A stretch of DNA of 64,000 nt from NCBI RefSeq assembly GCF_964213995.1, contig NW_027590205.1:310001-374000 (forward strand), in the 5' to 3' direction. Source of the DNA: Mustelus asterias. Its lineage: Eukaryota. The translations under genes and the position numbers were made by a program. Position 1 is the first letter of the stretch. Every line of letters begins with the position of its first letter. Positions 1 to 64,000 of this stretch are shown here, piece after piece. The notes below the pieces were generated by a model. That model worked only from the letters and a program-made list of their open reading frames with translations. It made no database searches and was not told the origin of the DNA.

Positions 1-1271
1 GTGGGTTGGTAAAGGGTCCGTGGGCATCAATAAGAAAGAGCTCTCAATTGTTACCGGCTGTGCTGCTACCTAATGTCACCAACATTATTTAATGACTATT
101 GAGTTCAAACGTATTGCATATAATAATGTATATATGCTTTCATTATACTATTAAACTTTTATTTGTGGCTGAGCATTTGTTCCAATTCCATATTCCTGTT
201 CCCAGACATTGCTGCATAGATCAGAAATCTGTCTAACCCAGACTGAAATGTGTTCGATGATGGAGCATCTACAAGCCTCTGGCGTCGAGAATTCCGAAGA
301 TTCCCAACATTTTGAGTGAAGCAATTTCTCCTCACCTCGGGCCTAAATCATCAGCCGCTTATCCTGAGATTGTGTCCCGTGCTTTAGATTCCGGGACCAA
401 GGTACATATTATCTCAGCATCTACTTACGTGGAATCAGAGAATCCCCCAGTACAAAAGGGGACCATTCGGTACACAAGATATACCGATAACAATCCCACC
501 TACACTTTAGCCCCGTCACACCACGTATTCACCTTGCTAATCCCTCTGATACGGAGATGCACTTAAGCATGGCCAATCCACCGAACCCACACATCTTTAG
601 ACCGTGGGAGGAAAGTGGAATACCGAGAAAGAAATGCACGCAAAGGGAAAACCTGCAAATTCCACACAGACAGTCAGGTGAGACCGGAACTGGTCCCTGA
701 TACTGTGAGGCATCAGTGCTACACTCAGTCAGTACTGTGTACGTTTCATTGAGATCTCCTGTCATTCTGCGAAGATCCAGAGAATTTCAGTTCAATTCCG
801 TCAGCCTGTCATCACACGGTAACGCCCTCATCCCAGAGAAGAATCTAGTGAACCTTCGCTGTACTGTCTCCCATAAATGTATAGCCTACTCTGACGAAGG
901 GTCATCCTGACTCAAAGCGTTGACTTTATCTTCTCCCCACAGATGCTGTAAGACCTGTTATGATTTTGCTGCATGTTCTGTTTATGATTCAGTTAGCAAC
1001 ATCCTCACTATTTTGTTATTAATCTGTCTTAAATATGGAGATCCAAACTGCACTGACTATTCCAGATGTGGTCTCAACAAAACCCCGAATAACTGTCGCA
1101 AGAGTTCAAACACTTCAAAACTTAACTCCGTGCTGAAGGCTGGAAGAAGAGAGTGACAGTGGATAATTGGCACTGTGTACATTCCTGTAATCAGTCGCTG
1201 GGATAATCAGGAAGATGAGATATCTGTGTTTCTTTGTACTGTCATCCCTAAGCTCCATCTCCTCTCTTTAC

Positions 1272-1425
1272 CATGTGTTTTACACTCCCTGCCCATGCTT
1301 TCCAGGTGAAGTTCAGGTTCACCAACTGTCGGTGTCTGTATCAAGCAGCAAGTTGACCCTGGGAGCTGGACAACCAGAGGGAGCTGGATGAGAAGCAGCG
1401 ACAGAAACAGGGGGAGAGGTGGCAT
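1272..1425 (-). CDS. Candidate first exon of an unidentified secreted or membrane protein
   Basis: caacATG, MPPLPLFLSLLLIQLPLVVQ..., 154 bp ending in a phase-1 donor G|GTAAAG. Confidence 0.3.
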
Positions 1426-1533
1426 GTTGATGTTTCGTAAATGACTTGTGTCAGTTGCTCTCCGTGATGAATACCTACCGTGTGTTACCTTGTAACTTTC
1501 ACAGGAGCCACAGTGATGAGTTTGGTGGGTTTT

Positions 1534-1546
1534 GGAAACTGAAAGT
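1534..1546 (-). promoter_or_regulatory. ISRE/IRF-E motif
   Basis: GGAAACTGAAAGT fits GAAANNGAAA; it lies ~110 bp upstream of a signal-peptide-like ATG. Confidence 0.4.
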
Positions 1547-1781
1547 GCCACATGAGCTGCTTGCGGGACTACAGTGAGGCATTATTTCACTACACTGTAG
1601 ATTTCATGTTCCAGCTAACATGAATCACTGTTTTCATTGGCTGATGCAGTCAATGTGGCCTTCAATCTAAACACCACAGTTTAAAGGAGAAACTTGTTTT
1701 CAGTGAAAAGAAAGTCTGAAATAAATATAGCAGGAAGACGGTTCATGGCTAAATTAGTTTTTTAAGGAGCTTGCATCAACT

Positions 1782-1853
1782 TCCCTGCTGGTCCAGTGGT
1801 GAGGATTCGGCGCTCTCACCACCGTGGCCCGCGTTCGATTGCCGGTCCGGGAA
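1782..1853 (+). tRNA. tRNA-Glu(CTC), probably pseudogene
   Basis: tccctgctggtccagtggtgaggattcggcgctctcaccaccgtggcccgcgttcgattgccggtccgggaa; several stem mismatches versus vertebrate tRNA-Glu. Confidence 0.82.
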
Positions 1854-2431
1854 CGTAGATTGATTGGTGTGTAACAACCCTGCGTGATTTCATAGTCAGC
1901 ACCAGTTCTGTCGCAATCCGTACCTGGGATATTCCCTGTTTTGCGTCTGAATTGGAAATGTGGAATGTCAAGAACAAAAAAAAAGAGAGCGATAGGCTGC
2001 AAAGCGCTGACGATAGAAATGGTGATGCGGGTTAACATCTGACTGTTAATGGGGTAGATTTTATTGTTTCTAATGACACAAATATCTTGCAGATCTGGGT
2101 ACAAATCTCGGCCTCAATGACAAGAAAACCTTTAATTAACAGAGTGAAGTAGAGGCAGTTTTCACTCAGAAACCAGCAACTGTGAGATTAACTGCGCGGG
2201 ATGGAGAAAGACTGAGTTTGAGCGGAGAAACTGCGGGAGAAATGGAGAGCGGGAGTTCACCCAGAAAAGCAGCAAAGTTTAAAAGCAATGGCGCCCAACG
2301 TGCGACGGTCCATTAACGGTGGTAAGTTAATGTTGTTTAGCAGAATTACCACAAGATGGTTTACCACAGGTTGATTCGAACACTGCTCTTTGAATGCAGG
2401 GAGCTGCAGTAAAATTGAATGCAGTAAAAAG

Positions 2432-2730
2432 GACGGCACGGTGGCAAGTAGTTAGCACTGATGCCTCACAGCGCCAGGAATACAGGTTCAATTTCTCGGG
2501 CCACTGTGTGTGCGCAGTTTGCACGTTCTCTCCGTGTCTGCGTAGGTTTCCTCCGGGTGTTCCGGTTTCCATTCCAAAGATGTGTGGGTTAGGTTGACTG
2601 GCCATGCTAAATTGACCCTCGTATCAGCGGGATTAGCAAGGTAAATATGTGGGTTTACGGGAAGAGCGTGGGTGGGATTGTTGTCGCTGCGGGCTCGATG
2701 GGTCAAACGGCCTCCTTCTGTACTGGAGGA
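2432..2730 (+). mobile_element. HE1-type tRNA-derived SINE
   Basis: ggcacggtggc..gttagcactg head, gtttgcacgttctc core, ggccatgctaaattg. Confidence 0.85.
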
Positions 2731-2903
2731 ATCAAAAGAGGCAATGCAAATATAAATTGTTTTAGGTAATTGACGCGATTGTGGAATGAGGCGGATTTTT
2801 CTCTCTGCTCTTCAAACTGGCAGAAATATCGCTCATGTCTTCGATCAGGAAGTAATTCCAACTCTGCTTAAACCATGTGCTTCAACAAAACAATAAATCT
2901 TAT

Positions 2904-2968
2904 TTCCCTGACCGGGAATCGAACAGCTGCATGAAAGCGCCGAATAATAACAACCAGATCAGCAGGGA
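2904..2968 (-). tRNA. tRNA-Glu(TTC) pseudogene with internal deletion
   Basis: Reverse complement TCCCTGCTGATCTGG...ATTCGGCGCTTTCA...GTTCGATTCCCGGTCAGGGAA. Confidence 0.72.
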
Positions 2969-3699
2969 AACTGCCTGCAAGAATTTTAATCTAATAGAGC
3001 GAATTTGGCGCTCTATTACCAGTTCAGCAGGTTTATTTTGTATACCAGGAACAATTCTGTCTGACAAGTGCCTCTTGATATAAAGACATTTACTGTGGAT
3101 GCTGGAATCTGAAACAAGAATAGAAAATGCTGGAAAATCTCAAAAGGTCTGAAAGCATCTGTGAAGAGAGAATGGAATTAACGTTCAATGTCTGGATGAC
3201 CGTTCGTCAGAGCTGAAGACAAATAATTTAGGACGAGATTTATACTGTACTGGTGAAGGGTTTGGGTGTGGGGTGGGTGACAAACGTGTCACATATAAAT
3301 AACAAAACAAAGGGAATTTAAATGGTGGTGATCATGGCTAAGAAGGCTGCTCATTCAGAGATCAGAATGTGTAAATAGCAGGACAAAGGAAATGTAAGAG
3401 ACGGCCCGAGTGGGGTGGAGGGAGAGGGGGCAACAAAATAGAAAGTGAGATTTTAAATAAACAGTGCATAAAATGGAAATTAAATGATGAATATATATGT
3501 ATAAAAGAAGATATAAAGAATAAAAATAAATAAATAAGCCAAGATGAAACAAAACAAAATAAGTGGAAATGGGGTGAAGATGGAGGAGAGGAGATGTTCT
3601 GAAGTTGTTGAACTCAATGTTCAGTCCGCAATGCAGGATTTGACCTGATTTTTGTAAAGTGGGCACTCTTGCGCAAATTGTATCATTGGTGGTTAGAAC

Positions 3700-3880
3700 T
3701 TAAGAATATAAGAACTAGGAACAGGAGTAGGCCATCTGGCCCCTCGGGCTTGCTCCGCCATTCAATATGATCATGGCTGATCTTTTTTATGGACTCAGCT
3801 CCAGTTACCCGCCTGCTCACCGTAACCCTTAATTCCTTTACTGTCCAAAAATGTATCTATCCTTGCCTTAAAGACTTAGA
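3700..3880 (-). mobile_element. CR1 3' end fragment
   Basis: Reverse complement of the tail type seen at 38450-38520 and 50270-50350. Confidence 0.7.
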
Positions 3881-3974
3881 TGCCAGTGTTGTGGCTGAGG
3901 AACAGCTTAGCTAAGTTTGTGGCAAGTTCTGAAGCGCAATTCTTCAGCACCATTGCCAGAATATTTCTTCAGGG

Positions 3975-4890
3975 CTGTAGTATTGCTGATGACACCAAGA
4001 TTGGTGGAGTAGTGGATGAGGTGGACGGCTGTTGTAGGCTGCAAAGAGACATAGATATAATGCAAGGCTGTGCTGAAAAATAGCAAATGGAGTTTAACCC
4101 TGATAAATGTGAGGTGATTCATTTTGGTAGGACTAATTTAAATGTGGATTACAGGGTCAAAGGTAGGGTTCTGAAGACTGTGGAGGAACAGAGAGATCTT
4201 GGGGTCCATATCCACAGATCTCTAAAGGTTGCCACTCAAGTGGATAGAGCTGTGAAGAAGGCCTATAGTGTGTTAGCTTTTATTAACAGGGGGTTGGAGT
4301 TTAAGAGCCGTGGGGTTATGCTGCAACTGTACAGGACCTTGGTGAGACCACATTTGGAATATTGTGTGCAGTTCTGGTCACCTCACTATAAGAAGGATGT
4401 GGAAGCGCTGGAAAGAGTGCAGAGGAGGTTTACCAGGATGCTGCCTGGTTTGGAGGGTAGGTCTTATGAGGAAAGGTTGAGGGAGCTAGGGCTGTTCTCT
4501 CTGGAGCGGAGGAGGCTGAGGGAAGACTTAATAGAGGTTTATAAAATGATGAAGGGGATAGATAGAGTGAACGTTCAAAGACTATTTCCTCGGGTGGATG
4601 GAGCTATTGCAAGGGGGCATAACTATAGGGTTCATGGTGGGAGATATAGGAAGGATATCAGAGGTAGGTTCTTTACGCAGAGAATGGTTGGGGTGTGGAA
4701 TGGACTTCCTGCAGTGATTGTGGAGTCAGACACTTTCGGAACATTTAAGCGGGTATTGGATAGGCACATGGAGCACACCAGGATGATAGGGCGTGGGATA
4801 GCTTGATCTTGGTTTCAGATAAAGCTCGGCACAACATCGTGGGCCGAAGGGCCTGTTCTGTGCTCTACTGTTCTATGTTCTATGTTCTAT
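3975..4890 (+). mobile_element. 5'-truncated CR1 LINE
   Basis: ORF 4087-4806 is an RT C-terminus; (TGTTCTA)n tail. Confidence 0.92.
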
Positions 4891-5552
4891 TTGCTCTTTC
4901 CAATGCTTCCAAATTTGTTTTTTTCTTGAAATCATAAGGAATGGTCAAATGTATCTGTTCCGTTCATTGTCTACCCCACTCTGTCTCTATATTTACCTCT
5001 TTGTCTCTGGATATCTGCCCTGGTCTTTCCCTCTATCAGTCTAACTATCCATTTCCCCTCTTTTGTTTTTGTTCCTTCTATTCTCTCCCTGTCTGGGTGG
5101 AATCAAGTTTCATTGATTTGATTTCTGAAATGAGGTAGTTGTTGAGCTGGGGATCTGTCTCGACTTTTAAATGGCAGAGGAGCCTCAATGGGACATGTGA
5201 TCCAATCCAACTCCATTAATTCTGTTCACTGCCAATACCAGCTCTGACAGCAATGACTTCTGCTGGTGTTGTTGATGTGAAGTCTATCGGACTAAATTTA
5301 GGATAGCGATGTTTGTGGAGGAGTGGGATCAAATCCCCCCACTGTCAGATTTCCACTTAAATTACTTCAAACGTTCTGAACACCTTTGATCAAGCATGTG
5401 ATTACTGGAATTGAATGCAATAAAATGTATCATCATTCATTTTGATTAGAAGAATCAGCAGAGACAATGCAAAGAGAGTAACTGACGATCTTGAAACGAG
5501 TTTAGTTGTTCCACCAGTTAGCCGGATCTGCTTCGCATGCATGCATCGCCGT

Positions 5553-5623
5553 TTTTCTGTCGTGTAGTGGTTATCACGTTGGCCTCACGCGGAAGCTCCC
5601 TGGTTCGAAACCTGGCAGAAACA
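5553..5623 (+). tRNA. tRNA-Val(CAC) pseudogene
   Basis: gtgtagtggttatcacgttggcctcacgcggaag...ggttcgaaacctggcagaaaca; small deletion in the anticodon arm. Confidence 0.78.
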
Positions 5624-5759
5624 TTTCCAAATGATTCTGATTTCAGAATTGTTCTCGTTTCGCACGAAAGATTAATTGAGCTGATGAGTTTTTCTGGCTT
5701 TTAAGACGGGAGTCACACAGTGAAGAAAGTAAATGGGAATGCCTGTGATAGCGAGCACG

Positions 5760-6127
5760 CCCTAGAAACCCTACAGTACAGAAAGAGACCATTCGGCTCA
5801 TCGAGTCTGCACCGACCACAATCCCACCCAGACCCTACTCCTATATCCCTACATATTTTACCCACTAATCCCTCTAACGTTCGCATCTCAGGACACAAAG
5901 GGGTAATTTGAACATGGCCAATCAACCTAAACCGCATATCTTTGGACTGTGGGAGGAAACCGGAGCACCCGGAGGAAACCCACGCAGACACGAGGAAAAT
6001 GTGCAAACTCCACACAGACAGTGACCCAAGCCGGGAATCGAACCCAGATCCACTGGAGCTGTGAAACCGCAGTGCTAACAACTGTGCTACCATCCCGCCC
6101 TCTAACCACTGTGCAACCGTGCCGCCC
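5760..6127 (-). mobile_element. HE1-type SINE
   Basis: Full SINE on the minus strand, with a duplicated 5' head. Confidence 0.88.
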
Positions 6128-6714
6128 GAGCAAGACAGGATGGATTAACTGACACAGTGAATGATGGACAAGGCCAACGTTGAGTGGTTCCCATTAGCTT
6201 TAAACATTGCTGCTTTCCCGGGTGAACTCCAGCTCTGCATTCCTCCAGCAGTATCACAACTCAAACTGAGGCTTCCTCTGTCCTCTTTGTGAATCTCACA
6301 ATTACTGCTTTCTGAATGAAGTCAAATAGTTTAGTGTTTAATAGAGTGAGAAGTTTTCTTGACATTTAGCCCGAGAGTTTTATCCAGAAATGTGTGATAT
6401 TTCTGTCAGTGCAAACGGTTAAATCTGATCCATTATCACCCAAATTTGAGCTTGTATCACCATCTCCATCGTCAGTGCTTTGCATCACAACACTGACTTT
6501 CACCAGCCGTGTTCGTTCTCAGCCTGTTACCCTTGTGACATTTCCAACTCGGAAGCATAACTACAAATCTCACTGCAGTAATGCTGACAGAGTTGCTTTC
6601 GACCAGGAAGTAATTCAGGATTGTTTATCAAAAACATTGATTTTTAACATATCGAAACCAGTCTGCGAACCTGCAAGCGCCGAACACGAATCACGAGAGC
6701 ACCAACATGGCAGG

Positions 6715-7203
6715 GCTGTTAGGAAAGTTACAGAACATTGAGATCTAGGAGTACATGGTCAGAGCTCATTGAAAGTGGAGGAACAGGTGGACATGATGGT
6801 GAAGAAGGCATTCTACATGCTCAGCTTCATTGGTCAGAACATTGAATACAGGAGTTGTACAAGACATTAGAATACTGTGTACATTTCTGGTCACCGTATT
6901 ATAGAAAGGATATTATTAAACTGGAAAGAGTGCAGAAAAGGTTTACGAGGATGCTCCCGGGATGGATGGTTTGCGTTATAAGGAGTGGTTGGATCGACTG
7001 GGGCTTTTTTTTCTGGAGCGTAGGAGGCTTACGGGTTATCTTATAGACGTCTATAAAATAATGTGGGGCATAGATCAGCTAGATAGTCAATATATTTTCC
7101 CAACTGTAGGGGAATCTAAAACTAGAGGCATAGGTTTAAGGTGAGAGCGGAGCGATACAAAATGGTCCAGAGGAGCATTTTTTTACACAAAGGGTCGTGA
7201 GTG
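6715..7203 (+). mobile_element. Degenerate CR1 RT fragment
   Basis: [31 protein letters not shown]. Confidence 0.85.
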
Positions 7204-7512
7204 TCTTGTTTTAAATAAATGTTACGTCCTTATGCACAGATATCTACCTCGTGAGTTTTATATTGTCTGTAGTCAAAGACAGTATTGGTCACCTCAAATT
7301 ATCCCACAACACTAGTCAAAATTTGGAAATTTGTAATCTATTATGCGCTTATGTGAAATACACATCAATCTCTTGGTTCAACCTCACGGTTTGCACCTCT
7401 GTTCTGTATGTGTTTTCTATCCAGCTTGTGGTATGCCTGCCTTGAAAGTATTTCATCGGACGATGTATAGAGAAATTCACTGTCAATACACGCTGTAGCG
7501 ACTGTGATAGTG

Positions 7513-7810
7513 TTTTTAAGAGGCAGTGCAAAGGAAACTATTTCCTGCCAAACACTGCCCTGCATCGCCGTTTGATGAAGCAGAGCCTTTGCTGTTTAGA
7601 GTTATCTGAAACTCGTCAGTGACAGAGTTTATGACTGAAATCACCGAGGTTCTCCTCAATCTTCATTCATTCTGTCTCTGGATTTTATCATAAAAAGGCA
7701 GAGATGAAGGTGTCTTTTCACGGATGGGTCACTGGATGGCGCAGTGACTCTTTCACGAAAGGATCTTGAGTTCAACCACATCCCACACATGACTGGGGGA
7801 ACATGCCTGT
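7513..7810 (-). pseudogene. Possible highly decayed V-like exon (copy A)
   Basis: Strong acceptor (cccctttcccag) and 298-bp length. Homologous to copy B, which shows V-framework-like fragments. Confidence 0.3.
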
Positions 7811-8376
7811 CTGGGAAAGGGGAGAAACCGTATAAGAGGGAAAATGGAGCGGAGTTGATGGGTTTTGGACAACTGAATTAAGTCAAGCCAGAGATGGTTC
7901 AATTTTTATTCAAAATTTATTTTCAAAATTCAGAGAATATTTTACAGTGAAATTATTTTTTTAAAGTTAGAAAAGTGAATATAATGATTGAGCTTCACTT
8001 TGAGAACAGAACACATGCACAGGGAATCGGTCAATATTTGTACATCTGTTACAGTATCTGATACAGATACAAGAGAAAACAGGACCTTAAAGAGGAATTA
8101 CAAATGTGAATAAGGAATGAGAAAAGTTTCTCATTTATACATGATATTTAAACGACGGGGAAACTATTAACCACAATTGCATTATAACACAAAATGGCTC
8201 GTATATTTCACACTGAAAACTGAAATAACGTCTATGATTGCCTCCGTTACAGATTCAGAATGATAAACTGAGAGAATATTACTGTTCGAGTCACCGAGAG
8301 CAGATATTGTATCTGTGTCATCCAGAGATCTTGATAATCAGCTGAGGGAAATCTGCAGCGTCTAAAATTCAACCCA

Positions 8377-8385
8377 TCATTTGAT
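8377..8385 (-). pseudogene. IGHM: Duplicated IgM TM2 exon (IK*)
   Basis: cttttacag|ATCAAATGA in the duplicated block. Confidence 0.78.
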
Positions 8386-8525
8386 CTGTAAAAGAAAGAT
8401 ACAAAAATGAAGCAGATGTTTGTGATGCGGGACATTAATGTTGGAATTTTTAATCAGTGAAACATTGAGAGATTTTTCAAATCCATTCTGCCAGTTTGAA
8501 ATGCGAGTGAATTGAATCATCTCAC

Positions 8526-8653
8526 CTTCACAAGACTGACCGCAGCGCTGTAGAAAATGCTCAGGAAGAACAGGACAATGAATGTGGAAGCGGTTGTCCA
8601 GATGTTGCTGTTCTCATCCTCATTGTCTTCAATCCAGATGCGGTCGGCGGCGT
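8526..8653 (-). pseudogene. IGHM: Duplicated IgM TM1 exon (distal copy, acceptor mutated)
   Basis: [42 protein letters not shown]. It differs at 8 of 128 bp from the proximal copy, and its acceptor is CG instead of AG. Confidence 0.9.
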
Positions 8654-9124
8654 CGAGGGGACAGAGACCAAGAAATTAGATCAGATTACTTTATTTATCC
8701 AGGGAATATTACTGTTAATTTTCTTTTCCCCGTTCTCCAACATAAGTTGTTAATTTATTCTCTTGTATAATTTTCAATGTATATCTACTGTTAAGTTCAG
8801 GACACTCAGTACCCGATCTCCATAACTATTTTCACACCTGATCTTTATTGACATTCCTTGGACAGTCCATGTCAGAAAGCACTGAAGATGTTTTCTTGAG
8901 TATCAGTTCATTTTTGAACAATTTGGCACTATCCCTTATTGAAAAATATTATGACTGATATCGAGGAACGTTCACTGATCAATGATTGTTTTCACAGATG
9001 GTTGCTGATCTGTAAACTGTGAATGCTGTTGTTTAAGAGCTAGGATGTAAATTCCGATCTGCGCTCCTTTATGGTGGAAATGTTTAGTAGATCATTAGTT
9101 TAATTCAGTTCCTCAACGTGTTTC

Positions 9125-11020
9125 AGTAATCTCTACCTCTCTCAGTTATTACAATCTGGACCTTGTTTCAATAATCTCTGTCATAAACCTCTCTCAGTTA
9201 TTACAATCTGGGCCTTTTATCAGCAATCTCTGCCCTAAACCTCTCTCAGTTATTACAATCTGGGCCTTTTATCAGCAATCTCTGCCCTAAACCTCTCTCA
9301 GTTATTGCAATCTGAGCCTTGCATCAGTAAACTGCCCTAAACTTCTCTCAGTTATAACAGCCTGGGCCTTGTATCAGTAATCTCTGCAATAAACGTCTCT
9401 TGGTTATTACAATCAGGGCCTTGTATCAGTCATCTCTGTCCTAAACCTCTCAGTTATTACAATCTGGGCCTCGTAAAAGTAAACTCTGTCCTAAACCTCT
9501 CTCATTTATTACAATCTTGGGCTTTGTATCAGTAATCTCTGCCCTAAACCTCTCTCAGTTATTACAATCTGGGCTTTGTATCAGTAATCTCTGCCATAAT
9601 CTATACACATTTAGAACTGGATACTCTTATTAGCGATAGACAACATGGTTTCTTCGAGGGAGGTCATGCCTCACAAATTTGGTTGAGTCTTTTGAGGAGG
9701 TGACAAAAATGATTGACGAGGGAAGGGCCGTGGATGTCGTCTACATGGATTTTAGTAAAGCATTTGACAAGGTCTCTCTTGGCAGGCTGGTGTAAAAGGT
9801 TAAATCTCACGGGATCAAAGGTGAACTAGCTAGGTCGGTACAGGACTGTCTTGGCCATAGAAGACAGAGGGTAGCAGTGGACGGGTCATTTTCTGATTGG
9901 AGGTCTGTGACTAGTAGTGTTCCGCAGGGCTCTGTACTGGGACCTCTCCTGTTTGTGATATATATATAAATGATTTGGAAGAAGGTATAGCTGGTCTGAT
10001 TCGTAAGTTTGCGGATGACACAAAGATTGCAGGAGTTGCGGATAGTGATGAACATTGTCAGAGAACAAAGCAGGATATAGATAGGCTGGAAAATTGGGTG
10101 GAGAAATGGCAGATGGAATTTAATCCAGATAAATGCGAAGTGATGCATTTTGGTAAATCAAATACAGGGGGGGAGCTATACAATAAATGGCAGAACCATC
10201 AGGAGTATAGACACACAGAGCGATCTGGGTGTGCAAGTCCGCAGATCCTTAAAGGTGGTAGCACAGGTGGAAAAGGTGGTGAAGGAGACATATGGCATGC
10301 TTGCCTATATTGGACGGGGCATCGAGTATAAAAGTTGGCATATGATGTTGCAGTTATATAGAACGTTGGTTCGGCCACATTTGGAATACTGCGTCCAGTT
10401 CTGGTCGCCACACTACCAGAAGGGCGTGGAGGCTTTGGAGAGAGTGCAGAAAAGGTTTACCAGGATGTTGCCCGGAATGGAGGGTATTAGCTATGAGGTG
10501 AGGTTGAGTAAACTAGGGTTGTTCTCCCTTGAAAGACGGAGTTTGAGGGGCGAACTAATAGAAGTTTATAAAATTATGAAGGGCATAGATAGGGTGAACA
10601 GTTGGAAGCTTTTTCCCAGGTTCAAAATGACAAACACAAGGGGTCACAAGTTCAAGGTAAGGGGGGAAAGGTTCAATACAGATATGCAGGGGCCGTATTT
10701 TACACAGAGGATGGTACAGGCCTGGAATGCACTACCAAGCAGGGTGGTTGAGGCAGACACGCAAGGATCATTAAGACTTATCTAGATAGCCACATGAACA
10801 GACTGGGAATAGAGGGATACGAACGGATTGTCTAGTTAGGAACACATGATCGGTGCAGGCTTAGAGGGCCGAAGGGCCTGTTCCTGTGCTGTATTGTTCT
10901 TTGTTCTTTGTTCATAAACCTCTCTCAATTATTACAATCTGGACCTTGTATCAGTAATCTCTGCACTGAACCTTTCTCAGTTATTACAATCTGGGCCTTG
11001 TGTCAGTAATCTCTGCACTT
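9125..11020. repeat. ~52-bp minisatellite (ctctctcagttattacaatctgggccttgtatcagtaatctctgccctaaac), split by a CR1
   Basis: About 9 units at 9125-9600 and 2 more at 10914-11020. Confidence 0.9.
9600..10913 (+). mobile_element. 5'-truncated CR1 LINE
   Basis: RT C-terminal ORF fragments ([17 protein letters not shown]) and a (TTGTTCT)n tail. Confidence 0.92.
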
Positions 11021-11679
11021 CAGCTGATTGGAGAATATCATTGTGAATATTACTGAGTTTGCGATGTAATATTTTACTGCTGCTGCCAATATGGCTATTT
11101 TTAATATATTTTCTGGGATTCTCCAGCCTCCCCTCAGCTGTTTTCTGGGCAGTGAGAGGTGACACGCCGTTCACTAGTGGAGGGAGTTTTTGGTCCTGTC
11201 GCTGTCGATGGGATTTCCCATTGAAGCCACCCCATGCTAGCGGGAAAGAGAGCAGAGAATTCACCACGAGTGAACAACCGGAGAATTCCGGACATTAGCT
11301 CCTTTCACAGTTATCAATGCACTCAACTCTGTCGCTGTTTATATTCTCAGTTGTCTCAGTTATTACTACATTACATCATGCTGCTGTGGACACCGCAATG
11401 AACCCTTTTTGCGTTCTTACTGTATTAATACCATGTACAGATTGATATTTCAATGGACAAATGTGCTGGGTTATATGAATATTTATTGATTCTTGTGATG
11501 TGGGTGTCAGCATTGATTGCCCATTCCTAATTGCCCTTTGAGAAGGTGGTGGTGAGCTGCCGTCTTGAATCACTGCTGTCTATGTGGTGTAGGTACACCC
11601 ACAGTGCTGTTAGGCAGGGAACCTGCTTAACTTATCACTGCATTTAACCATGTCACCCTTTATAGAAAAAATAAATTAG

Positions 11680-12112
11680 ACCAGTCCTCCTGGATTACTG
11701 CTCTGTAACATATCACTGTGTAATCCAACAATTAATCCAGTTCTCCTGGATTACTGCTCTGTAACATATCACTGTGTAATCCAACAATTAATCCAGTTCC
11801 CCTGGATTACTGCTCTGTAACATATCACTGTGTAATCCAACAATTAATCCAGCTCTCCTGGATTTCTGCTCTGTTACATGTCACTGTGTAATCCAACAAT
11901 TAATCCAGTTCACCTGGATTTCTGCTCTGTAACATATCACTGTGTAATCCAACAATTAATCCAGCTCTCCTGGATTTCTGCTCTGTTACATGTCACTGTG
12001 TAATCCATCAATTAATCCAGTTCACCTGGATTTCTGCTCTGTAACATATCACTGTGTAATCCAACAATTAATCCTGTTCTCCTGGATTTCTGCTCTGTGA
12101 TATTTCACTGGG
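11680..12112. repeat. 56-bp minisatellite, ~7.5 units
   Basis: ctctgtaacatatcactgtgtaatccaacaattaatccagttctcctggattactg is repeated; CACTGTG recurs every 56 bp from 11714 to 12050. Confidence 0.93.
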
Positions 12113-13691
12113 TAATGGTACCCGCTCCTGCTGCAGTGAACACAAAAACACAGCGAGGGAGCTCCCTCTTCTGGTGATGTGAGGTAAACAGTCTCTGCCT
12201 TGGAAATCACTGCATTCTCAGACGACTGAAGGATCTTTTTGGAGGATTGTGCAATTGTATTTTTCTTACTCCTATGGGCCCCAGTTTTTTGAAACTTCTG
12301 CATTTTATTTTCTCTGTGGTCAATCCCATAGATCCCAATCTAGTCATAATTCGGAAATTTGTAATCGATTCTGTGTTTTTGTGAAATACGGCTGAAGGGG
12401 AAAATTATTAACCAATTTATAAGGTTTTTGATAGAATACATAAGACACTACAAACAAAGAGTTAAATGATTCTTGAAACAATGATAATAAGGTAATGAAA
12501 CAAATAGTTACATATATGTGGTTGCAATAAGAGAATTCAACAAGTAATTATGATTTTAAAGCATATATGCTGATATTTTAAATATCTTTTAAGGATTTAA
12601 TGAATTTTTGTTCATTTCAACCAGAAACAAATTGCTACAAAGTATGATGGTTCAAGCGAAGAGTTTCGAGCTAAAGGCCTGGGAATGTTATTCGTTAACA
12701 AAATTAATATCCAGAAGTTTCTGGCAAGGAAAAACAGCAAGGGAACACATTTTACAAATTTATGAATGGGGACATGCAATGTCTAGACATAGAATAGAAA
12801 CTTGCCGGGACGAAGGAACACATGCCTATCCAGTTTTGGCAATGAGCCGGTCGGAATGTTCACTTTGACCTCCAGTTGAGCGTCCTTTGTTACACTGCAA
12901 CAGGGAAGTGAGTTCAGCCAAGATGGGAGTCAGCATACAAATTAAATGGACGAATTAGATATTATTATGCAGGGATGAAAAATGCGATTAGCTGAGAAAC
13001 TTGTCAGGAATTACTATTGATGTATGTTTATTGAATTTAATTGATTTTAAACTAATATGAGGCGGCAATGATCGGTAAGAAAATCTATAATTGATCTGCT
13101 ATTGATTGTACACGTTAGATTCATTGAAAGGTTCTGCCGCTCTATTCCAGAGCTATTTATCCCTTTTGGTGATCTCCAAGCAGCTGCTTGTTTTGTTTTT
13201 GTTTTCAACAAATGGTACGTCCTTATACAGAGATATTTGCCTCGTGAGTTTTGTATTGTCTGGAATTAAAGACAGTATTGGTCATCTCAAATCATCCCAC
13301 AACACTTAGTAATAATTTGGAAATTTGCAAGCAATGATGTGTTCATGTGAAATATAACTCAGTCTCTTGGTTTCACCTCATGGTTTGCACCTCTGTTCTG
13401 TATATGATCTCTATATAGCTTGTGGTATGCGGGCCTCGAAGTATTTACTTGGATGATATATAGAGAAATTCACTCTGTTAACCCACGCTGCAGCGACATT
13501 GACAGTGTTTTTAACGGGCAGTGTAAATGAAACTATCTTCTCCCACACACTGTCCTGCATCGGCCTCCGATGAAGCGGAGTCTTTGCTGTTTAGAGTTAC
13601 CTGAAACTCGTCAGTGACAGACCAGTTTGTGAATGAAATCACCGAGGTTCTCCTCATTCTTCGCCCATTCTGTCTCTGGACTTTATCATAA

Positions 13692-15699
13692 AGTAAGAAG
13701 TTTAACAACACCAGGTTAAAGTCCAACAGGTTTATTTGGTAGCAAACGCCACACAAGCTTTCGGAGCTGCAAGCCCCTTCTTCAGGTGAGTGGGAATTCT
13801 GTTCACAAACAGAGCATATAAAGACACAAACTCAATTTACATGAATAAGGGTTGGAATGCGAATACTTACAACTAATCAAGTCTTTAAGAAACAAAACAA
13901 CACGAGTGGAGAGAGCATCAAGACAAGCTAAAAAGATATGTATTGTCTCCAGACAAGACAGCCAGTGAAACTCTGTGGGGGTTACAAATAGTGGGACATG
14001 AACCCAATATCCCGGTTGAGGCCGTCCTCGTGTGTGCGGAACTTGGCTATCAGTTTCTGCTCAGCGACTCTGCGCCATCGTGTGTCGCGAAGGCCGCCTT
14101 GGAGAACGCTTACTCGAATATCAGAGGCCGAATGCCCGTGACCGCTGAAGTGCTCCCCAACAGGAAGAGAACAGTCTTGCCTGGTGATTGTCGAGCGGTG
14201 TTCATTCATCCGTTGTCGCAGCGTCTGCATAGTTTCCCCAATGTACCATGCCTCGGGACATCCTTTCTTGCAGCGTATCAGGTAGACAACGTTGGCCGAG
14301 TTGCAAGAGTATGTACCGTGTACCTGGTGGATGGTGTTCTCACGTGAGATGATGGCATCTGTGTTGATGATCCGGCACGTCTTGCAGAGGTTGCTGTGGC
14401 AGGGTTGTGTGGTGTCATGGTCACTGTTCTCCTGAAGGCTGGGTAGTTTGCTGCGGACAATGATCTGTTTGAGGTTGTGCGGTTGTTTGAAGGCAAGAAG
14501 TGGGGGTGTGGGGATGGCCTTGGCGTGATGTTCGACTTCATCAATGACATGTTGAAGGCTCCGGAGGAGATGCCGTAGCTTCTCCGCTCCGGGGAAGTAC
14601 TGGACAACGAAGGGTACTCTGTCCACTGTGTCCCATGTTTGTCTTCTGAGGAGGTCGGTGCGGTTTTTCGCTGTGGCGTTTTGGAAAAACCGCACCGACC
14701 TCCTCAGAAGACAAACACGGGACACAGTGGACAGAGTACCCTTCGTTGTCCAGTACTTCCCCGGAGCGGAGAAGCTACGGCATCTCCTCCGGAGCCTTCA
14801 ACATGTCATTGATGAAGTCGAACATCTCGCCAAGGCCATCCCCACACCCCCACTTCTTGCCTTCAAACAACCGCACAACCTCAAACAGACCATTGTCCGC
14901 AGCAAACTACCCAGCCTTCAGGAGAACAGTGACCATGACACCACACAACCCTGCCACAGCAACCTCTGCAAGACGTGCCGGATCATCGACACAGATGCCA
15001 TCATCTCACGTGAGAACACCATCCACCAGGTACACGGTACATACCCTTGCAACTCGGCCAACGTTGTCTACCTGATACGCTGCAAGAAAGGATGTCCCGA
15101 GGCATGGTACATTGGGGAAACTATGCAGACGCTGCGACAACGGATGAATGAACACCGCTCGACAATCACCAGGCAAGACTGTTCTCTTCCTGTTGGGGAG
15201 CACTTCAGCGGTCACGGGCATTCGGCCTCTGATATTCGGGTAAGCGTTCTCCAAGGCGGCCTTCGCGACACACGACGGCGCAGAGTCGCTGAGCAGAAAC
15301 TGATAGCCAAGTTCCGCACACACGAGGACGGCCTCAACCGGGATATTGGGTTCATGTCCCACTATTTGTAACCCCCACAGAGTTTCATTGGCTGTCTTGT
15401 CTGCAGACAATACACATCTTTTTAGCCTGTCTTGATGCTCTCTCCACTCACATTGTTTTGTTTCTTAAAGACTTGATTAGTTGTAAGTATTCGCATTCCA
15501 ACCATTATTCATGTAAATTGAGTTTGTGTCTTTATATGCTCTGTTTGTGAACAGAATTCCCACTCACCTGAAGAAGGGGCTTGCAGCTCCGAAAGCTTGT
15601 GTGGCTTTTGCTACCAAATAAACCTGTTGGACTTTAACCTGGTGTTGTTAAACTTCTTACTGTGTTTACCCCAGTCCAACGCCGGCATCTCCACATCAT
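13692..15699. mobile_element. Penelope-like element: two 5'-truncated copies in inverted orientation (GIY-YIG endonuclease region plus 3' end)
   Basis: Mirror ORFs 13982-14725(-) and 14628-15371(+) contain VVYLIRC..WYIGET..RQRMNEH. Arms are 13692-14669 and 14684-15661; target duplication GACTTTATCATAA. Confidence 0.93.
15560..15604 (+). ncRNA. Minimal type-I hammerhead ribozyme motif in Penelope 3' region (mirror copy 13749-13793 on minus strand)
   Basis: CCACTCAC-CTGAAGA-a-GGGGC ttgca GCTCC-GAAA-GCTT-GTGTGG: CUGANGA/GAAA core, stem II, and a palindromic short helix III. Confidence 0.6.
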
Positions 15700-16389
15700 G
15701 ACTTTATCATAAATGCAGAGGTGAAGGTGTCTTTACACGGATGGGTCACTGGATGGCGCAGTGACTCTTTCACGAAAGGGCCTGGAGTTCAACCACATCC
15801 CACACATGACTGGGGAAACATGCCGTCTGGGAAAGGGGGGAAACCATATAATAGGGAAAATGGAGCGGAGTTGATGGGTTTTGGACAACGGAATTAAGCC
15901 AAGCCAGAGATGGTTAAATTTTTGTTCAATATTTATTTTAAAAATTCAGAGAATATTTTACAGCGAAGTTATTTTTTAAAGTTAGAAAAGTGAACATAAC
16001 GATCGAGCTTCACATTGAGAACAGAACACATGCACAGGGAATCCGTCAATATTTGTACATCTGTTACATACATCAGAAAGAGAAAAGAAGACCTTAATAG
16101 AAAGAGGAATTAACAAATGTGAATAAGGAATGAGAAAAGTTTCTTATTTATACATGATATTTAAACTATGGAGAAACTATTAACCACAATGACATTATAA
16201 GAAAAAATGTCTCGTATATTTCACACTGAATTCTGAAATAACGTCTATGATTGCCTCAGTTACAGAACCAGAATGGTAAACTGAGAGAGGTTTACTGATA
16301 GAGTCACCGAGAGCAGATATTGTATTTGTGCCATACAGAGATCTTGATTAGCAGCTGAGGGAAATCTGCAGCGTCCAAAATTCAACCCA

Positions 16390-16398
16390 TCATTTGAT
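16390..16398 (-). pseudogene. IGHM: IgM TM2 exon (IK*), proximal copy
   Basis: cttttacag|ATC AAA TGA, ~140 bp after TM1. Confidence 0.8.
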
Positions 16399-16537
16399 CT
16401 GTAAAAGAAGATACAATAGTGAAGCAGATGTTTGTGATGCGGGACATTAATGTTGGAGTTTTTAATCAGTGGAACATTGAGAGATTTTTCAAATCCATTC
16501 TGCCAGTTTGAAATGTGCGTGGATTCAATCATCTCAC

Positions 16538-16665
16538 CTTCACAAGAGTGACGGCAGTGCTGTAAAAAATGCTCAGGAAGAACAGGACGATGAATGTGGA
16601 AGCGGTTGTCCAGATGTTGCTGTTATCATCCTCATTGTCTTCAATCCAGATGCGGTCGGTGGAGT
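16538..16665 (-). pseudogene. IGHM: IgM transmembrane exon TM1 (proximal copy)
   Basis: ccctag|(D)[42 protein letters not shown]|gtgaga, containing the conserved antigen-receptor TM (CART) motif. Confidence 0.93.
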
Positions 16666-18681
16666 CTAGGGGACGGAGACCAGGAAATGAAATTAGATTA
16701 CCTTTATTTATCCAGGGAATCCTATTGTTAATTTTCTTTTCCCCGTTCTCCAACATAAGTTGTTAATTTATTCTCTTGTATAATTTTCAATGTATATCTA
16801 CTGTTAAGTTCAGGACACTCAGCAACCGATCTCCGTAACTATTTTCACACCTCACCTTTATTGACATTCCTTGGACAGTCCATGTCAGAATGCACTGAAG
16901 ATGTTTTCTTGAGTATCAGTTTATTTTTGGACAATTTGGCACTATCCCTTATTGAAGAATATTATGAATGATATCGGGGAACGCTCGCTGATCAATGACT
17001 GTTTTCACAGATGTTTACTGATCTCTAAACTGTGAATGCTGCTGTTTAACATCTGGGATATAATGTCCGATGTTTTCTTATTTATTGTGAAAATGTTTAG
17101 TAGATCATTAGCTTAATTCAGTTTCTCAACGTGTTTGTCGATGCATTGTACATTGAGATAGTTGTCGGTGGATATGTCCATTAAAATTCACGTTTAAATT
17201 TTACTTTAATCATTTGCCTGCCGTTTGTATTTAAGATTTTGCGTTTGTGCATGAGCATCTCGTGGTCTGCATTAATCTTTGGTCCTGAGTTAATATGTGT
17301 GCATGTGGGTTATTGAACATGTTTATTTGCCTGTGTTTGCTGATTTGTGTAGTTGTGTGTCTGCATCTGTGTGTATATTTTATTCTTCTGACATTGTGGA
17401 TATATGACCATTATTGTGTGAAGTCTATGTATATGTGAAGTCTATATATGAGTATGTGTATTTGTCCGTGTATTTGTGCAATTGTGTCGATGTGTCTGTG
17501 TTTGTGTGCGTGTGTGTGTGAGTCCGTGGTGTATGCCTATGTGTGTATATATAATTGTGACAGTTTTGTGCAGTATTGTCAGTATTTTTTAACTGTTGCT
17601 CCAAGTTTCACCGGCAATCATTAACTGAACATGATCCAGTCAATACGAATAATGGAGCATATTTTCAATGTTTTGCTGTATGAATTTAGTTTATGTGAGT
17701 GGCACGGTGATATCAGGAGAACGAATGAAATCATTCACTGATGCATCTCAGAAACATCAGGGACAGAACAGTGAAAACCGGGGAGGATTCAATCATTTGT
17801 TTAAATTTGTATTATGGGAAATCAATGTCAGGACATGATTAACAGGAACAAGAGTGTTGAAACATTTTTAAATTATATTGCATAAGTATATACGTATTAA
17901 ACTGATTAAGATATTGATACTTCAAAATCTGCAGCAAGTAAACCGGAGGCTAATTTGTACTGTTGACAACTGAATCCTAAGAGTAGAGAGCCGTTCCCTT
18001 CCAAACACGCTACTTGCGGAGAGGGAGGACATAGTTTCCCTCTCTCTACCCGGTGAAGCAATGTACCTGATGGTTCTAACCACTGAGGAGTTGGACGTAC
18101 AGTAGATTAAATAATGACATCCCTCCTCTTTTCATTGAGGAAGTGCTGGTACATGGGTTAGCTGCTGCTCCTCCCCTCTCTTTGTTGGGTGAGTAGGAAT
18201 CCGGTATGTTAACAATTTCTCCCTCTCTCTGATGAGTGGATTGTTGCTCCATGTTTCTGTGTGACCCTCACTTCAGTTCCCAGTGGGTGTAGTGCAGCAG
18301 CTTAAAGCTGGCATTAATGGTAAACGCATGGACAATGAAAGAAGCAGGAGCACCGAGAACTAAATGTTATGTTTTTTTTGTCAGAAATGTTGAAATTGTC
18401 GGATTTCTCCTCAGCGGCAGGAAAGTCAGTGAAGATATTTTGCAGAATCCTGCAATGAATGTTCTCTACTCTGCCTCTAACCCAGGGTGTATCTGAGCTG
18501 GGTGCACTGGTTCAACAAGACTTGAGTCCGAGACCTGAAAATAGCTGAGTCAAACCAAAGACATATAATGGAAGTAAAACTGAAAAACAATCAATTAAGC
18601 AATTGGGTATTTCATTTATCATTAGAGGAAAAATATTTTATCCTTTTTATTAAAGTTCTTAATGTAACCGAGTGATTCGCA

Positions 18682-19069
18682 TTGACATGAATTAACGGTG
18701 TCCATCAGTGCAAGGGAAATGTTCACAAAACTGGGTTTACCGCTGGGTTTGTCAACTGTTCTGTTGATGATCTTCAAGGGGATGGCTTCATGTCCCACCA
18801 CACATTAGTAAGAAGCGCGTCTGGACCATTCCTCTGCTGCAATGGTAACAGGCTGTACATGAAGAAGGAGCTATTGCCGTTCTCCGCGACCACCTCGGTG
18901 TTCCTGTAGTTCCTGGGATTCACCCGCTTGTCATTGACGGTCCACTTGACGAAGATCTCTCGGGGGGAGAAACCTCTCACTAAGCAGCTGATTGAGACGA
19001 TTCTCTGAGCGGAGACTTCTTCTGCCGAGGGCAGGAGGACAGAAACGGACGGTTCCCGTGTATTTGGAT
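18682..19069 (-). pseudogene. IGHM: IgM heavy chain Cmu4 exon plus secretory tailpiece, disabled
   Basis: [19 protein letters not shown]...[20 protein letters not shown]...YSLL[1-bp frameshift ~18844][56 protein letters not shown] at 18805-18807; internal TM donor G|GTAAA at 18741/18740; AATAAA at 18646-18651. Confidence 0.93.
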
Positions 19070-19558
19070 CTGCAGAAATGTCAATAAACTGGAGAATTCT
19101 GGAGACAACGAAACCTCTGGCAAGCTATTAGAAAAATGTGTTTCGCTTTCGATTTTAAATGTTTCTATTTTTGACTCCCAGCTTGGAGGAGAGGTGATCA
19201 CAATCGTTTTCTCAAATAACTCAGGGGGTTGGACTGGGAAGTTTCAGGAAGTTTACAGCACAGAATCAGGTTATTCGGCCCAACTGCTCTGCTTTTTTTG
19301 GTTTTCTGTTTTTTATGCTACGCACCAGGCTCCTCCCTCCTTATTCGATCCAAACACAGTAACATCGCCTTCAGTTCACTTTCCATTCATCAGCAGATCA
19401 AATTTCCCCGTAAAAATATCTACAGGCCCAGAGTGTTTAGTTAGTAAAGTTTCCACTCCGGGGAGACTATCAATGCACTGAATATTAAATATTGACCCGT
19501 ACGCTTACACTGGAAATAGACAAAGTGACGCATTTATTGCTTCAATCTCTCAGCACAC

Positions 19559-19867
19559 CTGATTCCTTGTGGATGGATTTTCTTAAAGGGTTCGGCAGAT
19601 CCTGATGGCTCACCACGCAGTCAAACATAGGCCCAATCAGCCAGGTTTGTGTGGAGATGTTTAAGTTGTTGACCACGCTATCAGGAACCTCTCCAGGCTT
19701 TTCTGCAATCTCCGATTTCAAATAATTCCTGTCTCGGATCCAGGACACGTTGACTCCATAAGGAGCATTAGAAATGATGCAGGTTAAGGTCACGGTCGCC
19801 TCCAGTAAGACCTGTTCTATTGGTGGTGGCTGTATCGTCACTGTGGTATCAGGGCACTGGGGAGGAT
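19559..19867 (-). pseudogene. IGHM: IgM heavy chain Cmu3 exon (frame intact)
   Basis: [30 protein letters not shown]...NISTQTWL...[19 protein letters not shown] matches shark Cmu3. 309 bp with AG/GT borders. Confidence 0.93.
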
Positions 19868-20374
19868 CTGTGAATGACAAATGAAAATCAACCCAAGTTC
19901 CCTCTTCAGAAGCAGGACAGCAGTGCTCAGCCTGAAGGGGAAAAGGTCGCCCTCGAGATATCAACTTCTAACTATCGCCTTGAAATTTCAATAGATGACG
20001 GCAAACCAGCTTGCTCTGTGAAATTATCCTCTTTATTAAAATATTTTAGCAGCGGTATCATTCTGATGAATTAGCATTGGAAACATAGAAAACTACAGCA
20101 CAAAACAGTCCCTTTGACCCCACAAGTTGTGCCGAATGCATTGCAGCATTACCAAAAAAATATACCATGCCCAAACTCAGGAACACAGAACTTGTCATTG
20201 ATTTATAAAGAGGATGAATGCACTTTCAACATTTTACCCCAACGCTGTGACCTGCGAAACAGTGCGACACCAACTGTCTCTCCAAATCTTACCAGCTGTC
20301 TCAGGAAAAAGCTGACATCAAGGCCGCCTCGCTCACTATGTTACTTCAAAACAGAAAAAAAAACACTCTTTCAA

Positions 20375-20672
20375 GGGGAGGCAGTGGTATTGTCAATGGA
20401 CTTGTAATCCAGAGACCGAGGACAAGACTCTGATTGCAGAGACACGGATTCGAATCTCACCACTGCAAATGGTGACATTTGAATTGAATAAAAATCTATC
20501 ATTAAAAGTAAAGTGATCATCATGAAGCCATTGTTGTAAAAGCCCACCTGCCTACGAATGCCCTTTAGAAAAGTAAATCTGCTGTCTTTATCTGGCCTGG
20601 CATGCATGTTTCTCCACATCCACAGCAACGTGGTTGACACTTAAGTGCCCTCAGGGATGGGAAATAAATGCA
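20375..20672 (+). mobile_element. Second tRNA-derived SINE family in the Cmu2-Cmu3 intron
   Basis: ggggaggcagtgg..taatccagag..tcgaatctcacc head; related copies at 38885-39220 and 55230-55540. Confidence 0.6.
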
Positions 20673-20856
20673 CATCTCACGAAGGAATAACACAAATTGC
20701 TGTTGTGATGAAATTCCGAATGGGGCACTGTCTTAATGCAGCAAAGCACATGACAGTAACTTAGAAGTTGTTCTATGCTTTGTACTAACTTTAATAGATC
20801 CCTAATTGCGATGAACATGGGAATGATATATTTTACCCTCGGTTTGAGTCTCTTAC

Positions 20857-21156
20857 CCAGAGGTCCGCTGATGTTCTGACTCTGGGTGAATCCTTGATGA
20901 GTGACCTGGCAGGTATCGACCGCTTTGCTGATCCATTCCCGAGCGGAGACTGTCAGCCTACTGCTGGCCGAAAATTTCCCGTTCACCTCATAGGCAGGAG
21001 AGGTGACAATTCCTGAATCCACAGGTTTCCCATTCTTCAGCCACTCCACTGACTTTGGCTGGAAATCGATGATTGAACAGACGATGGTTGCAAATTTGCT
21101 GCTTGTGATTTCTTCACTGGAACTCACGGTGAGGATAACGGTTGGGGGGATGTCAC
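20857..21156 (-). pseudogene. IGHM: IgM heavy chain Cmu2 exon
   Basis: [74 protein letters not shown]...[17 protein letters not shown] matches shark Cmu2. Donor is G|GTAAGA. The expected acceptor reads AC rather than AG; an in-frame alternative AG is at 21184-21185. Confidence 0.92.
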
Positions 21157-22071
21157 GTTCAACAGGCGCATGTTCAGACGTTACTTGAAGATTCAATTGA
21201 AAACAATTCAAATTAGTTTTTCTTAATTTTAGCACCATAGCTGCCGATTTGATCATTATATCCATGGTTTGGTTGAATTGGTAGGGAATGGCGAATGGAA
21301 TTCAACCGTCAAAAGTGCCACGCAATGCATTTGGGGAGGGCAAACAAAGCAAGGGAATAGTCAATGAAATGGAAGGTTGAGAGGGATTGAGGAAATGCAA
21401 GACCTTGGAGTGCACGTCCACAGGTCCTTGTAGATGGTAGGGCAGCTGGACAAGTTGATCAAGAAAGCATATCGGATTAGTTCCTCTCGACCAACGAGCC
21501 TGCACGTCAGTAGTGAGCAAAATAAAAATTGTTTAACTTTCGACAAAGCAGTTTTGACACCTCGAGTGGAAGCCGAAATTGTTTAAATAACTCACCTCAT
21601 CAGCATTTGTGGACTTTAAGCTCCAGCAAAATATCCGTCCAATATTGTTACCTCGACTGTTTGCAACTGGGGGCTTTTGTTTATAAAGTACACATGTTAC
21701 AGTCAATAATTTTAATCCAGCGTCTTCAACATGTGACAACTCTGAATCTGCCTTTGATATTTGATCACTTTTGAAAGGTGTGGTCTGTCACACAGTTAAC
21801 TGCTCTGGAAGATTTAAAGTACAGATTGATGACATTGTTCACCTGGGAGATCTGCGGGTTTGTATGAATGGGATAGGGGAATGATTGGACTTGATCTGAT
21901 AGCAATATGAGTAAAAATATGTCAAATTTCCCAATAGTGACAATCATTAACCTCAGTGAGGGAAAACACTCAGACGGGGCTGTATTGTCACGTTCACTAT
22001 GAGTAATTATTCTCTGATGTTTAACCCCATGTGTTGTCCTGACAATGAATCATTGATTTTCGACCTGTGTC

Positions 22072-22110
22072 AGATTTTTTATGAGGCCCGCGGGAGCCTC
22101 TTTTACTTTG
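22072..22110 (-). promoter_or_regulatory. Degenerate 23-bp-spacer recombination signal sequence of the V gene
   Basis: Directly after YYCALR: CAAAGTA + exactly 23 nt + AAAAAATCT (consensus CACAGTG-23-ACAAAAACC). The essential CAC is mutated. Confidence 0.75.
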
Positions 22111-22413
22111 GCTCTCAGTGCACAGTAATACTCGGCGCTGTCTGTCACCTTCAAATCTTTCATGGGCAAGTGAAAAGTGCTTTGTCTCAGGTTGAGATTC
22201 CCGCTGAAGTGTTCAAAACCTGGAGCCCTATCGGTAAATTATCGACTCTGAGCAGTTAATGAGGAGCTCGGTGTGTATACTGGCGATACCAAAACAGGTA
22301 ATGCTGTGTTGTTAAACTCGGTACTGAGTAACTGCAGGATATTGCTGAATCTTCACCCTCTGCTGCTTCAACTCCTGGTTCTGACTGAGACACTGAGTCA
22401 CCGTTACTCATGT
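22111..22413 (-). pseudogene. TCR alpha/delta-type V exon, pseudogene
   Basis: Acceptor tttacag. Reads (D)MSNGDSVSQSEPGVEAAEGEDSAISCSYSVPSLTTQHYLFWYRQYTHRAPH*LLRVDN[frameshift]TDRAPGFEHFSGNLNLRQSTFHLPMKDLKVTDSAEYYCALR. The GDSVSQ, YLFWYRQY and YYCALR motifs are TRAV/TRDV-like. TAA at 22256-22258; frameshift near 22237. Confidence 0.85.
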
Positions 22414-22541
22414 CTGTAAATAGACAACAGACGCGCAGTGGGTTAGAAGGAGTAACAACAATGGAATAATCCCCTCGAGATGGAAATGGGGAATGAATGT
22501 GGTGACTGGCGGATTTCACGCAGAAGTTCAAAACGACAGAC

Positions 22542-22587
22542 CTGTAATCAGGACAATAACCAGAGTGAGACAGAGTTTCACCCCCAT
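22542..22587 (-). pseudogene. Leader (signal peptide) exon of TCR alpha/delta-type V gene
   Basis: ATG at 22587 reads MGVKLCLTLVIVLIT-G. The exon is 46 bp with a phase-1 GT donor (ACAG|GTCTGT) and a short intron to the V exon. Confidence 0.85.
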
Positions 22588-22775
22588 GTTTCGAGTTTGA
22601 ACACCAGAAACAGAGAGACTGATCACTGTCTGCATCAGATCTTCAATTGGAGAAGTTGAAACAGTCAGGGGGATGTTATGAGATCGAAGGTGACTCCATC
22701 TCTCCGCCCATTTTTTCATCTTCAAACAGGCGCTTCCTTTAGAAGGGGATCGGGATCTTTCGTAAGGGATCAGAG

Positions 22776-22790
22776 AGCGCCCTCCCGTGG
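22776..22790 (-). promoter_or_regulatory. CTCF-binding motif in V promoter
   Basis: Minus strand CCACGGGAGGGCGCT closely matches the CTCF core CCASYAGRKGGCRS, ~190 bp upstream of the leader ATG. Confidence 0.6.
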
Positions 22791-24747
22791 ACAGCACAGC
22801 CGCATATTGGAAACAGGTGCCCACACGGTAACCTGCAAAGACTGACACATATAAAGATCGTATAATCATAGAACCCCTACAGTAGAGAAGGAGTCCATTC
22901 GGCCCAGCGAGTCTGTCCCGACCACAATTCCACCGAGGCCCTATTCCCATAACCACACACGTAATCTCCATGACACGAGGGGTCAATTTAACATGGCCAA
23001 TCCACCTAACCCGCACATTTTTGGGCTGGTGGAGGAAACCACATCACCCGAGGAAACCCAGCAGACATGCGGAGAACAGATACACACATGGTCACGTGGA
23101 AACACCAACACGAATAAGGATATATAACCATATAGATACATGCCCAGACAGTGACATCAATTCTAACGTCCCTCGTTATAAATCCAGAATTATTCTGCAG
23201 ATTTCTGACACCGACTAGTTTGCATTGCTAACCATGATAATGCATGAATACCTCCACCTCTGTGTTCACTGGAAGCCTCGGATACTGCACAGAATCAACA
23301 CAGAGACAAGTAAACTAAGTGATAGATTCCCAAACCGATCGCTCAAACATAGAGTCATAGAGTCATACAGGTTCACAGAATGGAAACAGGCCCTTCGGCC
23401 CAACTTGTCCATGCCGCCCTTTTTTAAAACCCCTAAGCTAATCCCAATTGCCCGCAGTTGGCCCATATCCCTCTATACCCATCGTACCCATGTAACTATC
23501 TAAATGCTTTTTAAAAGATAAAATTGTACCCGCCTCGACTACTACCTCTGGCAGCTTGTTCCACTCGACACACGGACAATCGCTAAGAAAGATAACCAAG
23601 CAGATTAGCACAGCCATTGACATACAAAATAAAAATGAACTCATTGGGAACGTAAAAAGCGTGCTAGCTCCAGAGTAAACTTCCTGAACTGGAATTCCCT
23701 GGTGTGGTGTAAGTGCGGCAATATCGTGTTAGATACTCATTGCGATGGAACACGACATTTTAACAACAGAAGCAGCCAGAAATCTATTTCTCATCAATTA
23801 TGATCATTGATTGAAGACTCGACGTGGACCCTTTTGCAGGATAAGCAGTAATGGATGTAATTATTTGTACCGCCAAACATTCTTGATGTGTCCGTGTCCA
23901 AAATGTATTTACTGGTGTCACAATGAGGCTTACATTAATACTGCAAGTTACTGTGAAAATCCCCTCGTCGCCACATTCCGCCGCCTGTTTGTGTACACTA
24001 AGGAGGAAGTTGAATTGAACCCAGGTCCCTAGCGTTGCGAAACAGCAGTGCTAACCACCGTGCCACTATGTTGCCCTATGTGAAGTCCGTGTGAGTAAGA
24101 CAGATTCCCCATCCATTCTCGAGGTTCTCCGATCGGATGTTCGGGACACAGGAGGACAGCACAAGAAGACGGCTTCAGGTGTAGGTGATTCATTCTCGTC
24201 TGTTATATTCCACACTCTGTGAAAGGTTGTGGTGTAAATGTTATATTAGATATAATTCAGAAATAATGAGGAGATGCTTCATCAGATTTAAACTCGTTTT
24301 GTAAAATCGATATGAATTCAATTACATAATTGAGTATATGTTTACATTGAAAACTATATCGGGAAGCTAAATCCAGTACATCCTGCATTGGGTAAGGGAA
24401 AGGTTGTTAAAGGAAATTGTACATGGATTCCGCAGAAATGAGGATTTTTCAATGACTGAAAAGGGAGAAAAATCAGCTTCATGGAATGAGAGAAGGAAAT
24501 TGAAATTGGAAAAAAACACAGTTCAGCACAGGAACAGGCCCTTGGACCCACCAATCCCGCAACGACATATTAATTGTTTAGCTCCTCATAAAATAATTCG
24601 CATAGATCTGATAGATCGATGGGCCTCTCATCGTTCTGTGCGATTGTCAACCATTTTCAATCATTCTTAGATTAATGTGTCTACAGCATTCCCAATGAAT
24701 CTTGCAACATTTCAAGGCTGTCCCATTTGGCTACGGAGCAGCCAACA

Positions 24748-24820
24748 GTTTCCGTGGTGTAGTGCTGATTGCATTTGCCTCACGCACGCAAGGGCCCACG
24801 TTCGAAATCGAGCAGAATCA
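24748..24820 (+). tRNA. tRNA-Val(CAC) pseudogene
   Basis: gtttccgtggtgtagtg...cctcac...gttcgaaatc, a diverged vertebrate tRNA-Val. Confidence 0.75.
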
Positions 24821-25252
24821 TTAATGAAATGTGTTCATTAATGTTGAGGGAAGTCTGTATAATTTCAGACTGTCGCTGAACATTATCCTAAACTCGATGT
24901 TACAGCCATGTTATATTTGAGCTCACCTCGGCCTCAAAAGTTTTCAGCAAAATCAGAAATCGTGTATTTTCATGACGCAATGAGAGGAAATAGATGTTCC
25001 CATTTTACAACCGTGCACATGTTAGCAATATTTTCAGTCCACACCAGAATTTAATCGGTTTACAGATGCAGACTAATAGACTTAGTCACAAATTGAAACA
25101 TGTGTAATAGTATCGTGTGCTCAAAAATACAGACACAAGTGATACTGTAACTGAACTAGAGAAAATAGAGCACATTTCGCCGAAGCATCTTTTTTAAATT
25201 GTTCTTCACAAAACCTCTCAGACAGAAGAGGAAATCGAGAATCAAAGCGGAA

Positions 25253-26191
25253 ATATGTGCCAGGTGCGTGGAACTGCAGCTCTTGAGAGACCGTGTTAGG
25301 GAACTGGAGCTGCAGATCGCTGACCTTAGCCTAATCAGGGAAAATGGGAGAAAAATTGACAGCAGTTATAGGCAACTAGTTACACCGGGGCATCGGGAGA
25401 ATGACACGTGGGTCACAGTTAGGAGGAGTAAAGGGCAGAAGGGTAAAGTACAAGGGAGGTCTCCAGAGGTGTCTCAAAATAGGAAGGGCTTGGTGACAGG
25501 TGTGAGAGGGGAGGGGAGTGGACAGTTAGAAGAAGGGTCACCTGTGGTTGTCCCACTCCAAAACAGGTACATTGTTTTAGATAGTGTGGAGGAGTGTGCC
25601 TCTCCAGGGGTAAGACACAGTGACCAGGTCACTGGCACACAGTCAGGCTCTGTGGCCCGGAAAGGGAAGAGAGGGGTTAGGAGAGTGATAGTGGTGGGGG
25701 ATGCGTCAGTTAGAGGGACAGACAGGCGATTCTGTGGGGGCGAACGGGACTCCAGGATGGTAGTCTGCCTACCTGGTGCTGGGGTCACGGATGTCTCCGA
25801 GCGGATAGGAGGCATTTTAAAAGGGGAAGATAAAGAAACGGATGTCATTATACACATTGGTGGAAATGACGTAGATAGGAAGAGTAGGGGGGTCCTAAGG
25901 GAGCAATTCAGGGAGTTGGGAAATAGGTTAAAAAGTAGGGTCACTAGGGTGGCCATCTCTGGGCTGCTCCCAATGCCTCGTGCCAGTGAGGATAAGAATA
26001 GGGAGTTGGTTCAAATGAATGCCTGGCTAAAGGACTGGTCCAGGAGGGAGGGCTTTATTTTCATAGACCAATGGGAGGTTTTCAGGAGAGGATGGCACCT
26101 GTACAAGAGGGAGGGGTCACAACTAAGTTGGAAGGGCACAAATATCCTGGCTGGGAGCTTTGCTAATGCAGTTCGGGGGGGTTTAAACTAG
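25253..26191 (+). CDS. CR1 ORF1 (partial): Cys/leucine-zipper region plus SGNH esterase-like domain
   Basis: ICARCVELQLLRDRVRELELQI; VIVVGDASVR, CLPGA and HIGGND motifs. The first codons of the listed ORF are flanking host DNA. Confidence 0.85.
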   Translation: MCARCVELQLLRDRVRELELQIADLSLIRENGRKIDSSYRQLVTPGHRENDTWVTVRRSKGQKGKVQGRSPEVSQNRKGLVTGVRGEGSGQLEEGSPVVVPLQNRYIVLDSVEECASPGVRHSDQVTGTQSGSVARKGKRGVRRVIVVGDASVRGTDRRFCGGERDSRMVVCLPGAGVTDVSERIGGILKGEDKETDVIIHIGGNDVDRKSRGVLREQFRELGNRLKSRVTRVAISGLLPMPRASEDKNRELVQMNAWLKDWSRREGFIFIDQWEVFRRGWHLYKREGSQLSWKGTNILAGSFANAVRGGLN

Positions 26192-29115
26192 TGTGGCAGG
26201 GGGGTGGGGATCAAACTATTAGGTCTATAAGTGTGGTGGCTGGGGACGAGCTTGGGGCTGGGACAAGGCTGGCAAAGAAGAAGAGCACTCTGGGGGAGGA
26301 CGACCTCACTGAGCCTGGGGGTCTGGAGTGCTTATACTTCAATGCAAGGAGCGTAGCAGGTAAAACAGACGAACTTGGGGCCTTAATGCGCACGAGGAAT
26401 TTGGATGTGGTTGCGGTGACGGAGACTTGGTTGAAAGAGGGACAGGACTGGCAGCTGAATATTCCAGGGTACAAGTGTTTTAGGCGAGACAGAGGAGGGG
26501 CCAAAAGAGGTGGGGGAGTAGCGGTATTGGTTGGAGAGCATATTACAGCGGTGCAGAGGGAGGACAATTCGGAGGAGTCGTGTAGCGAGTCACTCTGGGT
26601 GGAGCTTAGAAACAGGAAAGGCGCAGTCACTATGTTGGGGGTGTACTACAGGCCCCCCAACAGCCCAAGGGAAGTGGAAGAATGGATATGTCAGGAGATA
26701 CTGGATAGGTGCAGGAAATATAGGGTTGTTGTAGTGGGAGACTTCAATTTCCCTGGTATAGACTGGAAATCGCTGAGGGCAGGGACTCTGGATGGTGAGG
26801 CATTGGTAAAATGTGTACAGGAGGGTTCGTTGGAACAATATGTGGACAGCCCAACTAGAGAGGGGGCTATACTGGACCTGGTGCTGGGGAATGAGCCCGG
26901 TCAGGTCTTCAAAGTTTTGGTCGGGGAACATGTGGCAAATAGTGACCACAATTCTGTTAGCTTTAGGATAGTGATGGAAAAGGATGAGTGGTGTCCCAAG
27001 GGTAAGGTGTTGGATTGGGGGAAGGCTAACTTTATTGGGATCAGGCAGAAATTGGCAGCTCTTGATTGGGAGAGGCTGTTTGAGGGTAAATCCACATCTG
27101 GTATGTGGCAGTCTTTTAAGGAACGGTTGTTAGGGCTACAGGACAAGCATGTGCCTGTAAAAAAGAAGGATAGGAAGGGTAGGATTAGAGAACCGTGGAT
27201 AACCAGGGAAATTGAGGGACTGGTCAAAAGGAAAAGAGAGGCGTATGTTAGGTCCAAGCAGCTAAAAACGGAGGGAGCTCTGGAGGAGTATAATGAAAGG
27301 AGGAAAATACTCAAACGGGGAATTAGAAGAGCAAAAAGGGGTCACGAAATGTTCTTGGCAGACAGGATTAAGGAGAATCCCAAGGCATTTTATTCATACG
27401 TTAGGAACAAAAGGGTTGTAAGGGAAAAAATCGGACCTCTCAGGGACAAAAGTGGGGACTTATGCTTGGAGCCCAAAGAGGTAGGGGAGATCCTAAATGA
27501 ATACTTTGCGTCGGTATTCACTAAGGAGAGGGATGTGTTGACTGGGAGTGTCTCGGAGGGGAGTGTTGAACCGTTGGAGAAAATCTCCATTACAAAGGAG
27601 GAAGTGTTAGGTTTGTTAGAGAATATAAAGACTGACAAATCCCCAGGGCCTGATGGAATCTATCCAAGGCTGCTCAGGGAGACGAGAGGTGAAATAGTTG
27701 GGCCTCTGACGCAAATCTTTGTCTCGTCACTGGACACAGGTGAGGTCCCAGAGGATTGGAGGATAGCCAATGTGGTCCCGTTATTTAAGAAGGGTAGGAA
27801 GGATAACCCGGGTAATTATAGGCCGGTGAGCTTGACGTCCGTGTTGGGGAAGTTGTTGGAGAAGATTCTTAAAGATAGGATGTATGCGCATTTAGAAAGG
27901 AATAAACTCATTAACGATAGTCAACATGGTTTTGTGAGAGGGAGGTCATGCCTCACGAACCTGGTGGTGTTTTTTGAAGAAGTGACCAAAATGGTTGACG
28001 AAGGAAGGGCCGTGGATGTTGTCTATATGGACTTTAGTAAAGCGTTTGACAAAGTCCCTCATGGTAGGCTAGTGAAAAAGGTTGGATCCCATGGGATAAA
28101 GGGGGAGGTGGCTAGATGGGTGGAGAACTGGCTTGGTCATAGAAGACAGAGGGTGGTAGTGGAAGGGTCTTTTTCCGGCTGGAGGCCTGTGACTAGTGGT
28201 GTACCGCAGGGCTCTGTATTGGGACCTCTGCTGTTTGTGATTTATATAAATGATCTGGAAGAAGGAGTAACTGGGGTGATCAGTAAGTTTGCGGACGACA
28301 CAAAACTGGCAGGACTTGCAGATAGTGAGGAACATTGTCAGAGGCTACAGAAGGATATAGATAGGCTGGAAATTTGGGCAAGGAAATGGCAGATGGAGTT
28401 CAATCCTGATAAATGCGAAGTGATGCATTTTGGTGGGAATAATGTAGGGAGGAGCTACACGATAAATGGAAGAACCATAAAGGGTGTAGAGATGCAGAGG
28501 GACCTGGGTGTGCAAGTCCACAGATCTTTGAAGGTGACGTCACAGGTGGAGAAGGTGGTGAAGAAGGCATATGGCATGCTTGCCTTTATAGGACGGGGCA
28601 TAGAGTATAAAAGTTGGGGTCTGATGTTGCAGATGTATAGAACGTTGGTTCGGCCGCATTTGGAATACTGCGTCCAGTTCTGGTCGCCACACTACCAGAA
28701 GGACGTGGAGGCTTTGGAGAGAGTGCAGAGGAGGTTTACCAGGATGTTGCCTGGTATGGAGGGGCTTGGTTATGAGGAGAGATTGGGGAAACTGGGGTTG
28801 TTCTCCTTGGAAAGACGGAGGATGAGGGGAGACTTAATAGAGGTGTATAAAATTATGAAAGGCATAGATAGGGTGAACGGTGGGAAGCTTTTCCCCGGGT
28901 CGGTGGTGACGTTCACGAGGGGTCATAGGTTCAAGGTGAAGGGGGGGAGGTTTAACACAGATATCAGAAGGACATATTTCACACAGAGGGTCGTGGGGGC
29001 CTGGAATGTGTTGCCGGGCAAGGTGGTGGAGGCGGACACACTGGGAACGTTTAAGACTTATCTAGACAGCTATATGAACGGAGTGGGAATGGAGGGATAC
29101 AAAAGAGTGATCTAG
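26191..29115 (+). CDS. CR1 ORF2: APE endonuclease plus reverse transcriptase, uninterrupted 974 aa
   Basis: YFNARS, VTETW, GDFN and SDHN (APE); [19 protein letters not shown] and FADD (RT). Confidence 0.95.
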   Translation: MWQGGGDQTIRSISVVAGDELGAGTRLAKKKSTLGEDDLTEPGGLECLYFNARSVAGKTDELGALMRTRNLDVVAVTETWLKEGQDWQLNIPGYKCFRRDRGGAKRGGGVAVLVGEHITAVQREDNSEESCSESLWVELRNRKGAVTMLGVYYRPPNSPREVEEWICQEILDRCRKYRVVVVGDFNFPGIDWKSLRAGTLDGEALVKCVQEGSLEQYVDSPTREGAILDLVLGNEPGQVFKVLVGEHVANSDHNSVSFRIVMEKDEWCPKGKVLDWGKANFIGIRQKLAALDWERLFEGKSTSGMWQSFKERLLGLQDKHVPVKKKDRKGRIREPWITREIEGLVKRKREAYVRSKQLKTEGALEEYNERRKILKRGIRRAKRGHEMFLADRIKENPKAFYSYVRNKRVVREKIGPLRDKSGDLCLEPKEVGEILNEYFASVFTKERDVLTGSVSEGSVEPLEKISITKEEVLGLLENIKTDKSPGPDGIYPRLLRETRGEIVGPLTQIFVSSLDTGEVPEDWRIANVVPLFKKGRKDNPGNYRPVSLTSVLGKLLEKILKDRMYAHLERNKLINDSQHGFVRGRSCLTNLVVFFEEVTKMVDEGRAVDVVYMDFSKAFDKVPHGRLVKKVGSHGIKGEVARWVENWLGHRRQRVVVEGSFSGWRPVTSGVPQGSVLGPLLFVIYINDLEEGVTGVISKFADDTKLAGLADSEEHCQRLQKDIDRLEIWARKWQMEFNPDKCEVMHFGGNNVGRSYTINGRTIKGVEMQRDLGVQVHRSLKVTSQVEKVVKKAYGMLAFIGRGIEYKSWGLMLQMYRTLVRPHLEYCVQFWSPHYQKDVEALERVQRRFTRMLPGMEGLGYEERLGKLGLFSLERRRMRGDLIEVYKIMKGIDRVNGGKLFPGSVVTFTRGHRFKVKGGRFNTDIRRTYFTQRVVGAWNVLPGKVVEADTLGTFKTYLDSYMNGVGMEGYKRVI

Positions 29116-30751
29116 TTTGGACCAGGGAGCGGCGCGGGCTAATTGTTCCTGGTTTCTCGTTTCAAGGCTTCATTCTACGATCATCTTGCTGGTGCCAGTA
29201 CAGAGTGAGACTGCGGATAGTTGGGAACCTGTCTCGGGGGCAGGGGATTCATATGGTGTTCGTGGAAGTGGAAATGACTAGGGTTGGGAAGCATTTTCCG
29301 ATCGGGGCCATTGTGATCTCCTGGACTCGTTTCGATCGCCTCAGGGGGTCGGAGAGGAATTTCCCAGATTTTTTTTTCCCCATATTGGCCCTGGGGTTTT
29401 TCACTCTGGGTTTTCGCCTCTCCCTGGAGATCACATGGTCTGGAATGGGGGGGTGGGGGTAAGTTAATAGGTTGTAATGAACAAAGCATCGTAGCTGTGA
29501 GGGACAGCTCGGTGGATAGGATATTGGTATGTAGATAGGCTGGAAAATTGGGCGGGGATCCTGGATTCAGGATTCAATCCTGGACCGGGGAGCGGCGCGG
29601 GCTTGGAGGGCCGAAGGGCCTGTTCCTGTGCTGTATTGTTCTTTGTTCTTTGTTCTGAATCTCCTATCGATGAACGAGATTTAGGCACCAGAATGTTTCA
29701 CACACAGAATAAAGAGGGATCAAGTATAACCAACAGATCATTCTTGAATCTCTTCCCTTTAAAGATATTTGATTTGGTTTCAAAGCTGATCATGTTCAAA
29801 CTCAGAAAAACACCATTGGATGTTTATTACCCGTGACTGGATTTAGGATGTTTATTGCCCGTGACTGGATTTATTTTGTTGGTCAGTAATTTTTGCAATT
29901 CAATGTTGTATATTTCAGACATATTCAATTCGCAATGAGGACATCTGTGTGCAATAAATGGATTGATATTAAATGTTGTTTACCGAACAAATACTGGATA
30001 TAACTTCTTGAAGTTAATCGATCGTATATGAGAATGATGCATCAATGATTGAGCAGAAATCGTTGCTCCCTTTGACATTTGTCCGAAAAACGCTTTTAAA
30101 TTTTGGAATTCGAGACAAGTTGAGACATCACGTTGAAAGTAGCGGTTGTCTTCTTGCACTGAGGTAAATGGACTCTCAGTATAACCATTCGAACCTGCAG
30201 CAATAGAGCGGAGTTGAACAATGCAGTCAGACCGATTGTATATTCCAGAGATATGAAATTCAGAATTTGGACATATATATTAAATAACTGTATTGATTTT
30301 AAAAATTGAATGAAGATCCAAGGTGGATTGGGCATGCTAAATTGCCCCTCGGTTAGATAGATTAGTCATGGGAAAGGAGTAGCGTTGTGGGGAAAGCAGG
30401 GGAAATGGCCTGGTTTTGATACTCTGGCGTCGCTGCTGATTCGTTGGGCCGATTGGCCGTTTCGGCACTGATTCTATGATTCCATGAAACAGATACTGAG
30501 TATAATTGGTTGAAATTATTCGCAGGAAGATAAGAATGACGCATTAATGATTGAGCACAAACCAGTGCTTCCTTAGATATTTGCCGGACGAACTCTTCTT
30601 CATTTTGAAGAACAAGATAAGTTGCGATATCAGGTTGAAAGTCAGGGATGTGCCGTTGTATTAAGTGACATGGGCCCTCAATCATACCATTCAAACCTGC
30701 AGCAACATAGTGGAGTTAAACATTGCAGTCAGGCCCATTGAGGCCCCAATG

Positions 30752-30824
30752 CTAGCTGCAGTGGAGGGGTTATCCCGTTCTCCTAAAACACGAAAAGTCC
30801 CCGGTCCGAAACAGGGAAACAGCA
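30752..30824 (+). tRNA. tRNA-Val pseudogene (heavily mutated)
   Basis: ggttatcccgttctcctaaaacacgaaaagtccccggtccgaaac aligns to tRNA-Val(AAC). Confidence 0.65.
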
Positions 30825-31983
30825 TTCGTTAAGCTTGCTCATGTAAGATGAGGGGAATCCTGTATGATTTCAGTTCGTTGCTGAACATTATCCGAATCTC
30901 GATATTACAGCAATATTAACTTTGCTCTGACCTCAACCTCAAATGGTTTCTGTGAATAAGAAATGCTGATTTTTTTTTGACGCACTGACAGGAAAGAAAC
31001 GTCTCTACTTTGACAACGTGCACATAGTATCATCTTGTTCAGTGGACAACAGAATTAATGGGTTCACAGGGGCAAACTAAAATGGCGAATCACCATCTGA
31101 AACATGTCTAATGGGAGTGTGTGCTCAAAAAGACAGACACAAGTGATACTCAAAGTGAACTAGGGGAAATGGCGCACAATTCCCGAAAGAATCTTTTTTT
31201 TTTAAATCTTGCTTCATCACATGGAAATCGGAAAAGAAAATACTCAGATGGATGAGGAAATGGAGACTCAGTGCGGATCAACTAATCTTTCCTATAGATG
31301 GCTGGAATTTATGCGCCTGAATGTTTCACACTTATAATAAAAAAGGCTCAAGTATACCTAACAGATAATTCTTCAATCTCTTCCATTTAATTATAGTTGA
31401 CTTTGTTTAAAAGCTGACGATGGCCAATCTCAAGCAAACACCATGGGATCTGTATTACCCGGTGACTCGACTCTTTTCGTTGGCCAGTTATGTTTGCAAT
31501 TCAGTGATATTCAAGTTCAGAGATATTCAATTCATACTGAAGACATATGTGTTAAATCATGTATTGATACTAAATATTGAAACAAATACTGAGTACAATT
31601 GTACAATGAGCTTTGACAAAGTGTCATCTGGACTTGAAACGTCAGCTCCTTTCTCTCCTTACATATGCTGCCAGACCATGTGAGATTTTCCAGCATTTTC
31701 TCCTTTGGTTTCAGAATCCATCATCCGCAGTAATTTGCTTTTATTAATGAGCACAAGTGGTTGAGATTATTCGAAGGAAGATGAATATGATGCATTAGTG
31801 AATGAGCAGAAATCATTGATCCCTTAGATATTTGCCAGGCGATCGCTTTCAAATTTTGAAGTTCAAGATAAGTTGAGCAATCACATTGAAAGTAACGGTT
31901 ATCTTCCTGAAACAAGTGACATGGGCTCTCAGTCTAATCATTTGAAACTGCAGCAATACAGCGCAGTTGAAAATTGCAGAGAG

Positions 31984-32018
31984 GCGAAAGGTTCCGGGTT
32001 CAAAACCTGGCAGAAACA
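31984..32018 (+). tRNA. tRNA-Val 3' half remnant
   Basis: gcgaaaggttccgggttcaaaacctggcagaaaca at the expected array position. Confidence 0.6.
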
Positions 32019-32067
32019 TTTATTGAGCTTCCTAATTTAGATTGAGGAAAATCTGTACGATTTCAGT

Positions 32068-32840
32068 ACAAAGAACAAAGAACATTACAGCACAGGAACA
32101 GGCCCTTCGGCCCTCCAACCCTGCACCGACCATGCTGCCCGAATTAACTAAAACCCCGACCCTTCCGGGGACCATATCCCTCTGTTCCCATTCCTATTCA
32201 TGTACTTGTCAAGACGCCCCTTAAAAGTCACGACCGTATTCGCTTCCACTACTTCCCCTGGCAACAAGTCCCAGACACCCACGAAACCCTGTGTAAAAAA
32301 TCTGCCTCGTACATCTCCTTTAAACCTTGCCCCTCGCAACTTAAACCTATGTCCCCTAGTAATTGACTCTTCCACCCTAGGAAAAAAGCTTCTGACTATC
32401 CATTCTGTCCATGCCTCTCATAATCTTGTAGACTTCTATCAGGTCGCCCCTCAACCTCCGTCGCTCTAGTGAGAACAAACCAAGTTTCTGCAATCTCTCC
32501 TCGTAGCTAATCCTCTCCATACCACGCAACATCCTGGTAAATCTTTTATGTACCCTCTCCAAAGCTCCACATCCTTCTGGTTGTGTGGCAACCAGAATTC
32601 AACACGATATTCCAAGTGCGGCCTAAATAAGGTTCAATAAAGCTGCAACATGACTTGCCAATTTTTAAACTCAATGCCCCGGCCGATGAAGGCAAGCATG
32701 CCGTATGCCTTCTTGACTACCTTCTCCACCAGCATTGCCACTTTCAGTGACCTGTGTACTTGTACACCCAGATCCCTTTGCCTATCAATACTCTTAAGGG
32801 TGCTGCCATTTACTGTATATTTCCTATCTGTATTAGACCT
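32068..32840 (-). mobile_element. 5'-truncated CR1 LINE inserted in the tRNA array
   Basis: Minus-strand RT C-terminal ORFs; AAGAACA tail on the plus strand. Confidence 0.9.
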
Positions 32841-33959
32841 TCGTTGCTGAACGTTATCCGAATCTTGATATTGCAGCCATATGATCTTTGCTCTGACCTC
32901 GGCCTCAAATGCTTTCTGTAAAATAAGAATGTTGATAGCTTTGTGACGAAATGACAGGAAAGAAACATTTCGATTTTGACACTGTGCACATATTCGCATC
33001 ACGTTCAGTCTACAACAGAATTTAATGAGTTTATGGGTGCAGATTAACGTAGCTAATCACCATCTGGAACTGTTCGAATTGTAGTATGTGCTCCAGGGGA
33101 CTAACACAAGTGATACTGCAAGCGAACTATCGGAAATGGCGCACATTTCCCAGAAGAATCTTTTTCATTAATCGTTCTTCAAAACAAAGAAATAGGAAAA
33201 AAAAACACTCAGACAGATGAGGAAATCGAGACTTAGTGCGGATCTACTGGACTTTCATTTAAGTGGCCGGAATTTATGTGCCTTCATATTTCACGCCCAT
33301 AATAAAAAAGACACAAGTGTCAATAGCAGATAATTCTTCAATCTCGTCTATTTAAATGTAGTTCACTTTGTTTAAATGTAGTTCGCTATGGTCAATCTCA
33401 TAATTGTGATCTGTATTCCCCGGTGACTCGATTCATGTTGGTCAGTTATATTTGCAATTCTATTGTATTGAATTTCAGAGATATACAATTCATAATGAAG
33501 ACATATGTGTTAAATAATGCATTCAGACTAAATACTGAAACAAATACTGAGTACAATTGTACAATGAACTTTGTTAAAGTGTCACCTGGATTCGAAACAT
33601 CAGCTCATTTCTCTCCTTACAGGTGCTGGCTGACGTTTTGTGATTTACCAGCATTTTTTCGTTTGGTTTCCGATTCCAGTTTCCGCGGGAATTTGCTTTT
33701 ATCGCTGAGTAAAATTGGTTGAGATTAGTCGAAGGAAGATGAGAATGATGCATTAATGAATGGCCAGAAATCATTGTTCCCTTAGATATTTGCCAGAAGA
33801 ACGCTTTTAACTTTTGAAGTTCAAGATAAGTTGAGCAATCAGATTGAAAGCAACGGTTATCTTTCTGAATTAAGTGACATGTGCTCTCAGTCTAACCATT
33901 GGAACCTGCAGCAGTTGAACATTGCGGACAGGCCGATTTGCTGCAGCTTGCGTCCAGCT

Positions 33960-34032
33960 GTTTCTGTAGTGCAGTGGTTATTATGTTCGTCTGACACGCG
34001 GAAGGATCCTGGTTCCAAACGAAGCAGAAACA
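33960..34032 (+). tRNA. tRNA-Val pseudogene
   Basis: gtttctgtagtgcagtggtta...gacacgcg...gcagaaaca. Confidence 0.72.
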
Positions 34033-35210
34033 TTCATTAAGATTTCTCATGTCGGGTGAAGGAAAATTGCATGATTTCAGTTCGTTCCTCAACATTATCT
34101 GAACCTCGATATTACAGGCATATTATCGTTGCTCTGACATCGGCCTCTAATGTTTTCTGTAAAATAAGAAATGCTGATTTTGTTTTGATGCACTGACAGG
34201 AAAGAAACGTTTCGATTTTGACACTGTGCACATATTAGCATCTCGTTCAGTCTACAACAGAATTTAATGGGTTTACAGGTGCAGACTGACATGGCTAATC
34301 ACCGTCTGAAATATATCTAATGGCAGTATGTGCTCCAGAAGACTGACACAAGTGATATTGTAAGTGATCTATCGGAAATGGCGGTAATTTCCCAGAAGAT
34401 TCCATTTTAAAATCGTTGTTCACAACAAAGAAATAGAAAAAAAAAAACACTCAGACAGATGAGGGAATCGGGACTCAGTGCAGATCTTCTGGACTTTCCT
34501 ATAAATGGTCGGAATTTATGCGCCTGAATATTTCACCCCCTAGATAAAAAAAAGGCCCAAGTGTCACGAAAAGTTCATTTTTGAATCACTTCCAATTAAA
34601 CGTAGTTGACTTTGTTTAAAAGCTGGCTATGATCAATCTCAAAATTGCGATCTGTATTACCCGGTGATTCGATTCGTTCTGTTAGTCAGTTATGTTTGCA
34701 ATTCTGTGACATTCAATTCCAGAGATATTCAATTAATAATGAAGACATATGTGTTAAATAATGCATTGATACTAAATATTGAAACAAATACTGAGTGCAA
34801 TTGCTCAATTAGCTTTGACACAGTGCCATCTGGACTCGAATCGTCAGCAATTCTCTCTCCTTACAGATGCTGAGATATTGCGAGATTTTCCAGCATTTTC
34901 TCTTTTGGTTTCCGATTCCAGCATCCGCAGTAATTACTTTTATTAATGAGTACAATTGTTTGAGATTATTCGAAGGAAGATGAGAATGATGCATTAATGA
35001 ATGGGCAGAAATCATTGCTCCCTCAGATATTTGCCAGACGAAAGCTTTTAAATTTTGATGTTCAAGATAAGTTGTGAAATCAGGTTGAAAGTACCAGTTT
35101 TCTTCTTAAATTCAGTGACATGGGCTCTCAGTCTAACCATTGGAACCTGCAGCAGCGCAGCGCAGTTGGACATTGCAGACATGCCGATTAGCTAAAATAT
35201 GCTGTCAGCT

Positions 35211-35283
35211 GTTCATGTAATGTCATGGTTATCACGTTCGCCTCACACTCGAAAGATTCCCGTATCAAAACCCGACAGAAACA
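35211..35283 (+). tRNA. tRNA-Val(CAC) pseudogene
   Basis: tggttatcacgttcgcctcacac...gaaag...cagaaaca. Confidence 0.75.
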
Positions 35284-35324
35284 CTTTGGGACCTTTCTTA
35301 TTAATGGCGCGCGAAGCCTGCATA

Positions 35325-35662
35325 GTTTAACTTCCGAGAATCACATACTGAAGAATGAGGCAATTCGGCCCATCGAAGCTGCACCGAACACAATCCCACC
35401 CAGGCCCTATCCCCATTACCCCATGTATTTACCTGGCTCGTCCCCCTGACACTAAGGGGCAATTTTGCATGGCCAACCCGCCTCACCCGCAACTCTCTGG
35501 ACTGTAGGAGGAAACCAGAGGACCCGGGGAACCCCACACAGACACGGGGAGAACGTGCAAACTCAACACAGACAGTGACCCAAGCCAGGAATCGAACCCA
35601 GGTCTCTGTGAGACCGCAGTACTAACCACTGTGATGCTGTGCCGCCCCCACTGTGCAACCAT
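35325..35662 (-). mobile_element. HE1-type SINE
   Basis: Same family core. Confidence 0.82.
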
Positions 35663-36477
35663 CATTGCTCAACGTTATGTGAATCTCGATGTTACACCAA
35701 CTCAAATGCTTTTGGGAAAATCGGATCTTACAGTAACTCAATTGTCTTTAGGAAAATCAGAATTGCCGTGTTTTAGGATGCAATGGCAGGAAATAAATGT
35801 CTGTATTGTTTGTATGCATATTCGCAACCCGTTCAGTCCACAATAAAATTTAATGCGTTTACAGGTGCAGACTAAGAGCTTTAATCACCATCTGAAACAT
35901 GTCTCCCAGCAGTGCGGGCTCATAAGGACAGACACAAGTGAAACTGTAACTGAACTAGAGGAAATGGCACACATTGCTTCGAAGCTTATTTTTAAAATTG
36001 TTCTTCCTGATAAAGAAATGGGAAAGACCGTTCAGGCAGATGAGGAAATCGGAAATCAGTGCGAACCTCCTGTAGATGAAAGATATTTAAGCGCCAGAAT
36101 GTTCGACACACAGAATAAAGAAGGATCAAGTATAACTAACAGATCATTCTTAAATCTCTTCCCTTGAAAGATATTTGCTTTTGTTTGAAATCTGACTGCG
36201 GTCAATTTCAAAAAGGTACCATGGGATGTGTATTTCCCAGTGACTCGCTTTCTTTTGTTGGTCAGTCATGCTTGCAATTCAATGTTCTCTATTTCAGAGA
36301 TATTCAATTCAGAATGAGGACATTTGAGTTAAATAAATGTATTGAAGTTAAAGGTTGAATCAAAAGAACCGGGAAGATGCAATGTGATTGGATGGGATTT
36401 ATTTTCTCCGCCCATTTTCGCATCAGCAAATTGTCACTTTCTGCAAAAGGAGACTGATGTTCGGTAAGTGATCAAAG

Positions 36478-36492
36478 AGCGCCCTCCCGTGG
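36478..36492 (-). promoter_or_regulatory. Second CTCF motif in an orphan copy of the V-promoter sequence
   Basis: Identical AGAGCGCCCTCCCGTGGACAG, within ~100 bp (36405-36505) that is homologous to 22700-22800. Confidence 0.55.
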
Positions 36493-36529
36493 ACAGTACA
36501 GCAGTGGTAACAGACGCAGAACCAAGATC

Positions 36530-38880
36530 TGAGATATCGGCACTCAGAGAATATCCAGGACAGCTACAACATTGGACAAGAGGAAACATCCGCTCAACAT
36601 CCACACTGTTCGCACCCCTTAGGGTTTTGAAGGTTTCAGCCAATATGCCTCTTACTCTTCTAAACTCCCGTGGGTACAAACCTGACGGTACCATTCTTTC
36701 CTCATAAACTGACCCGCTCATAGCTGGTAATAGCTAAGTGAAACTCCTCTGAACTTTTTCTAACGCATTAACATCTTTCTTAAGATAAGGAGACAAGTAG
36801 TGCACACAATATTCGAGACATGCCCAATGCCCTCGCCAATGCTCAATTTTCCGATCTATCTTTGTGTCGTCAGCAGATTTAGCATTTATATCTTCACTCT
36901 CTTCATCACTGCAGCAATCATCCCACTTATATGTTTCGTGACAAATTCAGCCAGAATGCATTTGTTCAGGTCAAATCGTGTATAATTAACTTGCTTGAGT
37001 TTTATGCTGAGTAACAGAGATGGTTTGTGAGGGTATTTCTCTTATTGGGCGTCCAAAAGTCATGTGATACGGTGCTGCACCACAGCTTGTGAGTAAATAT
37101 GCAGCTCACAGAATAAAATGGACAGGAGTAACATGGATAGGAAATTGGCTGAGTGCCAGGAAACAACTCGTCGCTATTTTTCGGACTTGAGCAAAGCTTG
37201 TAGTGAAGTTGCCAGGAATAGTTGACCTTCCTGGCATAGTAATGACCGAGAGCTTGGTATGGAAGTCAGACTTTCAAGACCTGTGAATGATACAGAACTT
37301 GGAAACATTGCCAACCATCAGTAGATCATGCAGAACTTTAGAACGAAAAAGAACCTAATTGGTGCAATGGGCGTGCAATTAGGAGGTTTAGTTTATTGCA
37401 GAGTAAAGTTACATGCTTAGCTTTGTTGTGCAAAATGTGAAGAGACAAATGGAAATGATGAAAACGCTATGAAAGTGGGTGTCGACGCCGAGGGAACTGA
37501 GAGAATATGTGAATAAATCATCCATGGTGGAAGACAGTTGAGACTGCAGTAAATAAAATAGTTAACAATCTTTGTCTATTGGGGAATAGAATACAGAAGC
37601 AAGGAAATTAGGCCATATCTGTCGAAAGCAATGGAAAATAGTCAACAGAAATATTGCGTCCAATTCGGGGCACCAAACTTAAGGAGGAATGTAAAGCCAA
37701 CAGGATGGCTGCAGAGGAAAAACACGAGAATAGTTCCAGAGTTCAGAAACTTCAATTACAAGAATATATTGGAGAGGTTAGGACTGTTTTCCTTGACAGG
37801 GAGTTACTGACGTGATCTTAGCATGGGTTCGTGAAGGGAAGGTCATGTTTCACTAATTTGGTGGAATTCTTTGAGAACGTTACATGTGCATTGGACAATG
37901 GGAACCTGTGGATGTGGTGTATCTGGATTTCCAGAAAGCATTTGACAAGGTGCCGCGCCAAAGACTGCTGCATAAGATAAAGGTGCACGGTGTTACGGGT
38001 AATGTATTAGCATGGATAGAGGATTGGCTAACTAACAGAAAGTTAAGAGAAGGGGTAAATGGGTGTTTTTCTGGTTGGCGATCAGTGACTAGTGGTGTGC
38101 CTCAGGGATCAGTGTTGGGACAGCAATTGTTTACGATTTAAATAGATGATTTGGAATTGGGGACCAAGTGCACTGTGTCAAAATTCGCAGACGACACGAA
38201 GATGAGTGGCAGAGCAAAGTGTGCAGAGGATGCTGGAAGTCGACAAAGGGATATAGATAGTCTAAGTGAGTGGGCGAGGGTCTGGCAGATGGAATACAAG
38301 GAATTCCCTGCCCAGTGAAGCAGTTGCGGCTACCCCATTGAATGTTTTTAAGGCAAGGATAGCTACATTTTTCAACAGTAAAGGAATGTAGGGTTATGGT
38401 GAGCGGCGCGGTTAAGTGGAGCTGAGTCCACGAAAAGATCTTATTGAATGGCGGAGCAGGCTCGAGGGGACAGATGACCTACTCCTGCTCCTAGTTCTTA
38501 TGTTCTTATTATGTTCTTATTGAGGCATTCAAAATCCTAAGTGGTCTGGAGAGAGTCGATAGAGAGGAACCGTTAACTGGGAGAAGGATCTTGTACCAGA
38601 GGGTGCGGGTCGAAGTTAATTGGGAAAAGAAGCATGGAGACATAACGGAAAACATTTTCAGACAGTGACTGACTCAGATTTGGAATGTGCTGTTTGAGAG
38701 TCTGGTGCAGGCAGCGCCAATTGATGGTTTCAAAATGGGATTGAATTATTGTCTGAAAATGAACAAAATGCTGGACTGTGGGGTAGAGAGTGTTATTGGA
38801 TGAATTGCTCCTTTAGAGGGCAAACACATACACGACGAGTCAAATGGCCTTCTCCACTGTTGTAAATGCTCTATGAATTT
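36530..38880. mobile_element. Cluster of old, nested CR1 fragments
   Basis: ORF 37884-38141 contains [19 protein letters not shown]; degraded RT pieces on both strands. Confidence 0.75.
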
Positions 38881-39684
38881 GAAAGGGGAGGCAGTGGCAT
38901 AGTGGTAATATCACTGGGCTAGTAATTAGGAGGGGAGGCAATTTTCTCAAGGTATATATTCAAAGACAACTACAACAGTACGTGGGATTTAGAATGCAAT
39001 TAAAATTTTGAATTTAAAGTTTGTTTCCTTAATTGCTGCTATTACAAAAAAACACGTTAGATTGCTAATGCCCTCTGGAAAAGGAAACCTTCCATCCTTC
39101 CCCAGCTTGGCCCATACGTAACTCCAGGCCTCCAAGTGGTTGGCGCTAACTGCCTGCTGTGATGTTTTAGAAAACCAATAAATTCAGAGTATTAGCGATT
39201 ACCTACAATTGCTGGCCTCTCCAGCTGGGTTTACAGACAATGAAAAAATAAGAAACAGCAACTAAAATCAGCATTTCACAACATCTGCAATAGCAAAGGT
39301 TGTCCAGGAGATGGCAGTGAAATCGTGATTTTTGGCATGACACAAAACTGAGATTGTCTCAATTATTGCTGCCATGGACTCAGGCTTTGCCCATCGTAAA
39401 CTAGAGCCAGTTTATATGACAAGAAATCCTATTTCTGATAATATGACAATAATTCTGAGTTGATTCCGTACTCATCAAAATCCCAGTTGTTATTATACTA
39501 AACAAAGCCTGAGTTGATATTGCACCGTGCATTCTGGCAGTTACGGCAGCACGGAATTAATTCTCGGCTAATGTCATGATTCTCCATGTCTCTGTTGTTA
39601 CGTCACTTGACCCTCTGTCTTCTGATACTGCACCAGAACACGTTACTGTTTTTATTACACGAGGCGCAGTCTCAGTTATTGCTC

Positions 39685-40016
39685 GGTAGCACAGTGGTTA
39701 GCATTGCTGCTTCACAGCTCCAGGGACTTGGGTTCGATTCCCAGCTTGGGTCACTGTCTGTGTGGAGTTTGCACATTCTCCTCGTGTCTGCGTGTGTTTC
39801 CTCCGGGTGCTCCGGTTTCCCCCCACAGTCCAAAGATGTGCGGGTTAGTTGATTGGCCATGCTAAAATTGCCCCTTTGACGTCCTGGGATGTGTAGATTA
39901 GAGGCATTAGCGGGTAAAATATGTAGGGATATGGGGGTAGGGCCTGGGTGGGATTGTGGTCGGTGCAGACTCGATGGGCCGCATGGCCTCTTTCTGTACT
40001 GTAGGATTTCTATGAT
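39685..40016 (+). mobile_element. HE1-type SINE
   Basis: Same family core and tail. Confidence 0.88.
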
Positions 40017-43000
40017 TGCTGGAACCTGCCACGTATATAGAAACATCGACAATATCTCAATCACTCCTGCACCAGTCTACCTCCATGTTTATAGCGAACA
40101 GCATCCTGTCTCTGTAATTATTGTTTTATTACACGTTTCATTTATTGATGCACTTGCCGCGTCAAAGCTTATATCAATCTAAGGCCTTGGTCTAAATTAC
40201 TGTGTCAGGCTTTGTCTCATTTTATATTATACAATGCCCAGAATCAGACAAAATTATTCTCGGCCCGGTGTCAATTTTATTACGTTTGATGTTCTCTCCT
40301 TTATTATGCGCTAAACCATACTGCTGTTCAGTTTGCACATCATCCTCTCTCAATTATTACTTTACTCTGCATTGCCTCACTTTTTATTCCACTGGGCTAC
40401 ATCTCTGTTTGTATCACGCTAGATCATGTCCCTATATTCTGATAGCACCTATATGAGTTTACATTACACTAGAACCTGTCTCAGTTGAAATTATTGTGCA
40501 CATTGTCTCCACTGATATTAGAATAAATCTTGTCTTTGTTACAGCTGCATGTCTCTGTTTATATTAGAAAGTACCACGCTACTTACTAATACACTAGACC
40601 TTCTCTCAAGAATTACTGAACTGAACCCAGCCTCCATTCATACGAGTGCAGGTACTGTATAAATAATTGTTGCACTCGGCCCTGTCTCTGTATTACGGAA
40701 CAAACGCCTACCCTCAATTTTTATTTAATCATACCCTGTTAGATGGATTGGCCATGCGAAATTGCCCGTTAGTGTCCAAAGATGTGTAGGTAACGTGGAT
40801 GAGCCATCGTAAATGTGCAGGGCCATCGGGGATAGGGTAGAAGGAAGGGTAGAATGGGATAGGGTAGAAGGAAATTTGGGCCGAATGACCTGGATGGGAT
40901 GCAGACTCTATGGGCCAGATGACCTTTTTCTGCACAATAGGGATCATATGGCTCTATGTCTAAGAAATATCACATAATTTCCCTCCTTAAATATTTGTCT
41001 GCTTATTTATTTAAATTAATCTATTTTCTATGAACCCAATTTGGAGAAATAAACTTTCATTCAGCAAATTCCCTTCAATTTTCCAGTGATAACCTTCAAT
41101 CCATTTCCGTCTTCCGTGAGTGTATGAAAACCCTAAACAGTTCATGTATTCAATTGAAGAATAGGTAATACTGTAATTATTTATTGTCAACCATTCTGTT
41201 CTGTGCTCTTGTTTACAAAATGATTTCAGACTGACTATTTTCCCAGCGTTGACTAACAGAGGGTCTTTAGAGATCAGTTGGAAAATGAATAACTCACATG
41301 TCAAATGGCGAGGAGATTTTAAAAAAATGACCTTCTCAGTTTCTCACTGAAATTCCTGATATAAGACTCAAATATGTTCTGATTTGTGAAAATGATGCCG
41401 AAAATGAAGCTGGATATATAGCCGACAGGAGATAATTATAACTTTAATTCTCAGTCCTCTTATTCCTATTGATGCAAAGGATGGAAACATCTGCTGCTCT
41501 CCAGAGAAGGAGCAATATTTCTGTGTAACCGTTACCTTCACCAATTCCATGGTAACCAACCTAAATATTTTCTACTGTGTCTAGGTTGTACAATGTCGGT
41601 AATACGACGAATCAGGATCAGGTGTATCATAAGGGTGTTCAGACCTTGTGTGGTATGAACAGTGATACGGGCTGGTGAACATGGATCGCAGTGGTTCAAG
41701 ATGGAAGCTCATCACCACTTTGTCAGGGGCAATTAGGGAAGGGCAACAGATGCCAGTGCTGCCCAAATCCCATAAATGATTAAAAATTATTCACGAACAA
41801 CAGAGACAGAATCTAATCTAATATAGACAGATATGCTAGCGCAATGATGCCATAAACTGACCGGGAGAGTCATGTAAACCAATGTATGGGATATATAGAA
41901 TAAGAGAGACAGAACATGATATAACATTTAAATAAACATTTTTGTGCGTGTGATCATTCTCGAAAAAAGTAATTTGTCCAATGATAACCGGCAGGTGTCA
42001 AATGAAACAAAATCAGATATAGGTTCTAATTCACAACTGATTGGCTAACGGTTTCCAGAAATAACCATGGAGAATTAGAATATTATAATTTGAATGGCCG
42101 GCTCCAGTGTATCACTAACAGAGGCAGCTGGGCCCGGAGTCGGACTGGGAACTTATATGAGGAAGCAATCATTTCTAGGGCCTTAGCGCAGGTTTCTTTG
42201 TCATGACGAGTCTCGGAGGGATTTGTGTGGCAAACACGGATTGAAAACCCGATGACGACCTCAGGAGTGACTGACTCTACCTGACTCAGAGCTGTTATTC
42301 CCAAGGGGGACAATCGTGGCGGGCTCCATAAATTTCTGTTACCTGAGGTAACAATGGTGAATCTGTCAGAGGAACATAAAATAATCTGTTTCTCTTTCCT
42401 GCAAACAGTTCCACATTTACAGACAGAATTAGGACATATGATGACTGAAAAGTCTAAATATGAAAACTTCATCGGAGGAAAAAAGAACAATAAATATTAA
42501 GGGCAATTGTGCTTTTCCTAAACAATCGATCCAATGCTAATTTGTTCAAAGTGATACTCTTATCTTAACACAAGACGACAGCTGTATAAATATTGCATTC
42601 TATTCAGTCTCAATGAAGGGCAGGGAGAGACACAAAAAGGATGCGAGGACAATTATATAGATGAACCATTAAACTGGTCCCATTCTTGAAAATCCTTCAG
42701 ATTTTAACCCCATGAAGGATATATCTTATTTATTTTCTAAAGTTACTGTGAAATCTGATTCGATCACCCTTTCAAGCTCTTTATTCCAGTTCATAACAAC
42801 GCTTGTGTAAAAGTAAACAATTATATTTCTGTCTCCCTGCTCAATAAAATAAATTTGTGCCCATTGGTTGCTGACCGTCCTCCCAGTTGAAACATTCTCA
42901 CTTTAATTACTCCACTCACAACTTCATGATTATGAACACGAATAAAAGTGTTCAAAAGATAGGAGAGTTAGCAGAAAGAAAAGCAGGTTGCTGACAGATA

Positions 43001-44011
43001 AAAGCTGAGGAACAGCAGATGGAGAGAAAATGATCAAACAATGCAAGATAACAGCTATCATTCCCTTCCTTCACGGAACCCGGGGGAGCTCAGCGGCTAA
43101 TCCACTGACCATCGAGTTATGTCCGGGAATGGAAACTCTAAGCAGATCACACCAGGCTCATTTGTAAATGTCACCGCAATGTGATCTGTGTGACTCTGCC
43201 CTGGCTCTGTGGACAGATATAGGCCGCACTGACAGATGTTCTCACCAGATTGTGGTCCATGGATTTATTTTCTGCTCAGAAGTGAGATGTGTGGTTTGGA
43301 ACCGGCAGCAAGAAACCGGAAGTTGTGTTACCTGAGAATGAAACAACCGGGGCCAGTTTGATGTTATCACCGTAAACAGTCTTCCTGACTGTGAGGGTGA
43401 ACTCACTCTGGCAGCATCAAGAACAACCACACAGATTGCTGCCAGTCTCAGTATTACATTCACTTCTATTCCCAGTTTAATGAATCGAGAAAATGATCAT
43501 ATTTGGGGTTTAAATAGATTAATTGAAGTGAAGATGGACCGAAGGCTATCACTGAGAGAAAAGAGGGAAAATTAAAGCAACATTTTTTTCCCCGCAGAGG
43601 TATTCCATATAAGAAAGTTTCAGTGTGTTAGGTGTTGTGTGAGAGAAATCGAGGAGTGAGGTTAAGTGAGTGAACCCGCTTTGTTTCCGACGCTGAATTT
43701 TCCGCTGATGAGATTTTTGTACTTTATCTTTACAGACACAAGGTGCCTTAAACAACAAAAAATGTTTTAAAACTCGCAGCCAGATCCGTGTCCTGGATAC
43801 CTGTGTAAGTGAGTTAATGGAGACTGAGAGAGAGAAGATAGGTTATCTGATTTAGTTGCAGTCTGAGACAGAGAAAGAGAGGAGAGAAATTCAGTGAGTA
43901 ATTTGAAAGATGCATTGCGTTGGCAGCGAAATGGCCAGATGTGCATCACATTCAAGAGGGTCCAGGGCAATTCATTAACTTTAGGTATTGGCTGAGGCAT
44001 AGAGTGTGTAA

Positions 44012-44357
44012 CCATAGAAACCCTACAGCACAGAAAGAGGCCATTCGGCCCATCGAGTGTGCACCGACCACAATCCCACCCAGGCCCTACCCCCATATCC
44101 CTACATATTTACCCACTAATCCCTCTAACCTGCACATCTCAGGACACTAAGGGCAATTTTTAGCATGGCCAATCAACCTAACCCGCACATCTTTGGACTG
44201 TGGGAGGAAACCGGAGCACCCGAGGAGAATGTGCAAACTCCACACAGACACGAGGAGAATGTGCAAACTCCACACAGACAGTGACCCAAGTCGGGAATCG
44301 AACCCAGGTCGCTGGAGTTGTGAAGCAGCAGTGCTAACCACTGTGCTACCGTGCCGC
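44012..44357 (-). mobile_element. HE1-type SINE with 30-bp internal tandem duplication
   Basis: cgaggagaatgtgcaaactccacacagaca occurs twice at 44221-44280. Confidence 0.88.
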
Positions 44358-45119
44358 TACTGCGTTACCGTGAATACTGAATAAATTACCGTATCATGTT
44401 TAAAGGTAATAGCAATTATTTACACAGTGGTTAGCACTGGTACCTCACACTGTTACGGGCACAGGTTCCATTTCGGCCTAGTGTGGTGTTTGCACATTCA
44501 CCCCGTGTGTGCGTGGGTTTCCTCCAGGTTAACTGCTTTCCTCCTGCAGTCTAAAGATGTACAGGTTAGTTGGAGTGGCCATGCTGAATCGCCCTTTAGT
44601 GTCCATTTGCTGTGCTGTGCAACGTGGCGTATGTTTATTATGTTCCTCAATCTCTTCTGAACAAGAGGATGTTACAAGTTTCATCCCAAGCTTTCAACAA
44701 AATATTGCGGACAATACGAGAGCAATTAAATATTACACGCAGCACCTAATAGTTATTAACAAGACGAAACGCATTCTTAGAACCCCTTTCATCGACAGAA
44801 ATATATTACGTTTTTTAAGCTAATATCCATCTTTTCTCACTCGCCCCTTCTTTCTTCCCATCTGTCAGACGCATTTTATAGAAAACCAATTGCTGAGACA
44901 GTGTCTGCTTTATTATTAGGACCAAATATAAGACAACGTGAGGCACGGATGGTTCAGTAGAGCACGACATAGAGCCTAGCGCAATAATATCTGAGATGGA
45001 GCCTAGTGTAAAAGAAATGGCCTCTTGACTGAACAAAAACACAGAAATGATGATTTGTAGCATTGTCGTCATGTAATAATAAATGAAGCGGCATATTATG
45101 TAAAGTAATAGCAGCATTT

Positions 45120-45192
45120 GGCTCCATGGCTCAGTGGTTTAAGCACTGGCTTTGTAAACCAGGGGTTGCGAGTTCAATTCTCATTGGAGCCT
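45120..45192 (+). tRNA. tRNA-Thr(TGT), mildly degenerate
   Basis: Perfect acceptor stem GGCTCCA/TGGAGCC and TGT anticodon; single mismatches in the D, anticodon and T stems; no adjacent T-run terminator. Confidence 0.8.
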
Positions 45193-45288
45193 GAAAACAA
45201 AATCTAGCTGATAGAAGCTGCACGGAAGAGACTGGGAGACGAAGCAAAGAGCTTTGATCAGTGGAGGGACAGATCGGATGTAGTTTTA

Positions 45289-45621
45289 GGGCGGCAAGGT
45301 AGCACAGTGGTTAGCACTGCTGCTTCACAGCTCCAGTGATCTGGGTTCGATTGCCGGCTTGGGTCACTGTCTGTGTGGAGTTTGCACATTCTCCTCGTGT
45401 CTGCGTGAGTTTCCTCCGGGTGCTCCGGTTTCCTCCCACAGTCCAAAGATTTGCGGGTTAGGTTGATTGGCCATGCTAAAATTGCCCCTTAGTGTCCTGA
45501 GATGCGGAGGTTAGAGGGATTAGCAGGTAAATATGGGGGTAAGGCCTGGGTGGGATTGTGGTCGGTGCAGACTCGCTGGGCCAAATGGCCTCTTTCTGCA
45601 CTGTAGGGTTTCTATGATTCT
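45289..45621 (+). mobile_element. HE1-type SINE
   Basis: Same family core and tail. Confidence 0.88.
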
Positions 45622-45713
45622 AATGTAAACAGACACCAAGATCTATTGCAAATGCTCACATGCAGCATATAAATAGGCATGGCTTAGTGCATTACTGTAC
45701 ATGACTGCGCCAA

Positions 45714-45785
45714 ATGTGTGTGACAGAGAGGGAGGGAGAGAGACAGACAGAGAGAGACACAAGGAGAGAGAGAGAGAGAGAGATG
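45714..45785. repeat. (GA)n microsatellite
   Basis: Direct reading. Confidence 0.85.
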
Positions 45786-47009
45786 CACATTAATACCACT
45801 CCATTTATGATGAATGATCTGCTGAGTGTTTCTGGCATTTTTTTTTCAGACCCATGCATCGGCAATATCTTCCTGATGAGCAACGAGATATTTAATCAAG
45901 TTACTGACAGGATGGCCAATAAAAGTGATAGTTTTATGGATTGATTTAGACGAGGAATATGAGGTAACGAGATTTAGGGAGGGAATAACAGAGCTTAGGG
46001 CCTCGACAGATGAACACATCCCAAACTGAAAAATAATTTTGAAGATAACAATACGAATTGCAGAAAATATATGTTTTTAATTCTATTCAAACATAACGTA
46101 ACAGTCAACACTTGTTCTGTGGCCATTTCGGGTTGTTTCTCTCTGAAACAGATGAGCAAATAATGAATGGACAGATATTTAGCCTGTGGGAGCCCATCTG
46201 GCGATATTGTGAGGACACAATTCTGTCTCTCACTGTCAGTATATCAGTTGAATGGTATAAAGAAAATAAGATAGGTGAACAATTTTTATCGCTAAACTCT
46301 GTGGCATATTGACTCAGTGCAACACAATATTCAACTAATAATGTGTATCACAACAGAGGTTGCTTGATGTTATTGCAACGAGCACTGAACGATTGTTCAG
46401 ATATTGACTTGTCTCCAATGCCGGTTAATCACTGAGAAATTGTTATAACGTTCACGCTAAATATTACCCACATGATAGCAGAGCAATTAGGCGTTTCTCA
46501 CAGCTATTTATATATATTAGCAAAAAAATAAACCTACTCTTCGAAACAAGAATGATTGGTACCGGACAGGCAAACCCATATTATATCGTGATTGATAATA
46601 TCTCGACAGGCAACATATTCATGGTCGTATGTTGGATTAATAGAGACAGGTTCTGATGTAATGTAAAGCGACAAATTCTGTTTAATATAAAAAGAGATGG
46701 CATCTGATGTAATATAATCAGATCCGTCGTCTACTCTAGTAATGATTGACAGGACCAAATCTAGCATAAATAGAGAGATGGCCGAGTGTAGCAAGAGAGA
46801 AATGACCGAATGTAGCGTGAAGAGAGACAGGGTCGACTGTCATTCAATTAAAGACTGGGTCCAGTACAGCACAAATAGCAGTATGGTCTTGTATCAAGCA
46901 GTGCCTTCTGTGTATTGGCCTCTTGCCAGTGGATAACAGTTTCTTCCTAATGAGTAAAACATTCCCATTCATAACTTTGAACTTCTGTACTAAATCTCCC
47001 ATAAAGATT

Positions 47010-50000
47010 GGGATCAAAGGTGAACACGGGATCAAAGGTGAACTTGCTAGATGGGTACAGAAATGGCTTGGCCATAGAAGACAGAGGGTAGCAGTGGAGG
47101 GGTCTTTTTATCATTGGAGGTCTGTGACTAGTGGTGTTCCGCAGGGCTCTGTACTGGGACCTCTGCTGTTTGCGATATATATAAATGACTTGGAAGAAGA
47201 TGTCTGATTAGTAAGTTTGCGGACGACACAAAGATTGCTGGAGTTGCGGACAGTGATGAACATTGTCAGAGAATATAACAGGATATAAATAGGCTGGAGA
47301 ATTGGGCGGAGAAATGGCAGATGGAATTTAATCCAGATAAATGTGAAGTGATGCATTTTGGTAGATCTAATGCTGGGGGGAGCTATACAATAAATGGCAG
47401 AACCATCAGGAGTATAGACACACAGAGGGATCTGGGTGTGTAAGTCCACAGATCCTTAAAGGTGGCAGCACAGGTGGAAAAGGTGGCGAAGAAGGCATAT
47501 GGCATGCTTGTCTTTATTGGACTGGGCAAAGAGTATAGAAGTTGGCATATGACGTTGCAGTGATATAGAACGTTGGTGAGGCCACATTTGGAATACTGCG
47601 TCCAGTTCTGGTCGCCACACTATCAGAAGGACGTGGAGGCTTTGGAGAGAGTGCAGAAAAGGTTTACCAGGCTGTTGCCTGGTATGGAGGGTATTAAACA
47701 AATAACAGATGCATGTAAAAATGGAACAGCAATAATCATGGGGGATTTTAACCTCCATATTGATTGGTCAACTCAAGTCGGACACGGTGGACTTGAGGAA
47801 GAGTTCTTAGAATGCCGTCACGATAGTTTCCTCGAACAGTATGTTACAGAACCTATGAGGGAGCAAACTATCTTGGATCTGGTCCTGTGTAATGAGACAG
47901 GTAAAATTAATGATCTCCTTGTGAGGGATCCTCTTGGAATGAGTGATCACAGTATGGTTGAATTTCTAATACAGATGGAGGGTGAGAAGTACCGTCCCAA
48001 ACCAGTGTCCTCTGCTTGAACAAGGGGGATTACAAAAGGATAAGGGCGGAGTTGGCTAATGTAGACTGGGAACACAGACTAATTGGTGGGACAGTTGAGG
48101 AACAGTGGAGGATTTTTAAGGAGATTTTTCTCAGTACTCAGCAAAAATATATTCCAGTGCAAAAGAAGGAATGTAAGAAAAGGGATAACCAGCCATGGAT
48201 AACCAAGGAAATAAAGGATAGTATCAAATTAAAAACAAATGCATACAGAGTGGCCAAAATTAGTGGCGAACGAGAAGATTGGGAAAGCTTTAAAAAACAA
48301 CAAAGAGCTACTAAGAAAGCAAGAAAGAAAGGAAAGATAGATTATGAAAGTAAACTAGCACAAAATATAAAAACTGATAGTAAAGGTTTTTACAAACATA
48401 TAAAACGGAAAAGAGTGGCTGAAGTAAATGTTGGTCCCTTAGAAGATGAGAAGGGGGATTTAATAATAGGAAACGAGGAAATGGCCGAGGCCTTAAACAA
48501 GTTTTTTGTGTCGGTCTTCACAGTGGAGGACACAAATAGCATCCCAATAATTGACGGTCATGGGACTGTCGGGAGTGAGGACCTTAAAACGATCACTATT
48601 ACTAAAGAGGTAGTGCTGGGTAGGCTAATGGGACTAAAGGTACACAAGTCCCCTGGTCCGGATGGAATGCATCCCAGGGTACTAAAAGAAACGGCAGAAG
48701 AAATAGCAAATGCATTAGTTGTAATTTATCAAAATTCACTGGACTCTGGGGAGGTGCCAGCTGATTGGAAAACAGCTAATGTAACGCCACTGTTTAAAAA
48801 ATGAGGTAGACAAAAGGCAGGTAACTACAGGCCGGTTAGCTTAACATCCGTACTTGGGAAAATGCTGGAATCTATCATTAAGGAAGAAATAGCAGGACAC
48901 CTGGAAAAGAATGGTTTAATCAAGCAGACGCAGCATGGATTCATGAAGGGAAAGTCATGTTTGACTAATTTACTGGAATTTGTTGAGGATATAACGAGTG
49001 CGGTTGACAGAGGGGAACCGGTGGATGTGGTGTATTTAGATTTCCAGAAGGCATTCGATGAGGTGCCTCACAAAAGATAAAGGTACACGGAGTTGGGGGT
49101 AAAGTGTTAGCGTGGATTGAGGATTGGCTATCGAACAAATGATGTGGAGATGCCGGCGTTGGACTGGGGTGAAGACATTAAGCGCTCCGAAAGCTGATGG
49201 TATTTGCTACCAAATAAACCTGTTGGACTTTAACCTGGTGTTGTTAAAACTCTTACTGTATCTAACAGAAAGCAGAGAGTCGGAATATATGGGTGCTTTT
49301 CCGGTTGGCAATCAGTGACTAGTGGCATGCCGCAGGGATCGGTGCTGGGGCCTCAACTATTTACCATATACATAGACGGTCTGGAGGAAGGGACCGAGTG
49401 TAGGGTAACAAAGTTTGCGGATGACACAAAGATGAGTGGGAAAGCAAATTGCGTGGAGGACACAGAAAGTCTGCAGAGTGATTTGGATAGGCTAAGTGAG
49501 TGGGCAAGGATCTGGCAGATGGAGTATAACGTTGGTAAGTGTGAGGTTATCAACTTTGGAAGGAATAATAGTAAAATGGACTATTACTTAAACGGTGAAA
49601 AATTTCAAAATGGTACTGTGCAGAGGGACCTGGGGGTTCTTGTGTATGAATCACAAAAACTCAGTTTACAGGTGCAGCAGGTAATCAAGAAGGCAAATGG
49701 AACGTTGGCCTTTATCGCGAGAGGGATGGAGTATAAAAACAGGGAGGTCATGCTGCAACTGTACAGGGTACTGGTGAGGCCGCACCTAGAATACTGTGTA
49801 CAATTTTGGTCCCCTTATTTAAGAAAGGATATATTAGCTTTGGAGGGGGTACAGAGAAGGTTCACCAGGTTGATTCCGGAGATGAGGGGGTTAGCTTATG
49901 AGGAGAGATTGAGTAGACTGGGCCTGTACTCATTGGAGTTTAGAAGGTTGAGGGGAGATCTTATAGAGACATATAAGATAATGAAGGGGCTAGACAGGGT

Positions 50001-50790
50001 AGAAGCAGCGAGGTTATTTCCACTTACTAAGGAAACAAGAACTAGGGGGCATAGCCTGAAAATACAGGGGAGTCAATTTAGAACAGAGTTGAGGAGGAAC
50101 TTCTTCTCCGAGAGTGTAGTGAATCTTTGGAATTCTCTGCCCAATGAAGCAGTAGAGTCTACCTCGTTAAATGTGTTTAAGTCACAGATAGATAGATTTT
50201 TAACCATTAAGGGAATTAAGTGTTATGGGGAGTGGGCGGGTAAGTGGAACTGAACTCACTATCCGATCAGCCATGATCTTATTGAATGGCGGAGCAGGCT
50301 TGAGGGGCTAGATGGCCGACCCCGGCTCCTATTTCTTATGTTCTTATGTTCGTAAGTAGCTATGAGGTGAGATTGAGTAAACTAGGGTTATTCTCCCTGG
50401 AAAGACGGAGGTTGAGGGGCGACCTAATAGAAGTTTATAAAATTATGAAGGGCATAGATAGGGTGAACAGTTGGAAGCTTTTTCCCAGGTCAGAAATGAC
50501 AAACACAAGGGGTCACAAGTTCAAGTTAAGGGGGACAAGGTTCAATACAGATATGCAGGGGACGTTCTTTACACAGAGGGTGGTGGGGGCCTGGAATGCA
50601 CTACCAAGCAAGGTGGTTGAGACAGACACGCTAGGATCATTTAAGACTTATCTAGATAGCCACATGAACAGACTGGGAATAGAGGGATACAAACGGATGG
50701 TCTAGTTAGGAACACATGATCGGTGCAGACTTGGTGGGCCGAAGGGCCTGTTCCTGTGCTGTATTGTTCTTTGTCCTTTATTTGTTCTTT
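47010..50790 (+). mobile_element. Nested CR1s: outer element (47010-47695 + 50357-50790) split by a second subfamily (47696-50356)
   Basis: The outer reading 'PGMEGI|SYEVRLSKLG' is interrupted by a ~2.7-kb APE/RT fragment with its own TTCTTATG tail. Confidence 0.9.
49139..49258. mobile_element. Miniature Penelope insertion (inverted terminal tail plus forward 3' piece) inside a CR1
   Basis: atgatgtggagatgccggcgttggactgggg is the reverse complement of the element's end. It is joined to gctccgaaagct...aataaacctgttggactttaacctggtgttg...cttactg and flanked by tatc(g/t)aaca. Confidence 0.8.
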
Positions 50791-51763
50791 GTAAACTGCT
50801 CAGCTCTAAGGGAACCAAACTCAGCGTTCAGCTGTTCTGATAGTGCAGCTCATGCATGATTAACGTCAAGATCGATAAGACCTTCTACCCCGCGTGCTTC
50901 CCAATGTCATTTTAGGAATTGATGGAACTTTTGGATGGATTCCCATTAATCATTGTCATTATGTCAGCATAACATTCCGGGCTGGGAGAAATCTTGCTTC
51001 TGACAATTAAATGCCAACAACATATACATAGTCGTATGTTGAATTAACAGAGACAGTCTCTGATGTAATGTAAAGAGAAAAAATCTGTGTAATATAAAAA
51101 GAGGTGGGATCAGATGTAATAGAAACAGATCCGTGGTCTACTCTCGTACTAATTGAGAGGACCTAATGCAGCATAAATAGAGGGATGGCCTCATAACGAG
51201 TGTAGTATAACGAGAGAAATGACCGAATGTAGCATAAATACATACTACATTCGGTCATTTCTCTCGTTCTGCTACACTAGGCCATTACAAATTCCAAATT
51301 CCAAATTTGGAAATTTCAAATTCCAAACCACAAATTCAATACAAATGAATTTATTCTATACATGTAACCTACGTGTCTGCGTGGGTTTCCTCCGGTTACT
51401 CCATTTTCCTCCCACATTCGGAAATACGCACTGTTTAGGTGCATTGACCCGAACAGCCGCTGGACTGTGGTGACGAGAGAAATTTCACAGTAACGTAATT
51501 GCAGTGTTAATGTAAGCCTTACTTGTGACTAAGAAATAAACTTTGTATAGTGTACTATTGGACACAGATTTCAGACTGTGTGCACACTGAGCTAAATGTC
51601 ATCATGTCAAAACACAAATTATGACCAGTTAACAGTCTAATCTCAGTGGAATCCGCATAAGTTTTGAGTCAAACGGTAATGTGTTCAATTCCCACAACAG
51701 AAACCTGAGCTCGTGATCCAATCTGTGACCCAGTGCTGAATATTCAGTTTTCCATTATTAGAT

Positions 51764-52865
51764 AGAACAAAGAACAACGAACAATACAGCACAGGAACAG
51801 GCCCTTCGGCCCTCCAAGCCCGTGCCGCTCCCTGGTCCAAACTAGACCATTCTTTTGTATCCCTCCATTCCCACTCCGTTCATATGGCTGTCTAGATAAG
51901 TCTTAAACGTTCCCAGTGTGTTCGCCTCCACCACCTTGCCTGGGAGCGCATTCCAGGCCCCCACCACCCTCTGTGTAAAATATGTCCTTCTGATATCTGT
52001 GCTAAACCTCCCCCCACCCCCACCCCCTTCACCTTGAACCTATGATCCCTCGTGAACGTCACCACCGACCTGGGGAAAAGCTTCCCAGCGTTCACCCTAT
52101 CTATGCCTTTCATAATTTAATACACCTCTATTAAGTCTCCCCTCATCCTCCGTCTTTCCAGGGAGAACAACCCCAGTTTACCCAATCTCTCCTCATAACT
52201 AAGCCCCTCCATACCAGGCAACATCCTGGTAAGCCTCCTCTGTACTCTCTCCAAAGCCTCCACGTCCTTCTGGTAGTGTGGCGACCAGAACTGGACGCAG
52301 TATTCCAGATGCGGCCGAACCAACGTTCTATACATCTGCAACATCAGACCCCAACTTCTATACTCTATGCCCCGTCCTATAAAGGCAAGCATGCCATATG
52401 CCATCTTCACCACCCCTTCCACCTGTGACGTCACCTTCAAGGATCTGTGGACTTGCACACCCATGTCCCTCTGCGTATCTACACCCTTTATGGTTCTGCC
52501 ATTTATCGTATAGCTCCTCCCTACATTATTTCTACCAAAATGCATCACTTCGCATTCATCAGGATTGAACTCCATCTGCCATTTCTTTGCCCAAATTTCC
52601 AGCCTATCTATATCCTGCTGTAGCTTCTGACAATGCTCCTCACTATCTGCAAGTCCTGCCAATTTTGTGTCGTCCGCAAACTTACTGATCACCCCAGTTA
52701 CACCTTCTTCCAGATCGTTTATATAAATCACAAACAGCAGAGGTCCCAATACAGAGCCCTGCGGAACACCACTAGTCACAGGCCTCCAGCCAGAAAAAGA
52801 CCCTTCCACTACCATCCTCTGTCTTCTGTGACCAAGCCAGTTCTCCACCCATCTAGCCCATCTAG
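51764..52865 (-). mobile_element. 5'-truncated CR1, same subfamily as 25253-29655
   Basis: ORF 52117-52848 is nearly identical to the C-terminal part of ORF2. Confidence 0.92.
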
Positions 52866-53139
52866 ATGTGATGATATTTCAGTCTAAGGGGTAGTACAGC
52901 AATATCGTTATTAAGCGAGCATTCCAAAAGCTTGAAGTAATGGTCTGGGGACAGGAGTTCCAATTCCAACCTGGCAGCTGAGGAATTTCAATTCACTTAA
53001 TTGATTATGCTGAAACAAACATCATGTATATTTAAAGTTTAAAGGTTTAAAGTGTATTTATTCGTCACAAGTAGGCTTACATTCAAAATGTAATGAAGTT
53101 ACTGTGAAAATCTTATGTCGTCAAAGCTCATCTTCTTCT

Positions 53140-55215
53140 CGAATGTCGTTCAGGAGAGGAAATTTTACTTCTTAGTTCTAAGATATATAAAATTACAGAA
53201 GAAGCAACAAACCTGAGGTTTAGGACCGTTTTAGAATTCAACAAAAGAAGACCAAATGATCGCGGGGGGAAATAGAGTATGAGAGTAAAATAGCAGTGAA
53301 CATAGAAACTGATTGTAAAAGCTTCTATGAATATCTGAAGAGACAAAGATTAGTAAAGACAAATGTAGTACCTTACAGTCAGAATCCAGGGAAATTATAA
53401 TGGGGAACAAAGAAATGTTGGATGAATAGAACGCAAAGTTTGACACCACCTTCACAAAGAGGACACACATATCCTCCCAGAAATGTTAGGGAACCAAGGG
53501 GCTAGTTGGAAGGCGGCGTTTCTGAAAACCAGTATTAGTACGAAAATCGTACTGGGGAAATTAATCGGGTTAAATGCTGATCAATCACTAGGGCCTGATA
53601 ATCTACATCCCAGAGTATGAAAGGAAATGGCCCTGAACATATTGGATACATTGGTGGTCATCTTCCAATCTTCTATAAACTCTGGAACAGTTCCTACAGA
53701 TTGGAGAGTGACAAATGTAACCTCAATGTATACAAAGGAAGGGAGAGTAAAAATGATGAATTACAGCCTGACTTTAGTATCATCGAAGATTTTAGAAACT
53801 TATAAAAGACATGATAGCAATACATGTGGAAAGCATGAACGGAATTTGATGAACCCAGCACGGGCTTAATAAAGACGTCATTCTTTACAAACCTACTTGC
53901 GTTCTTTGAGGATGCAAATAATGGGATAGGCAATGTGGGACCGGTGTATGTGGTGTATTTGCGATTCAAGAAGACATTTGAGATAGTTCTTCATAAAATA
54001 TCAGGCGGCCAAATTAAAGCGCGTGAAATGGGCTTAATGTATTGGCATAGGTATGGAATTCGTTGACAGATAAGAAACAAGAGAGTGGAAATAAATGGGT
54101 CATTTTCCGAGTGGGAGTCAGCGACTCGTGGGGTACCCCAGATCCCAACTTTTTAATTTATTCATTAGTCACAAGTAAGCTTACGTTAACACTGCAATGA
54201 AGTTACTGTGAAAATCCCCGAGTCGCCATATTCCAGCGCCTGTTCGGGTACACTGAGGGAGAATTTAGCGTGGCGTAGCTAATGCACCTCGTCAGAACAT
54301 CTTTCAGACTGTGGGAGGAAACCGGAGCACCCGGAAGAAATCCATATAGACACGGGGAGAATGTGCAGGCTCCGTACAGACAGTGACCCAAGCTGGGAAT
54401 CAAACCCAGGTCCCTCGCACTGTACAACTGTGGGATCTGGATGAGGGTATCAAATGTAACATTTTCAAAAGGGTTGGCGATACATAACTGGGCGTAATTG
54501 TGAGCTGTGTGGAGGATGAAGGGGGGCTTCACTGTGATCTGGACAAGTTGAGTGAATGGGTGAACACGTGGCAGATGCAGTACAGGGTGACTAAATGTGC
54601 AGTTATATACTGGTGTGTAAAGCAGAAAGCAACATATGTTTGGAAGTGTGATGTAGAAATGGATCTGCGTGTCCTTGTACACCAGTCAATAAAATTGGAG
54701 AGGCATGCACAGCAAGCAATTAGGAAGGCCTTCTCTGCACGAAGATTTGAGTTCAGAATTACGGAAGCCTTACTGCAATTATGCCGGGCCTTCCTCGGAC
54801 CATGCCCGGTGTAGTGCGTGTAGTTCTGATCTCGGTACATAAGAAAGGGTCTGTGGGGACTACAACTGATACCGGAATTGGTGGGACTGTCCTAGGAAGT
54901 GAGGTTGATTCGACTGGGCCTGTATTCACTTGACTCACCTGATGAAGGAGCGGTGCTCTGAAAGCTTGTGATTCCAAATAAACCTGTTGGACGTTAACCT
55001 GGTGTTGTGAGACGACGTAAATGATCTCGCACAGATGACTGTGGATGCCATGTCGCTGCATATATTCAAGAAATAAATAGATTTGTGATTAAACTTTAAT
55101 GCTATCAAGGGGTGTGGACAGAATGCAACAATGTGGCCTGGAGATAGAAAACTATCCATGATCATAATGAATGGCGGATCAGGTTCGAATGGCCTACTTC
55201 GACTCCTAGTTTCTA
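53140..55215 (+). mobile_element. Old degraded CR1 with nested SINE and Penelope fragment
   Basis: Fragments such as GTVPTDWRVTNVT and DLDKLSEWVNTWQMQY. Confidence 0.7.
54932..55015 (+). mobile_element. Short Penelope 3'-end fragment with hammerhead motif
   Basis: gactcac-CTGATGA-aGGAGCggtGCTCT-GAAA-GCTT-gtgattc followed by caaataaacctgttgga, same family as 15560-15660. Confidence 0.7.
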
Positions 55216-56142
55216 TTTACTTAATGTTCAGCTAATGTTCTGAGGACCTGGGTTCAAATCCCACCGCGGCAGATCGAGGAATTTGAATTCAATAAAAAAT
55301 ATCTGGAACTAAAAATCACTTGATGACTGAGACCATTGTTAATTTTTGCAAAAACCCATCTGATTCGCTAATGTCCCTTTAGGGAAAGAAATCTACCGAC
55401 CTGTCCTTGTCTCGCCTACATGTGACTCCAGAGGCACAGCAATGTGCTTGACTCTCAACAGCCCTCCAAGGGCAACTAAGGATGGGCAAAGAATGCTCGT
55501 CAGCCAGTGACGCCCAAGTCCCACGAATAAATAAAAAAGAGTGTGTTTACCCTGTCTGTCCTACATGTGACTCCAGTTCCACAGTGATGAAGCTGACACT
55601 TAAATGCCTCTGAGATTTCCGAAATAGCCATTCAGGTGTTTCAAAGCTGCTGCAGAAAGTCAAACACAAATAAAACCGACCAGAGGGCAATTATTTTCAA
55701 AAAGGTGGCTCAGATCAGCCTTCTCAGGATGGGCAATTAATGCTGACTTTGTCAGTGATGCCCATATCCAGAGAATGAATAAAACAGTACAAACAGTGTT
55801 GTTTCAGAAATCTGACAGAAAAACAACAAAAACGGTTGATCAGTGGGCATCAGCAGAGAGTGAAACGGATTCTCATTTCAGGCCGATGGCAGGATGCAAA
55901 ATCTCGATGATATAATTCTGTAGAACAGGGCTGTTCTCCCCAGTATCCTGGGCCATTCGTTCTTCAACTAAAATCACAAAATTGCTGTTCCTTTATCACA
56001 TCTCGGTTTGTGGGAGGCTGCTGTGCCCCAAATATTTGCTGTATTCCCAATATTACAGTAGTGAATAAATTCAGCGAAAATACATCAGAGAGTTTTAAAT
56101 GCTTTGGGGCGACCTGAGGTCGGGGAAACCGTTATAAAAACG

Positions 56143-56490
56143 TGGGCGGCACGGTGGCCTAGTGAGACGGCACAGTGGTTAGCACTGCTGCCTTACATCT
56201 CTAGAGCCGTGGTTCGATTCCCGGCTTGGGTCACTGTCTGTGTGGAGCTCGCACATTCTTCCACATGTCGGCGAGCGTTTGCTCCGGTTTCCTCCCACAG
56301 TGCAAAGATGTACGGGTTAGGTTGATTGGCCATGCTAAATTGACCCTTAGTGCCCCAGGGTATGCAGGTTAGCGAGATTAACAGGGTAAATATGTTGGGT
56401 TACGGGGATAGGGCCTGCGTGGGATTTTTGTCGGTGCCGACTCGACGGGCTGAATGGCCTCCTTCTGCACTGTAGGGCTTCTATGTTTCC
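56143..56490 (+). mobile_element. HE1-type SINE
   Basis: Same family core and tail. Confidence 0.85.
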
Positions 56491-57629
56491 ATAAACTCAA
56501 TGCAAGTTCTTTCCAAATGTTAACATTAGAAAATGCAAGATTTGATATGTTGAGAGCTCTGAGATTAATGTGATTGTATTCATTCCGCTGCCTGATGTCT
56601 TAACTTGTCCAGTTTAAGTAGATTAAATCATCAATCAAATTGACATTCGGTGGAATACCAATCTGTTCAAATATGTTTCATTTATTGTGACATCAGAATA
56701 CTCTGAACAAATTTTTGATTAGAATGTATCTCTTTATTTGAATTAAATAGCATCTGCTCTAATGGGTATTCACAAAGCTTCTATTCATTTTGAACCAATT
56801 GTCAATATACTTAAATTAAACAGTTATTTTGAGTTGAAACGAATCAATAAGTGACTGTTTATCTGGTTTTGCTGCCGTGATACTTCATTCTAACCAGTGA
56901 GGTGTTTGTGTAAGTAAACAGTGAAATAGCAATCCCAGAATAAATTTATTGATTGAGGAAAACACAACAAAAACTTCCCCATCAACACAGCACAGAAATA
57001 GACAAACATGCATCTAAATCAACGGATTCCAGTCGTGAATGTTTTTTGGACATTTTTCTTCATCTGTTATATGCGCAAAAAAGGCTATGATCATCTCTGT
57101 GTTCAAAAGTAGGAAAGATTCCCTCTAATCTCGAAATATAATGCCACGGCAAATATATTTGTGGAGATTTCCTGTGCTTTATCTCTCCGTGTTTTTCTCC
57201 TGTCTGATTCTGTCTCTTGCTTTGTCTCTCCACGACAGGTCATTGTCAACAACATCAAGTCAAACTCCAGCTAATGTATTCTCTCAGCCATATTAATAGG
57301 CTTCTAACTAAATGGGTCTAATTCAATTAATTGGACAATATCGAGAGAGCTTTTCTCCAAAATGTATATTGGTCATTCCTTGGATCTAACTCGTCCTGTC
57401 CCGGCCACCCAATTGTTTCAATGGACAGTGTAGAGAGAGTTTTACTGTTTCTAAACAGCCTACATTTTCTGGGAATGTATGATTCGGACAGTGGAGATGG
57501 AGATACACTTCGTATCTATCCCGTGCTACACCTGCCTTGGGAGTGTTTAATGTTGCAATGTGGAGGGAGCTTAACATTCGCTACCTAAACACATGCTTCA
57601 CCTGTCCTTGGAATGTTTGATGGGACACT

Positions 57630-57955
57630 AGGCCCTGTCTCTATAATGCACTCGTCTGTGATCCTGGTCTGCTGATGTTAAATTAACTAATCTCTGCGTC
57701 AGTTTATATTAAAGAACGTTGTGTCTCTGTTCATATTACACTAGATGTGCTCTCTGTTTATACTAAACTAGATGCTGTCTCTGTTTATATTACACGTCAC
57801 CATATCTCTGTTTACATTAAGCTCGACAGTGACTCTGCTTCTATTAATGTAGACCTGTCTCTGTACTAAACTGGATGCGGTCTTAGTTCTGCACTTGACT
57901 ATGTCCACGTTCATTTTATATTGGGCACGGACTCAGTTATTACTGCGCTAGACAA
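57630..57955. repeat. Degenerate ~27-28-bp satellite (cctgtctctgtttatattacactaga-like)
   Basis: Recurs here and at ~39350-40700, and in reverse orientation at ~44880-45110, 46600-46830 and 51010-51240. Confidence 0.6.
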
Positions 57956-58344
57956 GGTGCAATAATGTGAAAAGTGGCTGGGGGAACACATTTCTCTGCA
58001 TCCTCCGACAGACACAACTCTGGGATGGAGACTGGTCTTGGGCACTGGAAGAAGTGATATCTGAAATCAAATTCTGCTGACTGCATTGCAAGTAGATATC
58101 AAACCCTGCGCTGGATGCACTGTCGATCCAATAGTTTCTGTTTCAGGATCCTGCTGAATACAGATGTTTTTAGCACAGCATATTCATGTATTGTATTATC
58201 TCTCCTCCTCACAGAACCGTAGAGTAATGCGACCTTAATTCGAACAGAGGCATAATCTAGTGCATTGATAACAGTGACCTGGTCACATTAAATGTAGGCA
58301 GAGTCAGGATCAAATAAACACATACATGGACTGATGCAGCATTA

Positions 58345-58775
58345 AGACCATACCATAAGACATAGTAGCAGAATTAGGCCACTCGGCCCATCGAGACTGC
58401 TCCGCCATTCAATCATGGCTGATACTTTTCTGATCTTCATTCTCCTGCCTTTTGCCCATAACCCCTGATCCCTTTATTAATCAAGAACCTATCTATCTCT
58501 ATCTTAAAGACACTCAATGACTTGGCCTCCACAGCCTGCTGTGGCAAAGAGTTCCACAGATTCACCACTCTCTGGCTGAATAAATTTTTCCGCATCTCTG
58601 TTTTAAAGGATCACCCCTTTAGCGCGAGGTTGTGCCCTCTGGTTCTAGCTTTTCCTACGAGGGGAACCATCCTCTCCATGTTCACTCTATCCAGCCCTCG
58701 CAGTATCCTGCAAGTTTCAATAAGATCCCCCCCATCCTTCTAAACTCCATCGAGTACAGACCCAGAGTCCTCATA
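58345..58775 (-). mobile_element. CR1 3' fragment
   Basis: ACCATAAG-type tail and RT-end sequence on the minus strand. Confidence 0.8.
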
Positions 58776-58939
58776 CGGCAAGTTCTAACTAAAACAAGAT
58801 CGAGTTAATTTGATGTAATGAACTATTCAAGCAAATACTGTGACCGAACATTTGTAATGTAAGAATGTTGTTTCTGTTTAGTATACGCAGATACATGTTG
58901 TGATGCAGTAGGAATTGAGACACAGCCAGATTAAAGTTT

Positions 58940-59237
58940 TAAAGCTTATTTATTAGTGTCACAAGTAGGCTTACATCAACACTGCAATTAAGTTACTGTG
59001 AAAATCCCCTAGTCGCCTGTTCGGGTAGAATTTAGGGGAGAATTTAGCATGGCCAAAATGCACCTAAACAGCACGTCCTTCGGACTGTGGGAGGAAACCG
59101 GAGGACCCGGATGAAACCCACCCAGACACAGGGCGAACATGCAGACGACACACAGACAGTAACCATAGCTGGGAATTGAAGCCGGGTCCCTGGTGCTATC
59201 AGGCAGCAGTGATAACTATTGTGCCACCGTGCCGCCC
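58940..59237 (-). mobile_element. HE1-related SINE with alternative tail
   Basis: Core plus gtcacaagtaggcttac tail, also seen at 51370-51540 and 54165-54425. Confidence 0.75.
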
Positions 59238-59489
59238 GTATTAACTGAAACATAGTTCAGCACAGTCATAACTCAGAAAGTATCGTCTAAGTAGGGCCTT
59301 GGCTTCTTGTAGGAACAACTGATAATGAGCCGAGTAGGGAAATAACGGAGATAAGACATGTTGTAATGTGATCGAGACATGGCCTATTTCAATACAAACA
59401 GAAATGGGGGTTAATTGAATATAAGCAGAGATATGACATGTTCAAAGTTATTTTATGAGATTTTTGTGTCACTGGTAAAGTAGCATTTG

Positions 59490-61270
59490 TTGCCACTTCG
59501 TTTATCCCTTTGAGAATGTAGTGGTGAGCCCTCTTCTCGAGCCATTGAATTCCACAGAGTAAATACACGCACAGTGCTGACAGGAAAGGAGTTACAAGGT
59601 TTTCATCCATTGACACTGAAATATACAGTCAAGATGGCGTGTGGGTTTTATGGGCACTTGCAGGTAATTGTGTTCTCCTGCATCTGCTGCCCTTGTCGCT
59701 TTAAGTGTCAGAATGAATGTGTTTGGAAGGTGCCATGGAAGGATAATGCCGCTGTTATACAAGTTGTATAGTTCAGACTACTGGAATTGTACATCTGTGA
59801 TGCAGAGAGTGAATGCTTAAAGTGGCGCGCAGGGCGTTCATCGAGCCACCTGCTTTCTGCTGGGTGGTATCGAGATATTTAGGTGTTGCTTCAGGGTCAC
59901 ACGTCAGACAAGTGGAGAATATTCAATCACACTCCTGACTTTTGCCCTGTACATGATGGAGAGGGTTTGAGAAGTCAGGGGGTGAGTTACTCAACACAAA
60001 ATTCCCAGCATCTGACATGTTCTTGTCGCAATATTTTTTACGTGGCTGTCCCAATTCAGTTTTTAATCAACGGTAATTCACAGAATGATGATAGTGGGGG
60101 TTTCAGCGGTCGTCATGCCATTTAGTGTCAAAGAGAGATGTTTGGAATCTCTCTTAATTGAAGAAGGTCATTGCCTGCCACTTGTGTGGCGTGAATGTTA
60201 TTCTCCACTCCTCAGACAAGCCTGAATGTGTTCTAAGTCTTGCTGCATATGGACACGGACTGCTTCAGTATCTGAGGAGTCGCAAATGTGCTGAACACTG
60301 TGCAATCATTAGTGAACATCCCACTACTGAGCTTCTAATGAAGGGTGAAGATTAGGCCGAGCACACTATCCTGAGGACTTCCTGCAGCAATGCCCTGTGA
60401 CTCAGATGATTGGCTTTCAACAACCACAACCATCTTACTCTATGTTCGGTTTGACTGAAGCCAGTGGAATGTTTACCCCCGGATCCCCATTGACTGCAGC
60501 TTCGCTCGGGCTTATTGATGCCATAATCAGTCAAGTGCTGCGTTATTGTCGAGGGCAGGCACTCTCACCTTACCTTATTAAATCAGCTATTTCTACTATA
60601 TTTGGACTAAGTTCAAATGATTTCTGGAACCGCGTGCCCCTAGTGGGACCCAGAGAGAGCATCATTGAGCGGATTATTATTATTATTGCTGATCGGATGA
60701 TCCTTGATACTTTCTATTACGTTGATCGAGTGAGGACGCATTGGGCGATAATTGGCCAGATTGGAGTTTCCCTGCTTTTCGTGACAGGACATGTCTGACA
60801 ATTTTCCATACTGTTGGGTATGTGACCGTGATGTATATACTTGAATAGATTGGCTGGGGCGCAGCTAGCTCCAGAGCACAAATCGTCATTATTATTGCTG
60901 AAATATTGTCAGGACCAATAACCTTTGCAGTGTCCAAAGCCTTCAGCACAGTGTTAGGCCACAGATCAATCATGAACATGTTGCATGGCGGAGCGGGCTC
61001 CAGGGCTTGAATGGCCTATTCATCTTCCAATGTTATACTGTGAAATGAATTGAACTGCTTGGAAACTGGCATCTGTGATGCTGGGGACCTCAGGAGGAGG
61101 CTGAGATGGAACATCTTCTCGGCACTTCCGGCTGGAGATGGTAGCAATTGTTTCAGTTTTGTTTCTTTACCCTTTGCTGAGGTCCCACATCATTAAGAAT
61201 GTGGGTTTTATTTGAGGCTCCTGCTGCGGTTAATTGTTTTAATGTCCACGACCATTCAGGACTGCATGCG
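59490..61270 (-). mobile_element. Highly degraded LINE (CR1/L2 group)
   Basis: LKALDTAKVIGPDNISAIIMTICALELAAP in ORF 60683-60979. Confidence 0.65.
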
Positions 61271-61704
61271 GCAGAACTGCAAAGTTTGATCCTTCCTGGA
61301 AATATTCGGATCAGAGTGATTGTGTGATGTATACATTGACATGTACTGGTGCAATATTAGTTTAAACAGGGTGTCATATAATATAATGTAGTATAATCAG
61401 AGACTGTGCCCATTCTAAATAGATACATATGGAGGTCAATTCAAAATGAACAGATACAGGGTCCAGTGTAGTATTTATTGCGGCATTCATTGCGTCATGT
61501 AATGTAACCCATCAAGATTTCATTTCCATCTGCTGGCAAAACTCTGTAATTACAGTTACGGTGAAAATATCGCTGTTAGGTATGATCTATGATATGAATG
61601 TACCACGAATTCACATCCATTCATGTAATACCACATCCCCTTCTGCGGAAGGTGCCAAATTGTAAGGTGCAACGAATTGTACACGTACGTTGCTGAATCA
61701 TGCA

Positions 61705-62520
61705 GCTTAAGTGTTGTCCCGCAGGAATCTGTCTTGGGGCCTCAATTATTGACAGTATTCATTAATGGCTTAGATAATGGCATGAAAAGTCAAATGTCCA
61801 AATGATAGATCAAGGTATTTTTAGAAGGCACAAAATTAAATTTAGTGGATGCCCAACGAGATTTGGGGCTTCAGGCGCATAGTTTCTCAAAATGCCACCA
61901 ACTGATGCAGAAAATAGACATTAAGGCCAACGGAATACTGGCCTTCATACCCAAAGGACTGGAGTATAGGGATGCAGATGTTGTACTGCAATTGTGAAAA
62001 TCTTTGTTAGACCACAAAAAGAGTACTGTAAGCAGGCATGGGCAAAAAATCTTTGGAAAGATGTTGGCTCTGGAGGGAGTTCAACGCAAGTTGCGAGGAG
62101 AGATCAGACAAATTAAGACTTTTCCTCTCGAATTCAGAAGGTTGAGCGCTGCTCTGATAGAAATCTGTGAAATATTTACAGGGAAGGTAGATAAAGATAA
62201 AATGTTTCCACACGTTGAAAGTTCGAGAATAAAGGGCCATAGTTTAAAAAAATAGGGACAGGCCGTTCAGGAGAGTTAATAGAAAGAATTTGTACACGCA
62301 GAGAGAGATGGATGTTTGGAACTCTCTTCCGCAGACGCCGGTGGGTGCTGGTTCAATTGTTAGATTGAAGTCTGAGATCGATTTTCTTTTATTGAACAGG
62401 GGTATCAACATGGGCCGAGGGAAGGTACATGTATTCGGCCACAGATCAGCCATGAACTTATTGAATGGCGAGGCGAGTTCGAGGAGCTGAATGGCCTACT
62501 CCTGCGGCTATGTTCCGATG
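61705..62520 (+). mobile_element. Degraded CR1 RT fragment
   Basis: ALEGVQRK..LEFRRL..; typical 3' UTR. Confidence 0.7.
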
Positions 62521-62792
62521 TTGCCAGATCAGCATCAGATCAAAATAGCTCAATCCATGGTAATGTATTTTTGTTCATTTTGGTTAAAAGGAGGAATGTT
62601 GACCAGGGCGCTGTTGGAGACCATGGGACCTTTAATGTTCAGCTCAGCAAACATGGCGTTGGGGAAAGTTTATTTGTTCATCGTTCCATCTGAAAGATAG
62701 TTGGTCACACATTCCAGTTATTTATCAGGAGTTTCTGTGTGATGATGAGGTGATTCCTCGGAAGCCAAGATGGAGTGTTAAGTTGAAGGAAA

Positions 62793-62851
62793 GTGTGTGT
62801 GTGTGTGTTTGTGTGTGTGTGTGCGCGCGCGTGTGTGTGTGTGTGTGTGTG
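62793..62851. repeat. (GT)n/(GC)n microsatellite
   Basis: Direct reading. Confidence 0.9.
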
Positions 62852-63834
62852 TTTCTATTTCTGTACGTGTACGTGCGTATGAAAGGGAGACAATTTATGG
62901 GACAGAATGAGAACAAGAGAGAATATATGTGTGTGCCTCTGCGTGCCTTGTCGGAAAAATGTCATATTGTTTACAAATCAACGTCACAATGATAACCGGC
63001 ATCCTCCCATTTACAATAGAAGTTAGAAACACAGTAAACACATTCATTTCAGTTTGGTTTCTTTTGCATATGTCAAATTTGTTGATGACTGAGGAGGACA
63101 ACTTTTGAGAGTTTGATTCAACTACAAGTGTTGCCCATGACGCTATCAGTTGTACTTGTACATTGTCGTGTTGTGTGTCATGAATGAGACCGAGGACTTT
63201 TTGGTGGAGAGCCTAGTTCCCCCAAATCTTGCAGTCTCTGCTCTGATGCGAGTGTCGAATGTCTTCTTGCGATTCACGAAAGTATGGTTATGATACGTAT
63301 ATCTTCCAACACAAGCACAACACTGTGCTTCAGGTTAATCCCGCTCTTCAAGCAGATGAGTAACAAAATTGTAATCCTACCAAAGGCCTTTCCCGTGATG
63401 CTATGATTGAGATACAGCTGCAGATGTTGCCGTCTCCTCTGTCGGCCTTGTCTTCGGATAGTGTGATGTTTTTGAATCATGAATCTCCTGTGGAACGGAA
63501 CCTATCTTCTGGCAGAGAAAGAGAAGGTCATAAATGTTCAGAAAGTTGGTGTTTATTTTCACCAATTGCCATCCATTCACAAAGTTGCACAATTTTGTTC
63601 ACAAGTTATCATCCATTCATAAACATTAATGCATTTAAGTTTTAATTCAAGGGACATGGGTGTTGCTGGCTAAGTCAGTATTTATTGCCTATACCTAATT
63701 GCCCTTAGTAAGCTGGTGATGAGCTAACTGCTTGAACTGCTGCAGAACCTGTGGTGTAGGTACCCACACTGTGCTGTTCTGGGATTTCAATCCAGCGACA
63801 GTGTAGGAAGGACGATATGTTTACAAGTCAGGTA

Positions 63835-64000
63835 GATGACTCCTAGAAATGAGGCTTGGGTCAATGCCAGGAGGAGGGGTAAGAAGCAATCGGGAAGACA
63901 ATCCCCTGGGGCGGATCCCCTCCATAATAGGTTTTCGGTGCTGGAGGCTACAGTTGAGGAGGAATCAACTGAGCAGAGAGAGCAGATCTCTGGGGGTGAG
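63835..64000 (+). mobile_element. Start of another CR1, within ORF1, running off the window
   Basis: GKKQSGRQSPGADPLHNRFSVLEATVEEE resembles ORF1 'SPVVVPLQNRYIVLDSVEE'. Confidence 0.55.

What the first reader, a model, noticed from the sequence alone, without database searches (positions are those of the whole stretch)
26170..26240. In-frame U_UUA_AAC slippery heptamer joins CR1 ORF1 to ORF2: candidate -1 ribosomal frameshift
Seen: ORF1 ends GGT TTA AAC TAG, so T_TTA_AAC (26182-26188) is in the exact X_XXY_YYZ phase. A -1 slip reads TTT AAA CTA GTG TGG CAG, which is the ORF2 frame. ORF2's first ATG (26386) lies after the conserved endonuclease motif YFNARS, so AUG initiation would truncate the enzyme. 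A G-rich tract (GGCAGGGGGGTGGGG) starts ~6 nt downstream, the usual stimulator distance. Established: UUUAAAC is the coronavirus frameshift heptamer, and LINE ORF2s are usually thought to use re-initiation. Inference: this element may make a gag-pol-like ORF1-ORF2 fusion. The overlapping TAG/GTG allows re-initiation as an alternative.
Basis: partly seen in the sequence, partly recalled or inferred. Interest (0 to 1): 0.72.

Follow-up and report, generated by a model that had tools for sequence, protein, structure and literature searches.

The report
Conserved ribosome-slip site in CR1 LINEs
A common jumping gene (a CR1-type LINE) ends its first gene on a seven-letter "slippery" sequence that its relatives keep, or swap only for other slippery sequences, so its copying enzyme is likely made when ribosomes slip back one base and fuse the two proteins; the copy flagged here has lost its front end and is likely an inactive relic of that layout.

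Summary
Observation confirmed. U_UUA_AAC (26182-26188) ends ORF1 in phase, ORF2 is open in the -1 frame, and its first AUG lies after the endonuclease's first motif. This copy is 5'-truncated; the signal belongs to the family (331 exact junction copies). The heptamer is kept in 12 of 12 families (54-92% identical) and 208 of 210 copies, using minority codons, while the preceding codon takes many amino acids yet ends in T in 209 of 210. The linker varies from 43 to 68 codons, stays in the -1 frame and shows pS>pN there. Of 87 distant ORF1 proteins, 54 end on a tripeptide compatible with U_UUA_AAC, G_GGA_AAC or A_AAA_AAC (background 0.6%); one distant locus shows G_GGA_AAC-stop in DNA. The stop-overlapping GUG is not conserved. 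A G-tract is conserved at synonymous sites, but I found no conserved hairpin or long-range partner, so the stimulator is unknown. Best reading: programmed -1 frameshifting giving an ORF1-ORF2 fusion (about 0.8), untested experimentally. Not found in print for CR1 in ten searches; the original CR1 papers were unavailable. The scan noted this junction before in other genomes.

The parts
25253..29656 (+). 5'-truncated copy of a young esterase-type CR1 LINE family
   Evidence: Identity with a longer sibling ends at 25253; 3' tail repeat ends at about 29656 where siblings diverge; 11-13 differences from two siblings over 2930 nt of ORF2.
25253..26191 (+). ORF1 remnant (312 of 338 codons plus stop), SGNH esterase domain at about 25766-26092
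   Evidence: PF13472 E 1.2e-8; profile of relatives matches the solved ORF1 esterase 4C1B, E 8.7e-34; missing start codon.
26179..26185 (+). Second in-phase heptamer G_GGU_UUA, overlapping the main one; not conserved in all families
   Evidence: 5 of 12 families, 96 of 210 copies.
26182..26188 (+). Slippery heptamer U_UUA_AAC, predicted -1 frameshift site
   Evidence: 12 of 12 families, 202 TTTAAAC + 6 TTTAAAT of 210 copies.
26189..26191 (+). ORF1 stop codon directly after the heptamer (read as Leu CTA in the -1 frame)
   Evidence: TAG 124, TAA 85, TGA 1 of 210 copies selected for a stop at this place.
26195..26209 (+). G-rich tract; conserved core GGGG at 26199-26202 and GGG at 26206-26208; candidate stimulator of unknown kind
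   Evidence: Core columns G in 11-12 of 12 representatives, including three synonymous third positions that are G in 12 of 12; each core column G in 201-209 of 210 copies.
26188..26322 (+). Linker in the -1 frame between slip site and endonuclease; variable length, weakly constrained as protein
   Evidence: 43-68 codons heptamer to Asn in 150 open copies; pS>pN in the -1 frame in 4 of 4 same-length pairs.
26323..26325 (+). CTG six codons before the conserved Asn: first hydrophobic residue of the endonuclease, also the candidate near-cognate start of a rival model
   Evidence: TTG or CTG in 144 of 150 open copies against 56-65% of Leu codons in ORF2.
26335..26949 (+). APE-type endonuclease domain; conserved Asn at 26341-26343, first ATG at 26386-26388
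   Evidence: PF03372 residues 57-261; weak match to L1 endonuclease 1VYB, E 0.0017.
27799..28461 (+). Reverse transcriptase domain of ORF2 (ORF2 stop at 29113-29115)
   Evidence: PF00078 residues 545-765, E 1.6e-37.
29116..29656 (+). 3' UTR with a family-specific insert of about 460 nt between two copies of a 21-mer (29119-29139, 29582-29602), then the usual tail and short T-rich repeats
   Evidence: shared by 5 siblings, absent from the related family of L255/L257.

Best explanation
In this CR1 family ORF1 ends on a conserved in-phase U_UUA_AAC plus stop and ORF2 continues in the -1 frame with no AUG before the endonuclease, so ORF2 is likely made by programmed -1 ribosomal frameshifting as a predicted ORF1-linker-endonuclease-reverse-transcriptase fusion. 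Shown: the layout, its conservation at synonymous sites, the in-frame linker, and the slippery-compatible ORF1 ends in distant relatives. Inferred: most ribosomes stop and release the esterase ORF1 protein; a minority slip back one base with tRNA-Leu and tRNA-Asn on the heptamer, read the stop as Leu and continue, which would set a high ORF1:ORF2 ratio as in gag-pol. Inferred and weakest: the G-tract 11-20 nt downstream would pause the ribosome, by a bound protein or a small G-quadruplex and not by a hairpin. The window's copy is truncated and only preserves the signal.
For: (1) Heptamer identical in 12 of 12 family representatives of 0.54-0.92 identity; third positions are invariant in only 7 of 79 other ORF1 columns. 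(2) The codon before Leu encodes 8 amino acids (G, D, S, R, C, H, T, A) plus N, and ends in T in 209 of 210 copies. (3) TTA is 5-20% of Leu codons and AAC 18-38% of Asn codons in six ORF2s. (4) The endonuclease motif lies in the -1 frame in 158 copies against 12 and 12 in the other frames (182 found among 210); the frame is open in 150; 12 linker lengths from 43 to 68 codons. (5) Linker pS/pN in the -1 frame: 0.32/0.19, 0.46/0.17, 0.26/0.09, 0.22/0.11. (6) Only 36 of 150 open copies have a Met before the Asn motif. In 30 loci picked by endonuclease alone (one family), 25 have the heptamer in frame and open, and 5 of these lack the linker Met with ORF2 frames of 976-980 codons. (7) The -1 frame closes 5 codons before the heptamer in 146 of 210 copies, with no shared start codon there. 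(8) 54 of 87 distant ORF1 proteins end on a slippery-compatible x-L-N, x-G-N or x-K-N against 141 of 24502 internal positions; the residue before LN is never one that cannot end in T (0 of 43; 10 and 12 of 43 at the next two positions), the residue before GN is Q in 9 of 9, and the classes intermix on the tree. (9) L091, 29% identical in ORF1, has CAG GGA AAC TAG, a G-run and an open -1 frame into the endonuclease. (10) Ray and stork gene models read F-K-L at the junction in the ORF2 frame while swallow, snake and turtle ORF1s end L-N. (11) U_UUA_AAC, G_GGA_AAC and A_AAA_AAC are named among the most shifty heptamers (PMC5009743, passage).
Against: No experiment. No conserved hairpin: of 39 folding z-scores (13 sequences, 3 lengths) one is below -2, and no Rfam match. 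No conserved partner for the G-tract downstream or in the 3' tail. A two-tier quadruplex is the predicted fold in only 5 of 9. A stop directly after a heptamer can be decoded by eRF1 before the shift (PMC4373837, abstract), which could lower efficiency. 17 of 87 distant ORF1s show no slippery-compatible end within 14 residues. Outside this genome there is DNA for one junction only, and it has an ATG four codons before its heptamer and two more before the endonuclease. The Leu six codons before the Asn is TTG or CTG in 144 of 150 copies. Families are related, so counts are not independent events.
Confidence: 0.8

Rival explanations
1. Termination-reinitiation at the junction: ribosomes stop at the ORF1 stop and restart in the -1 frame next to it, on any codon, with the heptamer and G-tract acting as a ribosome-retention signal. 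ORF2 would be a separate protein starting in the linker.
For: It also predicts an open, translated linker. Precedent in SART1 and a proposed mechanism for LINE-1, and calicivirus reinitiation tolerates changes in the start codon (PMC5972666, passages). The stop-overlapping codon is ATG in 8, GTG in 36, ATT in 63 and ATA in 12 of 210 copies. The G core resembles the calicivirus 18S-pairing motif as I recall it.
Against: That codon is GAT, GAA, GTA, GTT, AAA, GGA or ACA in 91 of 210 copies, including young families with intact ORF2. The model does not explain why the seven bases before the stop are fixed, nor why distant lineages move between L-N, G-N and K-N with the matching preceding residue. 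The G core lies 3' of the stop, whereas the calicivirus element acts upstream.
Confidence: 0.1
2. Near-cognate initiation at the CUG/UUG six codons before the endonuclease Asn (26323), after scanning or internal entry; the heptamer then has another role.
For: TTG 96 and CTG 48 of 150 open copies, against 56-65% of ORF2 Leu codons; G at -3 and +4 in the window family; L091 has Met at this position.
Against: The position is a hydrophobic residue of the first strand (Leu, Ile or Met across families). The linker before it would be non-coding, yet it keeps frame through 12 lengths and shows pS>pN. One family representative has no near-cognate codon there (L134). It leaves the heptamer unexplained.
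Confidence: 0.06
3. The heptamer is fixed for another reason: a required L-N protein end, a splice acceptor, transcriptional slippage, or a palindromic DNA/RNA signal.
For: TTTAAA is palindromic; TAG families offer an AG; L-N is near-invariant in shark and ray ORF1s.
Against: A protein constraint would not fix TTA, AAC or the T before them. A well-supported four-member esterase clade lacks the L-N end. 85 of 210 copies have TAA, so no AG. G_GGA_AAC in L091 is not palindromic.
Confidence: 0.04

Closest known systems
Esterase-ORF1 canonical CR1 LINEs of vertebrates (PMC13343379; abstract, section 15, term search of main text and one supplement)
   Same: Esterase ORF1, APE plus RT in ORF2, no poly-A tail.
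   Different: The survey does not mention frameshift, start codon, overlap or translation; the junction signal is the addition.
Dictyostelium TRE5-A and TRE3-A non-LTR elements (PMC5911963, figure legend passage)
   Same: APE-type non-LTR elements said to need a -1 frameshift for ORF2.
   Different: Other clade and host; I saw only the review's statement, not its evidence or site. No sequence comparison was made.
Retroviral and coronavirus -1 frameshift sites; Rous sarcoma virus has a natural stop right after its heptamer (PMC5009743 passages; PMC4373837 abstract and section 21)
   Same: Same heptamer classes and phase; structural ORF upstream, enzyme ORF in the -1 frame; adjacent stop as in RSV.
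   Different: Those sites use a hairpin or pseudoknot; none is conserved here. RSV efficiency did not depend on the stop.
SART1 overlapping stop-start coupling and LINE-1 ORF2 reinitiation (PMC5972666, passages)
   Same: Bicistronic non-LTR RNA with a downstream enzyme ORF; one old family here has ATG overlapping the stop.
   Different: The overlapping AUG is present in 8 of 210 copies only; no conserved downstream structure; a fixed heptamer precedes the stop.
Protein-stimulated frameshifting in arteriviruses (nsp1-beta with PCBP; PMC5009743, passage)
   Same: A short unstructured motif downstream of the shift site could be read by a protein.
   Different: The motif here is G-rich, and no binding partner is known or tested.

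Membership tests
Esterase-type CR1 LINE | ORF2 with APE endonuclease and reverse transcriptase | tested here: met
   PF03372 and PF00078 in one 982-codon frame.
Esterase-type CR1 LINE | SGNH esterase ORF1 | tested here: met
   PF13472; 4C1B at E 8.7e-34 with profile A2.
Esterase-type CR1 LINE | 5'-truncated dispersed copies ending in short repeats, no poly-A, no LTR | tested here: met
   Variable 5' ends in 17 + strand siblings; tails.
Esterase-type CR1 LINE | RT tree placement in the canonical CR1 clade and not L2 | not tested
   Only an ORF1 tree was built (quick search); nearest named ORF1s are from sharks, rays, reptiles and birds.
Programmed -1 ribosomal frameshift site | X_XXY_YYZ heptamer in the phase of the upstream ORF | tested here: met
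Programmed -1 ribosomal frameshift site | Downstream ORF open in the -1 frame from the site | tested here: met
   150 of 210 copies open to the endonuclease motif.
Programmed -1 ribosomal frameshift site | Heptamer conserved beyond amino-acid needs | tested here: met
Programmed -1 ribosomal frameshift site | Trans-frame protein or reporter output that depends on the heptamer | not testable with these tools
   Needs reporter assay, ribosome profiling or mass spectrometry.
Canonical hairpin- or pseudoknot-stimulated -1 site (retrovirus, coronavirus type) | Stable conserved stem starting 5-9 nt downstream | tested here: not met
   Folding z-scores unremarkable; no conserved pairing partner for the G-tract. 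Pseudoknots were not modelled directly. It is therefore not filed in this class.
Long-distance (3'-end paired) -1 site | Downstream motif pairs with the element's 3' tail, in a conserved register | tested here: not met
   In 29 of 40 long loci with a detected tail, the motif ranked between 0.05 and 0.79 among all element windows for pairing with the tail.
G-quadruplex-stimulated -1 site | Quadruplex-forming G-runs at stimulator distance in all families | tested here: inconclusive
   G4Hunter top 0.2-3.4% of ORF2 windows in 8 of 9; two-tier fold predicted in 5 of 9; no three-tier pattern in 9.
SART1-type overlapping stop-start reinitiation | AUG overlapping the ORF1 stop | tested here: not met
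   ATG in 8 of 210 copies; GTG in the window family.

The most novel reading that the evidence does not exclude
Heptamer + stop + G-tract is the ancestral way in which esterase-type CR1 LINEs, from invertebrate hosts to birds, make their reverse transcriptase, and it is a new stimulator class: an unstructured G-motif read by a protein (a host G-tract binder or the element's own ORF1 protein), which would make the ORF1:ORF2 ratio a regulated switch in the dominant retrotransposon of most vertebrates.
Probability: 0.2. Interest if true: 0.88.

Novelty: new variant of a known kind. Interest (0 to 1): 0.7.

Why it matters
How LINEs translate ORF2 is a long-standing question, and the reviewed models are reinitiation (SART1, LINE-1). 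CR1-group elements are described as the dominant retrotransposons of most vertebrates (PMC13343379, abstract). If they use a gag-pol-like frameshift, the real ORF2 protein carries an N-terminal esterase domain, annotated ORF2 starts are wrong, and engineered CR1 constructs need the junction. The site is short, has natural variants in three heptamer classes and can be tested with a standard reporter. The lack of a hairpin points to a stimulator type for which a 2016 review knew no natural quadruplex example.

Tried and rejected
Local hairpin downstream: none conserved. Long-range pairing with ORF2 or the 3' tail, a lead from earlier finding e1-9829915: not supported in this clade. Rfam: 0 matches at E<=5. 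Upstream start in the -1 frame: frame closed 5 codons upstream in 146 of 210. Splice acceptor: no AG in TAA families. DNA of other hosts: viral contigs gave nothing in 3 protein scans and 1 pattern scan; genome contigs gave nothing or bacterial SGNH hydrolases; plasmids no match; metagenome contigs gave 2 loci, one covering the junction. Public runs were all assembled contigs, three with small shares; no inserted or missing letters were listed at the junction, but contigs cannot show expression or rare RNA variants, so this is not used as evidence. Longer-protein search: 7 hits, single gene models or mutated copies, no natural in-frame fusion family shown. HMMER's L1 endonuclease alignment starts off-register at the motif, so the Asn assignment rests on Pfam; that this Asn is an active-site residue is recalled, and a look in PMC4837594 did not mention it. 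No structure prediction was run.
Full report
What is there. The finding lies in a LINE copy at 25253-29656 (+). ORF1 (frame 25169..26191) encodes an SGNH esterase, and ORF2 (frame 26167..29115) an APE endonuclease and a reverse transcriptase. The nearest named ORF1 relatives are from sharks and rays. The copy is young: 40 of 40 scored matches to 441 nt around the junction are 100% identical, and a 31-base junction pattern occurs 331 times in the genome, its control 0 times. It is 5'-truncated and lacks the first 26 of 338 ORF1 codons. The question is therefore about the family.

Check of the observation. All stated coordinates hold. The first AUG of ORF2 is residue 74; the endonuclease profile starts at residue 57. 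The heptamer alone is not rare, and ORF1 has two other in-phase heptamers.

Conservation inside the genome. I gathered 230 loci by one DNA search, five ORF1 protein searches and 60 fetched stretches; at least one place was fetched twice, and about 30 are near-identical siblings. 229 had an ORF1 C-terminal match; 210 had the stop at the aligned place and were counted. Of the 19 left out (indels or a mutated stop), 18 still show TTTAAAC or TTTAAAT in the printed sequence. Among the 210: TTTAAAC 202, TTTAAAT 6, other 2. The codon before Leu is GGT, GAT, AGT, CGT, TGT, CAT, ACT, GCT, AAT or (once) TGC. Clustering at 92% on sequence upstream of the heptamer gave 21 clusters; 12 with two or more members and an open ORF1 end were used (one cluster of 4 and two truncated singles had no open ORF1 end; six more singles were listed but not counted). 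All 12 have TTTAAAC, whereas third positions are invariant in 7 of 79 other columns. Other in-phase heptamers reach 5, 4 and 1 of 12. TTA and AAC are minority codons in ORF2.

The linker. Representatives were chosen for an open frame, so their zero stops are not a test. The unselected count is: endonuclease motif in the -1 frame in 158 copies, 12 and 12 in the other frames; open in 150 of 210; lengths 43 to 68 codons. In 4 of 4 same-length pairs (a fifth pair differed in length and was dropped) pS exceeds pN in the -1 frame; the samples are small. A Met before the Asn motif is in 36 of 150. In 30 loci chosen by endonuclease only, all one family, 25 have the heptamer in frame and open, 1 has a stop, 4 have no junction; 5 of the 25 lack that family's linker Met and keep 976-980-codon frames.

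Distant relatives. Of the 35 close ORF1 proteins, 25 end in L-N and one in I-N; the others are fragments or read on. A profile search of 50%-identity representatives returned 150 proteins; 87 had the last esterase motif 20-40 residues from the end and were counted. 43 end LN, 9 GN, 2 KN: the dipeptides of U_UUA_AAC, G_GGA_AAC and A_AAA_AAC. All 54 have a preceding residue able to supply the matching first base; the internal background is 0.58%. 70 of 87 have such a tripeptide, or an F-F/F-L one, in the last 14 residues against 9.6% of control windows; 17 have none. On a quick tree the classes intermix, and a four-member clade has none. Named LN-enders include a snake, a swallow and a turtle. 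Ray and stork gene models read F-K-L in the ORF2 frame; together with L-N-stop in the ORF1 frame this implies the same heptamer, deduced from different copies and not seen as DNA. The one distant junction seen as DNA, L091, has G_GGA_AAC, a stop, a G-run and an open -1 frame, but also in-frame ATGs. Most unnamed proteins are not verified as CR1 ORF1s, and their hosts are unknown.

The downstream tract. GGGG at +11 to +14 and GGG at +18 to +20 are kept, including three synonymous positions (which used L012 in place of L152). No conserved hairpin, no conserved partner in ORF2 or the tail, no Rfam family. A two-tier quadruplex is predicted in 5 of 9. The tract is under nucleotide-level constraint, but what reads it is open.

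Mechanism. I commit to -1 frameshifting (0.8). Shown: layout and conservation. Inferred: slip, fusion, ratio, role of the G-tract. Reinitiation at the stop (0.1) and near-cognate initiation at 26323 (0.06) remain, because reinitiation can tolerate poor start codons and the Leu codon there is nearly always TTG or CTG; neither explains the heptamer or its class switches.

Literature. Ten full-text searches, seen as listings, gave no paper proposing frameshifting for CR1. Read in passages: PMC5009743 (first 300,000 of 449,034 characters held; 'CR1' 0 times), PMC5972666, PMC2734521 ('frameshift' 0 times), PMC5911963 and PMC5006619, PMC3905857, PMC4255032, PMC4837594, PMC13720416. PMC13343379: abstract, section 15, term search, one supplement. 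PMC4373837: abstract and section 21. Not held and not seen: the SART1, LINE-1 reinitiation and CR1 esterase papers and the 1997 chicken and turtle CR1 papers; an earlier suggestion there, or in repeat-database notes or bioRxiv supplements, cannot be excluded. A review states that TRE5-A and TRE3-A need a -1 frameshift, so the idea has a precedent among non-LTR elements.

Earlier scan notes. Seven earlier findings in other genomes describe such a junction. They were seen after my reading was formed and are not counted as support; they gave three leads, which I checked.

Verdict. A real, conserved recoding-like signal; a new variant of a known kind; interest 0.7.

Noticed in passing
window 13692-14669 and 14684-15661: A 978-nt inverted repeat, 98% complementary, 14 nt between arms; each arm carries a GIY-YIG endonuclease-like frame just under the Pfam cut-off, probably a Penelope-like element in inverted arrangement.
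   Followed up: partly
window 20651-21301 (-): An immunoglobulin C1-set domain exon about 4 kb from the CR1 copy, so the insertion may lie in or near an immunoglobulin-type locus.
   Followed up: no
window 29119-29602: The family's 3' UTR holds an insert of about 460 nt between two copies of a 21-mer; shared by 5 siblings and absent from a sister family, so it was gained by the master element.
   Followed up: partly
window 4078-4888, 9599-10913, 32062-32825, 47025-47691, 49267-50782, 51764-52858: Six further 5'-truncated CR1 fragments, 68-96% identical to the young copy; none reaches the ORF1/ORF2 junction.
   Followed up: partly
proteins P0102, P0104, P0119, P0203, P0205: A sub-clade of distant ORF1s ends in F-F or G-F-L followed by a few residues, as expected for a U_UUU_UUN heptamer; no DNA was available.
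   Followed up: partly
proteins P0127, P0135, P0170, P0171, P0176: A clade has x-K-N about 10 residues before its stop, suggesting an A_AAA_AAY site without an adjacent stop.
   Followed up: partly
protein P0011: A shark-type CR1 ORF1 carries a Pseudomonas aeruginosa label in NCBI on a 4-kb contig; probably host contamination of that assembly.
   Followed up: no
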